Shown here piece by piece: positions 1-64,000 of a stretch of DNA of 64,000 nt (the stretch's first letter is position 1; every line of letters starts with the position of its first letter). A model generated the notes under the pieces. The model was not told where the DNA came from. It saw only the letters and a list, made by a program, of their open reading frames with translations, and searched no databases. The position numbers and the translations under genes were made by a program. Source of the stretch: an uncultured bacterium (lineage in GTDB: Bacteria; Auribacterota; Erginobacteria; Erginobacterales; CAZKCI01); NCBI GenBank assembly GCA_964551475.1, contig CAZKCI010000121.1, forward strand, positions 14,308-78,307, written 5' to 3'.

Positions 1-970
1 GACCGCCCGAGAGCCATCCGATCCCATTGGCGATCCAGAGAGGGAGCAGGATAACGATCCATACCCGGAGTTGAAACCAGTCCGGGGATTGGAAGCGGAC
101 GGCCCGCTCCAGGGTGTCGGACGCGCGGATGATGCTTGCCAGATAGGGGGATGCCGCCGCCAAGGCCAGCGCGAGCGAGAGCAGGCCGAAGAGGGCGAAT
201 CTCCGCTCGACGCTCCTCCGCGGGAACGGAAAGACCAGCATCTGCAGGAAGAAAATCAGACACACGGCGATCAAGGCCCCCCCGGTGACAAGATTGAGAT
301 AAAGGGTGAGAAGCAGCATCAGCCAGAACGCCAGCCAGACCCCGGCCCGGGGACGATCGAGCCAGTCGAACAAAAGCATGACAGCCAGAGCCAGGCCGGC
401 GAGGCTCAAAGCAAATGAATTGGCCACCAGAAACTTCGTCGCCATGAAGCCCATCGTCCCTTCCCACTGAGTGACCACGATCCGCGGAAGATAGGCCCAG
501 ACCCCGCCGGAAAGAATCGGCCCCAGTTGAGAGACGGACCGGAGGACGAGAGGGATGAGGAGAACGCATCCCCACCCGTTCAATCCGAAGGCGACCCAGA
601 CCGCGGCCAGAAAACCGGGGCCGGAATCCCGGCGGCCGGGAGACCTCCGGCCGACCGCGACATAAACGGCGATCAGGAGCGAGAAGAGAGCCAGGGGATT
701 GAGCAGCGCCATGATTATGGGCGGATCCTGACGCAGGAGAGAGCTCAGGGAAGCGACCAGGGCGTTATAGAACCAGTAATAGGGGAGCTCCTCGCCCGCG
801 AGAAAGGGGTTGCGGGGCGGGATTCCGTCTCGCTGGATGGCATAGGCGATCCCGGTATGGATCAAGGCATCGGAAGCGACCTGGAGATCGGCGTTGAGAA
901 AAAGCGGCAAAGAGAGCAGGGCGGAGATCAAGAGCAGCAGCAGACAGGCGGTGATCCGGGTCACGGGCAC
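1..970 (-). CDS. Polytopic integral membrane protein, N-terminal part (gene continues past window start); GTG start near 964/970
   Basis: Reverse strand of 1-975 is an uninterrupted, very hydrophobic reading frame (VTRITACLLLLLISALLS...PYYWFYNALVASL...) with high GC3; the forward ORFs 71-418 and 527-997 are low-complexity R/G/E-rich shadows. Confidence 0.55.
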   Translation of the reverse strand, partial: MPVTRITACLLLLLISALLSLPLFLNADLQVASDALIHTGIAYAIQRDGIPPRNPFLAGEELPYYWFYNALVASLSSLLRQDPPIIMALLNPLALFSLLIAVYVAVGRRSPGRRDSGPGFLAAVWVAFGLNGWGCVLLIPLVLRSVSQLGPILSGGVWAYLPRIVVTQWEGTMGFMATKFLVANSFALSLAGLALAVMLLFDWLDRPRAGVWLAFWLMLLLTLYLNLVTGGALIAVCLIFFLQMLVFPFPRRSVERRFALFGLLSLALALAAASPYLASIIRASDTLERAVRFQSPDWFQLRVWIVILLPLWIANGIGWLSGG

Positions 971-1052
971 ACCTCCAACGCGACTCTATTCCGATGAGCG
1001 GAGATCCGCGCGGGCGAAGACACCCCGACGCAGTCGGAGTTCGCGAACCCCG

Positions 1053-1964
1053 TCATTCCTCCGGACGGACGGCCAGGCAGATGCTGGCCCGGCAGTGAAA
1101 GATTTTCTCTTCAATCGCCTTCCGGAGCTTCTCGGCCAGCGCATGCACCTCGGCCGCGGGCTTGTCCGGAGCGAACTCCAGGAAGATCTCGATAAAAACC
1201 CGGCTCCCCGCCCGCCGGGAGCGGATGCCGTGGAGAGCGTGGTAGTCGTCGTAGCGGAGGGTGAGCTCCTTGAGGATCGCCATCTGGTGCGACTCCTCCA
1301 GCGTCCGGTCGAGAAGGTCCCGGCAGGAGGACCGGAAGATGCCCAGCGCGGCCAGAAGGATCGAAGCCGCGATGATGAGGGAAGCGAGCGGATCGACGGC
1401 CATCGTCCAGGAATAGCCGGTAAAAAGAGAGCTCGTCAGCAGGGCGGCCAGGATGAAGACGTTGGCCGCGGCCTTGATCATAAAAAGGCGCGCCTGAGCG
1501 TCCATGATTGGGGAGAACTCGAGGAGAGCCGCGCGGCGGCTCTTCAGGCACAGTCTGGCGTTGATCGCGGCGTAGACGACCTGGGAGAACATGCTGAGCG
1601 TGACGCCGAGGCCCCTGATGTGGGACGGGCGGGAGAGATGGTGGACCGCGCTCAAAACGATCACCGCCAGGCAGATGACCATCAGGAAGCCGATGAACAG
1701 GCTGGAGAGGTTCTCCAGCTTGTCCAGCCCGTAGTCGTAGGCGTGCTTCGATCCCCGCCGGATCCGGCGGATGGCCAACCAGGAGAGGAGGACCGCGATG
1801 AACTCCAGCGCGGTCTTGAGGAAGTCGGCCAGAATGACCGTCGAACTGGAAAGGAGCAGGCAGAGCAGCGTGGCCAGGGTGTCCGCGCCGCCCGCGATCA
1901 TCGCCGTCCGCGAAGTTCCCTCCTTGGAAGGGGCGCCGCCCGGACCCGTCATGGATTTTCTCAT
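1053..1964 (-). CDS. Cation diffusion facilitator (CDF) family divalent-metal efflux transporter
   Basis: Six-TM N-terminal domain plus cytoplasmic C-terminal domain, typical CDF layout (…LSRPSHIRGLGVTLSMF…, HxxxD-like motifs), ~300 aa. Confidence 0.8.
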   Translation of the reverse strand: MRKSMTGPGGAPSKEGTSRTAMIAGGADTLATLLCLLLSSSTVILADFLKTALEFIAVLLSWLAIRRIRRGSKHAYDYGLDKLENLSSLFIGFLMVICLAVIVLSAVHHLSRPSHIRGLGVTLSMFSQVVYAAINARLCLKSRRAALLEFSPIMDAQARLFMIKAAANVFILAALLTSSLFTGYSWTMAVDPLASLIIAASILLAALGIFRSSCRDLLDRTLEESHQMAILKELTLRYDDYHALHGIRSRRAGSRVFIEIFLEFAPDKPAAEVHALAEKLRKAIEEKIFHCRASICLAVRPEE

Positions 1965-2037
1965 TTGCCCGCTCGCGCTTTTACGAGTATAAGATGGTTG
2001 AGGTTAGCAGGATAACCGAACCCAAGGAGACAGAGAT

Positions 2038-2631
2038 ATGAGAAAAGTCGCCTGGATCATCATCCCCCTGGCCGGACTGCTCGCCGCCGGCTGTCAGAAG
2101 ACGACGAGCCAGGAGAAGCCGACGCCGCCGACGGAGGTTTTCCCCGAAAGAACTGTCAACGCGACCGCGGGGGCGACGACCGTCACCGCGCTGGCCGCCG
2201 CGCCCTCCCCTCTGGCCGCCGGAAGCGCCTCCCCGGCCCAGAGCCTGCGGATCTCCCGGATTGAAAATGCCTGGCTCTCCCAGACCCGGGCGCCCCAGGG
2301 CACGGGCGTCTGCTGGGCCTTCTACAGCGCCGAGAACACCGTCGACGAGCGCGGCCGCTGGGGCTTTCTCTTCGATTCGGACTCGGTCTGGATGCGGCAC
2401 ACCGACCTGGACTCCGCCCCCGTGGCCCTCCTCATCTACCAGAACTCCCACCCGGTGGACGTCCGCGACGGCGACTATGTGACGGTACGCCACGATGGAG
2501 GCAAAACCGTCCGAATCTATCCTCCCGCTCTCTCCGGAGTCAACGGGACATTCTATGTCTCCTCCCAAGGGGAGACCTATCTGGATCGGGAGCTGACCCG
2601 CCCGGCCCGGGCCGCCCCGGCATCCGAATAA
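2038..2631 (+). CDS. Hypothetical lipoprotein (signal peptide with lipobox LAAGC)
   Basis: N-terminus MRKVAWIIIPLAGLLAAGCQK; AAGGAG RBS 8 nt upstream of the ATG; no recognisable domain. Confidence 0.6.
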   Translation: MRKVAWIIIPLAGLLAAGCQKTTSQEKPTPPTEVFPERTVNATAGATTVTALAAAPSPLAAGSASPAQSLRISRIENAWLSQTRAPQGTGVCWAFYSAENTVDERGRWGFLFDSDSVWMRHTDLDSAPVALLIYQNSHPVDVRDGDYVTVRHDGGKTVRIYPPALSGVNGTFYVSSQGETYLDRELTRPARAAPASE

Positions 2632-2913
2632 TCGCGATCACAGATCCGGATACATCTTCTTCCGGCATTCGGGGCAGATGCCGTGGGTGAACTGGGCGTC
2701 CGTCTTCTCTTCGATAGAGGACTCCAGACGACGCCATTTCCCTCCCCCGTCCCGGATCTTTTTGCAGGAAGAGCCGATGGGGAGGAGGCCGGCTCTCGTT
2801 CCTCGCCCCGACTATTTCCCCCTCCGCATATTTGTTTGACGACATTATGACATAATGTTACAGTAGTACCGTCAATTTCGGTCCGCAACAGACAAGAGGC
2901 TAGGAGGTTCGCG

Positions 2914-5151
2914 ATGAACAATATTGCTTGTCTGATTATGGGAGTGTTGGTTCTCGGAGGAGCCGTCTTCCCCGCCCCCCGCGCCTTCAGCCAGGAGATA
3001 TTCCAGGACCTCGACCTCGAGTACTCAACCTACCTGGGCGGGAGCGGGACCGACCAGTGCGGCGATTTCACCGGCAACGGCGGCGGGAAATGCATCGCGG
3101 TCGATTCTGCCCTCTGCGCGTATATCGTCGGATCGACCTCCTCGGCCGATTTCCCCACCGCGAATCCCTACCAGCCGGCCAAAGCCGTCGGGGCCGACGT
3201 TTTCGTCGCCAAGCTCCATCTGGACGGAGATTCCCTGATCTATGCCACCTATCTGGGCGGAGGAAACCCCGACACCGGCCAGGGGATCGCGGTCGACGCC
3301 GCTTTCAACGCCTACGTCGTCGGCTGGACCGGCTCGGCGGATTTCCCCACCGTCAACCCGTACCAGCCGTCCTTCGCCGGGGGTAATGAAGACGCTTTCG
3401 TGGCCAAGCTCGATTCGTCCGGCTCCTCCCTCCTCTTCTCCACCTACCTCGGCGGCCCCACCGGCTCTTCGCCTTATGAGCACGGCCAGGACATCGCCGT
3501 GGATGGATACGGGAACACCTACGTGGCCGGTTCCACCGGGTCGTATGAATTTCCCACGGTCAATCCCTATCAGGCCTCCTACGCCGGGAACGCCGACGCC
3601 TTCGTCTCCAAGCTCGACCCCTCCGGGTCGATTCTAGTCTATTCCACCTACCTCGGCGGAGCCGATTCCGACGAGAGCGCCCGGGGGATCGCAACGGACG
3701 CCGACGGGTCCGCCTTCGTGGTCGGGGACACCAGTTCCGCCGACTTCCCCACCCGCAACCCCATTCAGGCCGCCTGGGTGAACAACGACGACGCCTTCGT
3801 CACCCGTTTCTCCACGTCGGGGAGTTCGCTCCTCTTTTCCACCTATCTGGGCGGGAGCCACCACGACGGCGCCTCCCAAGTGGCGGTGGACGCCGATGGT
3901 TTTGCCTATGTGAGCGGCGACACTTTTTCCGATAACTTCCCCACGGCGAACGCCTACCAGGCGACCAAGGCCGGAGGCTGGGACGCTTTCCTTGCCAAGA
4001 TCGATCCGGTCAACGCCCTTCTGACCTACTCCACCTATTTCGGCGGCAGCGATAACGACAGCGGCAAAGGCCTGGCCGTCTATCTCGACCAGTTCCCCTT
4101 CCTCGCCGGCTACACCGAGTCGACCGACCTGCCGGTGCGGCACGCCTACCAGTCGACCTTCGCCAGCCAGACCGGGGGCGACGCCTTCCTGGCCAAGTTC
4201 TCCTGCCAGGCCCGACGCCTCATCTTCTCCACCTACCTGGGCGGGGCGGACGACGATTTCGGGGGCGGGGTGGCGGTCGACTTCCAGGGCTCGGCCTATC
4301 TCGCGGGATATACGAAGTCCACCGACTTCCCCCTCGAGGACCCCTACCAGTCGAGCGAAGCCGGGAACGAGGACGTCTTCGTGAGCAAGCTGATCCAGCC
4401 GGTCATCCGCCCGGTCTACGCCTCGGGGGACTATAACGGCGACGGGACGAGCGAAGCGGCCGTCTTCCGCGCCCAGGAAGGACGCTGGCTGGTCCGGAGT
4501 TTCACCCGATTCTACTTTGCCCAGATCCTCGACCTCCTCGCCCCGGGCGACTACAACGGCGACGGCACTTCCGACTTCGGTCTCTTCCGGCCGGCGGAAG
4601 GCCTCTGGGCGATCCGCGGCCTCACCCGGGTGAACTACGGCGGCGCCGACGACCAGTCGGTCCCCGCCGACTACGACGGCGACGGGACCTGCAACATCGC
4701 CCTCTTCCGCCCGTCGATGAGCCTCTGGGCGATCCGCGGGGCGCTGCGCGACTACCTCGGGCTCACGGGCGACCTCCCCGTCCCCGGCGACTACGACGGG
4801 GACGGAAGCGCCGGTGTGGCGATCTTCCGCCCCTCTACCGGGATGTGGTCCGTGAAATACATCACCATCGCCTACTTCGGCGCGGGTAATGACAAGGTCG
4901 TCCCCGGTGACTTCGACGGCAACATGACCTGGGACTGCGGCATCTTCCGCCCCGGCTCCGGCCTCTGGGCGATCCGCAACGTCACCCGTATCTACCTCGG
5001 CGACTGCGAGGACATGCCCATGCCCGCCGACTACGACGCCGTCCCCGGCGACGAGATGGGACTCTTCCGGGAAGGCAACGGTCTCTGGGCGATCTCCGGG
5101 CTCACCCGTTTCTCCTTCGGGGGGGCGGGAGACACGCCGGTGACGAGGTAG
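2914..5151 (+). CDS. Secreted protein with N-terminal SBBP beta-propeller repeats and C-terminal FG-GAP/VCBS-like Ca-binding repeats
   Basis: Signal peptide; about 9 repeats of YSTYLGG..D.G.GIAVD..GNAYV.G.T.S.DFPT.NPYQ...G..DAFVAKLD (SBBP pattern); C-terminal about 7 repeats of GDY(N/D)GDG....A.FRP..GLWAIRG.TR..FG; GGAGG RBS. Confidence 0.8.
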   Translation: MNNIACLIMGVLVLGGAVFPAPRAFSQEIFQDLDLEYSTYLGGSGTDQCGDFTGNGGGKCIAVDSALCAYIVGSTSSADFPTANPYQPAKAVGADVFVAKLHLDGDSLIYATYLGGGNPDTGQGIAVDAAFNAYVVGWTGSADFPTVNPYQPSFAGGNEDAFVAKLDSSGSSLLFSTYLGGPTGSSPYEHGQDIAVDGYGNTYVAGSTGSYEFPTVNPYQASYAGNADAFVSKLDPSGSILVYSTYLGGADSDESARGIATDADGSAFVVGDTSSADFPTRNPIQAAWVNNDDAFVTRFSTSGSSLLFSTYLGGSHHDGASQVAVDADGFAYVSGDTFSDNFPTANAYQATKAGGWDAFLAKIDPVNALLTYSTYFGGSDNDSGKGLAVYLDQFPFLAGYTESTDLPVRHAYQSTFASQTGGDAFLAKFSCQARRLIFSTYLGGADDDFGGGVAVDFQGSAYLAGYTKSTDFPLEDPYQSSEAGNEDVFVSKLIQPVIRPVYASGDYNGDGTSEAAVFRAQEGRWLVRSFTRFYFAQILDLLAPGDYNGDGTSDFGLFRPAEGLWAIRGLTRVNYGGADDQSVPADYDGDGTCNIALFRPSMSLWAIRGALRDYLGLTGDLPVPGDYDGDGSAGVAIFRPSTGMWSVKYITIAYFGAGNDKVVPGDFDGNMTWDCGIFRPGSGLWAIRNVTRIYLGDCEDMPMPADYDAVPGDEMGLFREGNGLWAISGLTRFSFGGAGDTPVTR

Positions 5152-5160
5152 GAGACCGGC

Positions 5161-5216
5161 GAGCGGTAAGCGGTAAACCGGAAGATTCAATTGCCCCGGT
5201 TTACAGTTTACCGCTC
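5161..5216 (+). terminator. Imperfect long hairpin immediately after the beta-propeller gene stop (gagcggtaagcggtaaaccgg ... ccggtttacagtttaccgctc)
   Basis: About 20-bp imperfect inverted repeat 10 nt after the stop codon; no clear U-tract. Confidence 0.3.
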
Positions 5217-5281
5217 ACGGCCGTCGGCTTTCCCAGTCTAACCCCTGGCCAATCCCGGGAGACTGCTGTATCCTGCCTGCC

Positions 5282-5758
5282 ATGACCTGGATCATCTTCC
5301 TCTCCGTCCTGGGCCTGATCCTGATCTGCCTGGAGATCTTCCTCCCGGGAGCGATCATCGGGGCGATCGGGGGGATCGCCCTGCTCGCCTCCGTCGTCCT
5401 CGCCTTCCGCGAGCAGGGTCAGGCCTTTGGCACCTGGTGGCTGGCCGGCACTCTGGCGGTCACGCTGGCCGCCATCTATCTCGCCGTCAAAGCCTTCCCC
5501 CGCTCCCGGACCGGGAAGAAACTCGTTCTGGAGTCGAACGAGACCGGTTTCGTTTCGGGTGGGGAGGGGCTGTCCGCGCTCGTCGGCGCGGCCGGAGCAG
5601 CGCTGAGCGCCCTGAGACCGGCCGGGATGGCCGAGATCGGAGGGAAGCGAATCGACGTCGTCACCGCCGGAGAGTTCATCCCGCCGGGTGAGAAGATAAC
5701 CGTGGTCGCGGTGGAGGGGAGCCGGGTGGTGGTGAAGAAAGCTTCCCCGCGCGCATAA
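5282..5758 (+). CDS. nfeD: NfeD-family membrane protein (membrane anchor plus C-terminal OB-fold), partner of the flotillin-like protein
   Basis: Two to three N-terminal TM helices followed by a soluble beta domain (…[31 protein letters not shown]); located directly upstream of floA. Confidence 0.75.
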
Positions 5759-5789
5759 GAGTCAGCCGATTTATAACCAGGAGGCGAAC

Positions 5790-6818
5790 ATGCAGCCCGT
5801 CGGAGCGTTTATCGTGATGATCCTGATCGTCATCGGCCTCATTGTCCTCGGCTTTTTCTTCTATTTCCTGAAGATCTGGATCCGCGCCCTGGCGGCGGGG
5901 GCGCACGTCGCCATCTTCAACCTGGTGGGGATGAAACTGAGGGGGATCAAACCGGTGGTGATCGTGGACGCCAAGATCATGGCCACCAAGGCCGGGCTCA
6001 ACGTCTCCACCAACGAACTGGAGGCCCACTACCTGGCCGGCGGATCGGTGGCCAAGGTGACCCGGGCCATGATCGCCGCCGACAAGGCGGGGATCCCTCT
6101 AATCTTCAAGCGAGCCTGCGCCATCGACCTGGCCGGCCGCGACATCGAGGAAGCGGTGCGGACCTCCGTCAATCCCCGGGTCATCGACTGCCCCGATCCC
6201 TCCAAGGGGACCACCATGCTCGACGCGGTGGCCAAGGACGGAATCCGCCTGCTGGTAAAAGCGCGGGTGACGGTGCGGGCGAACCTCGACCGCCTGGTGG
6301 GAGGCGCCACCGAAGACACCATCATCGCGCGGGTGGGTCAGGGAATCGTGAGCGCGATCGGATCCTCCGAGAGCTATAAGAACGTCCTGGAAAATCCCGA
6401 CCATATCAGCAAACGCGTCCTCGACAGCGGACTCGACTCCCAGACCGCTTTCGAGATCGTCTCCATCGATATCGCCGACGTCTCGGTGGCCGGCGTCTCG
6501 GGAGTCCGGGAAGTGGCCAACGTAGGGGCGCTCCTCGAGACCGAGCGGGCGGAGGCGGACAAGAAGATGCGCCAGGCCGAGGCCGAGGGGCGGCGGGCGA
6601 CCGCGGTGGCCTTCGAGCAGGAGATGAAGGCTAAGGTTCAGGAGATGCGGGCGCGGGTGGTCGAGGCGGAGGCCGAGGTGCCCCGGGCGATGGCCGAGGC
6701 CTTCCGGAAGGGGAACATGGGGATCATGGACTTCTACCGGATGAAGAACATCCAGTCCGACACCGGGATGAGAGACGCCATCTCGAGTCTCGGGGAGAAG
6801 GGCAAGAAGCAGGAGTAA
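5790..6818 (+). CDS. floA: Flotillin-like protein FloA (UPF0365/YqfA family, SPFH domain)
   Basis: N-terminal TM helix, SPFH core and a coiled-coil C-terminus rich in AEAE; strong match to the FloA pattern (…[27 protein letters not shown]…); AGGAGG RBS. Confidence 0.85.
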
Positions 6819-6821
6819 AAA

Positions 6822-6970
6822 GGTTATCAGGTTCAGCGGTTCAACGGTTCACGGTTCAACGGTTCGGCGGTTCAACGGTTCAGCGGTTCAGCGGTTCAAC
6901 GGTTCGGCGGTTCGGCGGTTCACGGTTATCGTCATCATTTTCAACCGTTGAACCGTGAACCCTTGAACCG
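6822..6970. repeat. Tandem array of about 12 GGTTCRRC octamers followed by an inverted copy (aaccgttgaaccgtgaacc), forming a long dyad; family A copy 1
   Basis: Direct reading of the sequence; the same architecture recurs at 57458-57600 and 63306-63384, and copies 1 and 3 both begin ggttatcaggttca. Confidence 0.9.
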
Positions 6971-7009
6971 ACACCCAAGCCGGATCAAAAAAGATAGACG
7001 GCAAACATT

Positions 7010-7462
7010 ATGTCATCCGGGATGTCATGGTGGATCTGGATCGGTTTCGTCCTCATCTTTCTCTTCAATGTCTTTCGGAAGCTGAAAGCGGGGGGCGACC
7101 CCACGGACAAGATCCTGGGGAAAAATGCGGAAAGGGAAGCCCGCGAGGCGCGCCTGGCGGAGATGCTGGAAACCCTGCGCGAGACCGCCTCGGACCCGTC
7201 CGCCCGAACGCCGCCGGGAAAACGGCCGGAGCCGGCAAAACCATCCCGACGCTTAACCGCCCCGCAACCGGAAAAACCCTCCTCCCCCTCGGCCACGATC
7301 GCAGCACCCGAGGAGATCGGGAAAATCACCGCCGCCGAGGAGGAGCGCCGGTTCGCCGAAGACGCCCTCTGCTTCTCCGACCATCCCCTGGTCCAGGGGA
7401 TCGCGATCTCGGAGATCCTCTCCCTCCCGGTCGCCCTCCGCGCCCCGGAGCGCCTCGTCTGA
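7010..7462 (+). CDS. Hypothetical small membrane-anchored protein
   Basis: N-terminal TM helix (WWIWIGFVLIFLF) then a charged, low-complexity region; overlapping ORFs in other frames look like shadows. Confidence 0.35.
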   Translation: MSSGMSWWIWIGFVLIFLFNVFRKLKAGGDPTDKILGKNAEREAREARLAEMLETLRETASDPSARTPPGKRPEPAKPSRRLTAPQPEKPSSPSATIAAPEEIGKITAAEEERRFAEDALCFSDHPLVQGIAISEILSLPVALRAPERLV

Positions 7463-7653
7463 TCAGCCTGCCTCACCTCCTCTCAATGATTTCCACGAAT
7501 GTGCACGCTTGTCCGCCAGAGCCCCGACTGGTCGGGGCGGAGGCGGGAATTTTCACGAATGAGGTTCGGCTTGTCGCTTTAACCGCGAATTCACGCGCTG
7601 GCGCGCCGCAGCGCTACAGCGCGCAGGCGCGAATAAAGCGCGAATAGCCCGGC

Positions 7654-8886
7654 TTGAACGATTTCAACGCCCTCAACGATTTGAACGATCCGACACCGAT
7701 CTGCCCCCATTTCGGGGAGTGCGGGGGATGCCGCTCACAGGATATCCCCTACCCTGACCAGCTTGCCGCCAAGGCTGCCCGACTGGAGGAGATCCGCGCC
7801 GCCCACGGCCTGCCGCCGGTCATCCTTCCCCCCGTCCCCTCCCCCGCCCTCTGGCATTACCGGAACAAGATGGAATTTTCCTTCGCGGAGAAGGACGGGG
7901 AGATCATCTGCGGACTTCACCACGCCCAGAGGAAAAAAGAGGTGGTGGATATATCCGAATGCCGCATCTTCTCCCCCGCCGCCGGACCCGTCCTCTCCGC
8001 GGTCAGGGATTTCGCCCGCCAAAGCGGCCTTCCCGCTTATAATCCCTATCGGCGGACCGGTTTTTGGAGAAACCTTGTCCTCCGGGAAGAAAAGAACGCG
8101 AAGGGATTCCTGGTCAACCTGATCACCACCTCACGGGGGGAACCGGACTGGGACGGACTGCGCGTTTCTCTCGCCGGCCTCACCACGGAGAAAAGCGTCT
8201 CCTCCCTGATCCGGACCGTCAACGACTCCGTCTCCGATGCGGTGATCCCGGAAAGGACGACCGTCCTCTCCGGCCCGGGCTATCTGGAGGAGACCGTCGG
8301 CGGATTCGCCTTCCGCATCCATCCCTTCTCTTTCTTCCAAACCAACGTCTTTCTTCTCCCCGAGTTTTACCGCCACCTCGCCGCCGCCGCCGCCCTCACC
8401 GCTTCCGAGAAGGCCCTCGATGTCTTCTGCGGAATGGGGCCGATCAGCCTGCTTCTGGCCCGACAGGCGAAAGAGGTCTTCGGGATCGAGCGGGAGGAGA
8501 CGACGGTCGAAAACGCCCGCCTCAACGCCCGTCTCAACCGGGTGGAGAACGCCGTCTTCATCTCCGGACCGGCCCGGAGGGTATTGGTTGATAACCGCGA
8601 CCGTTGGCGGGGTAGAATAGCCGCGGTGGTCGCCAACCCGCCCCGCAGCGGCATGGGAACGAAAGTCGCCCAACGCATCGCCGAGCTCGAAGCCGGCACT
8701 TTCATCTACTCTTCCTGCCGCCCGGAGTCCTTCTTCCCGGAAGCCGCCCTGTTTTTGAACGACTACGATCTGGAGTCGGTCCGGCCCTTCGATTTCTTCC
8801 CTCACACCCCCCACCTCGAGGTGGTCGGCGTCTTCCGGAGGAAGCAGCCGGGACGGTCGGCGGGGGCGGCGGCCGGCGAGCCATGA
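7654..8886 (+). CDS. 23S rRNA (uracil-5)-methyltransferase, RlmC/RlmD (RumB/RumA) family, without TRAM domain; true start possibly downstream of 7654
   Basis: C-x5-C-x2-C [4Fe-4S] motif (CPHFGECGGC); SAM-dependent MTase motifs (DVFCGMGPISL, ANPPRSG); the first about 13 codons (MNDFNALNDLNDP) are encoded by a short direct repeat. Confidence 0.8.
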   Translation: MNDFNALNDLNDPTPICPHFGECGGCRSQDIPYPDQLAAKAARLEEIRAAHGLPPVILPPVPSPALWHYRNKMEFSFAEKDGEIICGLHHAQRKKEVVDISECRIFSPAAGPVLSAVRDFARQSGLPAYNPYRRTGFWRNLVLREEKNAKGFLVNLITTSRGEPDWDGLRVSLAGLTTEKSVSSLIRTVNDSVSDAVIPERTTVLSGPGYLEETVGGFAFRIHPFSFFQTNVFLLPEFYRHLAAAAALTASEKALDVFCGMGPISLLLARQAKEVFGIEREETTVENARLNARLNRVENAVFISGPARRVLVDNRDRWRGRIAAVVANPPRSGMGTKVAQRIAELEAGTFIYSSCRPESFFPEAALFLNDYDLESVRPFDFFPHTPHLEVVGVFRRKQPGRSAGAAAGEP

Positions 8887-11744
8887 GCCGAGACGGAAAA
8901 CGCCGCGCCGAGGCGCCCTCCCCCCGCCGGACCCGGTCGGCCGCGGGCCAACAAGCTCCCCCGCTCCAGTTGTCCGCGGCCGGGGGCGTCCTGAACAAAT
9001 TCCGCGCCATCTTCGGGGCCGCGCGCGACCCCATCCTGCTCTTCGCCCTCGGCGAAGATTTTCTCCCGACTGCCATCGTCAATGCCAACCCCGCGGCGGT
9101 CCGTCTCCTCGGCCGCTCGCGCCGGGATCTCCTCCGCCTGAATCCCCTGGAACTGATGGGGACGGAACGGCGGAAGCACGTGGAAGAGATTCGCGACATC
9201 CTGCGCCGGCAGGGGGCCTGCGTCTTCATCGATCGCCTCAGAGCGGCGGATGGAACCGCGCGCGAGGTGGAGGTCAGCCTGACCGTCGTCAAGATCGACG
9301 GGCGCACCTTCGCGCTCAACATCAGCCGCGACCTCACCGAACAGCGAAAAACCGAACAGGCGCTGCGGGAATCGGAGCAGACCTTCCTCGCCCTGGCCGA
9401 ACAGTCTCCGACCATGATCTTCATCAACCAGGGCGGGAAGATCGTCTACGCCAACCCTTCCTGCGAAAAACTGATGGGTTACTCCCGGGCCGAGTTCTAC
9501 GCCGACGGCTTCGATTTCCTGAGGCTGATCATGCCGGAACACCATCCCGCTATCCGGGAGAATTTCCAGATCCACCAGAACGGCCAGGAAGTGACGCCGA
9601 TCGAATACGCGCTCCGAACCAAAACCGGGCCCAGGCTGTCGGCGATCACCAGCACCCGCCTGATCTATTTTCGGGGCGGCCGGGCCATCCTGGGCGTGGT
9701 CACCGACATCACCGAGCGCAAACGGGCGGAGGCGGAACTCGAGAACTACCGCCTGAACCTGGAGCAGCTGGTGGAGGAGAGGACGGCGGAGCTCTCCTCC
9801 TCCGAGCAGAAGTTCCGAGCCCTGGTGGACAACATCGCCGTCGGCATTTCCCTGATCAGCCCGGAGATGAGGATAGTGACCCTCAACGCCCAGATGCGCC
9901 GCTGGTTCCCCGCCGCTGACCCCGCCGCCGCCCCTCTCTGCTATCGCAGTTTCAACAACCCTCCCCGGGACCAGGTCTGCTCCTACTGCCCGACCATTCA
10001 GACGCTGCGCGACGGACAGGTCCACGAGGCGGTCACCGAGACCCCGGCCGGGGGAGGCATCGTGAACTACCGGGTCATCTCCTCCCCGATCACCGACTCC
10101 CGGGGAAAGGTGATCGCGGCGATCGAGCTGGTGGACGACATCACCGCCCAGCGGCAAACCGAAGAGGAACTGGAGAAATACCGCCGGCGGCTGGAGGATC
10201 TGGTCCGGGAGCGGACCGAGCAGCTGCGCCGGAGCGAGGAGATCTTCCGGATCGCCGCCCAATCCACCAGCGACCTGATCTACGACTGGGACATCGGCAG
10301 CCAGCGGCTGGAATGGCTGGGCAACATCGACCGGGCGCTGGGGTACGAGTCCGGCGAGTTCCCCCGGACCATCTCGGCCTGGGAAAACGCCATCCATCCC
10401 GAAGACCGGGGGCGGGTGCTGGCCGCCCTCCGGGACCATCTGGAACGCCGCCGGGAGTGGGAGCAGGAATACCGGATCCGCACCAAGGGCGGATCATATC
10501 GCCACTGGCTGGACCACGGCAGCGCGATCCGGACGGCGGACGGAGCCGCCTCCCGGATGATCGGCTGCTGCGCCGATGTCACCGAGAAAAATCGGATGGA
10601 AGAGGAACTCCTGAAGGCCCAGAAACTCGAGTCGGTGGGACTGCTCGCCGGCGGGATCGCCCATGACTTCAACAACATCCTCACCGGCATACTCGGCCAC
10701 ATCTCGCTGGGTCGCCTGATCGCCCCTCCCGAATCAAAAATCGCCCGGACCTTGAGCGAAGCGGAGAAGTCCTGCCTCAGGGCGAAAGCCCTGACCCAGC
10801 AGCTGCTGACCTTCTCCCACGGCGGCGCGCCGGTGAAAAAGGCCGGGCACCTGGGGGCGCTGCTGCAGGAGACGGCGGAGTTTGTCCTGCACGGATCGCG
10901 CATCAAGGTCCGCCTGGCCGTTGCCGACGACCTCTGGCCGGTGGAGATGGACGAGGGCCAGATTTCGCAGGTGATCAACAACATCGTCCTCAATGCCGTC
11001 CAAGCCATGCCCGAGGCGGGCACCATCGCCATCCGGGCCGCCAACGTCTTTCTCGACGGGGAATCCGGCCTCCTCCTGAACCCGGGGCCTTATGTCGAGG
11101 TGGAAATCTCCGACCAGGGGGCGGGAATCCCTTCCGAGCATCTCCCGCGGGTCTTCGATCCCTATTTCACCACCAAGCAGAAGGGAAGCGGCCTGGGCCT
11201 GGCCATCGCCTACTCGATCGTCAAGCACCACGGCGGAGTGATCTCGGTCGCGTCGGAGGCGGGCCAGGGCTCCACCTTCATCATCCGTCTGCCCGCCGCG
11301 CCGGGCGCGGCGATCGCGCCGGCGCCGGAGGCGGAGCTGCCTCCGGTGAGGGGGACGGGGAAAATCCTGGTGGTGGACGACGAGGAAACCGTCCGGAGGG
11401 TGGCCACGGAAATCCTTTCCCATCTCGGCTATGAAGCCAAGGATGCCCGGGGATCGTCGGAGGCGATCGAACTCTACGCCCAGGCCCGCGCCGGGGGGGC
11501 GCCCTTTTCGGCGGTGATCATGGATCTGACCATCCCCGGCGACGTCGACGGGGTGGCGGTGGCCTCCAGGATCCTCGAACTCGACCCCGCAGCGAGGATC
11601 ATCGTCTCCAGCGGCTATGCCGTCTCCCCGATCATGTCCGACTACGCCGCCCACGGTTTCGTCGGGGCGATCGCCAAGCCCTACCAGATCCGGGAGCTGA
11701 GCGAGGTGCTGGGAAGGGTACTGAATCTGAAATCTGAGATCTGA
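8883..11744 (+). CDS. Multi-PAS hybrid sensor histidine kinase (about 4 PAS domains, HisKA, HATPase_c, C-terminal receiver domain)
   Basis: H-box IAHDFNNILTGILGH, ATPase N/G boxes, C-terminal REC (KILVVDDEETVRR...MDLTIPG), repeated PAS signatures; start overlaps the upstream stop (ATGA). Confidence 0.9.
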   Translation: MSRDGKRRAEAPSPRRTRSAAGQQAPPLQLSAAGGVLNKFRAIFGAARDPILLFALGEDFLPTAIVNANPAAVRLLGRSRRDLLRLNPLELMGTERRKHVEEIRDILRRQGACVFIDRLRAADGTAREVEVSLTVVKIDGRTFALNISRDLTEQRKTEQALRESEQTFLALAEQSPTMIFINQGGKIVYANPSCEKLMGYSRAEFYADGFDFLRLIMPEHHPAIRENFQIHQNGQEVTPIEYALRTKTGPRLSAITSTRLIYFRGGRAILGVVTDITERKRAEAELENYRLNLEQLVEERTAELSSSEQKFRALVDNIAVGISLISPEMRIVTLNAQMRRWFPAADPAAAPLCYRSFNNPPRDQVCSYCPTIQTLRDGQVHEAVTETPAGGGIVNYRVISSPITDSRGKVIAAIELVDDITAQRQTEEELEKYRRRLEDLVRERTEQLRRSEEIFRIAAQSTSDLIYDWDIGSQRLEWLGNIDRALGYESGEFPRTISAWENAIHPEDRGRVLAALRDHLERRREWEQEYRIRTKGGSYRHWLDHGSAIRTADGAASRMIGCCADVTEKNRMEEELLKAQKLESVGLLAGGIAHDFNNILTGILGHISLGRLIAPPESKIARTLSEAEKSCLRAKALTQQLLTFSHGGAPVKKAGHLGALLQETAEFVLHGSRIKVRLAVADDLWPVEMDEGQISQVINNIVLNAVQAMPEAGTIAIRAANVFLDGESGLLLNPGPYVEVEISDQGAGIPSEHLPRVFDPYFTTKQKGSGLGLAIAYSIVKHHGGVISVASEAGQGSTFIIRLPAAPGAAIAPAPEAELPPVRGTGKILVVDDEETVRRVATEILSHLGYEAKDARGSSEAIELYAQARAGGAPFSAVIMDLTIPGDVDGVAVASRILELDPAARIIVSSGYAVSPIMSDYAAHGFVGAIAKPYQIRELSEVLGRVLNLKSEI

Positions 11745-11757
11745 GATCTGAGATTTT
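11725..11757. repeat. Short GARATCT heptamer array (ctgaatctgaaatctgagatctgagatctgagattttt) forming the 3' end of the kinase gene and its T-run; family B
   Basis: The last 6 codons (NLKSEI) and the stop codon of the kinase lie inside the repeat. Confidence 0.8.
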
Positions 11758-13241
11758 TATTCGCTCCACCTCCCGGCCATCAACTCGCCGTCCTCCCCGT
11801 CCACCTCCCCGTCTCCGTTAAGATCGGCCGGGCCCGATCCCGTCCCGAAGGCGCTCATCAGAATCCCGTAGTCCCGGCTGTCCACCACGCCGTCGTCGTT
11901 GAGATCGGCGTCGATCGGACGGAGCAGGATCGCCGCGGCATGGGGCGGGAGAGTCAGCGAATCGACGGAGGCAAAGGACAGGCTTCCGGAGGGGAGGCCG
12001 TTCTCCGGGACCGCCCCTCCCCCGCTCGCCGAGACCAGGCGGAAACTCCCGCCCAGATCGGAGATCTGCCGAGTCGCCTCCGCAGGGTTCACCAGCACTA
12101 ATCCTTCCTCGTAATCGCGGCGATAGACGTTCCAGGACGAGTCATAAAGACCGGCGACGGCGGCGGGAATCTCCCCGAGGTAGCCGCCGAGGTCGATCTC
12201 GTATTCAGGGAACCACTCGCAGTCCACCTCCGCCCCGGAGAGCGTGACGTAGGTCTGGTTCCCCTTGATCAGAAGGCAGCAACCGACGAGAAACATCCTC
12301 TCCCGATAGTCGGCGACGGGGGGATCGCACTCGAGAAGCAGGATCTTCCCGGCCCGGGCGAGGGCGAGCAGGCGGTCCATCTGGAGGACCCAGTCGGAGG
12401 GATCATAATAATCCCCCGGCCCCCATTCGCCGAAACCCTCGTTCATGCCTCCGTCGCCCAGGGCGGCGTAATCGGTGGCGTCCCAACCCGTCACCAGGCC
12501 GCCCAGATTGGGGAGAAAATAGAAGTTCTCGGTTTGGGCGGCGAAGGCGGACCGGATGCAGGAAGCATACGATTCCAGGTGGGGTATCCAGCCGGCGAGG
12601 CAGGCATCCACGTCGTTGAACCAGGGATGGGCGCTCGCCACCTGTCCGAAGTAGCCGTCGATGGTGAAGGAATCGGCGAAGACGCCGTCGCACTCGGTCC
12701 GCCGCATCTTCGTGAGGCAGGAGGCGACCCAGTACTCAGGATAGCCGGTGGAGGGAGCGGACCCGTTGCATGTGATGTCCATGACATACCATCCCCAGCC
12801 GCTCTGATGGACTCTCTCCCCTCCCCAGAGAACGAACCAGTCGTCCTGGCCGGAGACCGGTCCCGCGCCGGCATAGGAGCGAAAATCGGCTAGGCCGTCG
12901 TCCCAGTCCTGAACCCAGTCGTCTCCGTCGATGAAATGAAACGGTCCCTGGCCGAGGCCGAGCTGATAATGGAGGACAAGAAAATCCCGGTTGTGGCTCC
13001 GCAAAGTCCTGGCTTCGGAGAGGAGAGCCTTCTGGCAGCCGGCATAATGGGTGGCGGCGAATCGCCACTGTTCGTCCGTAAGCCAGGAAGGAAGCTGGTC
13101 GTAGAAAACGCGGATCTCCTCCCGGGTGTCGGGAAAGGGTCGGCGCGCGGCCGGGGAGAGGGGGGGAAGCGCGAACAGCGCCAGAATCATGGAGGAAAAG
13201 GCAACCGGCCGTCGAGCGATCATGCCTCCCTCTCCGAACAC
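11757..13241 (-). CDS. Secreted protein with putative glycoside-hydrolase-like domain and C-terminal type-I dockerin repeat pair
   Basis: Signal peptide; C-terminal DLNDDGVVDSRDYGILMSAF and DLNGDGEVDGEDGELMAGRW match the dockerin Ca-binding repeat consensus; N-terminal domain not confidently assigned. Confidence 0.7.
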   Translation of the reverse strand: MFGEGGMIARRPVAFSSMILALFALPPLSPAARRPFPDTREEIRVFYDQLPSWLTDEQWRFAATHYAGCQKALLSEARTLRSHNRDFLVLHYQLGLGQGPFHFIDGDDWVQDWDDGLADFRSYAGAGPVSGQDDWFVLWGGERVHQSGWGWYVMDITCNGSAPSTGYPEYWVASCLTKMRRTECDGVFADSFTIDGYFGQVASAHPWFNDVDACLAGWIPHLESYASCIRSAFAAQTENFYFLPNLGGLVTGWDATDYAALGDGGMNEGFGEWGPGDYYDPSDWVLQMDRLLALARAGKILLLECDPPVADYRERMFLVGCCLLIKGNQTYVTLSGAEVDCEWFPEYEIDLGGYLGEIPAAVAGLYDSSWNVYRRDYEEGLVLVNPAEATRQISDLGGSFRLVSASGGGAVPENGLPSGSLSFASVDSLTLPPHAAAILLRPIDADLNDDGVVDSRDYGILMSAFGTGSGPADLNGDGEVDGEDGELMAGRWSE

Positions 13242-13242
13242 A

Positions 13243-13395
13243 GCGATCAGTAATCAGTGATCAGTGATTTCAACTTTCAGATTTGAGATCTCAGATTTGA
13301 GGTCTGAAATTTGAGATCTGAAATCTGAGATCTGAAATTTGAAATCTGAGATCTGAAATTTGAAATCTGAGATTTGAGATTTGAGATTCCGGATC
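13243..13395. repeat. Composite heptamer array: CAGTRAT units (13243-13275) then about 17 YTGARAT heptamers; families C and B
   Basis: Every unit falls on a strict 7-bp phase (ttcagat ttgagat ctcagat ttgaggt ctgaaat ...). Confidence 0.9.
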
Positions 13396-13398
13396 TCC

Positions 13399-14685
13399 TC
13401 ACCTGCTCAACGGTATATCTCCCGCCTGGCCGAAGTAGAAGGACGTGTCCTCCCTGACCTCCCAGAACCCCGTCTCGGGGTGAAAGCAGCCCATCCGCGC
13501 CGTTCCCCCCGTCCCCGTGTAATCGGCCGGAACGGGGATGTCTCCGGCGACGCCCGAAAACACCCGGGTGACGCCGCGAACCGTCCAGAGACCGCTCTCC
13601 GGCCGAAAGAGAGCGACGTCGGCCAAGCCGTTGCCGTCATAATCGGCGGGTATGGGAACATCGCCGGAACGGCCGAAGTTGAGTCGGGTGAGATTCCTCA
13701 CCGCCCAGAGGCCGGCGGAGGGGCGAAAGATCGCCGCTTCGGCTCTCCCGTCATGGTCGAAGTCCGCCGGAACGGGATAGTCGTCGGAGTTTCCAAAAAA
13801 GAAGCGGGTGAGGTTTCTCACCGCCCACCTTCCGTCCGCGGGGCGATAGACGGCGATGTCGCACGATCCGTCTCCCGACCAATCCCCCGGCACGGGAAGG
13901 TCGGAAGCACCCCCGAAATAGATTCGCGCGCCGGTTTTCACGGCCCAGAGGCCGGAAGAGATGCGGTAGACCGCGGCCTCGGCCTTGCCGTCGCCGGTGT
14001 AGTCGCCGGGCGCGGGGATATCGCCGGAAGAACCGAGATAAAAAGAGGTGACTCCCCGGACCGCCCAGAGACCGATGCCGGGACGAAAGAGAACCGCCTC
14101 GGCGGCCGGGTCGGCGTCGTAATCGGAGCTCTCCCCCCGCGGCGGCGGAAAGACCCGATAGCTTCCCCCCCAGACCGCGGAGAGGAGATCGGTCCCCAGG
14201 CCGTCGTCCCTGATCGCGTTGGAATCCCCTCCCGCTCCGGGGGCGAGGAAATAATACGTGAGCGCTATCGGGGAAAAGCATCGGACGGGCGTGGCCAGGA
14301 TATCGGCTACGGCCACCGCGCTGCCGTTGAGGGCGGTCTGATGGGGAGTCCCGACCACCACCTGAACTCTCCCGTCCCCGAAAGTCGAGCGGGCCAGAAA
14401 ACGAAATTGTCCCGGTCCGGGAGGATCGGCGACGTTCGGGGTCACGGAGTCGATGCGGAGAGACGCCGGGTCGTAGATCAGAATCGGGTCGGCGACGACC
14501 ACGGACTCCCCCTGTGTGTCCATCGCCATCCGGAACGGGGAAGGGACGCCGTAATACATGCTTCCCGCGCCGGGATCAAGGCTCAAGGTGGCGGCGATAG
14601 CGCCGGCGGGGAGGGAGAGCGACAGGAAAGCGGCGATGACCCGACGGAAGAGAATCCTCGTCGTCAATCCGGGGCGGATGCGCAT
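13399..14685 (-). CDS. Secreted FG-GAP/VCBS-repeat protein, paralogous to the C-terminal half of the 2914-5151 product
   Basis: Signal peptide starting MRIRPGLTTRILFRRVIAAFLSLSLPAGAIA (ATG 14685); about 6 repeats PxPGDYxGDGxxExAVxRPxxGLWAVRxxTRxxFG. Confidence 0.75.
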   Translation of the reverse strand: MRIRPGLTTRILFRRVIAAFLSLSLPAGAIAATLSLDPGAGSMYYGVPSPFRMAMDTQGESVVVADPILIYDPASLRIDSVTPNVADPPGPGQFRFLARSTFGDGRVQVVVGTPHQTALNGSAVAVADILATPVRCFSPIALTYYFLAPGAGGDSNAIRDDGLGTDLLSAVWGGSYRVFPPPRGESSDYDADPAAEAVLFRPGIGLWAVRGVTSFYLGSSGDIPAPGDYTGDGKAEAAVYRISSGLWAVKTGARIYFGGASDLPVPGDWSGDGSCDIAVYRPADGRWAVRNLTRFFFGNSDDYPVPADFDHDGRAEAAIFRPSAGLWAVRNLTRLNFGRSGDVPIPADYDGNGLADVALFRPESGLWTVRGVTRVFSGVAGDIPVPADYTGTGGTARMGCFHPETGFWEVREDTSFYFGQAGDIPLSR

Positions 14686-14785
14686 ACTAATAGTTAGCAC
14701 GCGAGAAGGGGGAAAGCAAATCAAGGAAGGGGTGTTTCTCCCATTCACCATTCACCATTCCCTATTCCCCATTCACTATCTGTTC

Positions 14786-15547
14786 CTAGGAGATCGTCCC
14801 CCCGATGTACTCCCGGGTCATCTCCTTCTGGGGGTTCCGAAAGATCTCCTGGGCGGGACCGGCTTCGATCAGTTCGCCGAGGTAGAGAAAGACGACGTAA
14901 TCGGCGAGCCTTTTCGCCTGGCGGAGGATGTGGGTGACGATGACGATGGTGTAGTCGTCCTTGAGCTCGAGAAACCTCTGCTCGATTTTCCGGCTCGACT
15001 TGGGATCGAGCGCGGAAGTGGGCTCGTCGCCCAGGATGATCTCGGGCTCCACCGCCAGCCCCCGGGCCAGGCAAAGCCTCTGCTGCTGCCCCACGGAAAG
15101 GCGCGAAGCGGGTTGGGAGAGGCGGTCCTTCACTTCCTCCCAGAGATCGGCTTCCCGGAGATATCTCTCGACCAGCGGGACGAGGATCTTGCGGCTCCTC
15201 GTCCCGTGGATGCGGGGGCCGTAGGCGACATTGTCGTAGATCGACATCGGGAGCACGAAAGGGCGCTGGGAGAGGAGGCCCATCTTCTTGCGGATCGCCG
15301 TCACCTCGACCCGCGGATCGAAGATGTTCTCCCCGTCCACCACGATCTCCCCGGAAATCCGCGCCCCCTCCACCAGATCGATCATCCGGTTGAAGGACTT
15401 GAGCAGAGTCGATTTGCCGCAGCCGGAGGGGCCGATGATCGCGGTGATCTTCTTCTCCGGGATCTCCACCGAGATGTTCTTGAGGGCGGGGGCGGGACCG
15501 TAAGAGACGGAGAGGTTGCGAACACTGATATGGGTCTTGAAGTCCAT
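14786..15547 (-). CDS. pstB: Phosphate ABC transporter ATP-binding protein PstB
   Basis: Walker A GPSGCGKST, signature LSVGQQQRL, Walker B, typical PstB length; start taken at MDFKTH. Confidence 0.9.
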   Translation of the reverse strand: MDFKTHISVRNLSVSYGPAPALKNISVEIPEKKITAIIGPSGCGKSTLLKSFNRMIDLVEGARISGEIVVDGENIFDPRVEVTAIRKKMGLLSQRPFVLPMSIYDNVAYGPRIHGTRSRKILVPLVERYLREADLWEEVKDRLSQPASRLSVGQQQRLCLARGLAVEPEIILGDEPTSALDPKSSRKIEQRFLELKDDYTIVIVTHILRQAKRLADYVVFLYLGELIEAGPAQEIFRNPQKEMTREYIGGTIS

Positions 15548-15585
15548 TTTACGTGTTACGTGCAACGTGCCACGTGCCACGGCCA
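15548..15585. repeat. ACGTGYA heptamer array (acgtgtt acgtgca acgtgcc acgtgcc acgg) between pstB and pstA; family H
   Basis: Same heptamer as the 20940-21010 element. Confidence 0.7.
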
Positions 15586-15632
15586 CCCTGGCAGCGGTTC
15601 ATCGCCTTTCTCCGGTTTCACTCCGCCCTTAT

Positions 15633-16484
15633 CTATCTGACCACATGCCTCGTAAACTTCCTGGCCAGGAGACGGGATAGTAGACTGATCAGAAGAATGA
15701 GTAAAGTGAGGATGAGGGCGGAGGCGTAGGCCCGCTCCCGGACCTCCGGGATGGGCGTGCCGAGCTGGAAGAAGACGGCCAGCGGCAGCGTCGCCGCCGG
15801 GCGCAGGAGCGAGGTGGGAAGAGCGTCGGTAAACCCGGCGGTGAGTATGACCGAGGCGGCGTCGCCGATCCCCCGCCCGAAGGCCAAGAGGATCGCGGTC
15901 ACAATCCCGGGAAGGCTTTGGCGGACGAGGACCTTGAGAGCGGTTTCCAGCCTGGTCGCGCCCAGTGAATAAGACGCTTCGCCGAGCTCGGGCGGGGACA
16001 GCCTCATCACCTCGTCCATCGCCCGGCACATGATCGGCAGGACGAGGAGCGCGACCGTCAGGATCCCGGCCAGGAGCGAGGCCTTGAGTCCCAGGGCGAT
16101 CATCAGCGTGAAACCGAAGGCCCCGTAGACGATGGAAGGCACCCCCCAGAGAACGTCCAGCGAAAAACGGGTGAAGCGGGCGAGGGGCGCGCGGGGATGG
16201 GAGTAGACGTTCAGGTAGAGAACGATCGGAAGGCTCAAGGCCAGGGCGAGTATCGTCGCCCCCCCGGCCAGGAAGAGCGATCCGAGGATGGCGTTGAGCA
16301 CCCCTCCCTCCTTCCCGAGATAGTATCCCCCTTTCGGCGTCTGTGTGATCATCGCTAGGGTCAGGGCGGGAAGGCCCTCGACCACCACCGTGGCGATGAT
16401 CAGACCCAGGGTGAGGAAGATGACGACCGTGGAGGCGATCATCAGCCCCCGGAAGATCCCCTCTTCGATTTTTCTCCCGTTCAT
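15633..16484 (-). CDS. pstA: Phosphate ABC transporter permease PstA
   Basis: Six-TM permease with the EAA-like loop of the PstA family. Confidence 0.85.
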   Translation of the reverse strand: MNGRKIEEGIFRGLMIASTVVIFLTLGLIIATVVVEGLPALTLAMITQTPKGGYYLGKEGGVLNAILGSLFLAGGATILALALSLPIVLYLNVYSHPRAPLARFTRFSLDVLWGVPSIVYGAFGFTLMIALGLKASLLAGILTVALLVLPIMCRAMDEVMRLSPPELGEASYSLGATRLETALKVLVRQSLPGIVTAILLAFGRGIGDAASVILTAGFTDALPTSLLRPAATLPLAVFFQLGTPIPEVRERAYASALILTLLILLISLLSRLLARKFTRHVVR

Positions 16485-16485
16485 G

Positions 16486-17382
16486 TCATTCGATCCTGGC
16501 CTGGATCCTCTTCAGGATCAGGCGGGAGACGACGATGAAAAAGATCACCACGGCGAAGAGGACCAGGGCAGAGAAGAGCAAGGCCGAGTCGTAGAGGGGG
16601 ATGGAGAGCATCTCCCCGTAGTTGTTGGCGATCAGGGCCGGCAGAGGATAGGCGGGGTCGAAGACCCCCCGGGGGACGATCGGGACGTTTCCCGCCACCA
16701 TCAGGACAGCCATGGTTTCCCCGAAGGCGCGGGAGATGCCCAAAACCACCGCCGCGATGATCCCGGGGAGGGCCCGCCGCAGGACCACGAACTTGACGGT
16801 CTGGAAACGGGTGGCCCCCAGGGCGAGCGAGGCCTCGCGCACCTCGCCGGGGACGGAGCGGAAGACCTCGACCGAGACGTGGATGATCACCGGAAAGATC
16901 ATGATCGCCAGGACCGCCCCCCCGGCGAGAACGCAGTAGCCGGTGGAATAGGAACCGAAGAAGGGGGCGATCCGGCCGTTGATCAGGGGGACGATCACCA
17001 GCACTCCCCACAGGCCGTAGACCACCGAGGGTATGCCGGCGAGAACGTCCACCAGGGGGCGGGAGAGCTCGCGGATCAGGCGGGGGGCGTATTCCGAGAA
17101 GTAGACCGCGGAGAGGAGGCAGAGGGGGACGGCGATCACGATGGCCACGGCGGTCACCCAGACCGTCCCCAGGAGGAAGGGGAGAAATCCGAACTCGCCC
17201 TGGCTCGGGCGCCAGGCGGAGGAGAAGAGGAGGGAGGAAAGCGGCCGCAGGGAGAGGATGGGCCAGGATTTAACCAACAGGCCGGCGACGACCAGAAAAA
17301 GGATCACGCCCACCGAGAGGGTGACGGCCAGCATGCCGCTTCGAGCGATGCGGTCCTTAATGAGCCGGTAGGCAATCATCAC
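16486..17382 (-). CDS. pstC: Phosphate ABC transporter permease PstC
   Basis: Six-TM permease, PstC family pattern; adjacent to pstA. Confidence 0.85.
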   Translation of the reverse strand: MMIAYRLIKDRIARSGMLAVTLSVGVILFLVVAGLLVKSWPILSLRPLSSLLFSSAWRPSQGEFGFLPFLLGTVWVTAVAIVIAVPLCLLSAVYFSEYAPRLIRELSRPLVDVLAGIPSVVYGLWGVLVIVPLINGRIAPFFGSYSTGYCVLAGGAVLAIMIFPVIIHVSVEVFRSVPGEVREASLALGATRFQTVKFVVLRRALPGIIAAVVLGISRAFGETMAVLMVAGNVPIVPRGVFDPAYPLPALIANNYGEMLSIPLYDSALLFSALVLFAVVIFFIVVSRLILKRIQARIE

Positions 17383-17424
17383 TCACCAATATATATCCGA
17401 AACTCGGATTTCGAATTTAATCTC

Positions 17425-18378
17425 CTACTGCAGTTTCCCCAATTCTCTCTTCAAAGTTTCCTCTGGCAGGACGATATATCCGGTTTCCGGCACATACTTC
17501 TGCCCTTCGCTGAGGACCCAGATCAGGAAGTCCCTGACCGCCGGCCGCGAGGGCTGGCCCTTGCCGACGAAATAAAGGTCGCGGGCGGGAGGCGAGGGAT
17601 ATTTCCCCTCGGCGATCGCCTTCACCATTTTCCCCTGTGTCTCATAGAAGTCTTCGACCGGAGAAATGGTCCCGTTGCCGTCCAGATCGAGCGGGAGAAC
17701 CATAACCCCTTCCACCGGCTTCCCGGACCGGAAATCGTAGGTGAAGCCGATGTTGTTGAAGCCGATCCCGAGGGCGTCCTTGCGCACCGCCTCGGCCAGC
17801 CCCGGATCGCCGTAGACACCGATCCCCTTCAGATCCTCCTGCTTTCCCCCCAGGTATTTCGCCCAGGTCTCGGCCGCGCCGCAGGCGTCGGAGCGCGTGT
17901 AGACGTGGATCGCGCCGGGAAGGTTCGATTTCAGCGCGGCGGACCAGGTCGTAATGGACCCGGCCATCCAGATCCCCTGGAGCGTTTCCTTGGTAACGCC
18001 TTTGGAGAGCAGGGCGGCGAGATGGGGGTTGGCGCCGCTCACCGTCGGCACGACGGCGTCCTTGGTCACCGCCACCTTCCAGGCCCCTTTGGCCTCCTCC
18101 GCCGGGTTGACCTCCCGGGAGACCATCCCGATGTCCACCATGCCGGCCAGGCAGTCGGCGATCCCCTTCCCCGCTCCGCCGGCGGCGATGTCGATTTTGA
18201 CTCCGGGATGGGTCTTCTGATACTCCTCCGCCCATTTCACCGCCATGGGATAGAGCGCCCAGGCGCCGGATAGGCTGATCGTCTCCTCGGCCTGAGACTC
18301 CTCCCCCGCGGGGAGACCAAAAGAGAAAGTCAGCAGGCCGATCAATAATGCCGCGATAGCGAATAAGGTCTTCTTCAT
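17425..18378 (-). CDS. pstS: Phosphate-binding protein PstS (periplasmic lipoprotein or signal peptide)
   Basis: Signal peptide; type-2 periplasmic binding fold motifs (AGGAGKGIADCLAGMVDIGMVSR, SGAN); AGGAGG RBS. Confidence 0.85.
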   Translation of the reverse strand: MKKTLFAIAALLIGLLTFSFGLPAGEESQAEETISLSGAWALYPMAVKWAEEYQKTHPGVKIDIAAGGAGKGIADCLAGMVDIGMVSREVNPAEEAKGAWKVAVTKDAVVPTVSGANPHLAALLSKGVTKETLQGIWMAGSITTWSAALKSNLPGAIHVYTRSDACGAAETWAKYLGGKQEDLKGIGVYGDPGLAEAVRKDALGIGFNNIGFTYDFRSGKPVEGVMVLPLDLDGNGTISPVEDFYETQGKMVKAIAEGKYPSPPARDLYFVGKGQPSRPAVRDFLIWVLSEGQKYVPETGYIVLPEETLKRELGKLQ

Positions 18379-18475
18379 GCATCCTCCTTACTCAATCAGA
18401 TTGTTGTAGTAGATACATCAGCGATTTCAGTCATTGCGAGCGAAGCGAAGCAATCTCTTGGTGCGCATGGGAGGG

Positions 18476-18712
18476 TCATATTAAATAACCGAGCTTCCGC
18501 AGTTTCTCTTTCACATCCTCCAGCTCCTTCTTGTCCCAGACCCGGTCCGCCCGGGGGAACGAGTTGCTGGTGGAGGCGATGTCCCGAAGAACGTAGACCA
18601 CAAAGTCGGTCACCGAATCGAAACCGGAGTTTGAGCTGCCCACCAGTTTCTTCAGGTTGAGATAAAGGGGGCGCGGGATCTTGATGGTTACTTTGTCGTT
18701 CTTCTTTTCCAT
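18476..18712 (-). CDS. Small putative ribbon-helix-helix (CopG-like) DNA-binding protein located between the two pstS genes
   Basis: 78 aa; N-terminal KVTIKIPRPLYLNLKKLV is consistent with an RHH beta-strand and helix; lower GC than neighbours; 25-bp overlap with the pstS2 3' end. Confidence 0.4.
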   Translation of the reverse strand: MEKKNDKVTIKIPRPLYLNLKKLVGSSNSGFDSVTDFVVYVLRDIASTSNSFPRADRVWDKKELEDVKEKLRKLGYLI

Positions 18713-19647
18713 GCTTTCCTCTGCTCTCTGATCTCTGCCGGAGACAGCGGCGCATAGCCGAGATCTCCCACAAACTTGCGCTCCCCGGTAACAACGCCGC
18801 TGAGAAATACAATCTCGGCGTTGCTCAAGGAACCGCGGCGGTAGACCAGATACAGTTCCCGGGCGGGAGGAGAGGGACAGAGACCTCCGGCGATCGCCGC
18901 TTGGAGAGCGTCCCTTCCCCGATAGATATCTTCCCGCGGGGCGAGACTCCCGTCCCCATCCGCATCCACGGGCAGTATCCTCAGTCCCGGCGAAAGCGTC
19001 TTGGTAGCGGTATTGAAGACGTTGATGTAGCTCGCATAACCGATGCCGGAAGGATCCTCGCGGACCGCTTCAACCATCCCCGATGCGCTCGGGACGGTCG
19101 TCCCCCGGAGGGATGGGCCTTCCGCCCCGAGATAATCCGCCCAGGTTTGCGCGTCCCCGCTTGAGCCGGGACGGGTATAAACATGGATGGGGGAACGGGG
19201 GCTCCCCTCGAAAAGATCGCCCCAATCCTTAATCTCCCCGCCGACCCAGATGCTTTTCAGGCGTTCCCGGCTTACGCCCCGACTCAGGAGGGCATCACGC
19301 GCCGGGTTGGCCTCGTTGATAATAACCACTACCGCGTCCCTGGCCACGCAAAGCGCGAGCGCGCCTTTCCCCGTTTCCTCCGGGCTGAGTTTCCGGGAGA
19401 CCATGGCCACATCGGCCGATCGGTCGAACAGATCGGCCATTCCCCGCCCGGAATCCACCGGGGAGATACGGACTTTGAAACCGGTTACGATATCCGTTAT
19501 CTCATCGGCTTGCTTCTCTACAAAGGGATAAAGGGCGCCGGCACCGGATATTCTGAGTGTTTCCTCCAGGGGCTGTGCCGGGGCAAAGGCCGAGAGGAGC
19601 AACGAGCATCCCGTCAGTATCATCAAAGAGACAATCAGCGGTTTCAT
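18688..19647 (-). CDS. Second PstS-family phosphate-binding lipoprotein (paralog)
   Basis: Lipobox LTGCS; same PBP type-2 motifs as pstS (SGRGMADLFDRSADVAMVSR). Confidence 0.8.
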   Translation of the reverse strand: MKPLIVSLMILTGCSLLLSAFAPAQPLEETLRISGAGALYPFVEKQADEITDIVTGFKVRISPVDSGRGMADLFDRSADVAMVSRKLSPEETGKGALALCVARDAVVVIINEANPARDALLSRGVSRERLKSIWVGGEIKDWGDLFEGSPRSPIHVYTRPGSSGDAQTWADYLGAEGPSLRGTTVPSASGMVEAVREDPSGIGYASYINVFNTATKTLSPGLRILPVDADGDGSLAPREDIYRGRDALQAAIAGGLCPSPPARELYLVYRRGSLSNAEIVFLSGVVTGERKFVGDLGYAPLSPAEIREQRKAWKRRTTK

Positions 19648-19749
19648 ATTCTCTTTCGCGCCTTAACCGTCCCGGATGGGACGCTCCCCGCACTCCTATA
19701 ACACTCCATTAGCACTCTTGGTGCACTATATCGACCGCCCCTTCTCCGG

Positions 19750-20265
19750 TCAATAATAATCTTTCTTGCACTGCGTCGCCACAGGAGCGGCGACGGTTCG
19801 TTCAAGAATCGTCTCCAGTTCGGCGGCGAGTATCGCGAGTGTGCGCTCCACCTCGGGGCTGAGCCCCTCCCCTTCCCGCCGGTCCTTCGCCTGGATACCC
19901 AGGAGATAACACCGGACGCCGCCTTCTTTCGCCAGATAATCCAAGACGAGGGAGAGGGGGGCGTTATGCGTGGATACGTTTCCCGCGACCAGGGCGTCGG
20001 ACGGGAGGAGAGACCACTCGCCCGGCTTTTTCCCCATCTCCGCGGCGTCGGCGACGAGGACATAATCGGGGCGGAGTGCGAGGACCGGCCCCAGATAGTT
20101 TTCGGGGGCGCTCCCGGCCGGGATAGCGCCCCCTAATCCCCGCGACTGAAGCCGCCGGGCCAGCTCGTCGCCGGCGGCGTCGTCGCCCCGGCCGGCCCGG
20201 CCCACTCCGAGAAGGACCACCCGCAGACCGCGGAGCGAGTCGAGTGTGTTTGATGCGGGACTCAT
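19750..20265 (-). CDS. hycI: Hydrogenase maturation endopeptidase (HycI/HybD family)
   Basis: LLGVGRAGRGDDAAGDELARRL matches the GxGN/DxxxxDDGxG motif of [NiFe] hydrogenase C-terminal processing proteases; last gene of the hydrogenase operon. Confidence 0.8.
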   Translation of the reverse strand: MSPASNTLDSLRGLRVVLLGVGRAGRGDDAAGDELARRLQSRGLGGAIPAGSAPENYLGPVLALRPDYVLVADAAEMGKKPGEWSLLPSDALVAGNVSTHNAPLSLVLDYLAKEGGVRCYLLGIQAKDRREGEGLSPEVERTLAILAAELETILERTVAAPVATQCKKDYY

Positions 20266-20344
20266 CGGGAGAGGTTGATGCGTTGATAAGGGGCGAGATG
20301 TGCTGCGCCTTATCAACCTATATGCATATCGACGTATCCACCGC

Positions 20345-20935
20345 TCAAGCGCGGTCGGACAGGACCACGTCTCTCTTGCAGCGGGGGCAGAGGACCTTCA
20401 TCCGGTCGGCGCGGACGGGGGGGCGGCCGAGCGGGAGCGCCGTCTCCCCTTCCCGGCGGAAGGACAGGAAGACCGTGGGGCAGGCATAGGCGAGCGAGCC
20501 CAGCCGCTCGTAGATCCAGCGCAGGTGCTCGCGGGTGGCCACGGCCTCCCCGCAGCACTCGCAGAGGACGAGCTCCTTCTCCACCTTTTCGATCGAGGCG
20601 TTGCGGTCGAGACAGGCGAGATCGTAGTCGGTCGAATGGTTGCAGCCGGTCTTGGTGGTGCAGAGGGCATGGCACTGGCCGCAGAAGATGCACATCCCGT
20701 AGCGGCGGACGAGTTTCCTCAGGGCCGCGGGCCCGGAGTCTTCCACCTCGATCGCCCCGGTCGGGCAGACCCGGGCGCAGGCCCCGCAGCCCACGCAGAC
20801 CAACTCGTCCCACTTCATCTGCCCCCGGCTGGTCGCGGGCGGCACGGAGGGGGCCGCCGGAAAGGCGAGCGTGTAGGGACGGCTCACCAGCGAGCGGATA
20901 GCGTAGACGAGTTCGCGAAGTTTGGGCGTTTTCAT
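20345..20935 (-). CDS. 4Fe-4S ferredoxin-type subunit of the membrane-bound hydrogenase (NuoI/HycF/MbhN-like)
   Basis: Two CxxCxxCxxxCP motifs (CVGCGACARVCP, CIFCGQCHALC). Confidence 0.8.
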   Translation of the reverse strand: MKTPKLRELVYAIRSLVSRPYTLAFPAAPSVPPATSRGQMKWDELVCVGCGACARVCPTGAIEVEDSGPAALRKLVRRYGMCIFCGQCHALCTTKTGCNHSTDYDLACLDRNASIEKVEKELVLCECCGEAVATREHLRWIYERLGSLAYACPTVFLSFRREGETALPLGRPPVRADRMKVLCPRCKRDVVLSDRA

Positions 20936-20939
20936 TGCG

Positions 20940-21010
20940 CAACGTATGACGTGCAACGTGTAACGTGCAACGGCCCTGACCGGCGATCCGTTCCACGTTA
21001 CACTTTACAC
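20940..21010. repeat. ACGTGYA heptamer array followed by its inverted copy (dyad) between the ferredoxin gene and mrpG-like gene; family H
   Basis: acgtatg acgtgca acgtgta acgtgca acgg ... ccgttccacgttacactttacacgtcacgcg. Confidence 0.8.
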
Positions 21011-21011
21011 G

Positions 21012-21341
21012 TCACGCGTTCTTATCCTTATGGTAATCGTCTCTCACGCTCCCCTTCCACAAACCCACGCCGGAGCGATGCGCCGCCCGGGCGATGGCAT
21101 GGGCGGCGACCGGCGAGGAGAGGAGCAGAAAAAGGATGCAGAGAAGGCATTTGATCCCGCCGGCGGTGAAGCCGAGCATGAGAAAAGTGCCGAAAAGGAT
21201 GGACGAGGTCCCCAGGGTCACGCACTTGGTGGAGGACTGGAGGCGGTTGTAGAGGTCGGGGAAACGGATCAACCCCAGGCACCCCACGAGGTCGAGAGCC
21301 AGTCCAAAAACCACGAAGACCATGCCGAGCGCGTCACTCAT
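21012..21341 (-). CDS. Mrp/Mnh antiporter subunit G-like (MbhC-like)
   Basis: Three-TM small subunit with the MnhG family pattern. Confidence 0.75.
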   Translation of the reverse strand: MSDALGMVFVVFGLALDLVGCLGLIRFPDLYNRLQSSTKCVTLGTSSILFGTFLMLGFTAGGIKCLLCILFLLLSSPVAAHAIARAAHRSGVGLWKGSVRDDYHKDKNA

Positions 21342-21702
21342 CGAGCCGTTTCCTTTCCAGGTACTTGGCCAGGGCCAGCGTCCCGATGAAAGATTGCAGC
21401 GCCCAGGCGATCCCGATGTCGATGTACCAGCCGCGGCCCGTGGGCACGCCGAGCAGGGCGCAGATGCCCACGATCAAAATCCCCAGGATGTCGATCGCCG
21501 CCACCCGGTCGGGCGCGCTGGGCCCCTTGATGATCCGGAAGACGCAGAAACCGGCGGCGAGCAGAATTATGTACTGGCAGTGCCGGAAGAAACGGGCGTG
21601 GGGCAATCCGGGAGACATCAGACTGGGGAGAGCCTCGATCGTCAGAGCCAGGACGACCGCGGCCAGAATCAGGATGGCGCCGATCAGCCAACGCGCTTTC
21701 AT
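21334..21702 (-). CDS. Mrp/Mnh antiporter subunit F-like (MbhB-like)
   Basis: Three-TM small subunit, MnhF pattern. Confidence 0.7.
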   Translation of the reverse strand: MKARWLIGAILILAAVVLALTIEALPSLMSPGLPHARFFRHCQYIILLAAGFCVFRIIKGPSAPDRVAAIDILGILIVGICALLGVPTGRGWYIDIGIAWALQSFIGTLALAKYLERKRLDE

Positions 21703-22199
21703 TCGAAGATCCTCTTCAGAACGGACTCAAACCGGCCGACGACGGCCCGGGTCGCCTCCTCCATCCCCTCCCCTGGCACCGCGACCCAGTGGACGTAGAG
21801 GACTCCCGCCTCCCGGTCCACATCCACCGTGAGGACGGGGCGGGCCAGAGTGAGCGTATTGGCCAGAAAGGTGAGACCGGTATCGGAGACCAGGCCGGTC
21901 TTGATCCTGACGATACCGGGACGGATGGGGAGCTTCGGATGGATCGTCCGCCAGGCGAGGTCCAGGCTCGCTTTCAGGCATTCCCAGAGAAAGAGGGGGA
22001 GGTAGACGCCGAACCAGGCGTAGCGCCTGACCTCCGCAAGCTGATGGGGACGGCCCACGAACATGTCGCCGGTGAGGACGGCCACCAGGCCCGCCACCAG
22101 AACACCGGCCAGCAGTTCGGGAACCGTCACCGGCCAGGTGAGCCCCAGCCAGACCAGGAGGGAGAAGATAAAGAGCGCGATCCGGCTTTGCGTTTTCAC
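21699..22199 (-). CDS. Mrp/Mnh antiporter subunit E-like (MbhA-like)
   Basis: MnhE-type: two N-terminal TM helices plus soluble domain. Confidence 0.7.
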   Translation of the reverse strand: MKTQSRIALFIFSLLVWLGLTWPVTVPELLAGVLVAGLVAVLTGDMFVGRPHQLAEVRRYAWFGVYLPLFLWECLKASLDLAWRTIHPKLPIRPGIVRIKTGLVSDTGLTFLANTLTLARPVLTVDVDREAGVLYVHWVAVPGEGMEEATRAVVGRFESVLKRIFE

Positions 22200-22200
22200 A

Positions 22201-23691
22201 TCAGTATCCCCCCTGGCCGAACATGGACAACACCCGGTCTCCGTAAGCCCGCCCCGCCGTCAAAACGGCGGCGGCCCGACCGAAATAATCACCGGGACAG
22301 AGCAGCAGGAGACCGCCCAGGAGACAGATCGCAGCCAGTATGACCATGGGAATTGCCATGGAGGGCGGTGGGTCCTTCGCCCCGTCGAGTGCGGGCGGTC
22401 GTTCCCGGAAGAATGTCCCGCGGAGAAACTTCAGGTAGTAAGCGAGCGTGACCACGCTCACCGCCGCCGCCAGGAGCGCCCCGACCACATGCCCGGCGTC
22501 GACGGCGGCGAGTATGAGCAAGAGCTTGCTGAAAAATCCCGCCGTGGGAGGAATCCCCGATATGGAGAAGGCGGCAATGAGGCTGGTCGTCCCCGTGAGC
22601 GGCATCCGGGGAAATAACCCTCCGAGCTTCTTGAGGTCGCGCGTGCCGGCCGAGGCCTCGATCGCTCCGGCGTCGAGGAAGAGGAGCGACTTGGCGGCGG
22701 CATGGTTGACGAGATGGAAAAGGCCGGCCATGAGCGCCAGCGGCGTCCCGATCCCCAGGGCGAAGACGATATAGCCGACCTGGCTGATCGACGAGTAGGC
22801 GAACATCCGCTTGATATCGTCCTGCCCGATGGCGAGAAACGCCCCCACCGTCATGGAGAGGAGACCGGCATAGAGCATCAGGTCGGGAAAGGGGGCGGGG
22901 TTTCCGAAAACATTGAAAAGGATCCGGGCGAAGGAATAGATCCCCAGTGACTTGATCAGGACGCCGGAAAGAAGCGCGGAGACGGGAGCGGGGGCGGCGG
23001 GATGGGCGTCGGGAAGCCAGGAATGAAACGGGACCACGGCGGCCTTGATCCCGAAACCGGCGGTGAAGAGGGCCAGGCTGAAGAAAAGCAGGGGCGTCAT
23101 CTCCAGAGAGGAGGCGAGATGGGCCAGGCTCAGCGTGGAAGCCTGGCCGTAGAGGAGGGCGATCCCGAGAAGGATCAGGCAGGAGGCCAGCCCCCCCATC
23201 ACCAGGTATTTCAAGGAAGCCTCCAGCTCCTCCGCCTCGGTCCCGAAAGCGACCAAGGCGTAGGAGGCGATCGAGGCGATCTCCAGGAAAACGAAGAGGT
23301 TGAAAATGTCGGCAGTGATGACGACGCCGTTCAGACCGGCGATCATCAGGAGAAAGAGGGCGTAGAACTTCCAGCGGTCGGTGAAGCGGTCTACGTAGCG
23401 CACCGCGTAGACCGAACAGAGGGACGCCATCAGATTGACCGTGAGGAGGATCAGGGCGCTCAGATGGTCGAGGACCAGCCCGATCGAAAGCGGCGGGCCC
23501 CATCCCCCCACCCGCCCGACCAGGATCCCCGTCTCGGGCAGGGCGAAGGCGGCGAGCAGGGCGAGGAGGAAGAGGGAGACGGCGGCGGCGACCGAGACGG
23601 TCTCGCCCACGCGCTTGAGCTGGCGCCCCAGGATGGCGATGAGAAAGGCGCCGCCCAGCGGAATCGCCGCAAATAATGGAAGATAATTCAT
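22201..23691 (-). CDS. MrpD/NuoN-like proton-translocating antiporter subunit (MbhH-like)
   Basis: About 14 TM helices; conserved motifs of complex I antiporter-like subunits (…FHSWLPDAH…). Confidence 0.85.
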   Translation of the reverse strand: MNYLPLFAAIPLGGAFLIAILGRQLKRVGETVSVAAAVSLFLLALLAAFALPETGILVGRVGGWGPPLSIGLVLDHLSALILLTVNLMASLCSVYAVRYVDRFTDRWKFYALFLLMIAGLNGVVITADIFNLFVFLEIASIASYALVAFGTEAEELEASLKYLVMGGLASCLILLGIALLYGQASTLSLAHLASSLEMTPLLFFSLALFTAGFGIKAAVVPFHSWLPDAHPAAPAPVSALLSGVLIKSLGIYSFARILFNVFGNPAPFPDLMLYAGLLSMTVGAFLAIGQDDIKRMFAYSSISQVGYIVFALGIGTPLALMAGLFHLVNHAAAKSLLFLDAGAIEASAGTRDLKKLGGLFPRMPLTGTTSLIAAFSISGIPPTAGFFSKLLLILAAVDAGHVVGALLAAAVSVVTLAYYLKFLRGTFFRERPPALDGAKDPPPSMAIPMVILAAICLLGGLLLLCPGDYFGRAAAVLTAGRAYGDRVLSMFGQGGY

Positions 23692-23707
23692 TGTCCGTCC
23701 GTCAAGT

Positions 23708-24049
23708 TCATCCCCTGAGTTTGCGGATCTTGGTGACGTCGAATGTCCCGTATTTCTCGTAGAGCCGGATGGCCAGGGCGACCAGGAGAAGCGTGGTGGC
23801 CAGCCCGATGACGATCGAGGTGTGGGCGATGACCTGGGGGATGGGGTCGACCATCTCCCCGATCACCCGGTCCGGCGCTTCGATCGGGGCATGGCCGCCC
23901 GTCCGGTAGCCGATCAGGACCAGGAGGAGGTTGATCGCATAGGTGATGATCGAGAGGCCGATGATGATCTTGATCAGGTTGCGTTTGGTCGCCAGGCTGT
24001 AGATCCCCACGGCCATCAGGACGAAACAGAGTATGTAGACAAGATTCAT
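23708..24049 (-). CDS. MrpC/NuoK-like subunit (MbhG-like)
   Basis: Three-TM, 113 aa, NuoK/MnhC pattern. Confidence 0.75.
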   Translation of the reverse strand: MNLVYILCFVLMAVGIYSLATKRNLIKIIIGLSIITYAINLLLVLIGYRTGGHAPIEAPDRVIGEMVDPIPQVIAHTSIVIGLATTLLLVALAIRLYEKYGTFDVTKIRKLRG

Positions 24050-24094
24050 TGTGGTTATGCCTCAATCATGCCAGCAAACCGGCGGTCAGGCCGT

Positions 24095-24175
24095 CCATTG
24101 TAGGCCGGTTCTGTGAACCGGCGACCAGCCTCGCCGCCCGCTCACAGAGCGGGCCTACAGCCCGCACGACCGAGC
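24095..24175. repeat. GTAG-type REP pair (CTGTAGGCC plus hairpin, then an inverted copy) inside the hydrogenase operon; family E
   Basis: tgtaggccggttctgtgaaccggc ... gcccgctcacagagcgggcctacag; same family at 36538-36600 and 45514-45630. Confidence 0.85.
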
Positions 24176-24181
24176 TATCTC

Positions 24182-24649
24182 TCATGGCTTCTCCTGGTCG
24201 TCATGCCCGGAGCTGAAAGCGGACATGACGGTGAAAAAGATGTAGATCCCCCCCGCCACCGCGAGGGCGACGGCGATTTCGGAGAGGGGGATGGTCCCGG
24301 CGCCGAGGAGCGCGAAGCGCTGGCCCGCGGGAAGCCAGCTCTGGAAGAAGGCGCCGGCGGCGTAGCCGAAAAGAGCGATGGCAAGGAAGATCAGCGCGCC
24401 CAGGCCGATCAGCGGCAGGGCGGCTTCGGGACCGAACTTTTTCCAGACCCGCTCCCGGCCGAAGGCCAGGACGAGTTCGATCAGGGAGAGGGCGATGATC
24501 ACACCGCCGGCGAATCCGCCCCCCGGCCCGAAGTGCCCGTGGAGAGCGATGTAGACGCCGAAGAGGAGGCTCAAGCCCACGGTGAGCCGGGCGATCGTCT
24601 TCACGATCAGGCTCATCCCTTCCTCGCGGCGATCGTTCTGTCCGTTCAC
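24182..24649 (-). CDS. MnhB-domain subunit (MbhF-like)
   Basis: Four-TM hydrophobic protein with MnhB-like pattern; start may be the internal MSLIV. Confidence 0.65.
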   Translation of the reverse strand: MNGQNDRREEGMSLIVKTIARLTVGLSLLFGVYIALHGHFGPGGGFAGGVIIALSLIELVLAFGRERVWKKFGPEAALPLIGLGALIFLAIALFGYAAGAFFQSWLPAGQRFALLGAGTIPLSEIAVALAVAGGIYIFFTVMSAFSSGHDDQEKP

Positions 24650-25176
24650 GGCTCGTTCCTCCGTCTTCTCCCGATCCGGCGGAGGATCGCAATCGCTCCG
24701 ATCACGGCCGCCACCAGGACCGCCGTCTCCCCCAGCGTGTCATACGCCCGGTAGCCGAGCGCGATGGAGGCGCCGACGTTGGCCGCGCCGGTCGCTGGCG
24801 GGCCCGCCAACTGGTAGATCTGGGCCACGGTCATCCGGGGCGAGCCGAAGGGGGGAAGACCCGTCGCCGCGCGAACGGCGGCGATGATGAAAACCGCCAG
24901 GAAGACGGCCGCGATCGCCCCCACCACCCAGCGGGTCCGGGTGGGGACCGGGTCCTCCTCCCGGTGGGCGGTCGCCCGGATGAGGAGGATCAGGACCAGG
25001 ATTTCCACAACGATCTGGACGATGGCCAGGTTGGGGGCCTGGAGGATGAGGAAGGCGACGGCGAGACCCAGTCCGACCGTCCCCACCACGATCACCGAGG
25101 AGTGGAGGTCCTTCATCTCCACCGCGGCGATGGCGGCGGCGATCATCAGGACGAGAAGTATGATCAGTCCGAGCAT
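24646..25176 (-). CDS. MrpA C-terminal-domain-like subunit (MbhD/MbhE-like)
   Basis: Five-TM hydrophobic protein in MbhD/E position. Confidence 0.6.
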   Translation of the reverse strand: MLGLIILLVLMIAAAIAAVEMKDLHSSVIVVGTVGLGLAVAFLILQAPNLAIVQIVVEILVLILLIRATAHREEDPVPTRTRWVVGAIAAVFLAVFIIAAVRAATGLPPFGSPRMTVAQIYQLAGPPATGAANVGASIALGYRAYDTLGETAVLVAAVIGAIAILRRIGRRRRNEP

Positions 25177-25215
25177 GGCGTCCGAATTATGCTAGTCCAC
25201 GTTTGCTAGTCGATT

Positions 25216-25335
25216 TTGTGGGAGCGACATTCTTGTCGCGATCCCGGCCAACATGGATCGGGGCAAGATGCCCCTCCCACAGTGACAATTTTTTCGCGCT
25301 TGTAAGTTCTAGTGTGGGAGCGGCGTCTGCCCCAT
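25216..25335. repeat. TGTGGGAGCG...CCTCCCACA palindromic element (one full plus one partial copy) inside the hydrogenase operon; family D
   Basis: Outer inverted termini tgtgggag/ctcccaca enclose GC-rich hairpins; recurs at 27216-27430, 48673-48782 and 53095-53300. Confidence 0.85.
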
Positions 25336-25383
25336 CCCGAAATCTTCTTCGGGACTCGCCGCGATCCAGTCCATCATGGCGCA

Positions 25384-27201
25384 TTAGTATTTTCCGATCA
25401 TCACCAGCAACAAGATAATGAGAGCCGCCAGCGCCCAGCTCATATACCAGGGCAGGACGCCGGTGTGGAGCCGCGAGAGGAGAGCGGAGAGCGAGAGTGT
25501 CGCCGCCCTGGCTCCGGCGTAGAGATCGCAGAACGCTTCCCTCTTGAGAAGGCCTCCCACGAGAGGCATCTCGCTGAGCGTGGCGTAAAAACCGGTCCCG
25601 GTGACGCGGGCGTCGTCGGGCAGGGCCTTTTCGCCCCCGATGAAGGGGACGTCCTCGCGGATCTTGGACGAGGCGCCCATCCGGTAGATCAGCCAGCCGA
25701 TCAGGCCGCTACCGACCAGGAGGAGCGCGGCGAGGTCCGGGCGGAAAGAGCCGATGATCGGCCCCCCGGAAGGTCGGGGGACCCAGCCCCCGACCGAACC
25801 GAATATCTTCTCCAGGAACGCGGGCGAGGCCGCGAGTCCCAGGACCACGCAGAGAAGGCTCAAAACGGCCGAAGGTAGCCAGAGCGGCCAGGAGACCTCG
25901 TCCCGCTCTGCGGGAGAGCCGGAGGGACGGACGCCGAGGAAGATCGCGTGGAGGAGCTTCATGAAGCTCGCCAGCGTAAGCGCCGAGCCGAACATCGCCG
26001 CGATCAGCCAGAGGGGCCAGAGTTTGGCGCCCACGCCCGCCATCCCCCTCATCTCGATCACGCCCTGGTAGATCATCCACTTCGACATGAAGCCGTTCAA
26101 GGGCGGGACGCCGGAGATGGCCAGCGCGGGGACGAGGAAAGCCAGGAAAGTGATCGGCATGGCCTTGGCCAGCCCCCCGAGCGAGTCGAGGTCGGTCGTC
26201 CCCCGCTTCTTCTCCACCGCTCCGACGGAGAGGAAGAGGGACTGCTTGTAGATCGCGTTGTTGAGCATATGGAAGAGCGCGCCCAGTATCCCCGCCGCCG
26301 TCCCCGTCCCGATCCCCAGGACCATGTATCCGGCCTGGGAGACGGCGTGCCAGCCCAGGAGTTTCTTCGCGTCGTGCTGGCCCAGGGCGAAGAGGACGGC
26401 GAGGATGATCGTCAGAGAACCGGCGGCGAGCAGGATCAGGGAGAAGACCGGACCGGGCGAGAACAAGACCCGGCAGGTCAAGAAAAGCAGGTAGACGCCC
26501 GCGAGCTTGTCGATGGCCGCGGGGAGGAATGCCGCCGCCGGCAGCGGGGCTTTCTGGGCCGCGTCGGGGAGCCAGGAGTGAAAGGGGACCGCCCCCATCT
26601 TGGCGAAGGCCGCAACCAGAAAGCAGAGAAAGGAGAGCGCTTTCGGCCAGTCGGCCACTGCGACCGGGGCAGCGGGGAAATACCATCCCCCGGTGCAGTG
26701 GGCATAAAGAACGATACCGACAAGAAGAAAAGCGTCTGACCCGCCGACGATGATGAAGGTTTTTTTCGCCGCCCCGGAAGCCGGCGAGCCTCCGGAAGCA
26801 ATCAGCAGATACATGACGGCCCCCAGGATGCCCCAGAAAAGCAGGAGATCGTAAAGAGCGCCCGCAAGAAAGACAGCGAAGGCAGACCCGAGGGCGAAGA
26901 GAAGGCAGGCGTCGTACATCCGGCCTTCCTCGCTGGAAGCGGTAAAACGCTCGGAATAGATAGCGATCAGGAATCCGATAAAGGCCGAGGCCAGAATCAG
27001 AAAAAACCGCATATGAAAATAGGCAAAAGTTTGGAGATCCTCGGGAAAGCGGAAGAATTCCCGGGCGGCGGAAAGAAGACAGTAACCCGCGACCAGGAAG
27101 ACGATCAGTTTCCTCACCCCCCGCCGTTTTTCGGAGAGGAGGAAACAGACGATCCCCGCGACGAAGGGAACCAGAATGATTGTCGGCAACAAGTTCATCA
27201 A
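25384..27201 (-). CDS. NuoL/MrpA/HyfB-like large antiporter-type subunit of the hydrogenase
   Basis: 605 aa, about 16 TM helices, conserved FHSWLPDA motif. Confidence 0.85.
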   Translation of the reverse strand: MMNLLPTIILVPFVAGIVCFLLSEKRRGVRKLIVFLVAGYCLLSAAREFFRFPEDLQTFAYFHMRFFLILASAFIGFLIAIYSERFTASSEEGRMYDACLLFALGSAFAVFLAGALYDLLLFWGILGAVMYLLIASGGSPASGAAKKTFIIVGGSDAFLLVGIVLYAHCTGGWYFPAAPVAVADWPKALSFLCFLVAAFAKMGAVPFHSWLPDAAQKAPLPAAAFLPAAIDKLAGVYLLFLTCRVLFSPGPVFSLILLAAGSLTIILAVLFALGQHDAKKLLGWHAVSQAGYMVLGIGTGTAAGILGALFHMLNNAIYKQSLFLSVGAVEKKRGTTDLDSLGGLAKAMPITFLAFLVPALAISGVPPLNGFMSKWMIYQGVIEMRGMAGVGAKLWPLWLIAAMFGSALTLASFMKLLHAIFLGVRPSGSPAERDEVSWPLWLPSAVLSLLCVVLGLAASPAFLEKIFGSVGGWVPRPSGGPIIGSFRPDLAALLLVGSGLIGWLIYRMGASSKIREDVPFIGGEKALPDDARVTGTGFYATLSEMPLVGGLLKREAFCDLYAGARAATLSLSALLSRLHTGVLPWYMSWALAALIILLLVMIGKY

Positions 27202-27215
27202 AGAGCTATCGCATG

Positions 27216-27430
27216 GTTATATTGTGGGAGCGACATTCCTGCCTGCCCCGATAGTCCCGGCAGAAGTGCGGGACTATCGGGGCCGCGATCCGAGTCAACC
27301 TGGATCGGGGCAAGAATGCCCCTCCCACAATCACACTATCGATCGTGTCTATGTCATTTCTGTGGGAGCGGCGTCTCGCCGCGATCCCTGCCAGCCCGGA
27401 TCGGGCCGAGGACGGCCCTCCCACAAAATC
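27216..27430. repeat. Two family-D palindromic elements between the NuoL-like gene and the hydrogenase large-subunit gene
   Basis: tattgtgggagcgacattcctgcctgccccgatagtcccggcagaagtgcgggactatcgggg...cccctcccaca, plus a second copy at 27355-27425. Confidence 0.85.
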
Positions 27431-27435
27431 ATTCA

Positions 27436-28656
27436 TCAGAGCGCGCGTTCCCGTTTGAACGTCCCTTCCATCGGAAGCCTCAGCTCGCGGGCGATCCGCG
27501 AAGTTTTTTCCCGGGAGAGACGGGCCAGATCCTCTCCGCTCAGGGCGATCTTCCCCGTCTTCGAACGCACCGCCGCCATCCGCTCGGTGCAACAGTAGCA
27601 GGGATCGACCGCAGCCAGGATCAGCGTGGCATCGGAGACGGTCTGCCCTTTCACCGCGATGTAGTTGGTGGGGAGGTTCATGTAGCTGGGCGCCCGGATC
27701 TTGTAGCGAACGGGCCGGGAGGAGCCGTCGGAGAGGACGTAGTGGAAGCACTCGCCCCGGGGGGCCTCGTGGCGGCCGATCCCCTCCCCCGCCGGAAGCG
27801 ACTTCACGCGGAGGTCGAACTCGCCCCCGGGAAGGTGCTTCAGGCACTGCTCGATGATCTTGATCGATTCGTACATCTCCAGAACCCTGACCAGGGCCTT
27901 GTCGAAGACGTCGCCGTTCTTCCCCAGTATCACCTTCCACTCCACGCGGCCGTAGGCGGCGTAGGGATCGTCGCGGCGAACGTCGATATCCACGCCGGAG
28001 GCGCGGGCCGTGGGGCCGAGAGCCCCCGTGGAGATGATGTCCTCCCTGGTCAGCACCCCTACCCCCTTCAAACGCGCGTGGAGAACGGGGTCGTCGAGGA
28101 TCGCCCCCCGGAATGTGTCCAGGACCGGCTTGAGACCGTCCAGCGTTTTCAGTATCCAGGGGATGTCGTCGTTGTTCAGATCCCGGCGGATCCCCCCGAT
28201 CTTCATCATCGCGTAGTGCTGGCGGTTCCCGGTCACCTTCTCGAAGATGTCCAGGACCGGCTCCCGCGTCTTCCAGGACCACATCCAGAGGGTGTTGTAG
28301 CCGATGAAATGGCCGGCCAGTCCCAGCCAGAGAAGATGGCTGTGCAGGCGCTCCAGTTCCCCGATGAAGGTGCGGGCGTAGAGCGCCCGCTCCGGGGCGA
28401 CGATCCCGGCCAGGTCCTCCATCGCGTTCACGCCGGCAAAGGGGTGGCTCGACGAGCAGATCCCGCAGATCCGCTCGACCGCGAAGAGCGACTGGTCGAA
28501 GGTTTTCGACTCGCAGATCTTCTCGATCCCGCGGTGATTGTAGCCGAGATCGATCTCCAGCTTCTCCACCCGCTCCCCTTCGACGTGGAGGCGGAAAAAC
28601 TCCGGCTCCTCCTGGAGCGGGTGGTAGGGGCCGATGGGGATTATGGTTCGAGTCAT
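27436..28656 (-). CDS. Group 4 [NiFe] hydrogenase large (catalytic) subunit, NuoD/HycE/MbhL family, with C-terminal extension
   Basis: N-terminal RICGICSSSH and C-terminal DPCYCCTER Ni-Fe ligating motifs; about 38 residues follow the C-terminal motif, i.e. a cleavable tail consistent with the hycI gene in the operon. Confidence 0.9.
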   Translation of the reverse strand: MTRTIIPIGPYHPLQEEPEFFRLHVEGERVEKLEIDLGYNHRGIEKICESKTFDQSLFAVERICGICSSSHPFAGVNAMEDLAGIVAPERALYARTFIGELERLHSHLLWLGLAGHFIGYNTLWMWSWKTREPVLDIFEKVTGNRQHYAMMKIGGIRRDLNNDDIPWILKTLDGLKPVLDTFRGAILDDPVLHARLKGVGVLTREDIISTGALGPTARASGVDIDVRRDDPYAAYGRVEWKVILGKNGDVFDKALVRVLEMYESIKIIEQCLKHLPGGEFDLRVKSLPAGEGIGRHEAPRGECFHYVLSDGSSRPVRYKIRAPSYMNLPTNYIAVKGQTVSDATLILAAVDPCYCCTERMAAVRSKTGKIALSGEDLARLSREKTSRIARELRLPMEGTFKRERAL

Positions 28657-28685
28657 GATTTAGTCAGGGCCACGGCAGCCAGTTA

Positions 28686-29171
28686 TCATTTGTCATTTAT
28701 CATTTTACATTGGTCAAGCGGCTTCGGCGCGGCCCGACAGGGAGTTTTTCTCAGGGGGAACTTCTTGTCTTTCCACTCCTCGCTGGTCAGCAACCGCTCG
28801 GTCGACGCTCGCCCCTTGAACTCGATCCCCAGGAGCTCGGCCATCTCCCGCTCGATCCAGTCGGCGGCGGGGACAAGGTCGGCGATGGAGTCGACCGCCG
28901 GCTTCTCCTTCCCCAGCCTGACCCGCAGCGAAAGGAAAACGCCGGAGCGGTCGTCGGAGAAATGGTAGAGGACCTGGAAGCCCTCCATCGTCTCCACGCC
29001 GCTCGCGATGCTGAAACGGAAGCCAAGGTCGCGGAAGGCGGCCCCGGCCACGGGGCGGACGGAAGCGGGACGGATCTCGGCGTAGATCCGCTGGGGGCTC
29101 TTCTCCTCCCACTGCAAAATTTCCGAAGGAAATTTTGAGGAGAAATATGTCCGCATCTCTGCCGCGTTCAT
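28686..29171 (-). CDS. NuoC-like (30 kDa) hydrogenase subunit (MbhK/HycE N-terminal-domain-like)
   Basis: NuoC family pattern (…FQVLYHFS…LSLRVRL…); start chosen at MNAAEM. Confidence 0.75.
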   Translation of the reverse strand: MNAAEMRTYFSSKFPSEILQWEEKSPQRIYAEIRPASVRPVAGAAFRDLGFRFSIASGVETMEGFQVLYHFSDDRSGVFLSLRVRLGKEKPAVDSIADLVPAADWIEREMAELLGIEFKGRASTERLLTSEEWKDKKFPLRKTPCRAAPKPLDQCKMINDK

Positions 29172-29605
29172 CGTTTCTTCTCCAGCTTCCCCCTCACCAC
29201 TCCCAGCGCCTTCACCAACCCCGCGATCATCGCCTCCGGCTTGGGCGGGCATCCCGGGATGAAGACGTCCACCGGCAGAACCTGGTCCACCGGCAGGGGG
29301 GCGGTGTAGCAGCCCTTGAACATCCCCTGGTCCATGGCGCAGGCGCCGAAGGCCACCACCGCGCAGGGCTTGGCCATCGACTCGTAGACCTGGCGGACCC
29401 GGGGCGTGGCCTTGAGCGTCATCACACCCGTCACCAGAAGAACATCGGCATGGCGGGGGGATCCCACCAGGAGCACTCCGAAGCGCTCGGCGTCGAAGCG
29501 GGGGGTGAGCAGGTCCAGGATCTCGATGTCGCAGTTGTTGCAGGAACCGGTCGAGAGGTGGAAGACCCAGGGCGATTTCAACAACGCTTTATGGACGAGT
29601 TTCAT
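29168..29605 (-). CDS. [NiFe] hydrogenase small subunit, NuoB/HycG/MbhJ family
   Basis: Cys ligands for the proximal [4Fe-4S] cluster (GSCNNC ... GACAMD ... GCPP); start chosen at MKLVHKAL. Confidence 0.85.
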   Translation of the reverse strand: MKLVHKALLKSPWVFHLSTGSCNNCDIEILDLLTPRFDAERFGVLLVGSPRHADVLLVTGVMTLKATPRVRQVYESMAKPCAVVAFGACAMDQGMFKGCYTAPLPVDQVLPVDVFIPGCPPKPEAMIAGLVKALGVVRGKLEKKR

Positions 29606-29622
29606 CAACCGATATTCTCTCC

Positions 29623-30555
29623 TTATAATCCCAACAACGCCAGAACCACCGCTACTATTGCCAGCCCGGCAACCGGTCCCCAAAAGAATCTCATCGCCTG
29701 ATCAATCCGAACCCGGGGATTGGTGTTTTTGATCACGATGGCGAGGAAAAGAATGAGAACGACCTTGCCTACCCCGGCGAGGATCCCCCCGGCCGTCGTT
29801 CCGATCCCTCCCCAGAAGAGAGCGACGAGAAAGACCGGCAGCGTAAAAAGGAGCATCATCCGGGTCAGGCGGAAAAGAGCGAGCGGGGTCCCCGAGTATT
29901 CCATAAAGACGCCTCCGCTGATCTCGGTCTCGGCGTCGGGGAGATCGAAAGGGGCGAGCGTGAGCTTCGCCTGCTGGCAAAGCAGGAGGACGAGGAAGGC
30001 GATCAGGCCGGAAACGGATCCCAGAAAGACCCCGTGCTCGCCCTGGAAGAGAACGATCTCTCCCAGCCGGATCGAACCGGCCTTGATCACGGGGACGAGG
30101 GCGGCGAGCAGGAAAGGCAGCTCGTAGGAGAGAAGAAGCTTCATTTCCCGGCTCGCCCCCAGCGAGGCGAGCGGATTGGACGAGGCGAATCCCCCTACGA
30201 TCACCGCCGTCGCCGGAACGGTGAGGAGATAGAGAACGACGATCAGGTCTCCGGCCGACGCCCCCCCCGGGGCCAGGATGCCCTTCCAGATGATCAGCGC
30301 CGCCACCACCGCCGCGGCGAAGCCGGCGAGCGGAGAGAGGAGAAAAGCCGCCCGGGAGACTCCGGCGGGGACGATCGTCTCCTTGCCCAGGAGCTTCAGG
30401 ACGTCGGCGGCCGGCTGGAACCAAGGCGGACCGACCCGCCACTGGAAGCGGGCGGAGAGCTTCCGGTCGAAAAAGGAGGCGGCCATCCCCCCGGCGGCGG
30501 TGAAAAGGAAGCCGGGGAAGACCAGCAGAGCGAAGATGGATTGCAGGACTTCCAT
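29623..30555 (-). CDS. NuoH/HycD/MbhM-like membrane subunit
   Basis: Eight-TM protein, NuoH family pattern; start chosen at MEVLQSIF (the upstream R/P-rich extension in the ORF track is unlikely). Confidence 0.8.
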   Translation of the reverse strand: MEVLQSIFALLVFPGFLFTAAGGMAASFFDRKLSARFQWRVGPPWFQPAADVLKLLGKETIVPAGVSRAAFLLSPLAGFAAAVVAALIIWKGILAPGGASAGDLIVVLYLLTVPATAVIVGGFASSNPLASLGASREMKLLLSYELPFLLAALVPVIKAGSIRLGEIVLFQGEHGVFLGSVSGLIAFLVLLLCQQAKLTLAPFDLPDAETEISGGVFMEYSGTPLALFRLTRMMLLFTLPVFLVALFWGGIGTTAGGILAGVGKVVLILFLAIVIKNTNPRVRIDQAMRFFWGPVAGLAIVAVVLALLGL

Positions 30556-30556
30556 A

Positions 30557-31036
30557 TTACACTTTTTCTTTCTCCCACTTCCCCGCTTTAACCAGCACGT
30601 GCTCGCCGTAGGGATAGAGCCCCTGCGCGTCGTCGGCGGCAAAGTCGCCGTAGCGGATCGCCCCCTCCGGAGCGGAGCGGGCGCAGAAGGGGATCTCTCC
30701 TGAAGCCAGGCGCCCCAGGCAGACGTCGCAGGTCGAGGTATGAAGGGGAATGTATCCGGGGATGATCGTCCCGAACGGGCAGGCGGCGGCGCAGGAAAAG
30801 CAGTTGGAGCAACGCAGGACATGGCGCACCACGATATCGTCCGCCCGCTTCTCCAGGGCGTCCTGGGGACAGGAAGCGACGCAGGTGGCGAGCTCGCAGC
30901 GGCGGCAGATCACCACGAAGGTCGCTTTCTCGACCAGGTCCTGAACCCCGCGGTTCTCCGGATGGTCGGAGTAGGAGCAGGAGACAGCGTCAGAGGGAAG
31001 ACGCCGCAGGGCTTCGAGATCTATTAGTAGCTTCAC
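30557..31036 (-). CDS. 4Fe-4S ferredoxin-like iron-sulfur protein
   Basis: Several Cys clusters (CRRCELATCVASCP, CSNCFSCAAACP). Confidence 0.7.
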   Translation of the reverse strand: MKLLIDLEALRRLPSDAVSCSYSDHPENRGVQDLVEKATFVVICRRCELATCVASCPQDALEKRADDIVVRHVLRCSNCFSCAAACPFGTIIPGYIPLHTSTCDVCLGRLASGEIPFCARSAPEGAIRYGDFAADDAQGLYPYGEHVLVKAGKWEKEKV

Positions 31037-31065
31037 GAGAGAGTCAGAGGCGTCCGAGATCCGGT

Positions 31066-31140
31066 GTAATGTGTAAGGTGTAATGTGTAATGAAAAACTG
31101 ACTGGCCATTATTACACCTTACACTTTCCACCTTACACCC
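31066..31140. repeat. GTGTAAK heptamer array with inverted partner (dyad) between the ferredoxin and HydG-like genes; family H variant
   Basis: gtgtaat gtgtaag gtgtaat gtgtaat g ... ttacaccttacactttccaccttacacc. Confidence 0.8.
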
Positions 31141-31973
31141 TAGTGCCATATCCCCTCGATATCCTTGATCTTGTCGTAGGGCAGGACGGGGCCGTCTTGG
31201 CAGACGAAATAGGGCCCCAGGCGGCAGTGGCCGCACTTGCCGATCCCGCAGGACATGTTCTTTTCCATGGATAGATACAGGGAAGCCTGAGGAAGTTTCA
31301 GCTCCGCGATCAGCTTGAAGGTGACGAACTTCATCATCACCGGAGGGCCGCAGACCACCGCCACCGAGCGGGCGATGTCGATATCGAGATTGTCGAGCGT
31401 GGTGGTCACCAGCCCCACCTTCCCGCCCCAGGCCATCCCCTCCGGAACCTTGTCCACGGTTACCCGGAGCTCTATGTTCTTGTGCAGGCGGGGCCAGGAC
31501 TCCATGATCAGGCGCTTGTAGATCATGTCCTCCGGGCTCCTCGCCCCGGCGCAGAGGACGATCCTCGGGTAGGCCTCGATGCCGTGGACCAGGGCCAGGA
31601 AGAGCGCCCGCAGGGGGGCGAGTCCCACCCCTCCCCCGACGAGCACGATCTCCTTCCCCGCGAAGGCGGAGAGAGGGTACTCCTTCCCGAAGGGGCCCCG
31701 CAGACCCACCACCGCCCCTTTCTCGATCCGGTGAAGAGTCTCGGTCACCTTCCCCGCCTTCATGATCGTCACCTCGATCGTCTCCTTCTGAAAGGGAGAG
31801 GAAGAGGGGGTGAAGGGGGCCTCCCCCAGACCGGGTATGGCGAGCTCCACGAACTGACCGGCCCGGAAAGCGAAGGGGGACGACGGCTTCAGGACGAAGG
31901 TCTTGATCGTCGGAGACTCGGTGATGATCTCCGTGATCGTGGCCGGAATCGATTGATAAGGATTTGTCGTCAT
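31140..31973 (-). CDS. FAD/NAD(P)-binding oxidoreductase with C-terminal [2Fe-2S] site, sulfhydrogenase gamma (HydG)/AsrB/PyrK-like
   Basis: Ferredoxin-NADP-reductase-like fold motifs (GQFVEL, LVGGGVGLAPL) and C-terminal CGIGKCGHC cluster. Confidence 0.8.
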   Translation of the reverse strand: MTTNPYQSIPATITEIITESPTIKTFVLKPSSPFAFRAGQFVELAIPGLGEAPFTPSSSPFQKETIEVTIMKAGKVTETLHRIEKGAVVGLRGPFGKEYPLSAFAGKEIVLVGGGVGLAPLRALFLALVHGIEAYPRIVLCAGARSPEDMIYKRLIMESWPRLHKNIELRVTVDKVPEGMAWGGKVGLVTTTLDNLDIDIARSVAVVCGPPVMMKFVTFKLIAELKLPQASLYLSMEKNMSCGIGKCGHCRLGPYFVCQDGPVLPYDKIKDIEGIWH

Positions 31974-31995
31974 AGGACGCCCGGAATGCTTGACC

Positions 31996-33018
31996 TTATT
32001 CCGACTCTATCCTCTTCAGAATCTTGCGAATGTCAATTTTTCCCATGCACGCCTCCACGCAGCGGCCGCATCCCGTGCAGGCCAGGGCGCCGATCAGGTC
32101 GGGGAAAAACTGGAACTTCTTGGAGAAACGGTTGCTGAGCCGCTCGGAGCGGCGGGTGCGCGGGTTGGATCCGCCCGCCTCCCGGGAGAAGCCGGGATAC
32201 TGGCAGGAGTCCCAGTTGCGGAGTCGGACGGAGCCTTCCCGGGCGGGAGACTCCTCCAGAATGAAGCAGTGGCAGGCGGGGCAGACCAGGTTGCAAGCCC
32301 CGCATTCGACGCAGGGGACCGCTTCCTCCTTCCAGAGCGGATCGCGGCTCTTCTCCTTCACCCGAGCCGCCGCAGGCGCCTTGTCCAGCTGGCCCTGTTT
32401 CTTCAGCAGGTCTTTCAGATCGCCGAGAACCTTCTCCCTCAGTTTCGTCCGGGAGGAGATCTCCTCCTCCTTCGCCCCGCGGAAACGGGAAGCGGAGTCC
32501 CGGATGATCGCCTCTCCCTTCTCGCTCCCCGTCTCCACCAGGCAGCCTCCGGGCAGAGGCGTCAGGTTGAGGTCGAAACCCCGCAAGGGATGGGGCCGGC
32601 CGCCGACCACCGGGCAGAAGCAGACCTCCTTGAAGCCGGCGCAGTCCTGGCTCACCAGCAGAGTCTCTTCCCTCGCCTGTCGATAGAAAGGATCGGCGCA
32701 GTTCCCCTGCAAAAAGATGTAATCGAGAACCGGGAGGGCGGCGAGATCGCAGGCCTTGAGGCCGACGAGCGCCCGGGGACGGGATGCGGGCGCGACCGTT
32801 CCGGGGAAACGCGCCACCGTCTCGCGGCCGGAAAAAAGGAAGCTTTTCAGCGATTCGATCGCCCGGTAGGGCGACGGCTCGGCCTTCCCTTCCCCGGACA
32901 GGGGGGAAAACGTCCAATCCCCGTCCAGGCGGCGGGGGATGAGGAGATCCCGGGCGCAGGCGAGATCGGACAGCCAGCGCGGGAACTCCGCGTCAGAGAT
33001 GAAATGGAGAGCGCTCAT
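31996..33018 (-). CDS. Iron-sulfur protein, sulfhydrogenase beta (HydB)/AsrA-like
   Basis: Cys clusters CVECGACNLVCPACHC and CTGCGRCVEAC; pairs with the HydG-like gene. Confidence 0.75.
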   Translation of the reverse strand: MSALHFISDAEFPRWLSDLACARDLLIPRRLDGDWTFSPLSGEGKAEPSPYRAIESLKSFLFSGRETVARFPGTVAPASRPRALVGLKACDLAALPVLDYIFLQGNCADPFYRQAREETLLVSQDCAGFKEVCFCPVVGGRPHPLRGFDLNLTPLPGGCLVETGSEKGEAIIRDSASRFRGAKEEEISSRTKLREKVLGDLKDLLKKQGQLDKAPAAARVKEKSRDPLWKEEAVPCVECGACNLVCPACHCFILEESPAREGSVRLRNWDSCQYPGFSREAGGSNPRTRRSERLSNRFSKKFQFFPDLIGALACTGCGRCVEACMGKIDIRKILKRIESE

Positions 33019-33665
33019 TCCCGCCGTCTCCGGGAATGCAGGCCGAAAGAAAGAGTCGACAGGGATCCGGCCAGGTCGATATCCTCCACGATCACGCTCT
33101 CGGGGAGAGTGAGGCGGGTCGGAGCGAAGTTCAGTATCCCCCGGATCCCGGCCCGGACCATCTCCTCCGAGACCTCCTGGGCGGCGGCGGCGGGGACGGC
33201 GATGACGCCGAGCTTTATCCCCTCCTCTTGCACGGTCCGGTGAAGGTCGGCGAGGGGGCGGATGGTCCGCGACGACCCCGGGACCTTCTGCCCGGCGAGG
33301 CGGGTGTCGAAGACCGCGGCGATCGTGAACTGGCGGCTTCCGAATCCCTTGTGGGAGAAGAGGGCGCGGCCGAGGTTCCCCGCTCCCACCAGGGCGACCT
33401 TCTGCTCCCGGTCGGTGCCCAGAATGCCTTCAATCCGGCCGAGCAGAGTGCCCACGGCGTAACCCTTTCCCCGGACGCCGAACTGGCCGAAGTGGGCGAG
33501 GTCCTTGCGCAGCTGGGCCGGCTGGACGCCGGCCAGTTTCCCGAAACGGGCGGAGGAGACGGTGGCCGTTCTCTCCGCGCCCAGGGACAGCAGGATGCGC
33601 AGATAGAGAGAGAGGCGGGCGATCACCGCCCGGGGGATCGGGGAATTTGCGTTGCGCAGACTCAT
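33015..33665 (-). CDS. rex: Redox-sensing transcriptional repressor Rex (NADH/NAD+ sensor)
   Basis: N-terminal winged helix (IPRAVIARLSLYLRIL), Rossmann GxGxxG (VALVGAGNLGRAL); overlaps the start of the hydB-like gene, so it is first in the operon. Confidence 0.9.
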   Translation of the reverse strand: MSLRNANSPIPRAVIARLSLYLRILLSLGAERTATVSSARFGKLAGVQPAQLRKDLAHFGQFGVRGKGYAVGTLLGRIEGILGTDREQKVALVGAGNLGRALFSHKGFGSRQFTIAAVFDTRLAGQKVPGSSRTIRPLADLHRTVQEEGIKLGVIAVPAAAAQEVSEEMVRAGIRGILNFAPTRLTLPESVIVEDIDLAGSLSTLSFGLHSRRRRE

Positions 33666-33714
33666 GGTTATGAATTGTCGATCATATTCTCCCCGCGGCC
33701 GGAGTCAAGGGCAA

Positions 33715-33732
33715 TTGTGATTTTTTTCACAT
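33715..33732. promoter_or_regulatory. Candidate Rex operator TTGTGATTTTTTTCACAT (16/18 match to TTGTGAAnnnnTTCACAA), 50 bp upstream of rex
   Basis: Direct match to the published Rex box consensus, within the promoter region of the rex-hydrogenase operon. Confidence 0.55.
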
Positions 33733-33860
33733 AAAAAAGCGCTCGCGCGCATTTTTATGGTGATCGCCGCCGACAGCGATCGATCCTTTCTCGATTGCAT
33801 TGGCGATGCGGTCAGCCTATCATGTTATCAGCCTGTTCCATCAACCGAAGGAGGAAAGAC

Positions 33861-34604
33861 ATGATGCTCAAGTGGATGACTGTTGTTCTGGGAACCCTTC
33901 TGGCTTTGGGCTGCGCCGCCCGCCGGCCGCCCGAGATCCCCCCCTCCCAGTCGGAACCTCTTCCGGCTGAAGACATGGCGGTCGCTCCCGCCTCCTCGCC
34001 GGCGGCGGAATCCCCCGCGGCCGTCCCGGCCGCCGAAGTCAAGGGACCGGACTGGAATGAGATCAAGAAGCTCGGGACCGTTTATGAGGTGCAGGCCGGC
34101 GACACCCTGAGCGGCATCGCCGCGAAGCACCAGGTCGGGACCGGCCTCCTCGCGCGCTTGAACGACCTGAACAATCCCAACCTCATCCGGAAGGGACAGA
34201 AGCTCGTCGTGCTGGAGGGCCCCCTCTCCGTCCAGGTGAGCAAGGCGGCCAAAACCATCTCGGTCAAGAAAGACGACGCCGTGCTCGCGTCCTACGCCGT
34301 GGCCCTGGGGAGAAACGACAGCACGCCGGAAGGGGAATTCGCGGTGCTTCGGAAGATGGTCAACCCGCCCTGGACCGACCCCTACCACCGGACGATCGTC
34401 AAGGCGGACAGCCCCGAGTATCCGCTCGGCACCCGCTGGATCGAGTTCAAGGCGCCGCCCGGGGCCTACGGCATCCACGGGACCAAAAGCGCGGCCGACA
34501 TCGGCCAGGATGTTTCCTTCGGCTGCGTCCGCGTGCTCCACCCCCAGGAAGAGGAGATCTACGACTTTGTCATCGTCGGATCCCCGGTGGCAATCGCCCC
34601 GTAA
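33861..34604 (+). CDS. L,D-transpeptidase (YkuD family) with LysM domain
   Basis: Signal peptide or lipobox (LALGCAA); LysM (YEVQAGDTLSGIAAKH); catalytic GIHGT...SFGCVRV. Confidence 0.85.
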   Translation: MMLKWMTVVLGTLLALGCAARRPPEIPPSQSEPLPAEDMAVAPASSPAAESPAAVPAAEVKGPDWNEIKKLGTVYEVQAGDTLSGIAAKHQVGTGLLARLNDLNNPNLIRKGQKLVVLEGPLSVQVSKAAKTISVKKDDAVLASYAVALGRNDSTPEGEFAVLRKMVNPPWTDPYHRTIVKADSPEYPLGTRWIEFKAPPGAYGIHGTKSAADIGQDVSFGCVRVLHPQEEEIYDFVIVGSPVAIAP

Positions 34605-34628
34605 CGGACATTCCGAAATCACGAACAA

Positions 34629-34666
34629 CACTAAACGCCCGACGCGAAAGCGTCGGGCGTTTAGTG
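34629..34666 (+). terminator. Perfect 17-bp stem hairpin with GAAA tetraloop downstream of the L,D-transpeptidase gene
   Basis: cactaaacgcccgacgc gaaa gcgtcgggcgtttagtg, 22 nt after the stop; U-tract weak. Confidence 0.45.
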
Positions 34667-34712
34667 TCGGATGTAAATTGACCCCGTCGCGCGTGCGTGT
34701 TAGGGTGGAAAG

Positions 34713-35783
34713 ATGGACCAGGAATGCGGCATTTCCGATCTCCTGCTCGGCGCGCTCCTGCTCTCCCGCTATCTTCAGTCGTCCCCGGCCGGCGAGGCTG
34801 CCCGCCGGGCTCTCTATCTCCTGATTGACCGGTCCCTTTCCCCGGCCTCGCCGACCGGCGAGAAGAACCTCGCCGAACGATTGGAGACACTGAGCGAACA
34901 GGGAGTGCTGGCTCCCGAAGCGAAGGCGAAGCTCCTCTCGCTTCACCGGGAGCTCCTCTCCTTTTTCGCCGCCGACTCCCGCTATGTCCCCGGATTTATC
35001 CAGAAGCGCGTCGCCGCTTTCGTGGCGGCGGTGAACGGCTTCTACCGCGGGTCGGGCGGAAGGGATCTGGAAAGCGAACTGGGGAAACTCTCCCCGGAGA
35101 GCTGGGCCCGGGTGGAAAAGGCGGCCGGGACGGCCGTCGCCCTGGTCCGCCAGGCGATGGACACGATGTCCATCCGTCCGGAGGACTTCCGCGATCTCTC
35201 CCTCCTTCGTTCCAAGGTCCAGGTCTGGGCGCCCGCCCTCCTCCCCGCTTTGCGGGAGAAAGGCTTCGCCTTCACGCTCGACTCGATATCCCGCGTGAAC
35301 CTCAGCTCGGGCTATATCTGGGTCGCCTTTCTCCCCGATCCCTCGCGGCGGAAGATGGAACAGCCCACCTATTCCTTCTCCTTCACCCCCCGCCACTGCC
35401 GGGCGGGGCTGGAACTGGGAGGGAAAACCCGGGAGGCCCGCGCAGCCTACTATAAGAAGCTTCTCTCCGGCGAACTCGACGACATCATCGCCGCGATGGC
35501 GCCGCTGGGCGGTGTCTTCCTGGACGTGGTCTGGTATTTTTCCGCCCGGGACGCCGTCTCCATGCGCGATTACCTCGCGGACCAGGACGGAGCGAAAAAG
35601 CGCGTTGCCGCCAAGATCGCCGACGGCCGGAAGCGCCTCCCCCGGGACGTCCTGTACACCTGGAACCTTCTCCTCCCGGTGGTCCTGATCACACCCGAGG
35701 AGTTCGCCCGGGAGGGGATCAACGACTTCCTGGTCCGCCTGGCCGATCCGGTGGTAAAGCTCATCCGGCGGATCGGGGGATAA
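34713..35783 (+). CDS. Hypothetical protein
   Basis: Long ORF with normal codon bias; no recognisable motif. Confidence 0.5.
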   Translation: MDQECGISDLLLGALLLSRYLQSSPAGEAARRALYLLIDRSLSPASPTGEKNLAERLETLSEQGVLAPEAKAKLLSLHRELLSFFAADSRYVPGFIQKRVAAFVAAVNGFYRGSGGRDLESELGKLSPESWARVEKAAGTAVALVRQAMDTMSIRPEDFRDLSLLRSKVQVWAPALLPALREKGFAFTLDSISRVNLSSGYIWVAFLPDPSRRKMEQPTYSFSFTPRHCRAGLELGGKTREARAAYYKKLLSGELDDIIAAMAPLGGVFLDVVWYFSARDAVSMRDYLADQDGAKKRVAAKIADGRKRLPRDVLYTWNLLLPVVLITPEEFAREGINDFLVRLADPVVKLIRRIGG

Positions 35784-35847
35784 AAAGATCGCGAGGTTCC
35801 CGACACCCGGCCGGGAACCTCGCGATCTTCTGCTCGGTGGAAAACGG

Positions 35848-36435
35848 CTACTTCTCAGCCGGGGGCGCGGCCGGTCCCTCGGCCGGGCCGCCCATCCCGC
35901 CGCCCATCATCGGACAGCCTTCTTTACCGGGACCGGACGGTCCGCGGCCTTCTTTCTCGCCGCCCGTCCGCTCGCCGCCCTTCCTGGTCCATTCCCTTCC
36001 GCCGCGGCCTCTCTCGCCCCGCTCGCCTCTCGCCCGATTGATCATGCGGGAGACCTTCTCCCACTGCTGGGGGTTGAGTATCTTGCGGACCTCGACCAGG
36101 CGCTGGAGCCCCTGCTCCGTCTGCTTCATGCGGGCGTCAACGATCTCCTTGATGAATTTGGAGATCTCCTCGTCGCTCGTCTTCCCTGCCTTGATCAGGC
36201 GATCGAAGTTGAGCTGGGCGATTTTCGCCTTGGCCTGGAGATCGATGGCGCTCTGGGCATACTTGAAGTCGATCTCCGCGAGCTGGGCGATCTGCTCGGG
36301 AGTGAGGGCCAGATCCTCGACCGCTTTTTTCCTCTCCCAGAATTTCGGCCAGCGGCCGGTCGGTTCGGCCTGGGCCGCCGCTACGACGGTCGTCGCGACC
36401 GCCACGATCACCGCCATCCACAGCCATTTCTTCAT
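35848..36435 (-). CDS. Periplasmic Spy/CpxP-family (LTxxQ motif) protein with Gly/Arg/Glu-rich C-terminal tail
   Basis: Signal peptide; LTPEQIAQL and LNPQQWEKV LTxxQ-like motifs; start chosen at MKKWLW. Confidence 0.6.
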   Translation of the reverse strand: MKKWLWMAVIVAVATTVVAAAQAEPTGRWPKFWERKKAVEDLALTPEQIAQLAEIDFKYAQSAIDLQAKAKIAQLNFDRLIKAGKTSDEEISKFIKEIVDARMKQTEQGLQRLVEVRKILNPQQWEKVSRMINRARGERGERGRGGREWTRKGGERTGGEKEGRGPSGPGKEGCPMMGGGMGGPAEGPAAPPAEK

Positions 36436-36537
36436 CGTGTCACCTCCCCGGGGTTGGTTTCGAGCCCGGCGTATTCGGTTTACTTTCACTTATTAAACTG
36501 GAATACTCGCGGAAGGTTTAACCGATCATGCCTCAGC

Positions 36538-36600
36538 GATGTAGGCCCGCTCTGTGAGCGGGCGTTTCGCCGCCGCCTCACAGAGGCGGCCTACACATAG
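36538..36600. repeat. GTAG-type REP pair (family E)
   Basis: tgtaggcccgctctgtgagcgggcg ... cgccgcctcacagaggcggcctaca. Confidence 0.85.
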
Positions 36601-36612
36601 GTTTTATCGATC

Positions 36613-37563
36613 ATGGGGGCGAGAAGACAGCATTCTTATCCGGACCTCCTGCGCGTCGTCTATCGGACCTTCGACTCCCGTCAGATCGCGATCACGGGAC
36701 TGGGGCTTTTCTTCGCCCTCCTCTCCGCCTACGCTTTCTCCACCCTGGCTTATTTCGCTCAGGGCTCCCTCACCTTCCTCCCCTGGTTCCTGAACCTCCT
36801 GGGGGCGATCTCCTTTTATCTCGTCCTGATCGTCTTCTCCGGCCCCGTCACCTACCTCGCCCTCCAGGAAAACACGGGGGGCGGCGGCGGATTGGGCTCC
36901 GCCCTCCGGCTGGGCATCCGCTACGGCCCCCGCCTCCTGCGCGCCCCCTTGAGCGTCCTCTCCTCCCTCCTCCTCTGCCTGATCCTGCTCGCGGTCCTGA
37001 TCTCGCTCGGCCTGCTTCCCCGGGCCGGGACCGTGATCTGGTCGCTCCTGATCGTCCCCCAGTTCCTCATCTCCCTCTTCATCGTGATCGGCGTCCTCAC
37101 GCTGCTGGCGGGAACGCTCCTCCTCCCCTCCATCATCATCGACCGGGAGATCCCCGCCCGGCGGGCTTTTCAGGAGCTCACCGCCCTGATCAAAGGCCGC
37201 TTCTTCACCTTCTGGGGATACATCTTCACCATCCTTTTCCTCACCGCAGCCTACTTCGCGGTTGCCACCATCGTTCTGATCGGCGCTCTCTCGGTTTTCT
37301 TCGCCCTCTCCGCCTCCATCTTGGGAGACATGCCGGGAAAGGTGATCATGAACATCCCCCCCTTCTTCCACAAGGTGGCGCCCATCCTGGAGACCGCCCT
37401 GCCCATGCCCTCGTCTCTCCCCCCCGCCTCTCCCCTCCTCTCCTTGAGCGGGGCGATCGCGGGTTTCTCCCTCCTCATCATCTACGTCATCTGGCTCTCC
37501 TATCCCGTCCTCTACGCCATAAACTCCGGCGTGGTGGCCTACCTGGCTTTGACCCGGGATTGA
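36613..37563 (+). CDS. Hypothetical integral membrane protein (about 7 TM helices)
   Basis: Hydrophobic ORF with GGGGG-containing loop; no family assignment. Confidence 0.5.
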   Translation: MGARRQHSYPDLLRVVYRTFDSRQIAITGLGLFFALLSAYAFSTLAYFAQGSLTFLPWFLNLLGAISFYLVLIVFSGPVTYLALQENTGGGGGLGSALRLGIRYGPRLLRAPLSVLSSLLLCLILLAVLISLGLLPRAGTVIWSLLIVPQFLISLFIVIGVLTLLAGTLLLPSIIIDREIPARRAFQELTALIKGRFFTFWGYIFTILFLTAAYFAVATIVLIGALSVFFALSASILGDMPGKVIMNIPPFFHKVAPILETALPMPSSLPPASPLLSLSGAIAGFSLLIIYVIWLSYPVLYAINSGVVAYLALTRD

Positions 37564-38275
37564 CACAACCCCTTCGGGGTTGATGGCGGCATCGGCTCCC
37601 CCAACCCGGGGTAGCGCCTCCGGCGCAACCCCGGGCTATGCGATGGAATCCCGTTGGGATTCGGCCTCCGGCGACAATGCCAAAAGATCTGGATTGGGAA
37701 TCGATGCCGGAAAACGCTGTTCGACGACGGCTGGTCCCAACAAAATCATCTTCGATCACCCAGACGTCTTGCCCCTGTGAACGCCACTTTGAAAGTTATC
37801 TTCTTCACCCGGTTTGAAATCTCCCTTTCGGGCCGGCGGTCACATGCCCCAACGGGGCAACGTCCCCTAGCCCAGGGTTGCGCCGGAGGCGCTACCCTGG
37901 GTAAACGACACGCATCGCCAGGCCAACCCCAACGGGGTTGTGTCCCCTAGCCCAGGGTTGCGCCGGAGGCGCTACCCTGGGTAAACGGCGCGCAACGACA
38001 GGCCAACCCCAACGGGGTTGCATCCCCTAGCCCAGGGTTGCGCCGGAGGCGCTACCCTGGGTAAACGACACGCAGCGCCAGGCCAACCCCGACGGGGTTG
38101 CGTCCCCTAGCCCAGGGTTGCGCCGGAGGCGCTACCCTGGGTAAACGGCGCGCAACGACAGGCCAACCCCAACGGGGTTGTGTCCCCTAGCCCAGGGTTG
38201 CGCCGGAGGCGCTACCCTGGGTAAACGACACGCAACGACAACCAACCCCAACGGGGTTGCATCAAAGGAGAACGG
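37560..38275. repeat. REP array upstream of the RAYT: one inverted-orientation unit (37560-37690), a diverged spacer, then five tandem 80-bp structured units
   Basis: Unit cccctagcccagggttgcgccggaggcgctaccctgggtaaacgacacgcaacgacaggccaaccccaacggggttgcgt; contains nested hairpins and a GTAG (as CTAC) tetranucleotide. Confidence 0.9.
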
Positions 38276-38277
38276 CT

Positions 38278-38733
38278 ATGCCACAATCGTTGTCATGCGT
38301 CTACGTCCACCTGGTATTTTCGACGAAAAATCGGGTCCCTTTCATTCGGGAGATGGCGCTACGCGCGGAATTGCAGGCCTATCTGGGCGGGATTTCCAAG
38401 ACATTGGAATGCCCGCCAACCATTGTCGGCGGAACGGATGATCACGTACACATGTTGTGTCGTTTGGGGCGGACGATCGCGCAGGCGAATTGGGTCAAGG
38501 AGGTCAAGCGCGTGTCCAGCGCCTGGATCAAGCAACACGATCCGACGCTGGCGGATTTTGCCTGGCAGACCGGATATGGCGCGTTTTCGGTAAGCGTGTC
38601 AAATCTGGAAAAGGTCCAGGCATATATCTCCAACCAGGAAGAACATCATCGTCAACAATCCTTTCAGGACGAATACCGTGCGTTTCTGAAAAAACACGGC
38701 TTGGAATGCGATGAACGGTATATGTGGGATTGA
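38278..38733 (+). CDS. REP-associated tyrosine transposase (RAYT; IS200/IS605-like Y1 HUH transposase TnpA-REP)
   Basis: HUH motif DDHVHMLCRL, catalytic Tyr in AWQTGYGAFSVS, about 150 aa, flanked on both sides by REP arrays; AAAGGAGA RBS 6 nt before ATG 38278. Confidence 0.85.
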   Translation: MPQSLSCVYVHLVFSTKNRVPFIREMALRAELQAYLGGISKTLECPPTIVGGTDDHVHMLCRLGRTIAQANWVKEVKRVSSAWIKQHDPTLADFAWQTGYGAFSVSVSNLEKVQAYISNQEEHHRQQSFQDEYRAFLKKHGLECDERYMWD

Positions 38734-38739
38734 TAGGTG

Positions 38740-39430
38740 TTGACACAACCCCTTCGGGGTTGACGGGGATATTGCTCTCGTATACCCGGGGTAGCGCCTT
38801 CGGCGCAACCCCGGGCTACATGACAGAATCCCTTTGGGATTCGTCCCCCGCAATTGCCCAAAAGGGGCAATGTCCCCTGGCCAAGCATTGCGCCAAAATC
38901 GTCCGATGGAATCCTATTGGGTATTCGGCTCCTGCAACAACGCTGGGATGCCGAGTACGGAAACCTCACCTGCAACACCATCCCAAACAATATTGTGAGG
39001 CATTCGTTAACCCCAACGGGGTTGCGTCTCCTAGCCCAGGGTTGCGCCGAAGGCGCTACCCTGGGTAAACGACACGCAACGACAGGCCAACCCCAACAGG
39101 GTTGCGTCTCCTAGCCCAGGGTTGCGCCGGAGGCGCTACCCTGGGTAAACGGCGCGCAACGACAGGCCAACCCCAACGGGGTTGCGTCTCCTAGCCCAGG
39201 GTTGCGCCGAAGGCGCTACCCTGGGTTAACGACACGCAACGACAGGCCAACCCCAACGGGGTTGCGTCCCCTAGCCCAGGGTTGCGCCGAAGGCGCTACC
39301 CTGGGTAAACGGCGCGCAACGACAGGCCAACCCCAACGGGGTTGCGTCCCCTAGCCCAGGGTTGCGCCGAAGGCGCTACCCTGGGTTAACGACACGCAAC
39401 GACAGGCCAACCCCAACGGGGTTGCGTCCC
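38740..39430. repeat. REP array downstream of the RAYT: inverted-orientation unit (38740-38870), a diverged spacer, then five tandem 80-bp units
   Basis: Same unit as the upstream array; 38740-38870 and 37560-37690 share ttgacacaaccccttcggggttga...cccggggtagcgcc. Confidence 0.9.
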
Positions 39431-39431
39431 T

Positions 39432-40529
39432 CTATCCCGTGATCGGGGCGGGGACAAAGGAGAGGAGGAGGATCAGAAAGACCAGCCAGCCGAGGAGCCT
39501 CCGGCGGGGATCGAGGGGGGTGACGTCGTCGAGCGGCGGGGGATGGCGGATCCCCATGAGCAGGATCACCAACACCCAGACCAGCCAGCCCTCCCAGAAG
39601 ACGATCCCGAGGAGAACGAGGATCGCGATGAAAATCCGGGCGATCAGGGGATGTTTTGCGCCGAAGAGGGCGTAGGCGATATGGCCCCCGTCGAGCTGGC
39701 CGATGGGGAAGAGGTTGATCGCGGTGACCATGAGTCCCACCCAGCCGGCGAAGGAGACCGCGCCGATCATGATGTCCTGGCCGGGGGCGAGGTGGGGGAA
39801 GCGCAGGCCGAAGATGAACTTGGTGAGGAGCGAATCGCCGAAGTAGATCGCCGCCGGTCCCGGAGGGATTTCGGCGAGCTTGAGCTCGGAAAGGCCGACG
39901 AAGAGTGCGGCGGCGGAGAGGACGAAGGAGGCGATCGGCCCGGCGATCCCCACGTCGAAGAGGCTCTTCCGGTTCGGGAAAGGGGAGCGGCTGACGATCA
40001 GGGCGCCCATCGTCCCGAAGAGGTTCGGGAAGGGGATGAAATAGGGAAGGGACGACTTCACGCCGTGGCGCAGCGAGACGAGGTAGTGGGAGAACTCGTG
40101 GCAGAGAAGTATGGAGAGGAGAGTGAGGGAGAAGGGCCAGCCCCGCAGAAGCAGGAGGGGGCGGGCCATCAGCTCCTGGGCGCCGATCTCCTGGAAGGCG
40201 ACGCCGACGAAGAGCGTGCTGACGACCGTGGCGAGAAACAGGAGGAGATGGACGAGGGGACGGCCGGGTTTCCGTTCCGTCCGCGCGGGGGCGAACTTGA
40301 GCGCCGTCCCCCGTTTGTCCCGCGCCAGGAAGACCAGCAGGCCGAAGGGCGCTGTCTTCTCGCGGATGATCCGGAAGGCCTGATCGGAGGGGAGCCTGAG
40401 CGCGCCCCGAAAGACGAGAAAGGGGCCCTCGTAACCCCGGTCGGATATCTCCATCACCCCGGCGACGAGGTCGGGAAGTTCCCACTGGATATCGTACGAG
40501 GGAGAGTTTATTGCGTCTTGCTCGCTCAT
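39432..40529 (-). CDS. Site-2 protease family (M50) membrane metalloprotease
   Basis: HEFSHY (HExxH) in a TM helix, downstream LDGGH motif. Confidence 0.85.
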   Translation of the reverse strand: MSEQDAINSPSYDIQWELPDLVAGVMEISDRGYEGPFLVFRGALRLPSDQAFRIIREKTAPFGLLVFLARDKRGTALKFAPARTERKPGRPLVHLLLFLATVVSTLFVGVAFQEIGAQELMARPLLLLRGWPFSLTLLSILLCHEFSHYLVSLRHGVKSSLPYFIPFPNLFGTMGALIVSRSPFPNRKSLFDVGIAGPIASFVLSAAALFVGLSELKLAEIPPGPAAIYFGDSLLTKFIFGLRFPHLAPGQDIMIGAVSFAGWVGLMVTAINLFPIGQLDGGHIAYALFGAKHPLIARIFIAILVLLGIVFWEGWLVWVLVILLMGIRHPPPLDDVTPLDPRRRLLGWLVFLILLLSFVPAPITG

Positions 40530-40554
40530 TCAGTAACTGATCACTGATAACTGA

Positions 40555-40854
40555 TCACTGGTTGATCCCCGGCACTACCTCTCCTTCCGGCAGGGCGGCG
40601 CGGAGCTCATCGTACAGCCGCGACGGATCGCCGGACGGATATTTCTCGTAGCGGACCTTTTCCCAGCCGACACCGATCAGCCCCCAGAGAATTGCCGCCA
40701 GAACACCGATCAGCAACCACCTTTCCTGGACGGTGAGGCGGTCGAGACGGGTCAGCGATAAAAAGCGTTCCTCCGCCGCGATCAGTCGTTGACGAAGGGA
40801 AGACAGGACGCGGGAGAGAGAACGGTCCTGGGCGTCGGGCGCAATCATGAGCAC
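40555..40854 (-). CDS. Small hypothetical membrane protein
   Basis: 99 aa with one central TM helix; lies directly upstream (in transcription order) of the M50 gene. Confidence 0.4.
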   Translation of the reverse strand: MLMIAPDAQDRSLSRVLSSLRQRLIAAEERFLSLTRLDRLTVQERWLLIGVLAAILWGLIGVGWEKVRYEKYPSGDPSRLYDELRAALPEGEVVPGINQ

Positions 40855-40885
40855 GGCCGCCTCTGGCGCGCGGATGACCGGCCGA

Positions 40886-43483
40886 TCAGGCGCGCGGCCG
40901 GATAACGATGTTGATCAGGCGGCGGGGGACGACGACCACCTTGATCACCTCACCGGCGATGAAGGGTTTTACCCGCTCGTCCGTAAGGGCCCGGGCGCGA
41001 ATCGACTCCTCGTCCAGATCGGCGGGGACGGTGACGCGTCCGCGCACCTTGCCGTTGACCTGGACCGCCATCTCCACTTCCTCCACCACCAGGGCGGCCG
41101 CGTCGGCCGCGGGCCAGGAGGAACGAAAAACCGATTTTTCGTGGCCGAGCGCCCGCCAGAGCTCCTCGCCGATGTGGGGAACGAAGGGGGCGAGGCAGAG
41201 CACCGCCGCCTCCAGCGCATCCCTCATAACCTTAAGATCGATCTCGCGCCCCTTTTCTTGCACGGAGGCGTCGAAAGTATAGGCTTCGTTGGTGAGCTCC
41301 ATCACGGCGGCGATCGCGGTGTTGAAGTGGAAAGCCCCCTCCATGTCCCGGCTCACCCGGGCGATCGTCTGGTGGGTCTTGCGGGCGAGCTCCTTCTCGG
41401 CGGGAGTCATCGCCGCCCGGTCGACCGGCTTGCGGTCGAGCGAGTTTAGCGACGGGGCGGTCTCCTGGACCTTCTTCCAGAGGCGCTTCAGAAAGCGGGA
41501 GGCCCCTTCCATCGCCTGGTCGTTCCACTCGGCGTCCTTCTCCGGCGGGCCGATAAAGAGGGTGTAGAGGCGGACGGCGTCGGCGCCGTACTCGGCGATG
41601 AGCTTATCCGGCGGCACGACGTTCAGGCGGGACTTGCTCATCTTCTCCATCCGCGCCTCCACCGCCGCGCCGGTCTTGATATCCACCGCTTTCCCGTTCT
41701 CGAAGCGGACCTGGTCCGGTGAGAGGTAGCCCCGCTCCGGCGAATAGTAGGCCTCCTTGCAGATCATCCCCTGCGTGAAGAGGTTCCGGAACGGCTCGGA
41801 GAAACCGAGCAGGCCGGAGTCGCAGAGCACCTTGGCGAAGAAGCGGGCGTAGATCAGGTGCATCGTCGCGTGCTCGACGCCGCCGATGTACTGGTCCACG
41901 GGAAGCCAGCGGTTGCAGAGGTCGGTGTCGAAGGCCTGGGTGCTGTCCCGGGGCGTGAGATAGCGGAGGAAATACCAGGAGGAGTCGACGAAGGTGTCCA
42001 TGGTGTCGGTCTCGCGGACCGCCTTGCCCCCGCACTCCGGGCAGACCGTGTTCTTGAACTCCTCGGAAAGGGCGAGCGGCGACTGGCCGGTGGGAACGAA
42101 ATTGACCTCCCGGGGGAGGAGGACGGGGAGGTCCTTGACCGGGACGGGCACCGCCCCGCATTCCTCGCAGTAGATGATGGGGATGGGCGCGCCCCAGTAG
42201 CGCTGGCGGGAGAGAAGCCAGTCGCGCAGGCGGTAGTGGACGACCGCGTGCCCCAGCTTCTCCTCCGCAAGCCACTCGGTGACATCCCGCTTTCCCTCCC
42301 GGGCGGGCGTGCCGGCGAAGGGACCGGAGTCGACCATCGTTCCTTCGTCCACGTCTTCGTAAGCCTCGGAGAGGGGCTGGCCGTCCCAGTCCGGCGGGGC
42401 GATGACCACCCGGACGGCAAGACCGTGGGCGGAGGCGAAGTCGAAATCCCTCCGGTCGTGGGCGGGGACGGCCATGATCGCCCCCGTCCCGTAGGTCATC
42501 ATCACATAATCGGCGGCCCAGATCGGGATCTCCTCTCCGTTGACCGGGTTGATCGCCCAGGCCCCGGTGAAGACGCCGGTCTTCTCCTTGTCGGCGGACG
42601 AGCGCTCGATCTCCGTCTCCCGTCCGACCTCTTCCCGATAGATCCGGATCTTGCCCTTCTGCTCCGGCGAGGCGATCTCGTCGAGGAGCGGATGCTCCGG
42701 GGCCATGACCATGAAGGTCGCCCCCCAGAGTGTGTCGGGACGGGTGGTGAAGACCTTGAGCGACCGGCGGCGGCCCTTGACCCGGAATTCGACCTCCGCT
42801 CCCTCGCTCCGGCCGATCCAGTTCTCCTGCATGATCTTGACCCGCTCCGGCCAGCCGTCGAGCGTTTTCAGGTCGTCGAGCAGCCTCTGGGCGTAGGCGG
42901 TGATCCGGAAGAACCACTGTTCGAGGTTCTTCTTCTCCACCGTCGAACGGCAGCGCTCGCAGCGGCCGTCGATCACCTGCTCGTTGGCGAGCGAGGTGGA
43001 GCAGGAGGGGCACCAGTTGACCTCGGCCATTTTCTTATAGGCCAGCCCCCGGTCGAAGAAATGGAGGAAGAGCCACTGGGTCCAGCGGTAATACTCCGGG
43101 GAACAGGCGGAGATCTCCCGGTCCCAGTCGTAGCCCACCCCCCACTCCCCCATTTGCCGGTGCATGGTGGCGATGTTGCGGGCGGTGGAGTCGGCCGGGT
43201 GGACGCCGGACTTGATGGCGGCGTTCTCGGCCGGCAGCCCGAAAGAGTCCCAGCCCATGGGGGCGAGCACGTTGTACCCCTTCATCATCTGGTAGCGGGC
43301 GACGGCGTCGCCGATGATGTAGTTCCGCCCGTGGCCGACGTGGAGGGCGGCCGAGGGATAGGGGAACATCATCAGGCAGTAGAACTTCTTCTCCGTCCGG
43401 GAGAGATCGGTCCGAAAGAGGCCGATCTCGTCCCAGTAGGCGCGCCACTTCTTCTCGATGGCCGTGAAGTCGTAGTCGTTCAT
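40886..43483 (-). CDS. leuS: Leucine--tRNA ligase
   Basis: HIGH-type (HVGHGRNY) and KMSKS motifs; 865 aa; editing domain present. Confidence 0.95.
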
Positions 43484-43630
43484 GGTTGGGGTTATGATAC
43501 CATTCCCGCGGGGCTATTCAACGACGGAGTGGCGCGTTCCGTCCCGCGGACCTGGAAGGTCCGCGGCTACGGACGCCATCATCGCAACGTAGACGCGGAC
43601 CTTTAGGTCCGCGTTGTCAGGAGGGAGCGG

Positions 43631-44353
43631 ATGAACGCGAACACCTACGCTGCTATCGGCGAATCCTTCCCTCCCCTCTCCTCACGGGAACCGGATGCCG
43701 CTTTCGTTGCCCGCTGGGAGAGGGAGAACGAGCGCCTGCGGGAGATCGTCCTGTCGGTCAAGGCCGCCGATGAAAAGGTCAAGGATGAGGTTTTGCGGGC
43801 GGGCCTGATGGACCCCCGAAATGCCGTCATCCGGGAGGAGATCAAGTCCTTCTGCGCCATCCCCTACCGGCGTCGGGAGGGACCGCTCGCCCCCTGCGAG
43901 GGAATCACCTACGGTTGGAAAGGCTGTCCACCCCATTCCCCTCCGGTCGCTGAAACCATCTCGCTCCTGCGCTCCGCCTCCGCCTTCCTCATCCTTCAAT
44001 TCAGCGGCCTCAAGCATCACTCCTTCCAGAAGCACATCCACGAGTTCACGCTCTCGCTGGAAGCGGTTCTCCGGGGAAAGGGATGGAAGGTTCTTCAGAG
44101 CTACAGCACCGGCCCCTGCCGTCTCTGCGCCAAGGGGTGCGCCGAAAGCGGGGACTGCCGTCAGCCTCAGAGGAGACGCTTCGCCCTGGAGTCCTGCGGT
44201 TTCTGGGTGAAGAGCCTCTGCCGGGCGGCCGCCCGCTTTCCCCTCTGCGGAGACGGGGAGTGGGAGATTGAGTGGATCCGGGACTGGAACCTGCCCTCCC
44301 AGTCCCCCCCTACCTACCGGGCGGTGACGGGGATACTGCTGGTACATGGGTGA
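43631..44353 (+). CDS. Cys-rich predicted metal-binding protein (DUF2284-like)
   Basis: Several Cys pairs (CEGITYGWKGC, CRLCAKGCAESGDC, CGFWVKSLC). Confidence 0.6.
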   Translation: MNANTYAAIGESFPPLSSREPDAAFVARWERENERLREIVLSVKAADEKVKDEVLRAGLMDPRNAVIREEIKSFCAIPYRRREGPLAPCEGITYGWKGCPPHSPPVAETISLLRSASAFLILQFSGLKHHSFQKHIHEFTLSLEAVLRGKGWKVLQSYSTGPCRLCAKGCAESGDCRQPQRRRFALESCGFWVKSLCRAAARFPLCGDGEWEIEWIRDWNLPSQSPPTYRAVTGILLVHG

Positions 44354-44651
44354 AGGTTAGGAAGTGGGTCTGGGGGATAGGTCAGGGTCAGGTTAGGCCA
44401 GACGGGCTACACTATTAACCTTACCCATTTACCAGACCATCATCCTTACCCTGACCCATCGACCCCGATGGCAAATGGGTAAGGGTCAGGAAGTGGGCCT
44501 GGGGGATGGGTCAGGGTCAGGTGGGGCCAGACGGGCTACACTATTAACCTTACCCATTTACCAGACCATCATCCTTACCCTGACCCATCGACCCCGATGG
44601 TACATGGGTAAGGGTCAGGAAGTGGGTCTGGGGGATGGGTCAGGTCGATGG
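44341..44651. repeat. About 129-bp structured tandem repeat, 2.4 copies, spanning the DUF2284 stop codon to the nfo stop codon
   Basis: Copies start at 44341, 44469 and 44599; each unit holds internal inverted segments (aaatgggtaagggtcagg... versus ...ccttaccctgacccat). Confidence 0.9.
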
Positions 44652-45494
44652 TGCGTCTCGGAATGATTTAAGGAGGGCGAGATTTCTCGGATCGTCCTCC
44701 GGCGTCTGCTTCGGCGTCTCGATGATGAAGGTCTTCTCCCGCAGGGCTTCGTGGCGGGCGATCCTCCGCATCCCGTCGAGACCGATCTTCCCCTCTCCGA
44801 TGTGCTCGTGGCGGTCGCTGTGGGAGTCGAAGCCGTACTTCGAGTCGTTGAAGTGGACGAGGAGGAGGCGGTCGAGGCCGAAGAAACGGTCGATCTCCTC
44901 GAGCGTCCGGTCGAGCCCCGCGGCGGTGGAGACGTCGTATCCGGAGACGAAGGCGTGGCAGGTGTCCAGGCAGAGGTGGAGGCGCTCGGAGACGCCGGAG
45001 CGGTCCATGATCTCGGCGATAAACTCGAAGCGGTGGCCGAGGCTCGACCCCGCGCTGGCGGTGTTTTCCAGGAGAACCTTCACGCCCGTATCGCCGACAC
45101 GGCGCAGGGCCTCGCCCAGGGCACCCGCCATCCGCTCGATACCGGCCGGAAAGCCGTTCCCACGGTGATAGCCGACGTGGGTGACGAACATCTCCGCCCC
45201 CAGAGAGCGGGCCCGCCCGAGATCGGTCTCGAAAAGATCCAGGGATTTGCGAAAGATCTCCTCGTCCGGGGAGGCGAGGTTGATCAGGTAGGGGGTGTGG
45301 ACGATGACCGGCCGGAGAGAGTGCTCCGCGCAGAGGGCGCGGAAGCGGCTCCCCTCGTCGGGGGCGAGGACCTTGACCTTCCAGCCCCGGGGATTGCCGC
45401 TGAAGATCTGGACCGCTTCGCAGCCGACCTCCAGCGCCCGGTCCACCGCCTTCTCCACCCCGCCGGTGATCGATATGTGGGCGCCGACTCTCAC
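44640..45494 (-). CDS. nfo: Endonuclease IV (deoxyribonuclease IV, AP endonuclease)
   Basis: Xylose-isomerase-like TIM barrel with HTPYLINLASP and metal-binding H/E/D residues. Confidence 0.9.
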   Translation of the reverse strand: MRVGAHISITGGVEKAVDRALEVGCEAVQIFSGNPRGWKVKVLAPDEGSRFRALCAEHSLRPVIVHTPYLINLASPDEEIFRKSLDLFETDLGRARSLGAEMFVTHVGYHRGNGFPAGIERMAGALGEALRRVGDTGVKVLLENTASAGSSLGHRFEFIAEIMDRSGVSERLHLCLDTCHAFVSGYDVSTAAGLDRTLEEIDRFFGLDRLLLVHFNDSKYGFDSHSDRHEHIGEGKIGLDGMRRIARHEALREKTFIIETPKQTPEDDPRNLALLKSFRDAPST

Positions 45495-45513
45495 GGCAAG
45501 ATAATTCCGCGGG

Positions 45514-45630
45514 CTGTAGGCCCGTTCTGCGAACGGGCGGCCGGGCTCGAACGCCGGTTCACAGAACCGGCCTACAGTCTCTGACGAAGCGTCCGCCCGC
45601 GGTCGGTAGGCCCGCTCTGCGAGCGGGCGT
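45514..45630. repeat. Three GTAG-type REP units in alternating orientation (family E) between nfo and the aminotransferase gene
   Basis: ctgtaggcccgttctgcgaacgggcgg / gccggttcacagaaccggcctacag / ggtaggcccgctctgcgagcgggcg. Confidence 0.85.
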
Positions 45631-45654
45631 GTGCGGGCCTTGGCTGCCGCTTAT

Positions 45655-46854
45655 TTACGATTTCAGCCGGGCGCAGAAATCGGCGATCTTCCGGTAGGCC
45701 TTTTCCAGGACGTCTTCGGGAGGGAGGAAGACCACCCGGAAATGCTTCGTCCCTTTCGCCTGGCCAAAGCCCGTCCCGGGAACGGTGACCACGCCGCACT
45801 CCTCGATCAGCCTCCGGACAAACTCATCGTCGGAGATGGGAAGATCGAGACGCGGATAGGCGTAAAAAGCGCCCTCGGGCTTGACGCAGGATATGCCGGG
45901 GATGGCGTTGAGCATCTCCACGGTGAGGTTGCGGCGGCGGGAAAGCTTGGCGTTGGTCTTTTCGAGGTGGCTCTGGTCCCCCTCCAGGGCGGGCTTGATC
46001 GCCCACTGCTCGGGATGGTTGGCGCAGAGGCGGGCGCGCAGAAGCTTGTTCACACCCTCGATGTAATCCTGGAGGACCTTCTCGTCTCCGCTGATCACCG
46101 CCCAGCCCACCCGGAAACCGGGGGCGAGATAGTTCTTGGAGAGGCCGGAGAGGGTGACCACGGGGACGCCGCCGTCGAGGGCGGCCGGGGAGACGTATTT
46201 CCCCCCGTCCAGGATCAGGCGGTCGTAGATCTCGTCGGAGAAGATGACCAGGTTGTGCTTCAAGGCCAGGCGCACGATCCCCCGGACCGTCTCCTCGTCG
46301 CAGAGCGCCCCGGTGGGGTTGTTCGGGTTGATCAGGACGATCCCCCGGGTCTTCCGGTCGATCTTCTTCTCGATGTCCTCGAGGGACGGCTGCCAGCGGT
46401 TTCCCTCGTCCAGGACGTAGTCCCGGGGCTCCACCTCGAACTTGTTCAGGATGGCGGAGTAGGTGGGGTAGCCCGGGGAGGGGATGAGCAGGTTCTCCCC
46501 CCGGTCGGCCAGGGCGGCGAAACAGATGTCGATCGCCTCGGTGGCGCCGGTGGTGACGAAGACGTCGCGGATGGTCTTGATCCCCTTCTTCTTCGCCTCC
46601 CGGGCGATCGCCTCCCGGGCCTCGGGCACGCCCGAGGAGGGCGCATAGCCGTTCTGGTTCTCCCTCAAGGCCCGGCAGGTGGCCTCGATGATGTGGGCGG
46701 GGGTGCGGAAGTCGAAGAGGTTGGGGTCGCCGATGTTCAGGTAGAGCATCTCCCTCCCCTGCCGGGCGACCTTCTCCGCCAGAACCACGATGTCCCGGAT
46801 GGCGTAGGTCACACGGGAGGTCCTAAAAGCGGGCTGGATGGCGCGGGTTTTCAT
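45655..46854 (-). CDS. Pyridoxal-phosphate-dependent aminotransferase, class I (alanine/aspartate aminotransferase-like)
   Basis: PLP-lysine motif SGLSKNYLAPGFRVGW; fold-type I pattern. Confidence 0.85.
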   Translation of the reverse strand: MKTRAIQPAFRTSRVTYAIRDIVVLAEKVARQGREMLYLNIGDPNLFDFRTPAHIIEATCRALRENQNGYAPSSGVPEAREAIAREAKKKGIKTIRDVFVTTGATEAIDICFAALADRGENLLIPSPGYPTYSAILNKFEVEPRDYVLDEGNRWQPSLEDIEKKIDRKTRGIVLINPNNPTGALCDEETVRGIVRLALKHNLVIFSDEIYDRLILDGGKYVSPAALDGGVPVVTLSGLSKNYLAPGFRVGWAVISGDEKVLQDYIEGVNKLLRARLCANHPEQWAIKPALEGDQSHLEKTNAKLSRRRNLTVEMLNAIPGISCVKPEGAFYAYPRLDLPISDDEFVRRLIEECGVVTVPGTGFGQAKGTKHFRVVFLPPEDVLEKAYRKIADFCARLKS

Positions 46855-46900
46855 GACAGGGAAATATAACGGGAGGAAGGGGGAGAGGGCAAGAGAAGGT

Positions 46901-48664
46901 TCAGGGTTCTATCCTCGCCATCCTCTCCGGGGCGGTCACGCCCATGATCCCGAGCCCCTCGGCGATCACCGCCCGCACCGCCCAGGAAAGGGCGAGGCGG
47001 GCGAGAGTCACCGCCTTCTCTTCCCCGATCACCCTTTGCCGGTTGTAATAATTATGGAAGGCCCCCGCCAGTTCCTCCAGATAGCTGGGGAGGAGATGGG
47101 GCTGGAAGGAGGCGGCGGCCTGGCGCACCAGCTCGGGGAAGGCGAGGACGAGCTTGATCACCTCCATCTCCTCGGGGAGAACCAGGGGAGAGAGATCCGC
47201 CGAGCCGGGATCGGCGAGATCCTCCCCTCCCCCATCCCGATGCTTGCGGAAGATGGAGCAGACGCGGGCGTGGGCGTACTGGACGTAATAGACGGGGTTG
47301 TCCGGGGACTGCTTCTTGGCCAGCTCCAGGTCGAAATCGAGGGGGGACTCCTTGCGCCGGCGGACGAAGAAATAGCGGGCGGCGTCGGTGCCCACGTCCG
47401 CCATCACCTCGCTCAGGGCGACGAACTGGCCGGCCCGGGTGGACATCCGGACCTCCTCCTTCCCCTGGAAAAGCTTGACCAGCTGCACGATGATCACGTT
47501 GAGCCGCTCCGGATCGCGGCCGAGTGCCTGGAGCGCCCCCTTCAGGCGGACGATGTGCCCATGATGGTCCGGGCCCCAGAAGTCGATCAGGAGATCGAAG
47601 CCGCGGGCGAGCTTGCGGACATGATAGGCGATGTCGGAGGCAAAGTAGGTGAGGTCGCCCCCGGTCTTGGTCAGCACCCGGTCCTCCTGGTCGCCATGGG
47701 AGGTGGAGCGGAACCAGAGGGCGTCGTCCCGCCGGTAGGTCTCCCCCCGCCGGTCGAGTTCGGCCAGAACAGAGGCCACCGCGCCGGAGGCGACCAGCTC
47801 CTTCTCGCTGATCCAGGAGTCCATCCGGACGCGGAAACCGGCGAGCTCGGAACGGTTGAGAGCGAGAAGCTCGTCCATGGCGAACTGGGTGCAGAAATCC
47901 AGCGCCGCTTCCTCGGGCAGATCGGAGAGCGCCCGATCCCTTCCCGGAAGAGGGCCGGCCGGGATCTTCTTCGCCACGTCGATCAGGTACTCTCCCCGGT
48001 AGTGGTCCTTCGTGAACTCCGCCGTTTTTCCCCGGAGCTCCTGCCATCGAAGATAGAGCGACTGGCCCAGGTTCCGCATCTGGCGGCCGCGGTCGTTCAA
48101 ATAATACTCCCGCGTCACCCGGAAACCCGCCTTGATGAGGAGGCTGGCCAGCGTGTCTCCCACCGCCGCCTGGCGTCCGTGGGCGACGGTCAGCGGGCCG
48201 GTGGGGTTGGCGCTGACAAATTCCAGGAGGACGCTGCGTCCCTTCCCCTCATCGCTCTCCCCGAAACGGCCGGAGCGGGAAAAGACGGCGCGCAGAGCCT
48301 GCTGGAAGGCGCGGGGGGCGAGGCGGAAGTTGAGGAACCCCTTTTTCGGATCGGCTTCGACGGCCCGGACCGGATAGCGGTCCTTCTCCGGCCGAGTGTT
48401 GATGATCTCGGACAAGACGGCGGCGATGGCGGCGGGCGGGCGGCGGAGGGGGGCGGCCAGACGCATGGCGACGTTGCTGGCGAGATCCCCGTGCGACCGG
48501 TCGCGGGGAGGCTCCAGCACGACGGCGGGCAGGTCGGCTTCCGGCAGGCTGCCCTTTTTCACCGCTTCCCGGAAAGCCTCCCCGACGAGTCCGGCGATCT
48601 TCTGTCGAATCTCGGGCGTCACGATCCTGTTCCTGGGGACATCTGGATCTAGGGGATATCCCAC
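46901..48664 (-). CDS. argS: Arginine--tRNA ligase
   Basis: Class I aaRS with ArgS-specific N-terminal and DALR anticodon-binding domains; 587 aa. Confidence 0.9.
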   Translation of the reverse strand: MGYPLDPDVPRNRIVTPEIRQKIAGLVGEAFREAVKKGSLPEADLPAVVLEPPRDRSHGDLASNVAMRLAAPLRRPPAAIAAVLSEIINTRPEKDRYPVRAVEADPKKGFLNFRLAPRAFQQALRAVFSRSGRFGESDEGKGRSVLLEFVSANPTGPLTVAHGRQAAVGDTLASLLIKAGFRVTREYYLNDRGRQMRNLGQSLYLRWQELRGKTAEFTKDHYRGEYLIDVAKKIPAGPLPGRDRALSDLPEEAALDFCTQFAMDELLALNRSELAGFRVRMDSWISEKELVASGAVASVLAELDRRGETYRRDDALWFRSTSHGDQEDRVLTKTGGDLTYFASDIAYHVRKLARGFDLLIDFWGPDHHGHIVRLKGALQALGRDPERLNVIIVQLVKLFQGKEEVRMSTRAGQFVALSEVMADVGTDAARYFFVRRRKESPLDFDLELAKKQSPDNPVYYVQYAHARVCSIFRKHRDGGGEDLADPGSADLSPLVLPEEMEVIKLVLAFPELVRQAAASFQPHLLPSYLEELAGAFHNYYNRQRVIGEEKAVTLARLALSWAVRAVIAEGLGIMGVTAPERMARIEP

Positions 48665-48672
48665 TCGTTCGA

Positions 48673-48782
48673 TGGTGGGAGCGACATTCTTGCCTGCCCC
48701 GATAGTCCCGGCAGAAGTGCGGGACTATCGGGGTCGCGATCCGAGTCAACCTGGATCGGGGCGAGACGCCCCTCCCACATAT
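48673..48782. repeat. Family-D palindromic element (tattgtgggagcgacattcttgcctgccccgatagtcccgg...cccctcccacatatgg)
   Basis: Near-identical to the 27216-27330 copy. Confidence 0.85.
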
Positions 48783-48836
48783 GGACGAAACAGCGATCAG
48801 TTACCGATCACTGCTCACTTCAGTTTCAGTTACTGC

Positions 48837-49220
48837 TTACTTTAGCTTGGGCGCGTCTCCCCAGAGCGTCTCCAGGGAGTAGAAGGAGCGGACGGCGGGA
48901 AGAAAAACGTGGATGAAGACGTCCCCGCAGTCCATCACCACCCAGCGGCCGGCGCGGAGACCCTCCATGCCCAGGACGGGGATGCCGGCCTTTTCCAGGC
49001 TCTCCTCGATCGCGCGGGCGATCGCCTCCGCCTGCCGTTCATTATGCGCGGTGCAGATAAAAAAGACATCGGCGAGAGGAGTGATCGCGCGCATATCCAG
49101 CGCCACGATATCCTCCGCCTTCTTCTCTTCCGCCGCCGCCCGGGCGATCCGGACGGTCTCCCGCGCGGGCCAGGTCCGTTTCCGGACGGGCGCCTTTCTC
49201 GTCTTCTTCGTGTTTTTCAT
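48837..49220 (-). CDS. rsfS: Ribosomal silencing factor RsfS (Iojap)
   Basis: Iojap family pattern (DIVALDMR...FFICTAHNERQAEAIA...VHVF). Confidence 0.85.
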   Translation of the reverse strand: MKNTKKTRKAPVRKRTWPARETVRIARAAAEEKKAEDIVALDMRAITPLADVFFICTAHNERQAEAIARAIEESLEKAGIPVLGMEGLRAGRWVVMDCGDVFIHVFLPAVRSFYSLETLWGDAPKLK

Positions 49221-49228
49221 GGGTATCC

Positions 49229-49864
49229 TTATTTAATCACGAATCCCGGCCGACTTGAACGATAAATCCCCTTCCGGTCGATATAGCGCGCTACGGCCGG
49301 GGGGACGAAACCGCCCAGCCCCAGCCCCCGGCGCGCCCGATCCCGGACAGAGCTCGAGGAGACGGGGATCGTGAGCTTCAAGAGATTGCCCGCGCCGGGG
49401 AGGATGATCCTGCCCGCCCAGACGGCGCTTTCTCCCTTGATCAAGCGCAGCGAGTATCCGGGGCGGGTGACGACGATGAAACGGGCCAGGCGGACCAGTT
49501 CGCCGATCCTTTTCCAGGAAGCGATCTCCTTCAGGTTGTCGGCCCCGATGATCAGGTGCAACTCCGCCCGCGGGAATCTTTGTCTCAGATCCCGGACCGT
49601 CCGGAAAGTGTAGGACCTCCCGCCCCGGGCGATCTCCAGCCCGGAGAGGGAGAATTTTTTCTTGCCGCGCAGGGCCAGGCGAAGCATCGCCATCCGGGAG
49701 GAAGCCGGGGCGAGAGCGGCGGAGGATTTGTGCGGAGGGAGAGCGACCGGGATGAAGATGATCCGGTCAAGACGACATCTCTTCAGCGCCTGTCGGGCGA
49801 TCAGGAGATGGCCGTTGTGAACCGGGTTGAACGTTCCCCCCAGGATTCCGATCCGAGTCATCAC
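49229..49864 (-). CDS. nadD: Nicotinate-nucleotide adenylyltransferase
   Basis: GGTFNPVHNGH (HxGH) nucleotidyltransferase motif. Confidence 0.9.
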   Translation of the reverse strand: MMTRIGILGGTFNPVHNGHLLIARQALKRCRLDRIIFIPVALPPHKSSAALAPASSRMAMLRLALRGKKKFSLSGLEIARGGRSYTFRTVRDLRQRFPRAELHLIIGADNLKEIASWKRIGELVRLARFIVVTRPGYSLRLIKGESAVWAGRIILPGAGNLLKLTIPVSSSSVRDRARRGLGLGGFVPPAVARYIDRKGIYRSSRPGFVIK

Positions 49865-49960
49865 AAAGTATGAAAACAGTCGTAAGTTATAAGTTGTAAG
49901 GAAACAGCCGATCGCCAGGAGAAAGCGCGCTTATAACTTACAACCTACAACTGTTTCTTC

Positions 49961-51094
49961 CTACAGTATCAGCAGATTGTCCCGGTGCACGACTTCCTCG
50001 TAATCGAGGCGGCCCAGGAGGGCGGCGATCTGGGAGGTCTTCTTCCCCCGGATCCTCTTCAGATCCTCCGTCCCGTAGTTGCTGAGCCCGCGCGCGAACT
50101 CGATCCCATCCGGACCCGCTATCCCCACCATCTCGCCCGGACGAACATCGCCCGCGATGGCGGTCACACCCGAGGCGAGCAGGCTCTTCCCCCGGGAGAC
50201 CAAGGCCCGGCGGGCGCCGTCGTCCACCGTAATCGTCCCCTTTCTCTGCCGGGAGAAGGCGATCCACCATTGTTTCTCGCCGGCCCGCTTGGGATCGGCC
50301 AGAAACAGGGTCCCGGTGGGGCGGCCTTCGATCAGCTCGGCGAGAACCCCCGGCCGGCGGCCGGAGGCGATCGCCATCATGCCGCCGCTCCGGGACATGA
50401 TCCGCCCCGCCTCCATCTTCGATCGCATCCCGCCGCGGGAGAGCTCCTTGTCGGAGCCGCCGGCCAGTCCCTGGAGTTCCGGCGTGATCCGCTCCACGAT
50501 CGGGATGACGGAGAGGCCGGAGCCTTGGGGGCGAAGCAACCCCTCCACGTCGGTGAGAAGGACCAGGAGCTCGGCCCGGATCAGCACGGCGACCAGGGCG
50601 GCGAGATAATCGTTGTCGCCGAACTTGATCTCGTCCACCGCCACCGAGTCGTTCTCGTTGATGATCGGGACCACGCCCCCCTGGAGCAGCGAGAAAAGGG
50701 TGTGGCGCACGTTCAGGCGGCGGCGGACATCCTCCCGGGTGAGCAGGATCTGCCCCACGGTCAGGCCGTGGGCGGCGAAGGCGGTCCGATAGAGATGCAT
50801 CAGACCCGCCTGGCCTACCGCCGCGGCGGCCTGCAGGCCGGGCAGGTCGCGGGGGCGGCCGGGGAGCTTGAGCTCCAGCACGCCGGCGCCGATCGCCCCG
50901 GAGGTGACCAGGACCACGTCCTTCCCCCGCCGGCGGAGATCGGCGATCTCGGCGGCGATCTTCCTGATCATCTCCGGGTCAAGCGGAGTGCCCTTCCCGG
51001 TGAGAAGATAGGTCCCCACCTTGACCACAATTCTCCGCACGGGCCGGAGCAGCGCCGCGCGATCGACCGATATTCCCGATGATGAGCTTTTCAT
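49961..51094 (-). CDS. proB: Glutamate 5-kinase with PUA domain
   Basis: Amino-acid kinase fold (VVKVGT..L) plus C-terminal PUA. Confidence 0.9.
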   Translation of the reverse strand: MKSSSSGISVDRAALLRPVRRIVVKVGTYLLTGKGTPLDPEMIRKIAAEIADLRRRGKDVVLVTSGAIGAGVLELKLPGRPRDLPGLQAAAAVGQAGLMHLYRTAFAAHGLTVGQILLTREDVRRRLNVRHTLFSLLQGGVVPIINENDSVAVDEIKFGDNDYLAALVAVLIRAELLVLLTDVEGLLRPQGSGLSVIPIVERITPELQGLAGGSDKELSRGGMRSKMEAGRIMSRSGGMMAIASGRRPGVLAELIEGRPTGTLFLADPKRAGEKQWWIAFSRQRKGTITVDDGARRALVSRGKSLLASGVTAIAGDVRPGEMVGIAGPDGIEFARGLSNYGTEDLKRIRGKKTSQIAALLGRLDYEEVVHRDNLLIL

Positions 51095-52098
51095 CCCTTC
51101 TCTCCCAGGGTGAAGAGCGCTTTCTTCAGTTGTTCCAGCCCCTCCCCGGAGAGAGCCGAGATGGGAAACACCCTCCCTTTGGCTAACCGTGAAGAGGAGA
51201 GAAACCGCTTGAGGTTATCATCCGCCCCCGCCAGGTCCATCTTGTTCGCCGCCACCAGAAAGGGTTTGGCGGAGAGCAGGGGGTTGTGGAGCTTGAGCTC
51301 GGAGCGGAGCGAACGGTAATCGTCCAGAGGCGCCCGGCCGTCCACGCCGGCGATATCGAGAACCATGACCAGCACCCGCGTCCGCTCGATATGCCTCAGG
51401 AAATCATGGCCCAACCCCACGTTTTCATGGGCCCCCTCGACCAGGCCGGGGATGTCGGCGATGGTGAGCCGCTGGCCGTCCGCGTCTTCCATGACGCCCA
51501 GGACGGGGGAGAGCGTGGTGAAGGGATAGGGAGCGATCCGGGGGCGGGCGCGGGAGAGGCGCGAGATCAGGGAGGACTTTCCGGCGTTGGGATAGCCGGC
51601 CAGGCCGATGTCGGCGATCAGCTTCAGCTCCAGGAGGAAGACGCCTTCTTCGCCCGGCTCCCCCTTCTCGGCGAAGCGCGGGGTCTGGCGGGTGGAGGTG
51701 GCGAAGGAGGCATTGCCCCGCCCCCCCTTCCCTCCCCGGGCGATGATCAGCGTCTGTCCTTCCGTGACCAGATCACCCAGACTCCGATCGGTCTCGGGAT
51801 CCTTGACCAGCGTGCCTCGGGGAAGCGTGACGGTCAGATCCCGGCCGTTTTTTCCGTGCTGGGTTTTGCCGCGGCCGTTCTCGCCCCCGGCGGCGAAGAG
51901 GAGGGGGCGGTAATAGCAGTCGAGGAGGCTCGTCACGTCGCCGCTGGCCAGGAGGACGACATCCCCCCCTTTCCCTCCGCTGCCCCCGTTCGGACCTCCG
52001 CGCGGAACATACTTTTCCCTCCGGAAGCTGACGCAGCCGTTTCCTCCCCGGCCGGCCCGGACGCGCACGGTGATCCTGTCGACGAATTGGTTCTTCAA
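51091..52098 (-). CDS. obg: GTPase Obg/CgtA
   Basis: Gly-rich Obg fold ([28 protein letters not shown]) plus G-domain motifs. Confidence 0.95.
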
Positions 52099-52355
52099 AC
52101 TTTCGGGGCGACGGGGTGAACGGAGGCGACCTTGCGCGGGCCGCGCTGGTCGAAAGAAAGGGTTCCGTCAGCCAGGGCGAAAAGGGTGTCGTCCTTGGCC
52201 CGGGCGACGTTCAGTCCCGGAAAGATCCGGGTCCCTCTCTGACGGATGATGATCGATCCCTGCCGCACGAACTGGCCGTTGTTTCTCTTCACGCCCAAAC
52301 GCTGGGCGTTGCTGTCCCGGCCGTTGCGGGCTATGCCTGCGCCTTTGGTTCCCAC
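52095..52355 (-). CDS. rpmA: 50S ribosomal protein L27
   Basis: [14 protein letters not shown]...IIRQRGT motif. Confidence 0.9.
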
Positions 52356-52393
52356 TGCTCTGCCTCCTTATTCCGAATCGCCCTGAGGAGCGA

Positions 52394-52837
52394 TTACTTC
52401 TCCGCTCGGTGCGCCTTTTTCGCGGCCGGCTTTTTCTCCGCCGCCTTCTTCCCGGCGACGGCCGGGGCGGGCGGCTTCGCCGCCGCCTCTTCGGGTCCAG
52501 CCGACGCGGCCCGACCCGGGAAGACGATCTCCTTGACGGTCACCGTGAAGACCGCCTGGCGATGGCCCACCTTCCGATGATAGTCCTTGCGGCGTTTGTA
52601 CTTGTAAGCGATAACCTTGGGCCCGCGGGCGGCCGCGACGACCTCCCCCTTCACCGCGTATCCGTCGAGGTAGGGGCGGCCGACAACCAGCTCCTTCCCG
52701 TTCCAGAACAGGATAACCTTGTCCATGGTAAAGGCCTGTCCGGGCTCGGCCGGCAGACGGTCGGTCTGGATGACATCCCCTTCCTTGACCAGGTATTGCT
52801 TTCCCGTGACTTCGATGACCGCTAAATTCATCTTCAT
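52394..52837 (-). CDS. rplU: 50S ribosomal protein L21 with Lys/Ala-rich C-terminal extension
   Basis: MNLAVIEVTGKQYLV... L21 pattern; start taken at MKMNLAV rather than the ORF-track start. Confidence 0.85.
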   Translation of the reverse strand: MKMNLAVIEVTGKQYLVKEGDVIQTDRLPAEPGQAFTMDKVILFWNGKELVVGRPYLDGYAVKGEVVAAARGPKVIAYKYKRRKDYHRKVGHRQAVFTVTVKEIVFPGRAASAGPEEAAAKPPAPAVAGKKAAEKKPAAKKAHRAEK

Positions 52838-53094
52838 GCTCCCTGTGATTGGTGTCTGATCAAGGTGGTATATTAACAGCGAACGCCCTTCTGTCAAGCC
52901 GGATTATGGCCGATTATGGCCGAGAATCCTAAGCTTCCCGTCGTAATCCGGCGTTTGTTCCGTTGCGGGCGCCTCCTGCTTCCGGAATCTATCGCACCAG
53001 GGCAGCCTGCTCCTGATTCGCGGGTATGTTCATTCCCGCGAATTAGTCACTTTCCCGACCACATACACGCTTCTGCGTGTATGTTGTTATGTCC

Positions 53095-53300
53095 TATTGT
53101 GGGAGCGGCGTCTCGCCGCGATCCGAGCCAACAGGATCGGGCCGGGGACGGCCCTCCCACATTGACAACTTTTATGCGCGTGTAAGATCCTATTGTGGGA
53201 GCGGCGTCTCGCCGCGATCCGGGCCAACAGGATCGGGGCCCCGATCTTGATATGCATCTAATCGTAATCGGGGCAGGCAGGAATGCCCCTCCCACAATAA
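53095..53300. repeat. Three family-D palindromic element copies upstream of the rplU operon and downstream of rng
   Basis: tattgtgggagcggcgtctcgccgcgatcc...ccctcccaca, three times. Confidence 0.85.
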
Positions 53301-53368
53301 TATATTTCCAGCTTTCTTCGTGCCTTGGTGCCTTTGTGGCATAATTGGGTTGCGGGCGTCAGCCGGCC

Positions 53369-54892
53369 TTAAACTTTCTGCTGCCCCTCCTCGGTGAGCG
53401 CCCAGAGGATGTACTGGCGGGGTCCCAGGGCCAGTGAGTCGATCACGGTCAGGCGGATCTTCTTCTGATGGGCCAGGGCGCGCAGGTGGTCCCACTCCTC
53501 CTCCAGCAGATAGCGGGCGAAGTCGGGATGGGCCTCCACCCGGAAACGGCGGATGTCGGGAAGGCGGTGGAGGGCGCGGAAGAGCTTCCGCTCCAGCTCC
53601 AGGGCGAGGCTGAAGGGGGATTTCAGCAGTCCCAGGCCGTCGCAGCAGGGACAGCGCTCATAGACCCGGTGGAGGAAGCTCTCCTGCTCCCGCTCCCGGG
53701 TGATCTGGACCAGGCCGAAATCCGACATGGGCAGAACCTTGGTCCGGGCCCGGTCCCGGGAGAACTCCCGGGTCAGAACCGACATCACCTGGCGGCGGAA
53801 CTTCTTCGACTCCATGTCGATGAAGTCGATGACGATGATCCCCCCGACGTTGCGCAGGCGGAGCTGCTTGGCGATCTCCTCCGCCGCCTGGAGGTTACTG
53901 GTGAGGGCGGTCTGCTCCTGGTCGCGGCGGGATTTGTGCTTGCCCGAGTTTACGTCCACGGTGACCAGCGCCTCGGTCTGGTTGAAGACGATGTGCCCCC
54001 CGCAGGAGAGCATGATCTTGGGGAGGTAGAGCTTCTCCACCTCCTCCTCCAGCTTGTACTTCTCGAACAGAGGCTCGGGCCCCTGATGGAGGACCACCTC
54101 GGGCGGGTGGGTGGGAACGAAGGAGGAGATGAACCTCTGGATCGCGCGGTGCTCGTCCTTGGAATCGGTGACGATCCGCTGAACGTCGGTGAGGAGGGCG
54201 TCGCGGATGGAGCGCATGACCAGCCCCATCTCCTCGTGGACCAGGGCCGGCGCCGACACCTGCTTTTCCTTCTCCTGGACCTCCTTCCAGATATCGAGGA
54301 GGCCGGTGAGATCCTTGCTCAGTTCCTTGGCCGTGGCGTGCAGGGCCGCGGTCCGGACGATCAGACCGACCTCGGGGGGAATGCCGATCTCCTGGATCAG
54401 CGAGCGCAAACGGTGGCGCTCGGCCCGGTCGGAGATCTTGCGGGAGACGCCGATCCGGGCTTCCCGCGGCATCAGGACCAGGAAGCGGCCGGGGAGGCTG
54501 ATCTGGGTGGTGAGGCGGGGGCCTTTCGTCCCGATCGGCTCCTTGACCACCTGGACCAGGATCTCATGGTTCCTCTGCAGCAGCTTCTGGATGGTCATCC
54601 CCTTTTTCAGGGGAGGATGCTTCTCTCCGTCTTCCTCGTCGGCAAAATCGTCCCAGAGGGTCGACGATTCCGCCGTCTCGTCCATGGGCAGGAAGCCGTG
54701 CTTGCCGGTCCCGATGTCCACGAAGGCGGCGTTCAGGCCGGGCAGGATGTTGGCGACCTTCCCCTTGTAGATGTTGGCGAGCTGGCGGCGGCCCTCTTCC
54801 CGTTCCAGAAAAAACCAGTCGAGTTTTCCATCGATCAGCACCGCGATCCGGGATTCCCGGGGGTGCGAATCGATAATGATTTCCTTAGTCAT
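53369..54892 (-). CDS. rng: Ribonuclease G/E family endoribonuclease (Rng/CafA-like)
   Basis: S1 domain, DNase-I-like and Zn-link regions; 507 aa. Confidence 0.85.
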   Translation of the reverse strand: MTKEIIIDSHPRESRIAVLIDGKLDWFFLEREEGRRQLANIYKGKVANILPGLNAAFVDIGTGKHGFLPMDETAESSTLWDDFADEEDGEKHPPLKKGMTIQKLLQRNHEILVQVVKEPIGTKGPRLTTQISLPGRFLVLMPREARIGVSRKISDRAERHRLRSLIQEIGIPPEVGLIVRTAALHATAKELSKDLTGLLDIWKEVQEKEKQVSAPALVHEEMGLVMRSIRDALLTDVQRIVTDSKDEHRAIQRFISSFVPTHPPEVVLHQGPEPLFEKYKLEEEVEKLYLPKIMLSCGGHIVFNQTEALVTVDVNSGKHKSRRDQEQTALTSNLQAAEEIAKQLRLRNVGGIIVIDFIDMESKKFRRQVMSVLTREFSRDRARTKVLPMSDFGLVQITREREQESFLHRVYERCPCCDGLGLLKSPFSLALELERKLFRALHRLPDIRRFRVEAHPDFARYLLEEEWDHLRALAHQKKIRLTVIDSLALGPRQYILWALTEEGQQKV

Positions 54893-54974
54893 ACATTCTC
54901 CTCATCAAGAACAAAGTCCCGAGTGTCGGTCTTCGTCAGATCAGAAGACCACGGTTGAAATCCGAATATCGAAT

Positions 54975-55655
54975 TTATTCCCTGTCTCCCGCGGATGCAA
55001 TACCCTTCGGGCGCTCGAGCCCTTCGCCGACAAACCCCAGTCTTCTCCAGAGCGCTCCCCGCAGCTCCTCCGCCGGCTTCTCCAGAAGCGCCTGGAGCAC
55101 GTCGGTCGGGCTCGCTCCCGGCAAGGCTGTCTCGAGGTACAGTTCCCGCCGCCCCCCCTCCCCCGGAGAGAGGGACAATGCCCGCACTCCCCGGCGAGCG
55201 TCGCTCACCTTCTGCCTCCCCTCCCGCATCCGGGAAACCTTCGCCTCGGAAAGGGAGAGAAAAGCCTTTAGCTTCGGCTCGGCAAGCGGCCACTCCGGGA
55301 AGAGCTGAACCGAGTAGCGGGCTCCGGAGATCGCCGCGCCGAGAGTCGGCGAGGACGGGGGAAGCGCCCGCGCTTCCCCGATGCCGATGCCGGAGGGCAA
55401 AACTTTGTTAAGTGTAGCGATTGCCGCCGGGATGTCAATCTCTCCCGTGAGTTCGGCGTCGCAGAGCTCCCGCAGGCCTTCCATCCCGACCCGGAGAGGG
55501 GGGCAGAACTCGAAACGGGGATGGGGCGTGAATCCCTGCGAATAGGCGACCGGAAGACCCGCCCGCGAGAAAGAGCGGAAGAGAACGCGCATCAGGTCGA
55601 GGTGCGAAATGAAGCGAACCAAGCCGACCTTGCCGTAGGCGAAGCGGTATTTCAT
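54975..55655 (-). CDS. TIGR03936-family radical-SAM-associated protein (DUF2344)
   Basis: Family pattern (…VRFISHLDLMRVLFRSFSRAGLPVAYSQGFTPHP…); adjacent to the TIGR03960 radical SAM gene. Confidence 0.7.
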   Translation of the reverse strand: MKYRFAYGKVGLVRFISHLDLMRVLFRSFSRAGLPVAYSQGFTPHPRFEFCPPLRVGMEGLRELCDAELTGEIDIPAAIATLNKVLPSGIGIGEARALPPSSPTLGAAISGARYSVQLFPEWPLAEPKLKAFLSLSEAKVSRMREGRQKVSDARRGVRALSLSPGEGGRRELYLETALPGASPTDVLQALLEKPAEELRGALWRRLGFVGEGLERPKGIASAGDRE

Positions 55656-57466
55656 GCGACCGTCTCCCCGGCTTTCCGCGCTTCCTCGATCAGCGTCGCT
55701 TTATCGACTCCCCCGCCGATATGGTCCCAGGGAAGCGTGTCCTCTCGACCATAGGGCGGACGAAGATAGAACTCGGGCGCGAGACCGGCTTTGGAAAAAG
55801 CCCGCTCCCACCGTTCGCTGGACAGATGCTCCTCCCACTCGTCAAACCGGCATCCCTCTTCGTGGGCGGCCAGGAGGATCCCTCCGACCCGGCGGTCCCC
55901 CCGGGAGATCACGCCCTCGATCAAACTCGTCTCCAGCGAACGGAACTTGAGCCTCACCCGCCGGGAGCGCACGCCGGAGCGGAGCACGGCCTGGGCCGAC
56001 CGGATCTCCTCCCGAGCGGCCATGGGCGCCCACTGGAACGGAGTGGCCGGCTTGGGGACGAAGGTGGAGATCGTGACGTTGGTCTCCCCTCCCCAGCGGG
56101 AGAGGCGGTTGATCATTTCGACGATGGCCTCCACGTCCTCCCTGGTCTCCCCCGGAAGGCCGACCATGAAATAGAGCTTCATCAGACGCCAGCCCATGGC
56201 CTTGAGCTTCTGGCTCAGATCCCAGAGGCGCTGCGGGTCGCAGGATTTTCCGATCGCCCGCTGGAGGCGGGGGCTGGCGGCCTCGGGGGCGAGCGTGATC
56301 CCGCTCTTGCTCACCCGCTTGCTCTCCAGAAGCATCGCCTCCGTGACCGAGGCGATGTTGAGCGAAGGCAGGGAGAGTCCGATCCGCCGTCGGGCCAGAA
56401 CGGGGGAAAGCTCCTCCATCACCGCGGCGATCTCGGGGTGGTCGCCGCTGGAGAGCGAGAGGAGCGAGACCTCTCCCCGGCCGCTCCTCTCGGCGAGCGC
56501 CAGCGCCTGGCGGACCGTCTCCTCCTTCGACTTGCGCCGCACCGGGCGGGAGGTCCAGCCGGCGGCGCAGAAACGGCAGCCGCGGGCGCAGCCGCGCATG
56601 ATCTCGACCGCGGAACGGTCGTGTGTGACCTCGGTCAGGGGGACCAGCGGGGCCGCTATTTGAGATCGGTTCAGGTCGGCAAAAACGCGCTTCTCGATCC
56701 GGGAGGGGATGCCGTCCCCGATCGGACTGATCCCCGTGAACTTCCCGGCCGAATCGTAGGCGGGCCGGTAGAGCGCAGGCGCATACAGCCCCGGAACCCG
56801 GTTCACCATGCGCCGGAGAAGCTCCAGCTTCCCCTCCTCTCTTCTCTCCTGTCGGAGCGAAGCGGAGATCCCGATCGGCGCCACTGGCGATGATCGGGAC
56901 CCTTCCTGCCTTTCTTTTTGATATGCCTCCATTATCTCGACGATGGCTTCCTCGCCGTCCCCGATGAGAAAGAGATCGAAGAAATCCGCCAGCGGCTCGG
57001 GGTTATAGGCGCCGATCCCTCCCCCCAGAACGAGCGGATAACCAGGATGGGCGCGGCGGGAGGCCAGGAGGGGAAGGCCGGCCAGCGAAAGCATGGCCAG
57101 GATATTGGTGTAGGTGAGCTCGGACTGGAGGGAAAATCCCCAGAGATCGAACTCCCGGGCCGGGCGGCGGGATTCCAGCGAGAAGAGGGGGATACCCTTC
57201 GCCTTCATCCTCTCCTCCATGTCGGGCCAGACCGCGAAAGCCCGTTCCGCCGCGAACCGTCCGTCCCGGTTCACGATGTCATAGAGGATCTGCAGGCCGA
57301 GATGGCTCATCCCCAGCTCGTAGACATCCGGATAGCTGAAGAGAATCCGCGCCTCCGCCCGGGGGCGGACGGACGCATTGATCTCCCCCCCGATATAGCG
57401 GGCGGGCTTCTGGACGAAGGGGAGGACCTCCTCTTCCAGAACGCGGATTATGTTCAGAGGGTTCAA
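55652..57466 (-). CDS. TIGR03960-family B12-binding-domain radical SAM protein; TTG start embedded in the family-A repeat
   Basis: Radical SAM CxxxCxxC (CARGCRFCAAG), N-terminal B12-binding-like region; no in-frame ATG near the N-terminus, TTG at 57466. Confidence 0.8.
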   Translation of the reverse strand: MNPLNIIRVLEEEVLPFVQKPARYIGGEINASVRPRAEARILFSYPDVYELGMSHLGLQILYDIVNRDGRFAAERAFAVWPDMEERMKAKGIPLFSLESRRPAREFDLWGFSLQSELTYTNILAMLSLAGLPLLASRRAHPGYPLVLGGGIGAYNPEPLADFFDLFLIGDGEEAIVEIMEAYQKERQEGSRSSPVAPIGISASLRQERREEGKLELLRRMVNRVPGLYAPALYRPAYDSAGKFTGISPIGDGIPSRIEKRVFADLNRSQIAAPLVPLTEVTHDRSAVEIMRGCARGCRFCAAGWTSRPVRRKSKEETVRQALALAERSGRGEVSLLSLSSGDHPEIAAVMEELSPVLARRRIGLSLPSLNIASVTEAMLLESKRVSKSGITLAPEAASPRLQRAIGKSCDPQRLWDLSQKLKAMGWRLMKLYFMVGLPGETREDVEAIVEMINRLSRWGGETNVTISTFVPKPATPFQWAPMAAREEIRSAQAVLRSGVRSRRVRLKFRSLETSLIEGVISRGDRRVGGILLAAHEEGCRFDEWEEHLSSERWERAFSKAGLAPEFYLRPPYGREDTLPWDHIGGGVDKATLIEEARKAGETVA

Positions 57467-57600
57467 CGGTTCAGCGGTTCAACGGTTCAGCGGTTCAACG
57501 GTTCAGCGGTTCAACGGTTCAGCGGTTCAACGGTTCAGCGGTTCAGCGGTTCAGCGGTTCAACGGTTTAAAGGCAACCGTGAACCTTGAACCGTGAACCC
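57458..57600. repeat. Family-A GGTTCRRC octamer array (about 13 units) plus inverted arm
   Basis: ggttcaacggttcagcgg... then aaccgtgaaccttgaaccgtgaacc. Confidence 0.9.
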
Positions 57601-57636
57601 CAACAACCGCACCCCCATCGTCTTCCAACCAAATGT

Positions 57637-58737
57637 TTAATACCAGAATCGTCGGATATAGACGCTCTGGCAGATCCCCATCAGGGAGAGCATCGTGACG
57701 GTGATGGAACCCCCGTAGCTCAGGAAAGGCAACGGCAGTCCGGTGGCTGGGAGGAGCCCCATCACCATCCCCACGTTGATCAGGACATGGCTGGAGAAGA
57801 CCAGGATGCAGCCTGCGACCAGGAGTTTCCCGATGAAATCACGGGAAGCGCGGGCGATCCGGTAGAGTCGGAAAACCACGAGCGCGTAGAGCCCGAGAAC
57901 CGCGAGCGAACCCGCCGCGCCCGATTCCTCCGCCACCACCGAGAAGATGAAGTCGGTCTGGCGCTCGGGAAGAAAACTGAGCATGTTCTGCGTCCCCTGC
58001 ATCCGGCCTTTTCCCCAGATCCCCCCCGATCCGATCGCGATCTTGGACTGGATCACCGTGTATCCCGCCCCCAGCGGATCGCGGGTGGGGTCCAGGAAGA
58101 CCAGGAGACGGTTCTTCTGATAATCCTTGAGGAAAATCCAGAACCCCGGAGATATCACGGCGAAGAGCAGAGCCAGGATGACCAGGTGCTTGATGCGCGC
58201 CCCGGCGATAAAGACCATCCCGATGGTCAGGGGGATGAGCAGAAGCGCCGTCCCCAGATCCGGCTGTTTCAGGATCAGGACCGCCGGGAAGGCGGCCAGC
58301 AGGCAGGGGACAAGGATGAACTTCCAGCGGAGGCGCTGGGCGGAGGCGGAGGAGAGATAGCGGGAGAGGGCCAGGACCAGGGCGAGCTTGGCGAACTCGG
58401 AGGGCTGGACGGTGAAGGCCCCCAGCTGAATCCAGCGCCGGGCGCCGAAACGGATCTCTCCCAGGACCGCGATCAGCAGGAGCAGGGCGAAGACCGCGCC
58501 GTAGATGATGAAGGACGCGGACGCGAGCCGCCGATAGTCGATGAGAGTAAAAAGCATGAACAGGCATCCCCCGATGGCCAGCCAGGTGAGCTGGCGCTGG
58601 GCAAAGTTCACTCCGCTGGTCTGCCGGAGCTGGAAGGAGGCGCTGTCGATGAAGAAGAGGCCGATCGTCGCCAGCGCGAGGAGCGCGGCGATCAGCCACC
58701 AGTCCAAGTATTTCAGCAATCGAAACATATCACTCAT
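57637..58737 (-). CDS. rodA: Rod shape-determining protein RodA (SEDS family peptidoglycan glycosyltransferase)
   Basis: Ten-TM FtsW/RodA/SpoVE pattern. Confidence 0.9.
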   Translation of the reverse strand: MSDMFRLLKYLDWWLIAALLALATIGLFFIDSASFQLRQTSGVNFAQRQLTWLAIGGCLFMLFTLIDYRRLASASFIIYGAVFALLLLIAVLGEIRFGARRWIQLGAFTVQPSEFAKLALVLALSRYLSSASAQRLRWKFILVPCLLAAFPAVLILKQPDLGTALLLIPLTIGMVFIAGARIKHLVILALLFAVISPGFWIFLKDYQKNRLLVFLDPTRDPLGAGYTVIQSKIAIGSGGIWGKGRMQGTQNMLSFLPERQTDFIFSVVAEESGAAGSLAVLGLYALVVFRLYRIARASRDFIGKLLVAGCILVFSSHVLINVGMVMGLLPATGLPLPFLSYGGSITVTMLSLMGICQSVYIRRFWY

Positions 58738-60484
58738 AGTACTTCCGGAAAAACTCCCCCGCGGCCGGCGCGGCTATTTCGCCTCCCGATCCCGGCTCCT
58801 CCAGGATCAGGGCGAGGACCAGCGGCCTTTCCCCGGCGGGGACCAGGGCCAGGAACCAGGCCTGCGTGTCATACTCGGGCGCCACTCCCACCTGCACCGT
58901 CCCCGTCTTCCCGTAGACCGTGACCCGGGGATGGGCGGCCAGCATCCCCGTTCCCCCCTCCTCGTTGACCACCCGGTACATCCCATTCCAGATATCGTCC
59001 CACTGGCGCTCGGGGAGACGAATCTCCCTCCGGATCACCGGGGGAAATTCCTGGATCGTCTCCCCCTTGGAGTTGGTGATCCGCGTCGCCAGGCGGGGCT
59101 GGAAAACCTTGCCCCGGCTGGCGATCAGGCATCCCATCGAGGCCATCTGGAGGGGCGTCACCCGGATATACCCCTGGCCGATGGAGAGGTTGGCCGTATC
59201 CCCCGGATACCATCCCTCGCGCAGCGTCGACTTCTTCCACTGGCGGCTGGGGACGAATCCCGCCTTCTCTCCCACCAGTCCGATCCCCGTCTTTTCCCCG
59301 AACCCCGCCAGCAAGGCCGCTTCCCGGATGCGGTCGAGACCGAGGTCGAGGCCGAGGCGGTAGAAAAATACGTTGCACGAGTTTTTGATCCCCTCCCGGA
59401 GAGCCAGGGGGCCATGGCCGCCCTCTTTCCAGCAGCGGAAGACGGTCGATCCGAGAGAGATCGATCCGGCGCAGTCCGTCGTCGCTTCCGGGTTGAGCTT
59501 GCCCGAACGGAAGCCCGCCAGCGTCACCACCAACTTGAAGGGCGAGCCCGGAGGATATTCCCCGCCCAGGGCCCGGTTCAGGATCGGGGAATCGGGGTGG
59601 GAGAATATCTCCTGGAGATACTCCTCGTCCACCGGACGGGTGAGCAGGTTGGGATCGAAGGACGGTTTGCTGACCAGCGCCAGCAGGTCGCCGTTCCTGG
59701 GATCGAGCGCGACCGCCGCCCCTTTTCGGCCCTCCAGAATTCCGTCCAGGATCGTCTGGGCCCGCAGATCCACCGTCAGATACAGGTTGTTCCCGGGCTG
59801 GGGGTCCCGGCCGGCCAGGACCCGGTCCCGGTAGCCGCGGGCATTGACCTGGATCTGCTCGCCCCCACCCACGCCTCGGAGGAACAGGTCGAAGGACTGC
59901 TCCACGCCGATCTTGCCGATGTCGTCCTGCGATCCGTAGCCAAGATCGCCCAGCCGTTCCAGCTCACGCCCTTCGATCTGACCGACATAGCCGATCAGGT
60001 GAACGAAGGCGGGGCCGTAGGGGTAGTTGCGCACCGGATTCACCCGAACCTCCACGCCTTCCCATTCCGGGCTCCTCTCCTCGAACACCGTGGCCCGGGC
60101 GATCCCGATGTCGGTGGCCAGACGGACCGGCTCGAACGGTTTCTGGCGGAAACGGTTGAGCCGGGTCCGGATCCGCTCCGGCTCGATCTCCAGGACCTCG
60201 CTCAGGCGGGCGATCAGCTTGTCCTGGTCTTTCACCTCGCTCAGGTTGACCAGGGTTTCGAAACCGGGGCGATTGTCGGCGAGAATCTTTCCGTCCCGGT
60301 CGAAGATCGATCCCCGGGGGGCGGGGATGGTCACCAGACGAATGCGGTTGCCTTCGGCCAGACGCTCGTATTCGTCCCCCCGGATCACCTGGATATACCA
60401 GAGAACGGAGGCCAGTGCGCCGGCGGCGACGGCGAGAAGGGTGACGAGAACGGCGAGGCGAAGGTCGGTCCGGGGAAGGTCCAT
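58730..60484 (-). CDS. mrdA: Penicillin-binding protein 2 (elongasome transpeptidase)
   Basis: N-terminal anchor, dimerisation domain, transpeptidase SxxK/SxN/KTG motifs. Confidence 0.9.
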   Translation of the reverse strand: MDLPRTDLRLAVLVTLLAVAAGALASVLWYIQVIRGDEYERLAEGNRIRLVTIPAPRGSIFDRDGKILADNRPGFETLVNLSEVKDQDKLIARLSEVLEIEPERIRTRLNRFRQKPFEPVRLATDIGIARATVFEERSPEWEGVEVRVNPVRNYPYGPAFVHLIGYVGQIEGRELERLGDLGYGSQDDIGKIGVEQSFDLFLRGVGGGEQIQVNARGYRDRVLAGRDPQPGNNLYLTVDLRAQTILDGILEGRKGAAVALDPRNGDLLALVSKPSFDPNLLTRPVDEEYLQEIFSHPDSPILNRALGGEYPPGSPFKLVVTLAGFRSGKLNPEATTDCAGSISLGSTVFRCWKEGGHGPLALREGIKNSCNVFFYRLGLDLGLDRIREAALLAGFGEKTGIGLVGEKAGFVPSRQWKKSTLREGWYPGDTANLSIGQGYIRVTPLQMASMGCLIASRGKVFQPRLATRITNSKGETIQEFPPVIRREIRLPERQWDDIWNGMYRVVNEEGGTGMLAAHPRVTVYGKTGTVQVGVAPEYDTQAWFLALVPAGERPLVLALILEEPGSGGEIAAPAAGEFFRKYYE

Positions 60485-60625
60485 GAGAGATAATCTCAGA
60501 TTTCAGATCTCAGATATCGGATCGCGAATCTCGGATTCGGGATTTCGGATCGTGGATCCCGGTTTGAAATCTCAAATCCCAGCTATCAAATCTCAAATCT
60601 GAAATCTGAGATCTCAAATCCTCCG
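60481..60625. repeat. About 20-unit heptamer array whose first half (tYtcRga) is the reverse complement of its second half (ctSaaat), forming a giant dyad between mrdA and mreD; family B
   Basis: tctcaga tttcaga tctcaga ... ttgaaat ctcaaat ... ctgaaat ctgagat ctcaaat, every unit on a 7-bp phase. Confidence 0.9.
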
Positions 60626-60638
60626 GGCGGCGGCCGTT

Positions 60639-61175
60639 TCATTCGGGAAATACTTTCTCGCAGACCCACCAGACCAGGGGTGAGACAAGCAAAGTCTGCC
60701 AGAGACCCGGCCAGACCGTCTCCTTGAGGGCCCAACCCACGCTCGGCTGGATCCGGTACACGCAGAGCAGAAGGTAATAGACGGCGGCGCCGACGAGCGA
60801 GGCGATCGCGATCATCAGCGCTTTCGTGCCGAAATGGCCGGCACGGAGGGACCGGCAGAGCCGGACCGCTACCCGCGCTCCGGCCGCCAGGGAGAGAGGA
60901 CCCAGGCCGAGACGGCCGGCGGAGAAGATATCGCTGAGGAGCCCCCCCAGAAGGGCCGCCAGCCAGCCCTCGGCCGGGGAACGCGCCGCGTTCCGGAAAA
61001 CAACCAGGATCAGCACCAGGTCGGGGCGGAACCACCCTACCCCCAGCGCCGAGGACAGTCCGCTCTGGAGAAGAACCGCCCCCAGAAGAAGCAGGAAGAG
61101 CAGTCCCCGCTCCCGGTAGGCGCGGGCGCGGAAGGAGGCGGCCAGGACGATCGGACGGCGGACGGCGACGCTCAT
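60639..61175 (-). CDS. mreD: Rod shape-determining protein MreD
   Basis: Small polytopic membrane protein immediately downstream of mreC. Confidence 0.7.
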   Translation of the reverse strand: MSVAVRRPIVLAASFRARAYRERGLLFLLLLGAVLLQSGLSSALGVGWFRPDLVLILVVFRNAARSPAEGWLAALLGGLLSDIFSAGRLGLGPLSLAAGARVAVRLCRSLRAGHFGTKALMIAIASLVGAAVYYLLLCVYRIQPSVGWALKETVWPGLWQTLLVSPLVWWVCEKVFPE

Positions 61176-61963
61176 GGCTGGGAACGCTCGATCACCATCA
61201 CCTGGTCCAGCCGGTCGAAGTCGGCCGCCGGCTCCACGTCCGCGTACTGGTAGAGACCGAATTTCTCGGAATAGACTTTCGTGATCCGTCCGATCGGAAG
61301 GCCGGGGGGATAGAGCTGTCCCAGGCCGGAGGTGACCACCAGCTCATCGAGGGCGATCTCCTGGCGGCGGGGCAGATAATTGATCACCAGCGTGGAGGCG
61401 GAGACCCCCTGGACGATCCCCCCCAGCCGGGAGGACTGCAGGACCCCCCCCACCCGGCTGTTCCCGTCGATCAGGAGCAGAACGCGGCTGGAGTGGGGCG
61501 AGACCTCGATCACCTTCCCGACCACTCCCCGCGGGGAGACCACCGCGGCGTCCTTCTTGACCCCGTCCGCCGCTCCCTTGTCGATCACCACGCTCTGATA
61601 CCAGTTGTGCACGTCCCGGCCGATGACCAGGGCGGCCACTCCGCTCCAGGACTCCCGCTCCCGGAAGGCGAGCAGTGAGCGCATGGTCTCGTTCTCCCTC
61701 TCGACCTCCTGGAGGCGGGAGAGGTCCCGTTCCAGGGCGGCCACCTTCTCTTCCAGAAGGCGGTTTTCCGTTCCCGCCCGAAGCACCCTCCCGACCCCGG
61801 TCGCCCCCTTCCCCAGGAAGGAGAGGAAACGGCTGGAAACGGTCTGGGCGGGGGAGAAAATCTCCAGGAGACGGCTTTTGACGGACTCCGAGGAGGAGGA
61901 GGAGAGGCTCAGAAGCGCGATCAGGGAGAGGATGATCGCGGTGGCAACGAGCGGTCTGCTCAT
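61172..61963 (-). CDS. mreC: Rod shape-determining protein MreC
   Basis: N-terminal TM helix, coiled coil (LERDLSRLQEVERENETMRSLLAF), C-terminal beta domains. Confidence 0.85.
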   Translation of the reverse strand: MSRPLVATAIILSLIALLSLSSSSSESVKSRLLEIFSPAQTVSSRFLSFLGKGATGVGRVLRAGTENRLLEEKVAALERDLSRLQEVERENETMRSLLAFRERESWSGVAALVIGRDVHNWYQSVVIDKGAADGVKKDAAVVSPRGVVGKVIEVSPHSSRVLLLIDGNSRVGGVLQSSRLGGIVQGVSASTLVINYLPRRQEIALDELVVTSGLGQLYPPGLPIGRITKVYSEKFGLYQYADVEPAADFDRLDQVMVIERSQP

Positions 61964-61967
61964 TTTA

Positions 61968-62009
61968 TTCCGAAATATGTCCTGCCGATCGGCAGGACAT
62001 ATTTCGGAA
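61968..62009. promoter_or_regulatory. 42-bp perfect palindrome (ttccgaaatatgtcctgccga|tcggcaggacatatttcggaa) ending 4 nt upstream of the mreC start codon
   Basis: Exact dyad symmetry on direct reading; centre cgatcg. Confidence 0.5.
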
Positions 62010-62097
62010 AAAATATAGCCTGCCGACGCGCGCGAGGTGAGGAGAAGAGGGCCTCTTCCGCAATCCCGGTTCCGATCGTGCGCTCAAACATAAATTC

Positions 62098-62134
62098 CAG
62101 GGGGGCTGACGGCAAATCCGTCAGCCCCCCTGGG
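62098..62134 (-). terminator. Perfect 16-bp GC-rich hairpin (ccaggggggctgacgg caaat ccgtcagcccccctgg) 3 nt after the mreB stop, followed on the minus strand by AAUUUAUGUUUG
   Basis: Canonical intrinsic-terminator geometry on the transcribed strand. Confidence 0.55.
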
Positions 62135-62136
62135 AT

Positions 62137-63183
62137 TTATTGGACATCGGTGGAACGCTCCGAGACCACGATCCGGCGGAGGAAACGAAGCTCCTCCAGG
62201 ACCTTGCCGGTGCCCAGGGCCACCGCGCTGATCGGGTCGTCCGCGACCTGAACCGGCAGGCCGGTCTCTTCGGCCAGCAGCTTGTCGATGCCGCGCAGGA
62301 GCGACCCTCCTCCGGCCAGGATCATGCCCCGGTCGACCAGGTCCGCCGAGAGCTCCGGCGGGCAGCGCTCCAGGCTAATCCTCACCGCTTCCACGATGGT
62401 GGAGATGGGCTCGGCCATGGCCTCGCGGATCTCCTCGGAGCTGACGGTCATGGTCTTGGGCAGTCCCGCCACCAGGTCGCGCCCCTTGACATCCATGGTC
62501 AGCTCCTGCTCCAGGGGATAGGCCGAGCCGATGTTGATCTTGATCATCTCGGAGGTCCGGGGGCCGATCAGGAGGTTGTAGGTGCGCTTCAGGTACTGGA
62601 TGATCGCCTCGTCCAGCTCGTCCCCCCCCACCCGCACGGAGCGGGAGAAGACGATCCCGGCCAGGGAGATGATGGCGACCTCCGAGGTGCCGCCGCCGAT
62701 GTCCACGATCATGTTCCCGGCCGCCTCCTGCACGGGCAGCCCCACGCCGATCGCCGCCGCCATCGGCTCCTCGATCAGATAGACCTCGCGGGCGCCGGCG
62801 TGCTCGGCCGAGTCCTTGACCGCGCGCTTCTCCACCTCGGTGATCCCGGAGGGGATGGCCACCACGATCCGGGGGCGCACCAGCGCCTTGCGGTTGTGGA
62901 CCTTGGTGATGAAGTAGCGGAGCATCGATTCGGTGATCTCGAAATCGGCGATCACGCCGTCCTTGAGCGGACGGATGGCGACGATGTTCCCCGGCGTCCT
63001 CCCCAGCATGTTCTTCGCCTCCTCTCCCACCGCGAGGACGTTGCTGGTCCCCTTCTGGATCGCCACCACCGAAGGCTCGTTGAGAACGATGCCGCGGCCT
63101 TTGACGAAGACCAGGGTGGTGGCGGTCCCCAGGTCGATCCCCATGTCCGAGGAGAACATCCCTAGGATGCGGTCGAAAAACAT
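62137..63183 (-). CDS. mreB: Rod shape-determining protein MreB (actin homolog)
   Basis: N-terminus [27 protein letters not shown] parallels E. coli MreB; actin-fold phosphate motifs. Confidence 0.95.
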
Positions 63184-63305
63184 ATCTTCCTCCTGAAAGG
63201 TCGGTGCGAGCGAATAGTCGTATTCCGGGCGCCCTTCTCCGGGCGCAGGGTGTTTTTAACCATATAGCAAACTCCCTTGGGCCGCAAGCACTTCTTCGTA
63301 ACTCA

Positions 63306-63384
63306 GGTTATCAGGTTCACGGTTCAGAGGTTCACGGTTCAGGGGTTCACGGTTTTCCCCCCCCAACCGTTGAACCCTTGAACC
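63306..63384. repeat. Family-A GGTTCA-core array plus inverted arm (copy 3)
   Basis: ggttatcaggttcacggttcagaggttcacggttcaggggttcacgg ... aaccgttgaacccttgaacc. Confidence 0.85.
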
Positions 63385-63387
63385 AGT

Positions 63388-64000
63388 TTATAGCAGGTAC
63401 TCCTTCACCTTCTCCCGCCACCGCTCCTCCATCATCACTTCGACATAGACGTCGTTTTGATGGTAGTCGATCTTCGCCACCGTCCCCTTCTGGTGGACCC
63501 AGGCGATCAGGTCCGGCCGCCCCTGGGGGATGAGCAGCCGCAGGAGCCGCCGGGAGGCGGCCAGCTCCCGGTCGATCCGGGCGAGCAGACCGTCGAGACC
63601 GGCGCCGGTCAGGGCGGAGACGGCCACCGAATCCGGCAGGCGCGCCGCGAGCTCGGCGAGACGGGAAGGATCGGCGACCAGGTCGGCCTTGTTGAGGACG
63701 GGGATGACCGGCGTGCGTCCGATCTTCAGTTCCCCGAGCACCTTCTCCACCGCCGCGTCCTGCTCGCGGAGGAGTCGGTGGGAAGCGTCCATCACCTTGA
63801 GGAGAATGTCCGCCTCCGCGACCTCCTCCAGCGTGGCCCGGAAAGATTCCACCAGGTGATGGGGAAGCTTCTTGATGAAGCCCACGGTGTCGGAGAAGAG
63901 AACGTTGAGCCCGCTGGGGAGACGGGCCCGGCGGGTGGTCGGGTCGAGCGTGGCAAAGAGCTTGTCTTCGACTTTTGCCTGCGCCCCGGTCAGGGCGTTC
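63388..64000 (-). CDS. hflX: GTPase HflX, C-terminal part (gene continues beyond window end)
   Basis: G-domain motifs and HflX C-terminal pattern (…TVGFIKKLPHHLVESFRATLEE…NKADL…). Confidence 0.85.
   Translation of the reverse strand, partial: NALTGAQAKVEDKLFATLDPTTRRARLPSGLNVLFSDTVGFIKKLPHHLVESFRATLEEVAEADILLKVMDASHRLLREQDAAVEKVLGELKIGRTPVIPVLNKADLVADPSRLAELAARLPDSVAVSALTGAGLDGLLARIDRELAASRRLLRLLIPQGRPDLIAWVHQKGTVAKIDYHQNDVYVEVMMEERWREKVKEYLL

Follow-up and report, generated by a model that had tools for sequence, protein, structure and literature searches.

The mreB-mreC junction

The window, by which we mean the whole 64-kb stretch of DNA analyzed here, carries a cluster of genes read from its minus strand in the order hflX-like gene, mreB, mreC, mreD, and a gene for a PBP2-type transpeptidase. 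The first of these was named from the Pfam families listed for the equivalent gene in a relative (locus L132), while the others were called in the window itself. The genes from mreB onward and the elements recognized between mreB and mreC are as follows.

62137..63183, minus strand: mreB, 348 aa, with a TAA stop codon at 62139-62137; open reading frame and Pfam MreB_Mbl match (3.1e-152)
62097..62133, minus strand: GC-rich hairpin with a 16-bp stem, of which 13 of 16 pairs are G-C, and a loop of 5
62027..62096, minus strand: variable middle of the spacer, not conserved among relatives in the alignment and without a sigma-70-like promoter
62011..62026, minus strand: box 1, TCGGCAGGCTATATTT, a degenerate direct copy (14/16) of the 3' arm of the palindrome
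61968-62009, minus strand: perfect palindrome of 42 bp, which as RNA folds into a stem of 19 bp capped by a GAUC loop (-33.8 kcal/mol)
61958..61967, minus strand: UAAA+AUG+AGC, the 3' strand of the lower helix, which pairs with 62010-62019
61172..61963, minus strand: mreC, 263 aa, with its ATG at 61963; Pfam MreC match (1.9e-49)
60639..61175, minus strand: mreD, 178 aa; Pfam MreD match (1e-6)
58730..60484, minus strand: PBP2-type transpeptidase gene (mrdA-like), the next gene after mreD; Pfam PBP_dimer and Transpeptidase matches

The reading frames of mreC and mreD share 4 nt (ATGA), and translation of mreD is predicted to be linked to that of mreC. Because the N terminus of MreC, M(S/R)R..., is conserved and is accompanied by a transmembrane helix in most of 27 aligned homologues, the mreC ATG at 61963 can be regarded as secure. 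This leaves a spacer of 173 nt between mreB and mreC, and the 201-nt intergenic RNA is predicted to fold at -107.5 kcal/mol, compared to -64.0 ± 4.4 kcal/mol for its shuffles (z = -9.9).

The palindrome next to mreC had been picked out by the initial annotation, and we recovered it exactly as described there. Its two 21-nt halves, TTCCGAAATATGTCCTGCCGA, run from 61968 to 61988 on the plus strand and from 61989 to 62009 on the minus strand with 0 mismatches, no shuffle reproduced such a half-match, and only 4 bases (TAAA) separate the palindrome from the mreC ATG. No other near-perfect inverted repeat in the 64-kb window is as long. Complementarity in fact reaches past the 42 bp, so that each arm measures 25 nt and a single U.U mismatch is included, and in the minimum-free-energy fold pairing takes in the AUG and the next codon, for Ser, with GCU.UAUUUU opposite AAAAUG+AGC. 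The start codon of mreC is accordingly predicted to be paired, with a probability of 0.06 of being unpaired. The 3' arm also carries the sole Shine-Dalgarno-like bases of mreC: AGGAGG-type Shine-Dalgarno sequences precede mreB and many of the other genes in the window, a tally from automatic start picking that was unreliable (it chose internal GTGs for mreB and mreC) and shows only that strong Shine-Dalgarno sequences are common, while mreC has only a GGA, inside the stem.

Just upstream of the palindrome, box 1 forms a third, degenerate copy of the half-site. It is complementary to the 5' arm over 16 nt (88%), with which it can pair, and to AUG+AGC through its 3' part (GCUAUAU). Two other accounts of the palindrome were considered and set aside. 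As a terminator it would be preceded by U and followed by A on both strands, leaving no U-tail, and as an assembly artifact it would be expected neither inside a long contig, where it lies, nor to have its equivalents in independent JGI, ENA, Logan, and NCBI assemblies.

The window contains several other kinds of repeats. Two tandem arrays, at 37847-38260 and 39009-39428, consist of an 80-nt unit present in 5.2 copies each (91-95% matches), and single copies of the same element lie at 37605-37635 and 38785-38815; each unit holds a 31-nt palindrome, CCCAGGGTTGCGCC(G/A)GAGGCGCTACCCTGGG, and these are not CRISPR arrays, since the stretches between the palindromes are alike. Intergenic arrays of an 8-nt unit, GGTTCAGC/GGTTCAAC, in 3-13 copies are found at 6830-6927, 57460-57567, and 63313-63354, the last of them upstream of mreB, between it and the hflX-like gene. 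Self-complementary arrays with a 7-nt period, TTTGAGA / GATTTGAGATCTCAGATTT, occur at 13275-13388 and at about 60500-60620, the latter just downstream of mreD, before the PBP2 gene. A dispersed repeat is made up of the palindrome CCCCGATAGTCCCG-N9-CGGGACTATCGGGG, found at 27243-27285 and 48697-48733 with a common flank ...gcgatccgagtcaacc, and the region 44346-44644 holds 2.3 copies of a 129-nt unit (94% matches) with internal inverted GGGTAAGG/CCTTACCC motifs.

The spacer in related genomes

Regions upstream of mreC were gathered by exact-protein look-ups and by scans of metagenome and genome collections. According to its MreC homologues, the lineage in the window is an uncultured member of the PVC group, whose nearest named relatives are Candidatus Auribacterota/Aureabacteria MAGs and whose more distant relatives include Ca. 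Euphemobacter and Ca. Erginobacter (phylum Auribacterota). A close clade, in which MreC is 83-93% identical, comprises three species-level groups and eight distinct sequences (the window, L001, L002, L140, L003, L004/L139, L005/L084/L136, and L132-L138). The mreB-mreC spacer is 153-322 nt long in every member of this clade, compared to a gap of only 5-18 nt, with a GGGG or GGAG Shine-Dalgarno sequence, in 13 distant relatives whose MreC is 50-59% identical, which makes the long spacer an innovation of the clade. Every clade spacer has the same layout, a GC hairpin after mreB and a helix of ~20-25 bp that runs up to the mreC AUG.

In the window, the GC hairpin begins 3 nt past the mreB stop codon, can be extended by A/U pairs to 62090-62140, and is followed by the tail AAUUUAUGUUU, which is U-rich but interrupted. 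The initial annotation had already described a 16-bp stem 3 nt after the stop, a description that holds apart from its coordinates (62098-62134), which were one base off. Its reading of this hairpin as a probable terminator fared less evenly. A GC hairpin is present in all clade relatives whose locus reaches the mreB stop, where it begins 3-10 nt after the stop, has a predicted energy of -22 to -46 kcal/mol, and differs in sequence between members, but only the tail of the window passes a loose U-tail criterion, which the tails of the relatives fail. The hairpin is likely to be a partial terminator or attenuator or a stabilizer of the mRNA 3' end. Two further hairpins in the window are similar in kind.

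34626-34669: perfect 18-bp GC-rich hairpin directly after a stop codon, without a U-tail
35783-35831: perfect 18-bp GC-rich hairpin directly after a stop codon, without a U-tail

Both had been candidates for hairpins abutting a start codon and were rejected as such, given their position behind stop codons and their terminator-like character. Taken with the one that follows mreB, they suggest that hairpins lacking a U-tract serve to end or protect transcripts in this genome.

The sequence of the spacer changes far more readily than that of the genes on either side. In three pairs of strains with mreC genes that are 97-100% identical in nucleotide sequence (L140 and L139, L002 and L004, and L001 and L005), the spacers are essentially non-homologous, at 35-60% identity, and the two members of each pair carry different types of hairpin; identity drops close to the mreB stop and close to the mreC ATG. 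The upper stem of the helix next to mreC falls into four sequence types, which we call unrelated, though type D is related to type C.

Upper stem type A (window, L002, L140, L003): CCGAAAUAU.UCCUGCCG
Upper stem type B (L001): CCGGCGUGAGC
Upper stem type C (L004, L139): CCGGCUUAUGCC
Upper stem type D (L005, L132): related to type C

Two species-level groups share type A, and the relatedness of types C and D extends over two groups. Such sharing of allele types between several species-level groups points to exchange of intergenic cassettes or to an old polymorphism. That the two-hairpin layout has outlasted this turnover of the spacer is the strongest argument that structure, rather than sequence, is what matters here.

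Some members of the clade carry an additional element in the spacer. An insertion of ~165 nt that resembles a MITE lies at about 2760-2925 of L132 and is also found in L137, L138, and L133-L135; it has inverted ends, GTCATTGCGAGCGAAGCGAAGCAATCTC ... GAGATTGCTTCG ... CCTCGCAATGAC, and several contigs break within it. It lies upstream of box 1 and leaves the helix intact.

The helix itself is present in all eight distinct clade sequences, with a 3' strand that reaches the mreC AUG and usually extends into it, and the hairpin alone has a predicted energy of -26 to -34 kcal/mol. Its base, UAAUCCGG/CCGGAUUA, is kept in seven of the eight, the window having UUUUCCG/CGGAAUA instead, and the basal helix common to most sequences can be written UUUUUAAUCCGG ... 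CCGGAUUAAAAA-AUG. In all alleles the helix is continuous over ~19-25 bp, in line with the ~20 bp or more of near-uninterrupted double-stranded RNA expected of an RNase III processing site. Types A, C, and D extend complementarity beyond the palindrome onto the AUG, for example as GCUCAUAU/AUAUGAGC in L004 and as UCAUCUU/AAGAUGA in L005. In a MAFFT alignment of the clade, 93.6% of cells are paired, compared to 35-54% in slid controls, and 9 of 25 pairs show changes on both sides, values that none of 500 shuffles reached; RNAalifold independently predicts the same helix. When counted in register from the base, changes on both sides occur at 7 upper-stem and 3 lower-stem levels, but since the palindrome is swapped as a unit, is self-complementary by construction, and exists as about four alleles, covariation is weaker evidence for selection than these counts suggest. 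The imperfect pairs of L002, L140, and L003 include U.G and G.U wobbles, which pair only on the mreC sense strand, leaving 1 mismatch per sequence on that strand versus 2 on the antisense strand.

Box 1 is less uniform across the clade. Its GGCA core is found in all four allele types, and its duplex with the 5' arm is predicted at -16.6 kcal/mol in type A, reached by none of 300 shuffles, and at -16.2 kcal/mol in type D, matched by at most 0.3% of shuffles, while in types B and C the pairing of box 1 with the 5' arm is not significant versus shuffles. A reading of the GGCA(GG) box as a sigma-54 or Shine-Dalgarno element was rejected by eye, and one as a Shine-Dalgarno sequence drawn near by the hairpin, as in T4 gene 38, was rejected as well, both because the spacings misfit and because types C and D are without AGG.

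Access to the mreC start and competing readings

The consequence of this helix for ribosome access was estimated by computing the cost of opening positions -15 to +5 of mreC. In the clade this cost is 17-31 kcal/mol, whereas the 13 distant relatives need 4-16 kcal/mol and the equivalent region of the window's mreB needs 6.0 kcal/mol, and the probability that the region is unpaired in the clade is 0.05-0.24. The 3' arm spans about -25 to -1 and covers the AUG in types A, C, and D, while the AUG is predicted to be unpaired in L001 (0.79) and partly so in L132 (0.36). The proposal in the initial annotation that the palindrome, as RNA, would sequester the translation-initiation region of mreC is thus borne out at the level of predicted structure, by a helix in all members and by the cost of opening it. 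From the comparison with relatives and these folding models, we consider that the palindrome probably encodes an RNA stem-loop in the leader between the two cistrons, acting in cis to close off the translation-initiation region of mreC.

Other readings put the selected function, if there is one, in the DNA. The arms might be a by-product of mutation or the footprint of mobile DNA, arising by template switching, arm-to-arm correction, or import and having no selected role at mreC. The palindromes of the window, L002, and L003 are symmetric even at the center (CGATCG versus CGGCCG), where an RNA hairpin cannot pair and needs no symmetry, and the window and L002 differ there by a symmetric A.T-to-G.C change, which hints at a contribution at the DNA level, such as template switching or inverted duplication. 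Replacement of the whole spacer between strains with 97-100% identical flanks, the MITE-like insertion in the spacer of some strains, and the abundance of intergenic repeats in the genome fit the same picture. However, four alleles place the 3' end of a helix of ~20 bp or more at the AUG and keep the GC hairpin, which chance would not be expected to do repeatedly; pairing reaches the start codon, outside the palindrome; and burying the start of an essential gene would be deleterious unless it were integrated into regulation. When 251 kb (the window and 16 related loci) were searched with a covariance model of the eight sequences, the mreC sites alone were recovered, a result that also led us to reject a dispersed palindromic element of the REP or MITE kind, while a loose anchor pattern was uninformative, with 128 matches versus 147 expected. 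We consider an origin without function unlikely. The palindrome had also been called an ideal operator for a dimeric regulator, and a factor bound to it or to its outer half-sites TAATCCG/CGGATTA could repress or roadblock mreC transcription. Exact two-fold symmetry, the third half-site copy in the window, outer bases that are conserved across most alleles, and a palindromic site proposed over the mreC ATG of Anabaena (PMC7593598) all speak for such a site, but conservation is confined to those outer bases. The inner 2 x 12-17 bp are wholly different among alleles, even in strains with 99% identical mreC, the conserved UCC/GGA anchors are 27, 31, or 37 nt apart, which changes the helical phase of the half-sites, and substitutions of the wobble type are tolerated. 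In addition, 42 bp far exceeds the usual length of an operator, no regulator gene lies beside the hflX-like/mreB/mreC/mreD/PBP2 cluster, and a search for further copies of the palindrome, which the initial annotation had looked to as members of a regulon, yielded no other site within the 64-kb window when up to 3 mismatches were allowed, nor did the covariance model in the 251 kb. We regard an operator as very unlikely.

Two further readings keep the hairpin in the RNA but leave the mreC start available to ribosomes. If mreCD had a promoter of its own that fired into the 5' arm, the transcript would begin with a stem-loop that protects the mRNA, and GGA-AUG would be free. In every allele, an A/T-rich hexamer resembling a -10 element does mark the 5' base of the helix (TATATT in the window; TATAAT, TAAAAT, and TTTAAT in relatives), a start ~7 nt downstream would fall on a G or A at about 62005-62004 and give a 17-bp 5'-terminal hairpin followed by GGAAUAAAAUG, and a transcription start has been placed 37 nt ahead of mreC in Anabaena (PMC7593598). 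A simpler explanation is that the hexamer complements the AUG and the A-rich stretch preceding it; complementarity onto the AUG accounts for a conserved, CAU-containing "-10-like" motif without a promoter. Most of the hexamers also lack the key A2 (TTTAAT), in types C and D the start would fall so far into the 5' arm that no hairpin would form and the architecture would not be conserved, and the alignment of the clade contains no conserved block in the middle of the spacer. No sigma-70-like -35/-10 pair was found in the spacers of the window and four relatives, but sigma-70 rules may not be those of the Auribacterota, and an internal promoter consequently keeps some weight, although we hold it to be improbable. 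Coupling through an upstream reading frame would solve the access problem differently, with ribosomes that terminate at an ATGA overlap melting the helix and reinitiating at mreC. The window is suggestive, in that the mreB frame stays open for 58 codons past its TAA, with an in-frame ATG at 62094 and a TGA that overlaps the mreC ATG, but in the relatives this frame is closed by a TAA in the 5' arm (TTTTTAATCC) after 14-30 open codons, and no start codon or peptide is conserved among them. The 58-codon open frame (ATG at 62094 to 61960, minus strand) is probably due to chance, and translational coupling of this kind appears extremely improbable.

Probable occlusion of mreC and the proposed balance of MreB, MreC, and MreD

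Occlusion of the mreC start by an RNA helix, the reading we favor, suggests the following sequence of events. A genus-level clade of Candidatus Auribacterota would have swapped a short junction with a Shine-Dalgarno sequence for a spacer with two hairpins. The first hairpin would end or stabilize most mreB transcripts, and on RNA that reads through, the second would hold translation of mreC and of the coupled mreD low by covering the weak GGA, the A-rich spacer behind it, and, in most alleles, the AUG itself. The outcome would be MreC and MreD at a small fraction of the level of MreB, and the element looks like a clade-specific case of a familiar way to make less MreC and MreD than MreB. MreC is normally needed wherever MreB is, which makes so stable a helix paradoxical unless it is opened, and residual or regulated expression of mreC would then require such opening. 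How this happens we can propose with much lower confidence than occlusion itself. The most likely route would be cleavage of the two-turn duplex by RNase III, as in E. coli adhE and lambda cIII. Alternatively, a ribosome might load while box 1 is transiently paired with the 5' arm, before the 3' arm is transcribed, a route against which it counts that this pairing is significant in types A and D only.

A more ambitious version of this last idea would make the spacer a hypervariable cassette, exchanged between strains and species, of which every allele is a three-segment RNA switch with mutually exclusive pairings. Pairing of box 1 with the 5' arm would free the mreC start transiently or on a signal, after which the more stable helix between the 5' and 3' arms, which RNase III might target, would lock it. 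We think this doubtful. If it were true, the spacer would represent a new class of cis-regulatory RNA for the cell-elongation machinery, one in which structure is selected while sequence turns over.

Burying a start site in RNA structure and setting stoichiometry with an intercistronic hairpin are both classic devices, and separate handling of mreB and mreCD has been described before. Wachi et al. are said to have reported in 2006 that mreB of E. coli is mainly monocistronic. In Legionella, a monocistronic mreB mRNA ends at a terminator after mreB (PMC4630621), and in Anabaena a 1.3-kb mreB transcript exists alongside the intergenic start before mreC (PMC7593598). With these precedents, the view in the initial annotation that uncoupling of mreB from mreCD is unusual was overstated. 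The resemblance lies in the stem-loop after mreB and in the fact that mreCD differ from mreB in expression level or in the transcripts used; unlike the clade, Legionella, Anabaena, and E. coli are without a ~20-25 bp RNA helix that buries the mreC start. The palindrome proposed as an NtcA site over the Anabaena mreC ATG (PMC7593598) is a short protein-binding site (GTA-N8-TAC), unlike the 42-bp palindrome found here.

For the second hairpin, the closest parallels are the E. coli adhE 5' untranslated region and lambda cIII, in which cleavage by RNase III unmasks a ribosome-binding site that had been occluded (PMC5371410). There, as here, a long, near-perfect RNA duplex of about two turns, the length RNase III requires, includes the ribosome-binding site of the gene behind it, but the helix of the Auribacterota clade lies between two cistrons of a cell-shape operon, has an unrelated sequence, and belongs to an uncultured PVC phylum in which its cleavage is our supposition. 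For the first hairpin, ABC importers of cellulolytic Clostridia offer a comparison, in that intercistronic stem-loops or internal terminators set subunit stoichiometry and a hairpin after an abundant first gene lowers expression of its downstream partners (PMC9045158). The clade differs in having a second structure that would act on translation initiation and a U-tract after the first hairpin that is weak, or absent in relatives.

The turnover of the spacer also has a counterpart. Oren et al. reportedly described, in PNAS in 2014, horizontal switching of intergenic regulatory regions between strains. Non-homologous intergenic alleles between near-identical genes, some of them found in several species, are common to both cases; in the clade, however, all alleles keep one layout, and exchange does not obviously rewire regulation.

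Nothing is overturned by these results, as both occluded start sites and the uncoupling of mreB from mreCD were already known. The element itself is new, as are its restriction to one clade of Auribacterota and its survival through wholesale replacement of alleles. Rfam returned 0 matches in the window at the gathering score, and below threshold only generic hairpins of miRNA precursors, which makes the helix a candidate cis-regulatory RNA motif absent from that collection. If our reading is correct, non-homologous alleles lying between genes that are 97-100% identical would amount to a clean natural case of selection acting solely on RNA structure, and occlusion of the mreC start would mean that one uncultured PVC lineage has rebuilt its mreB-mreC junction in such a way that the stoichiometry of MreB to MreC and MreD is set after transcription.
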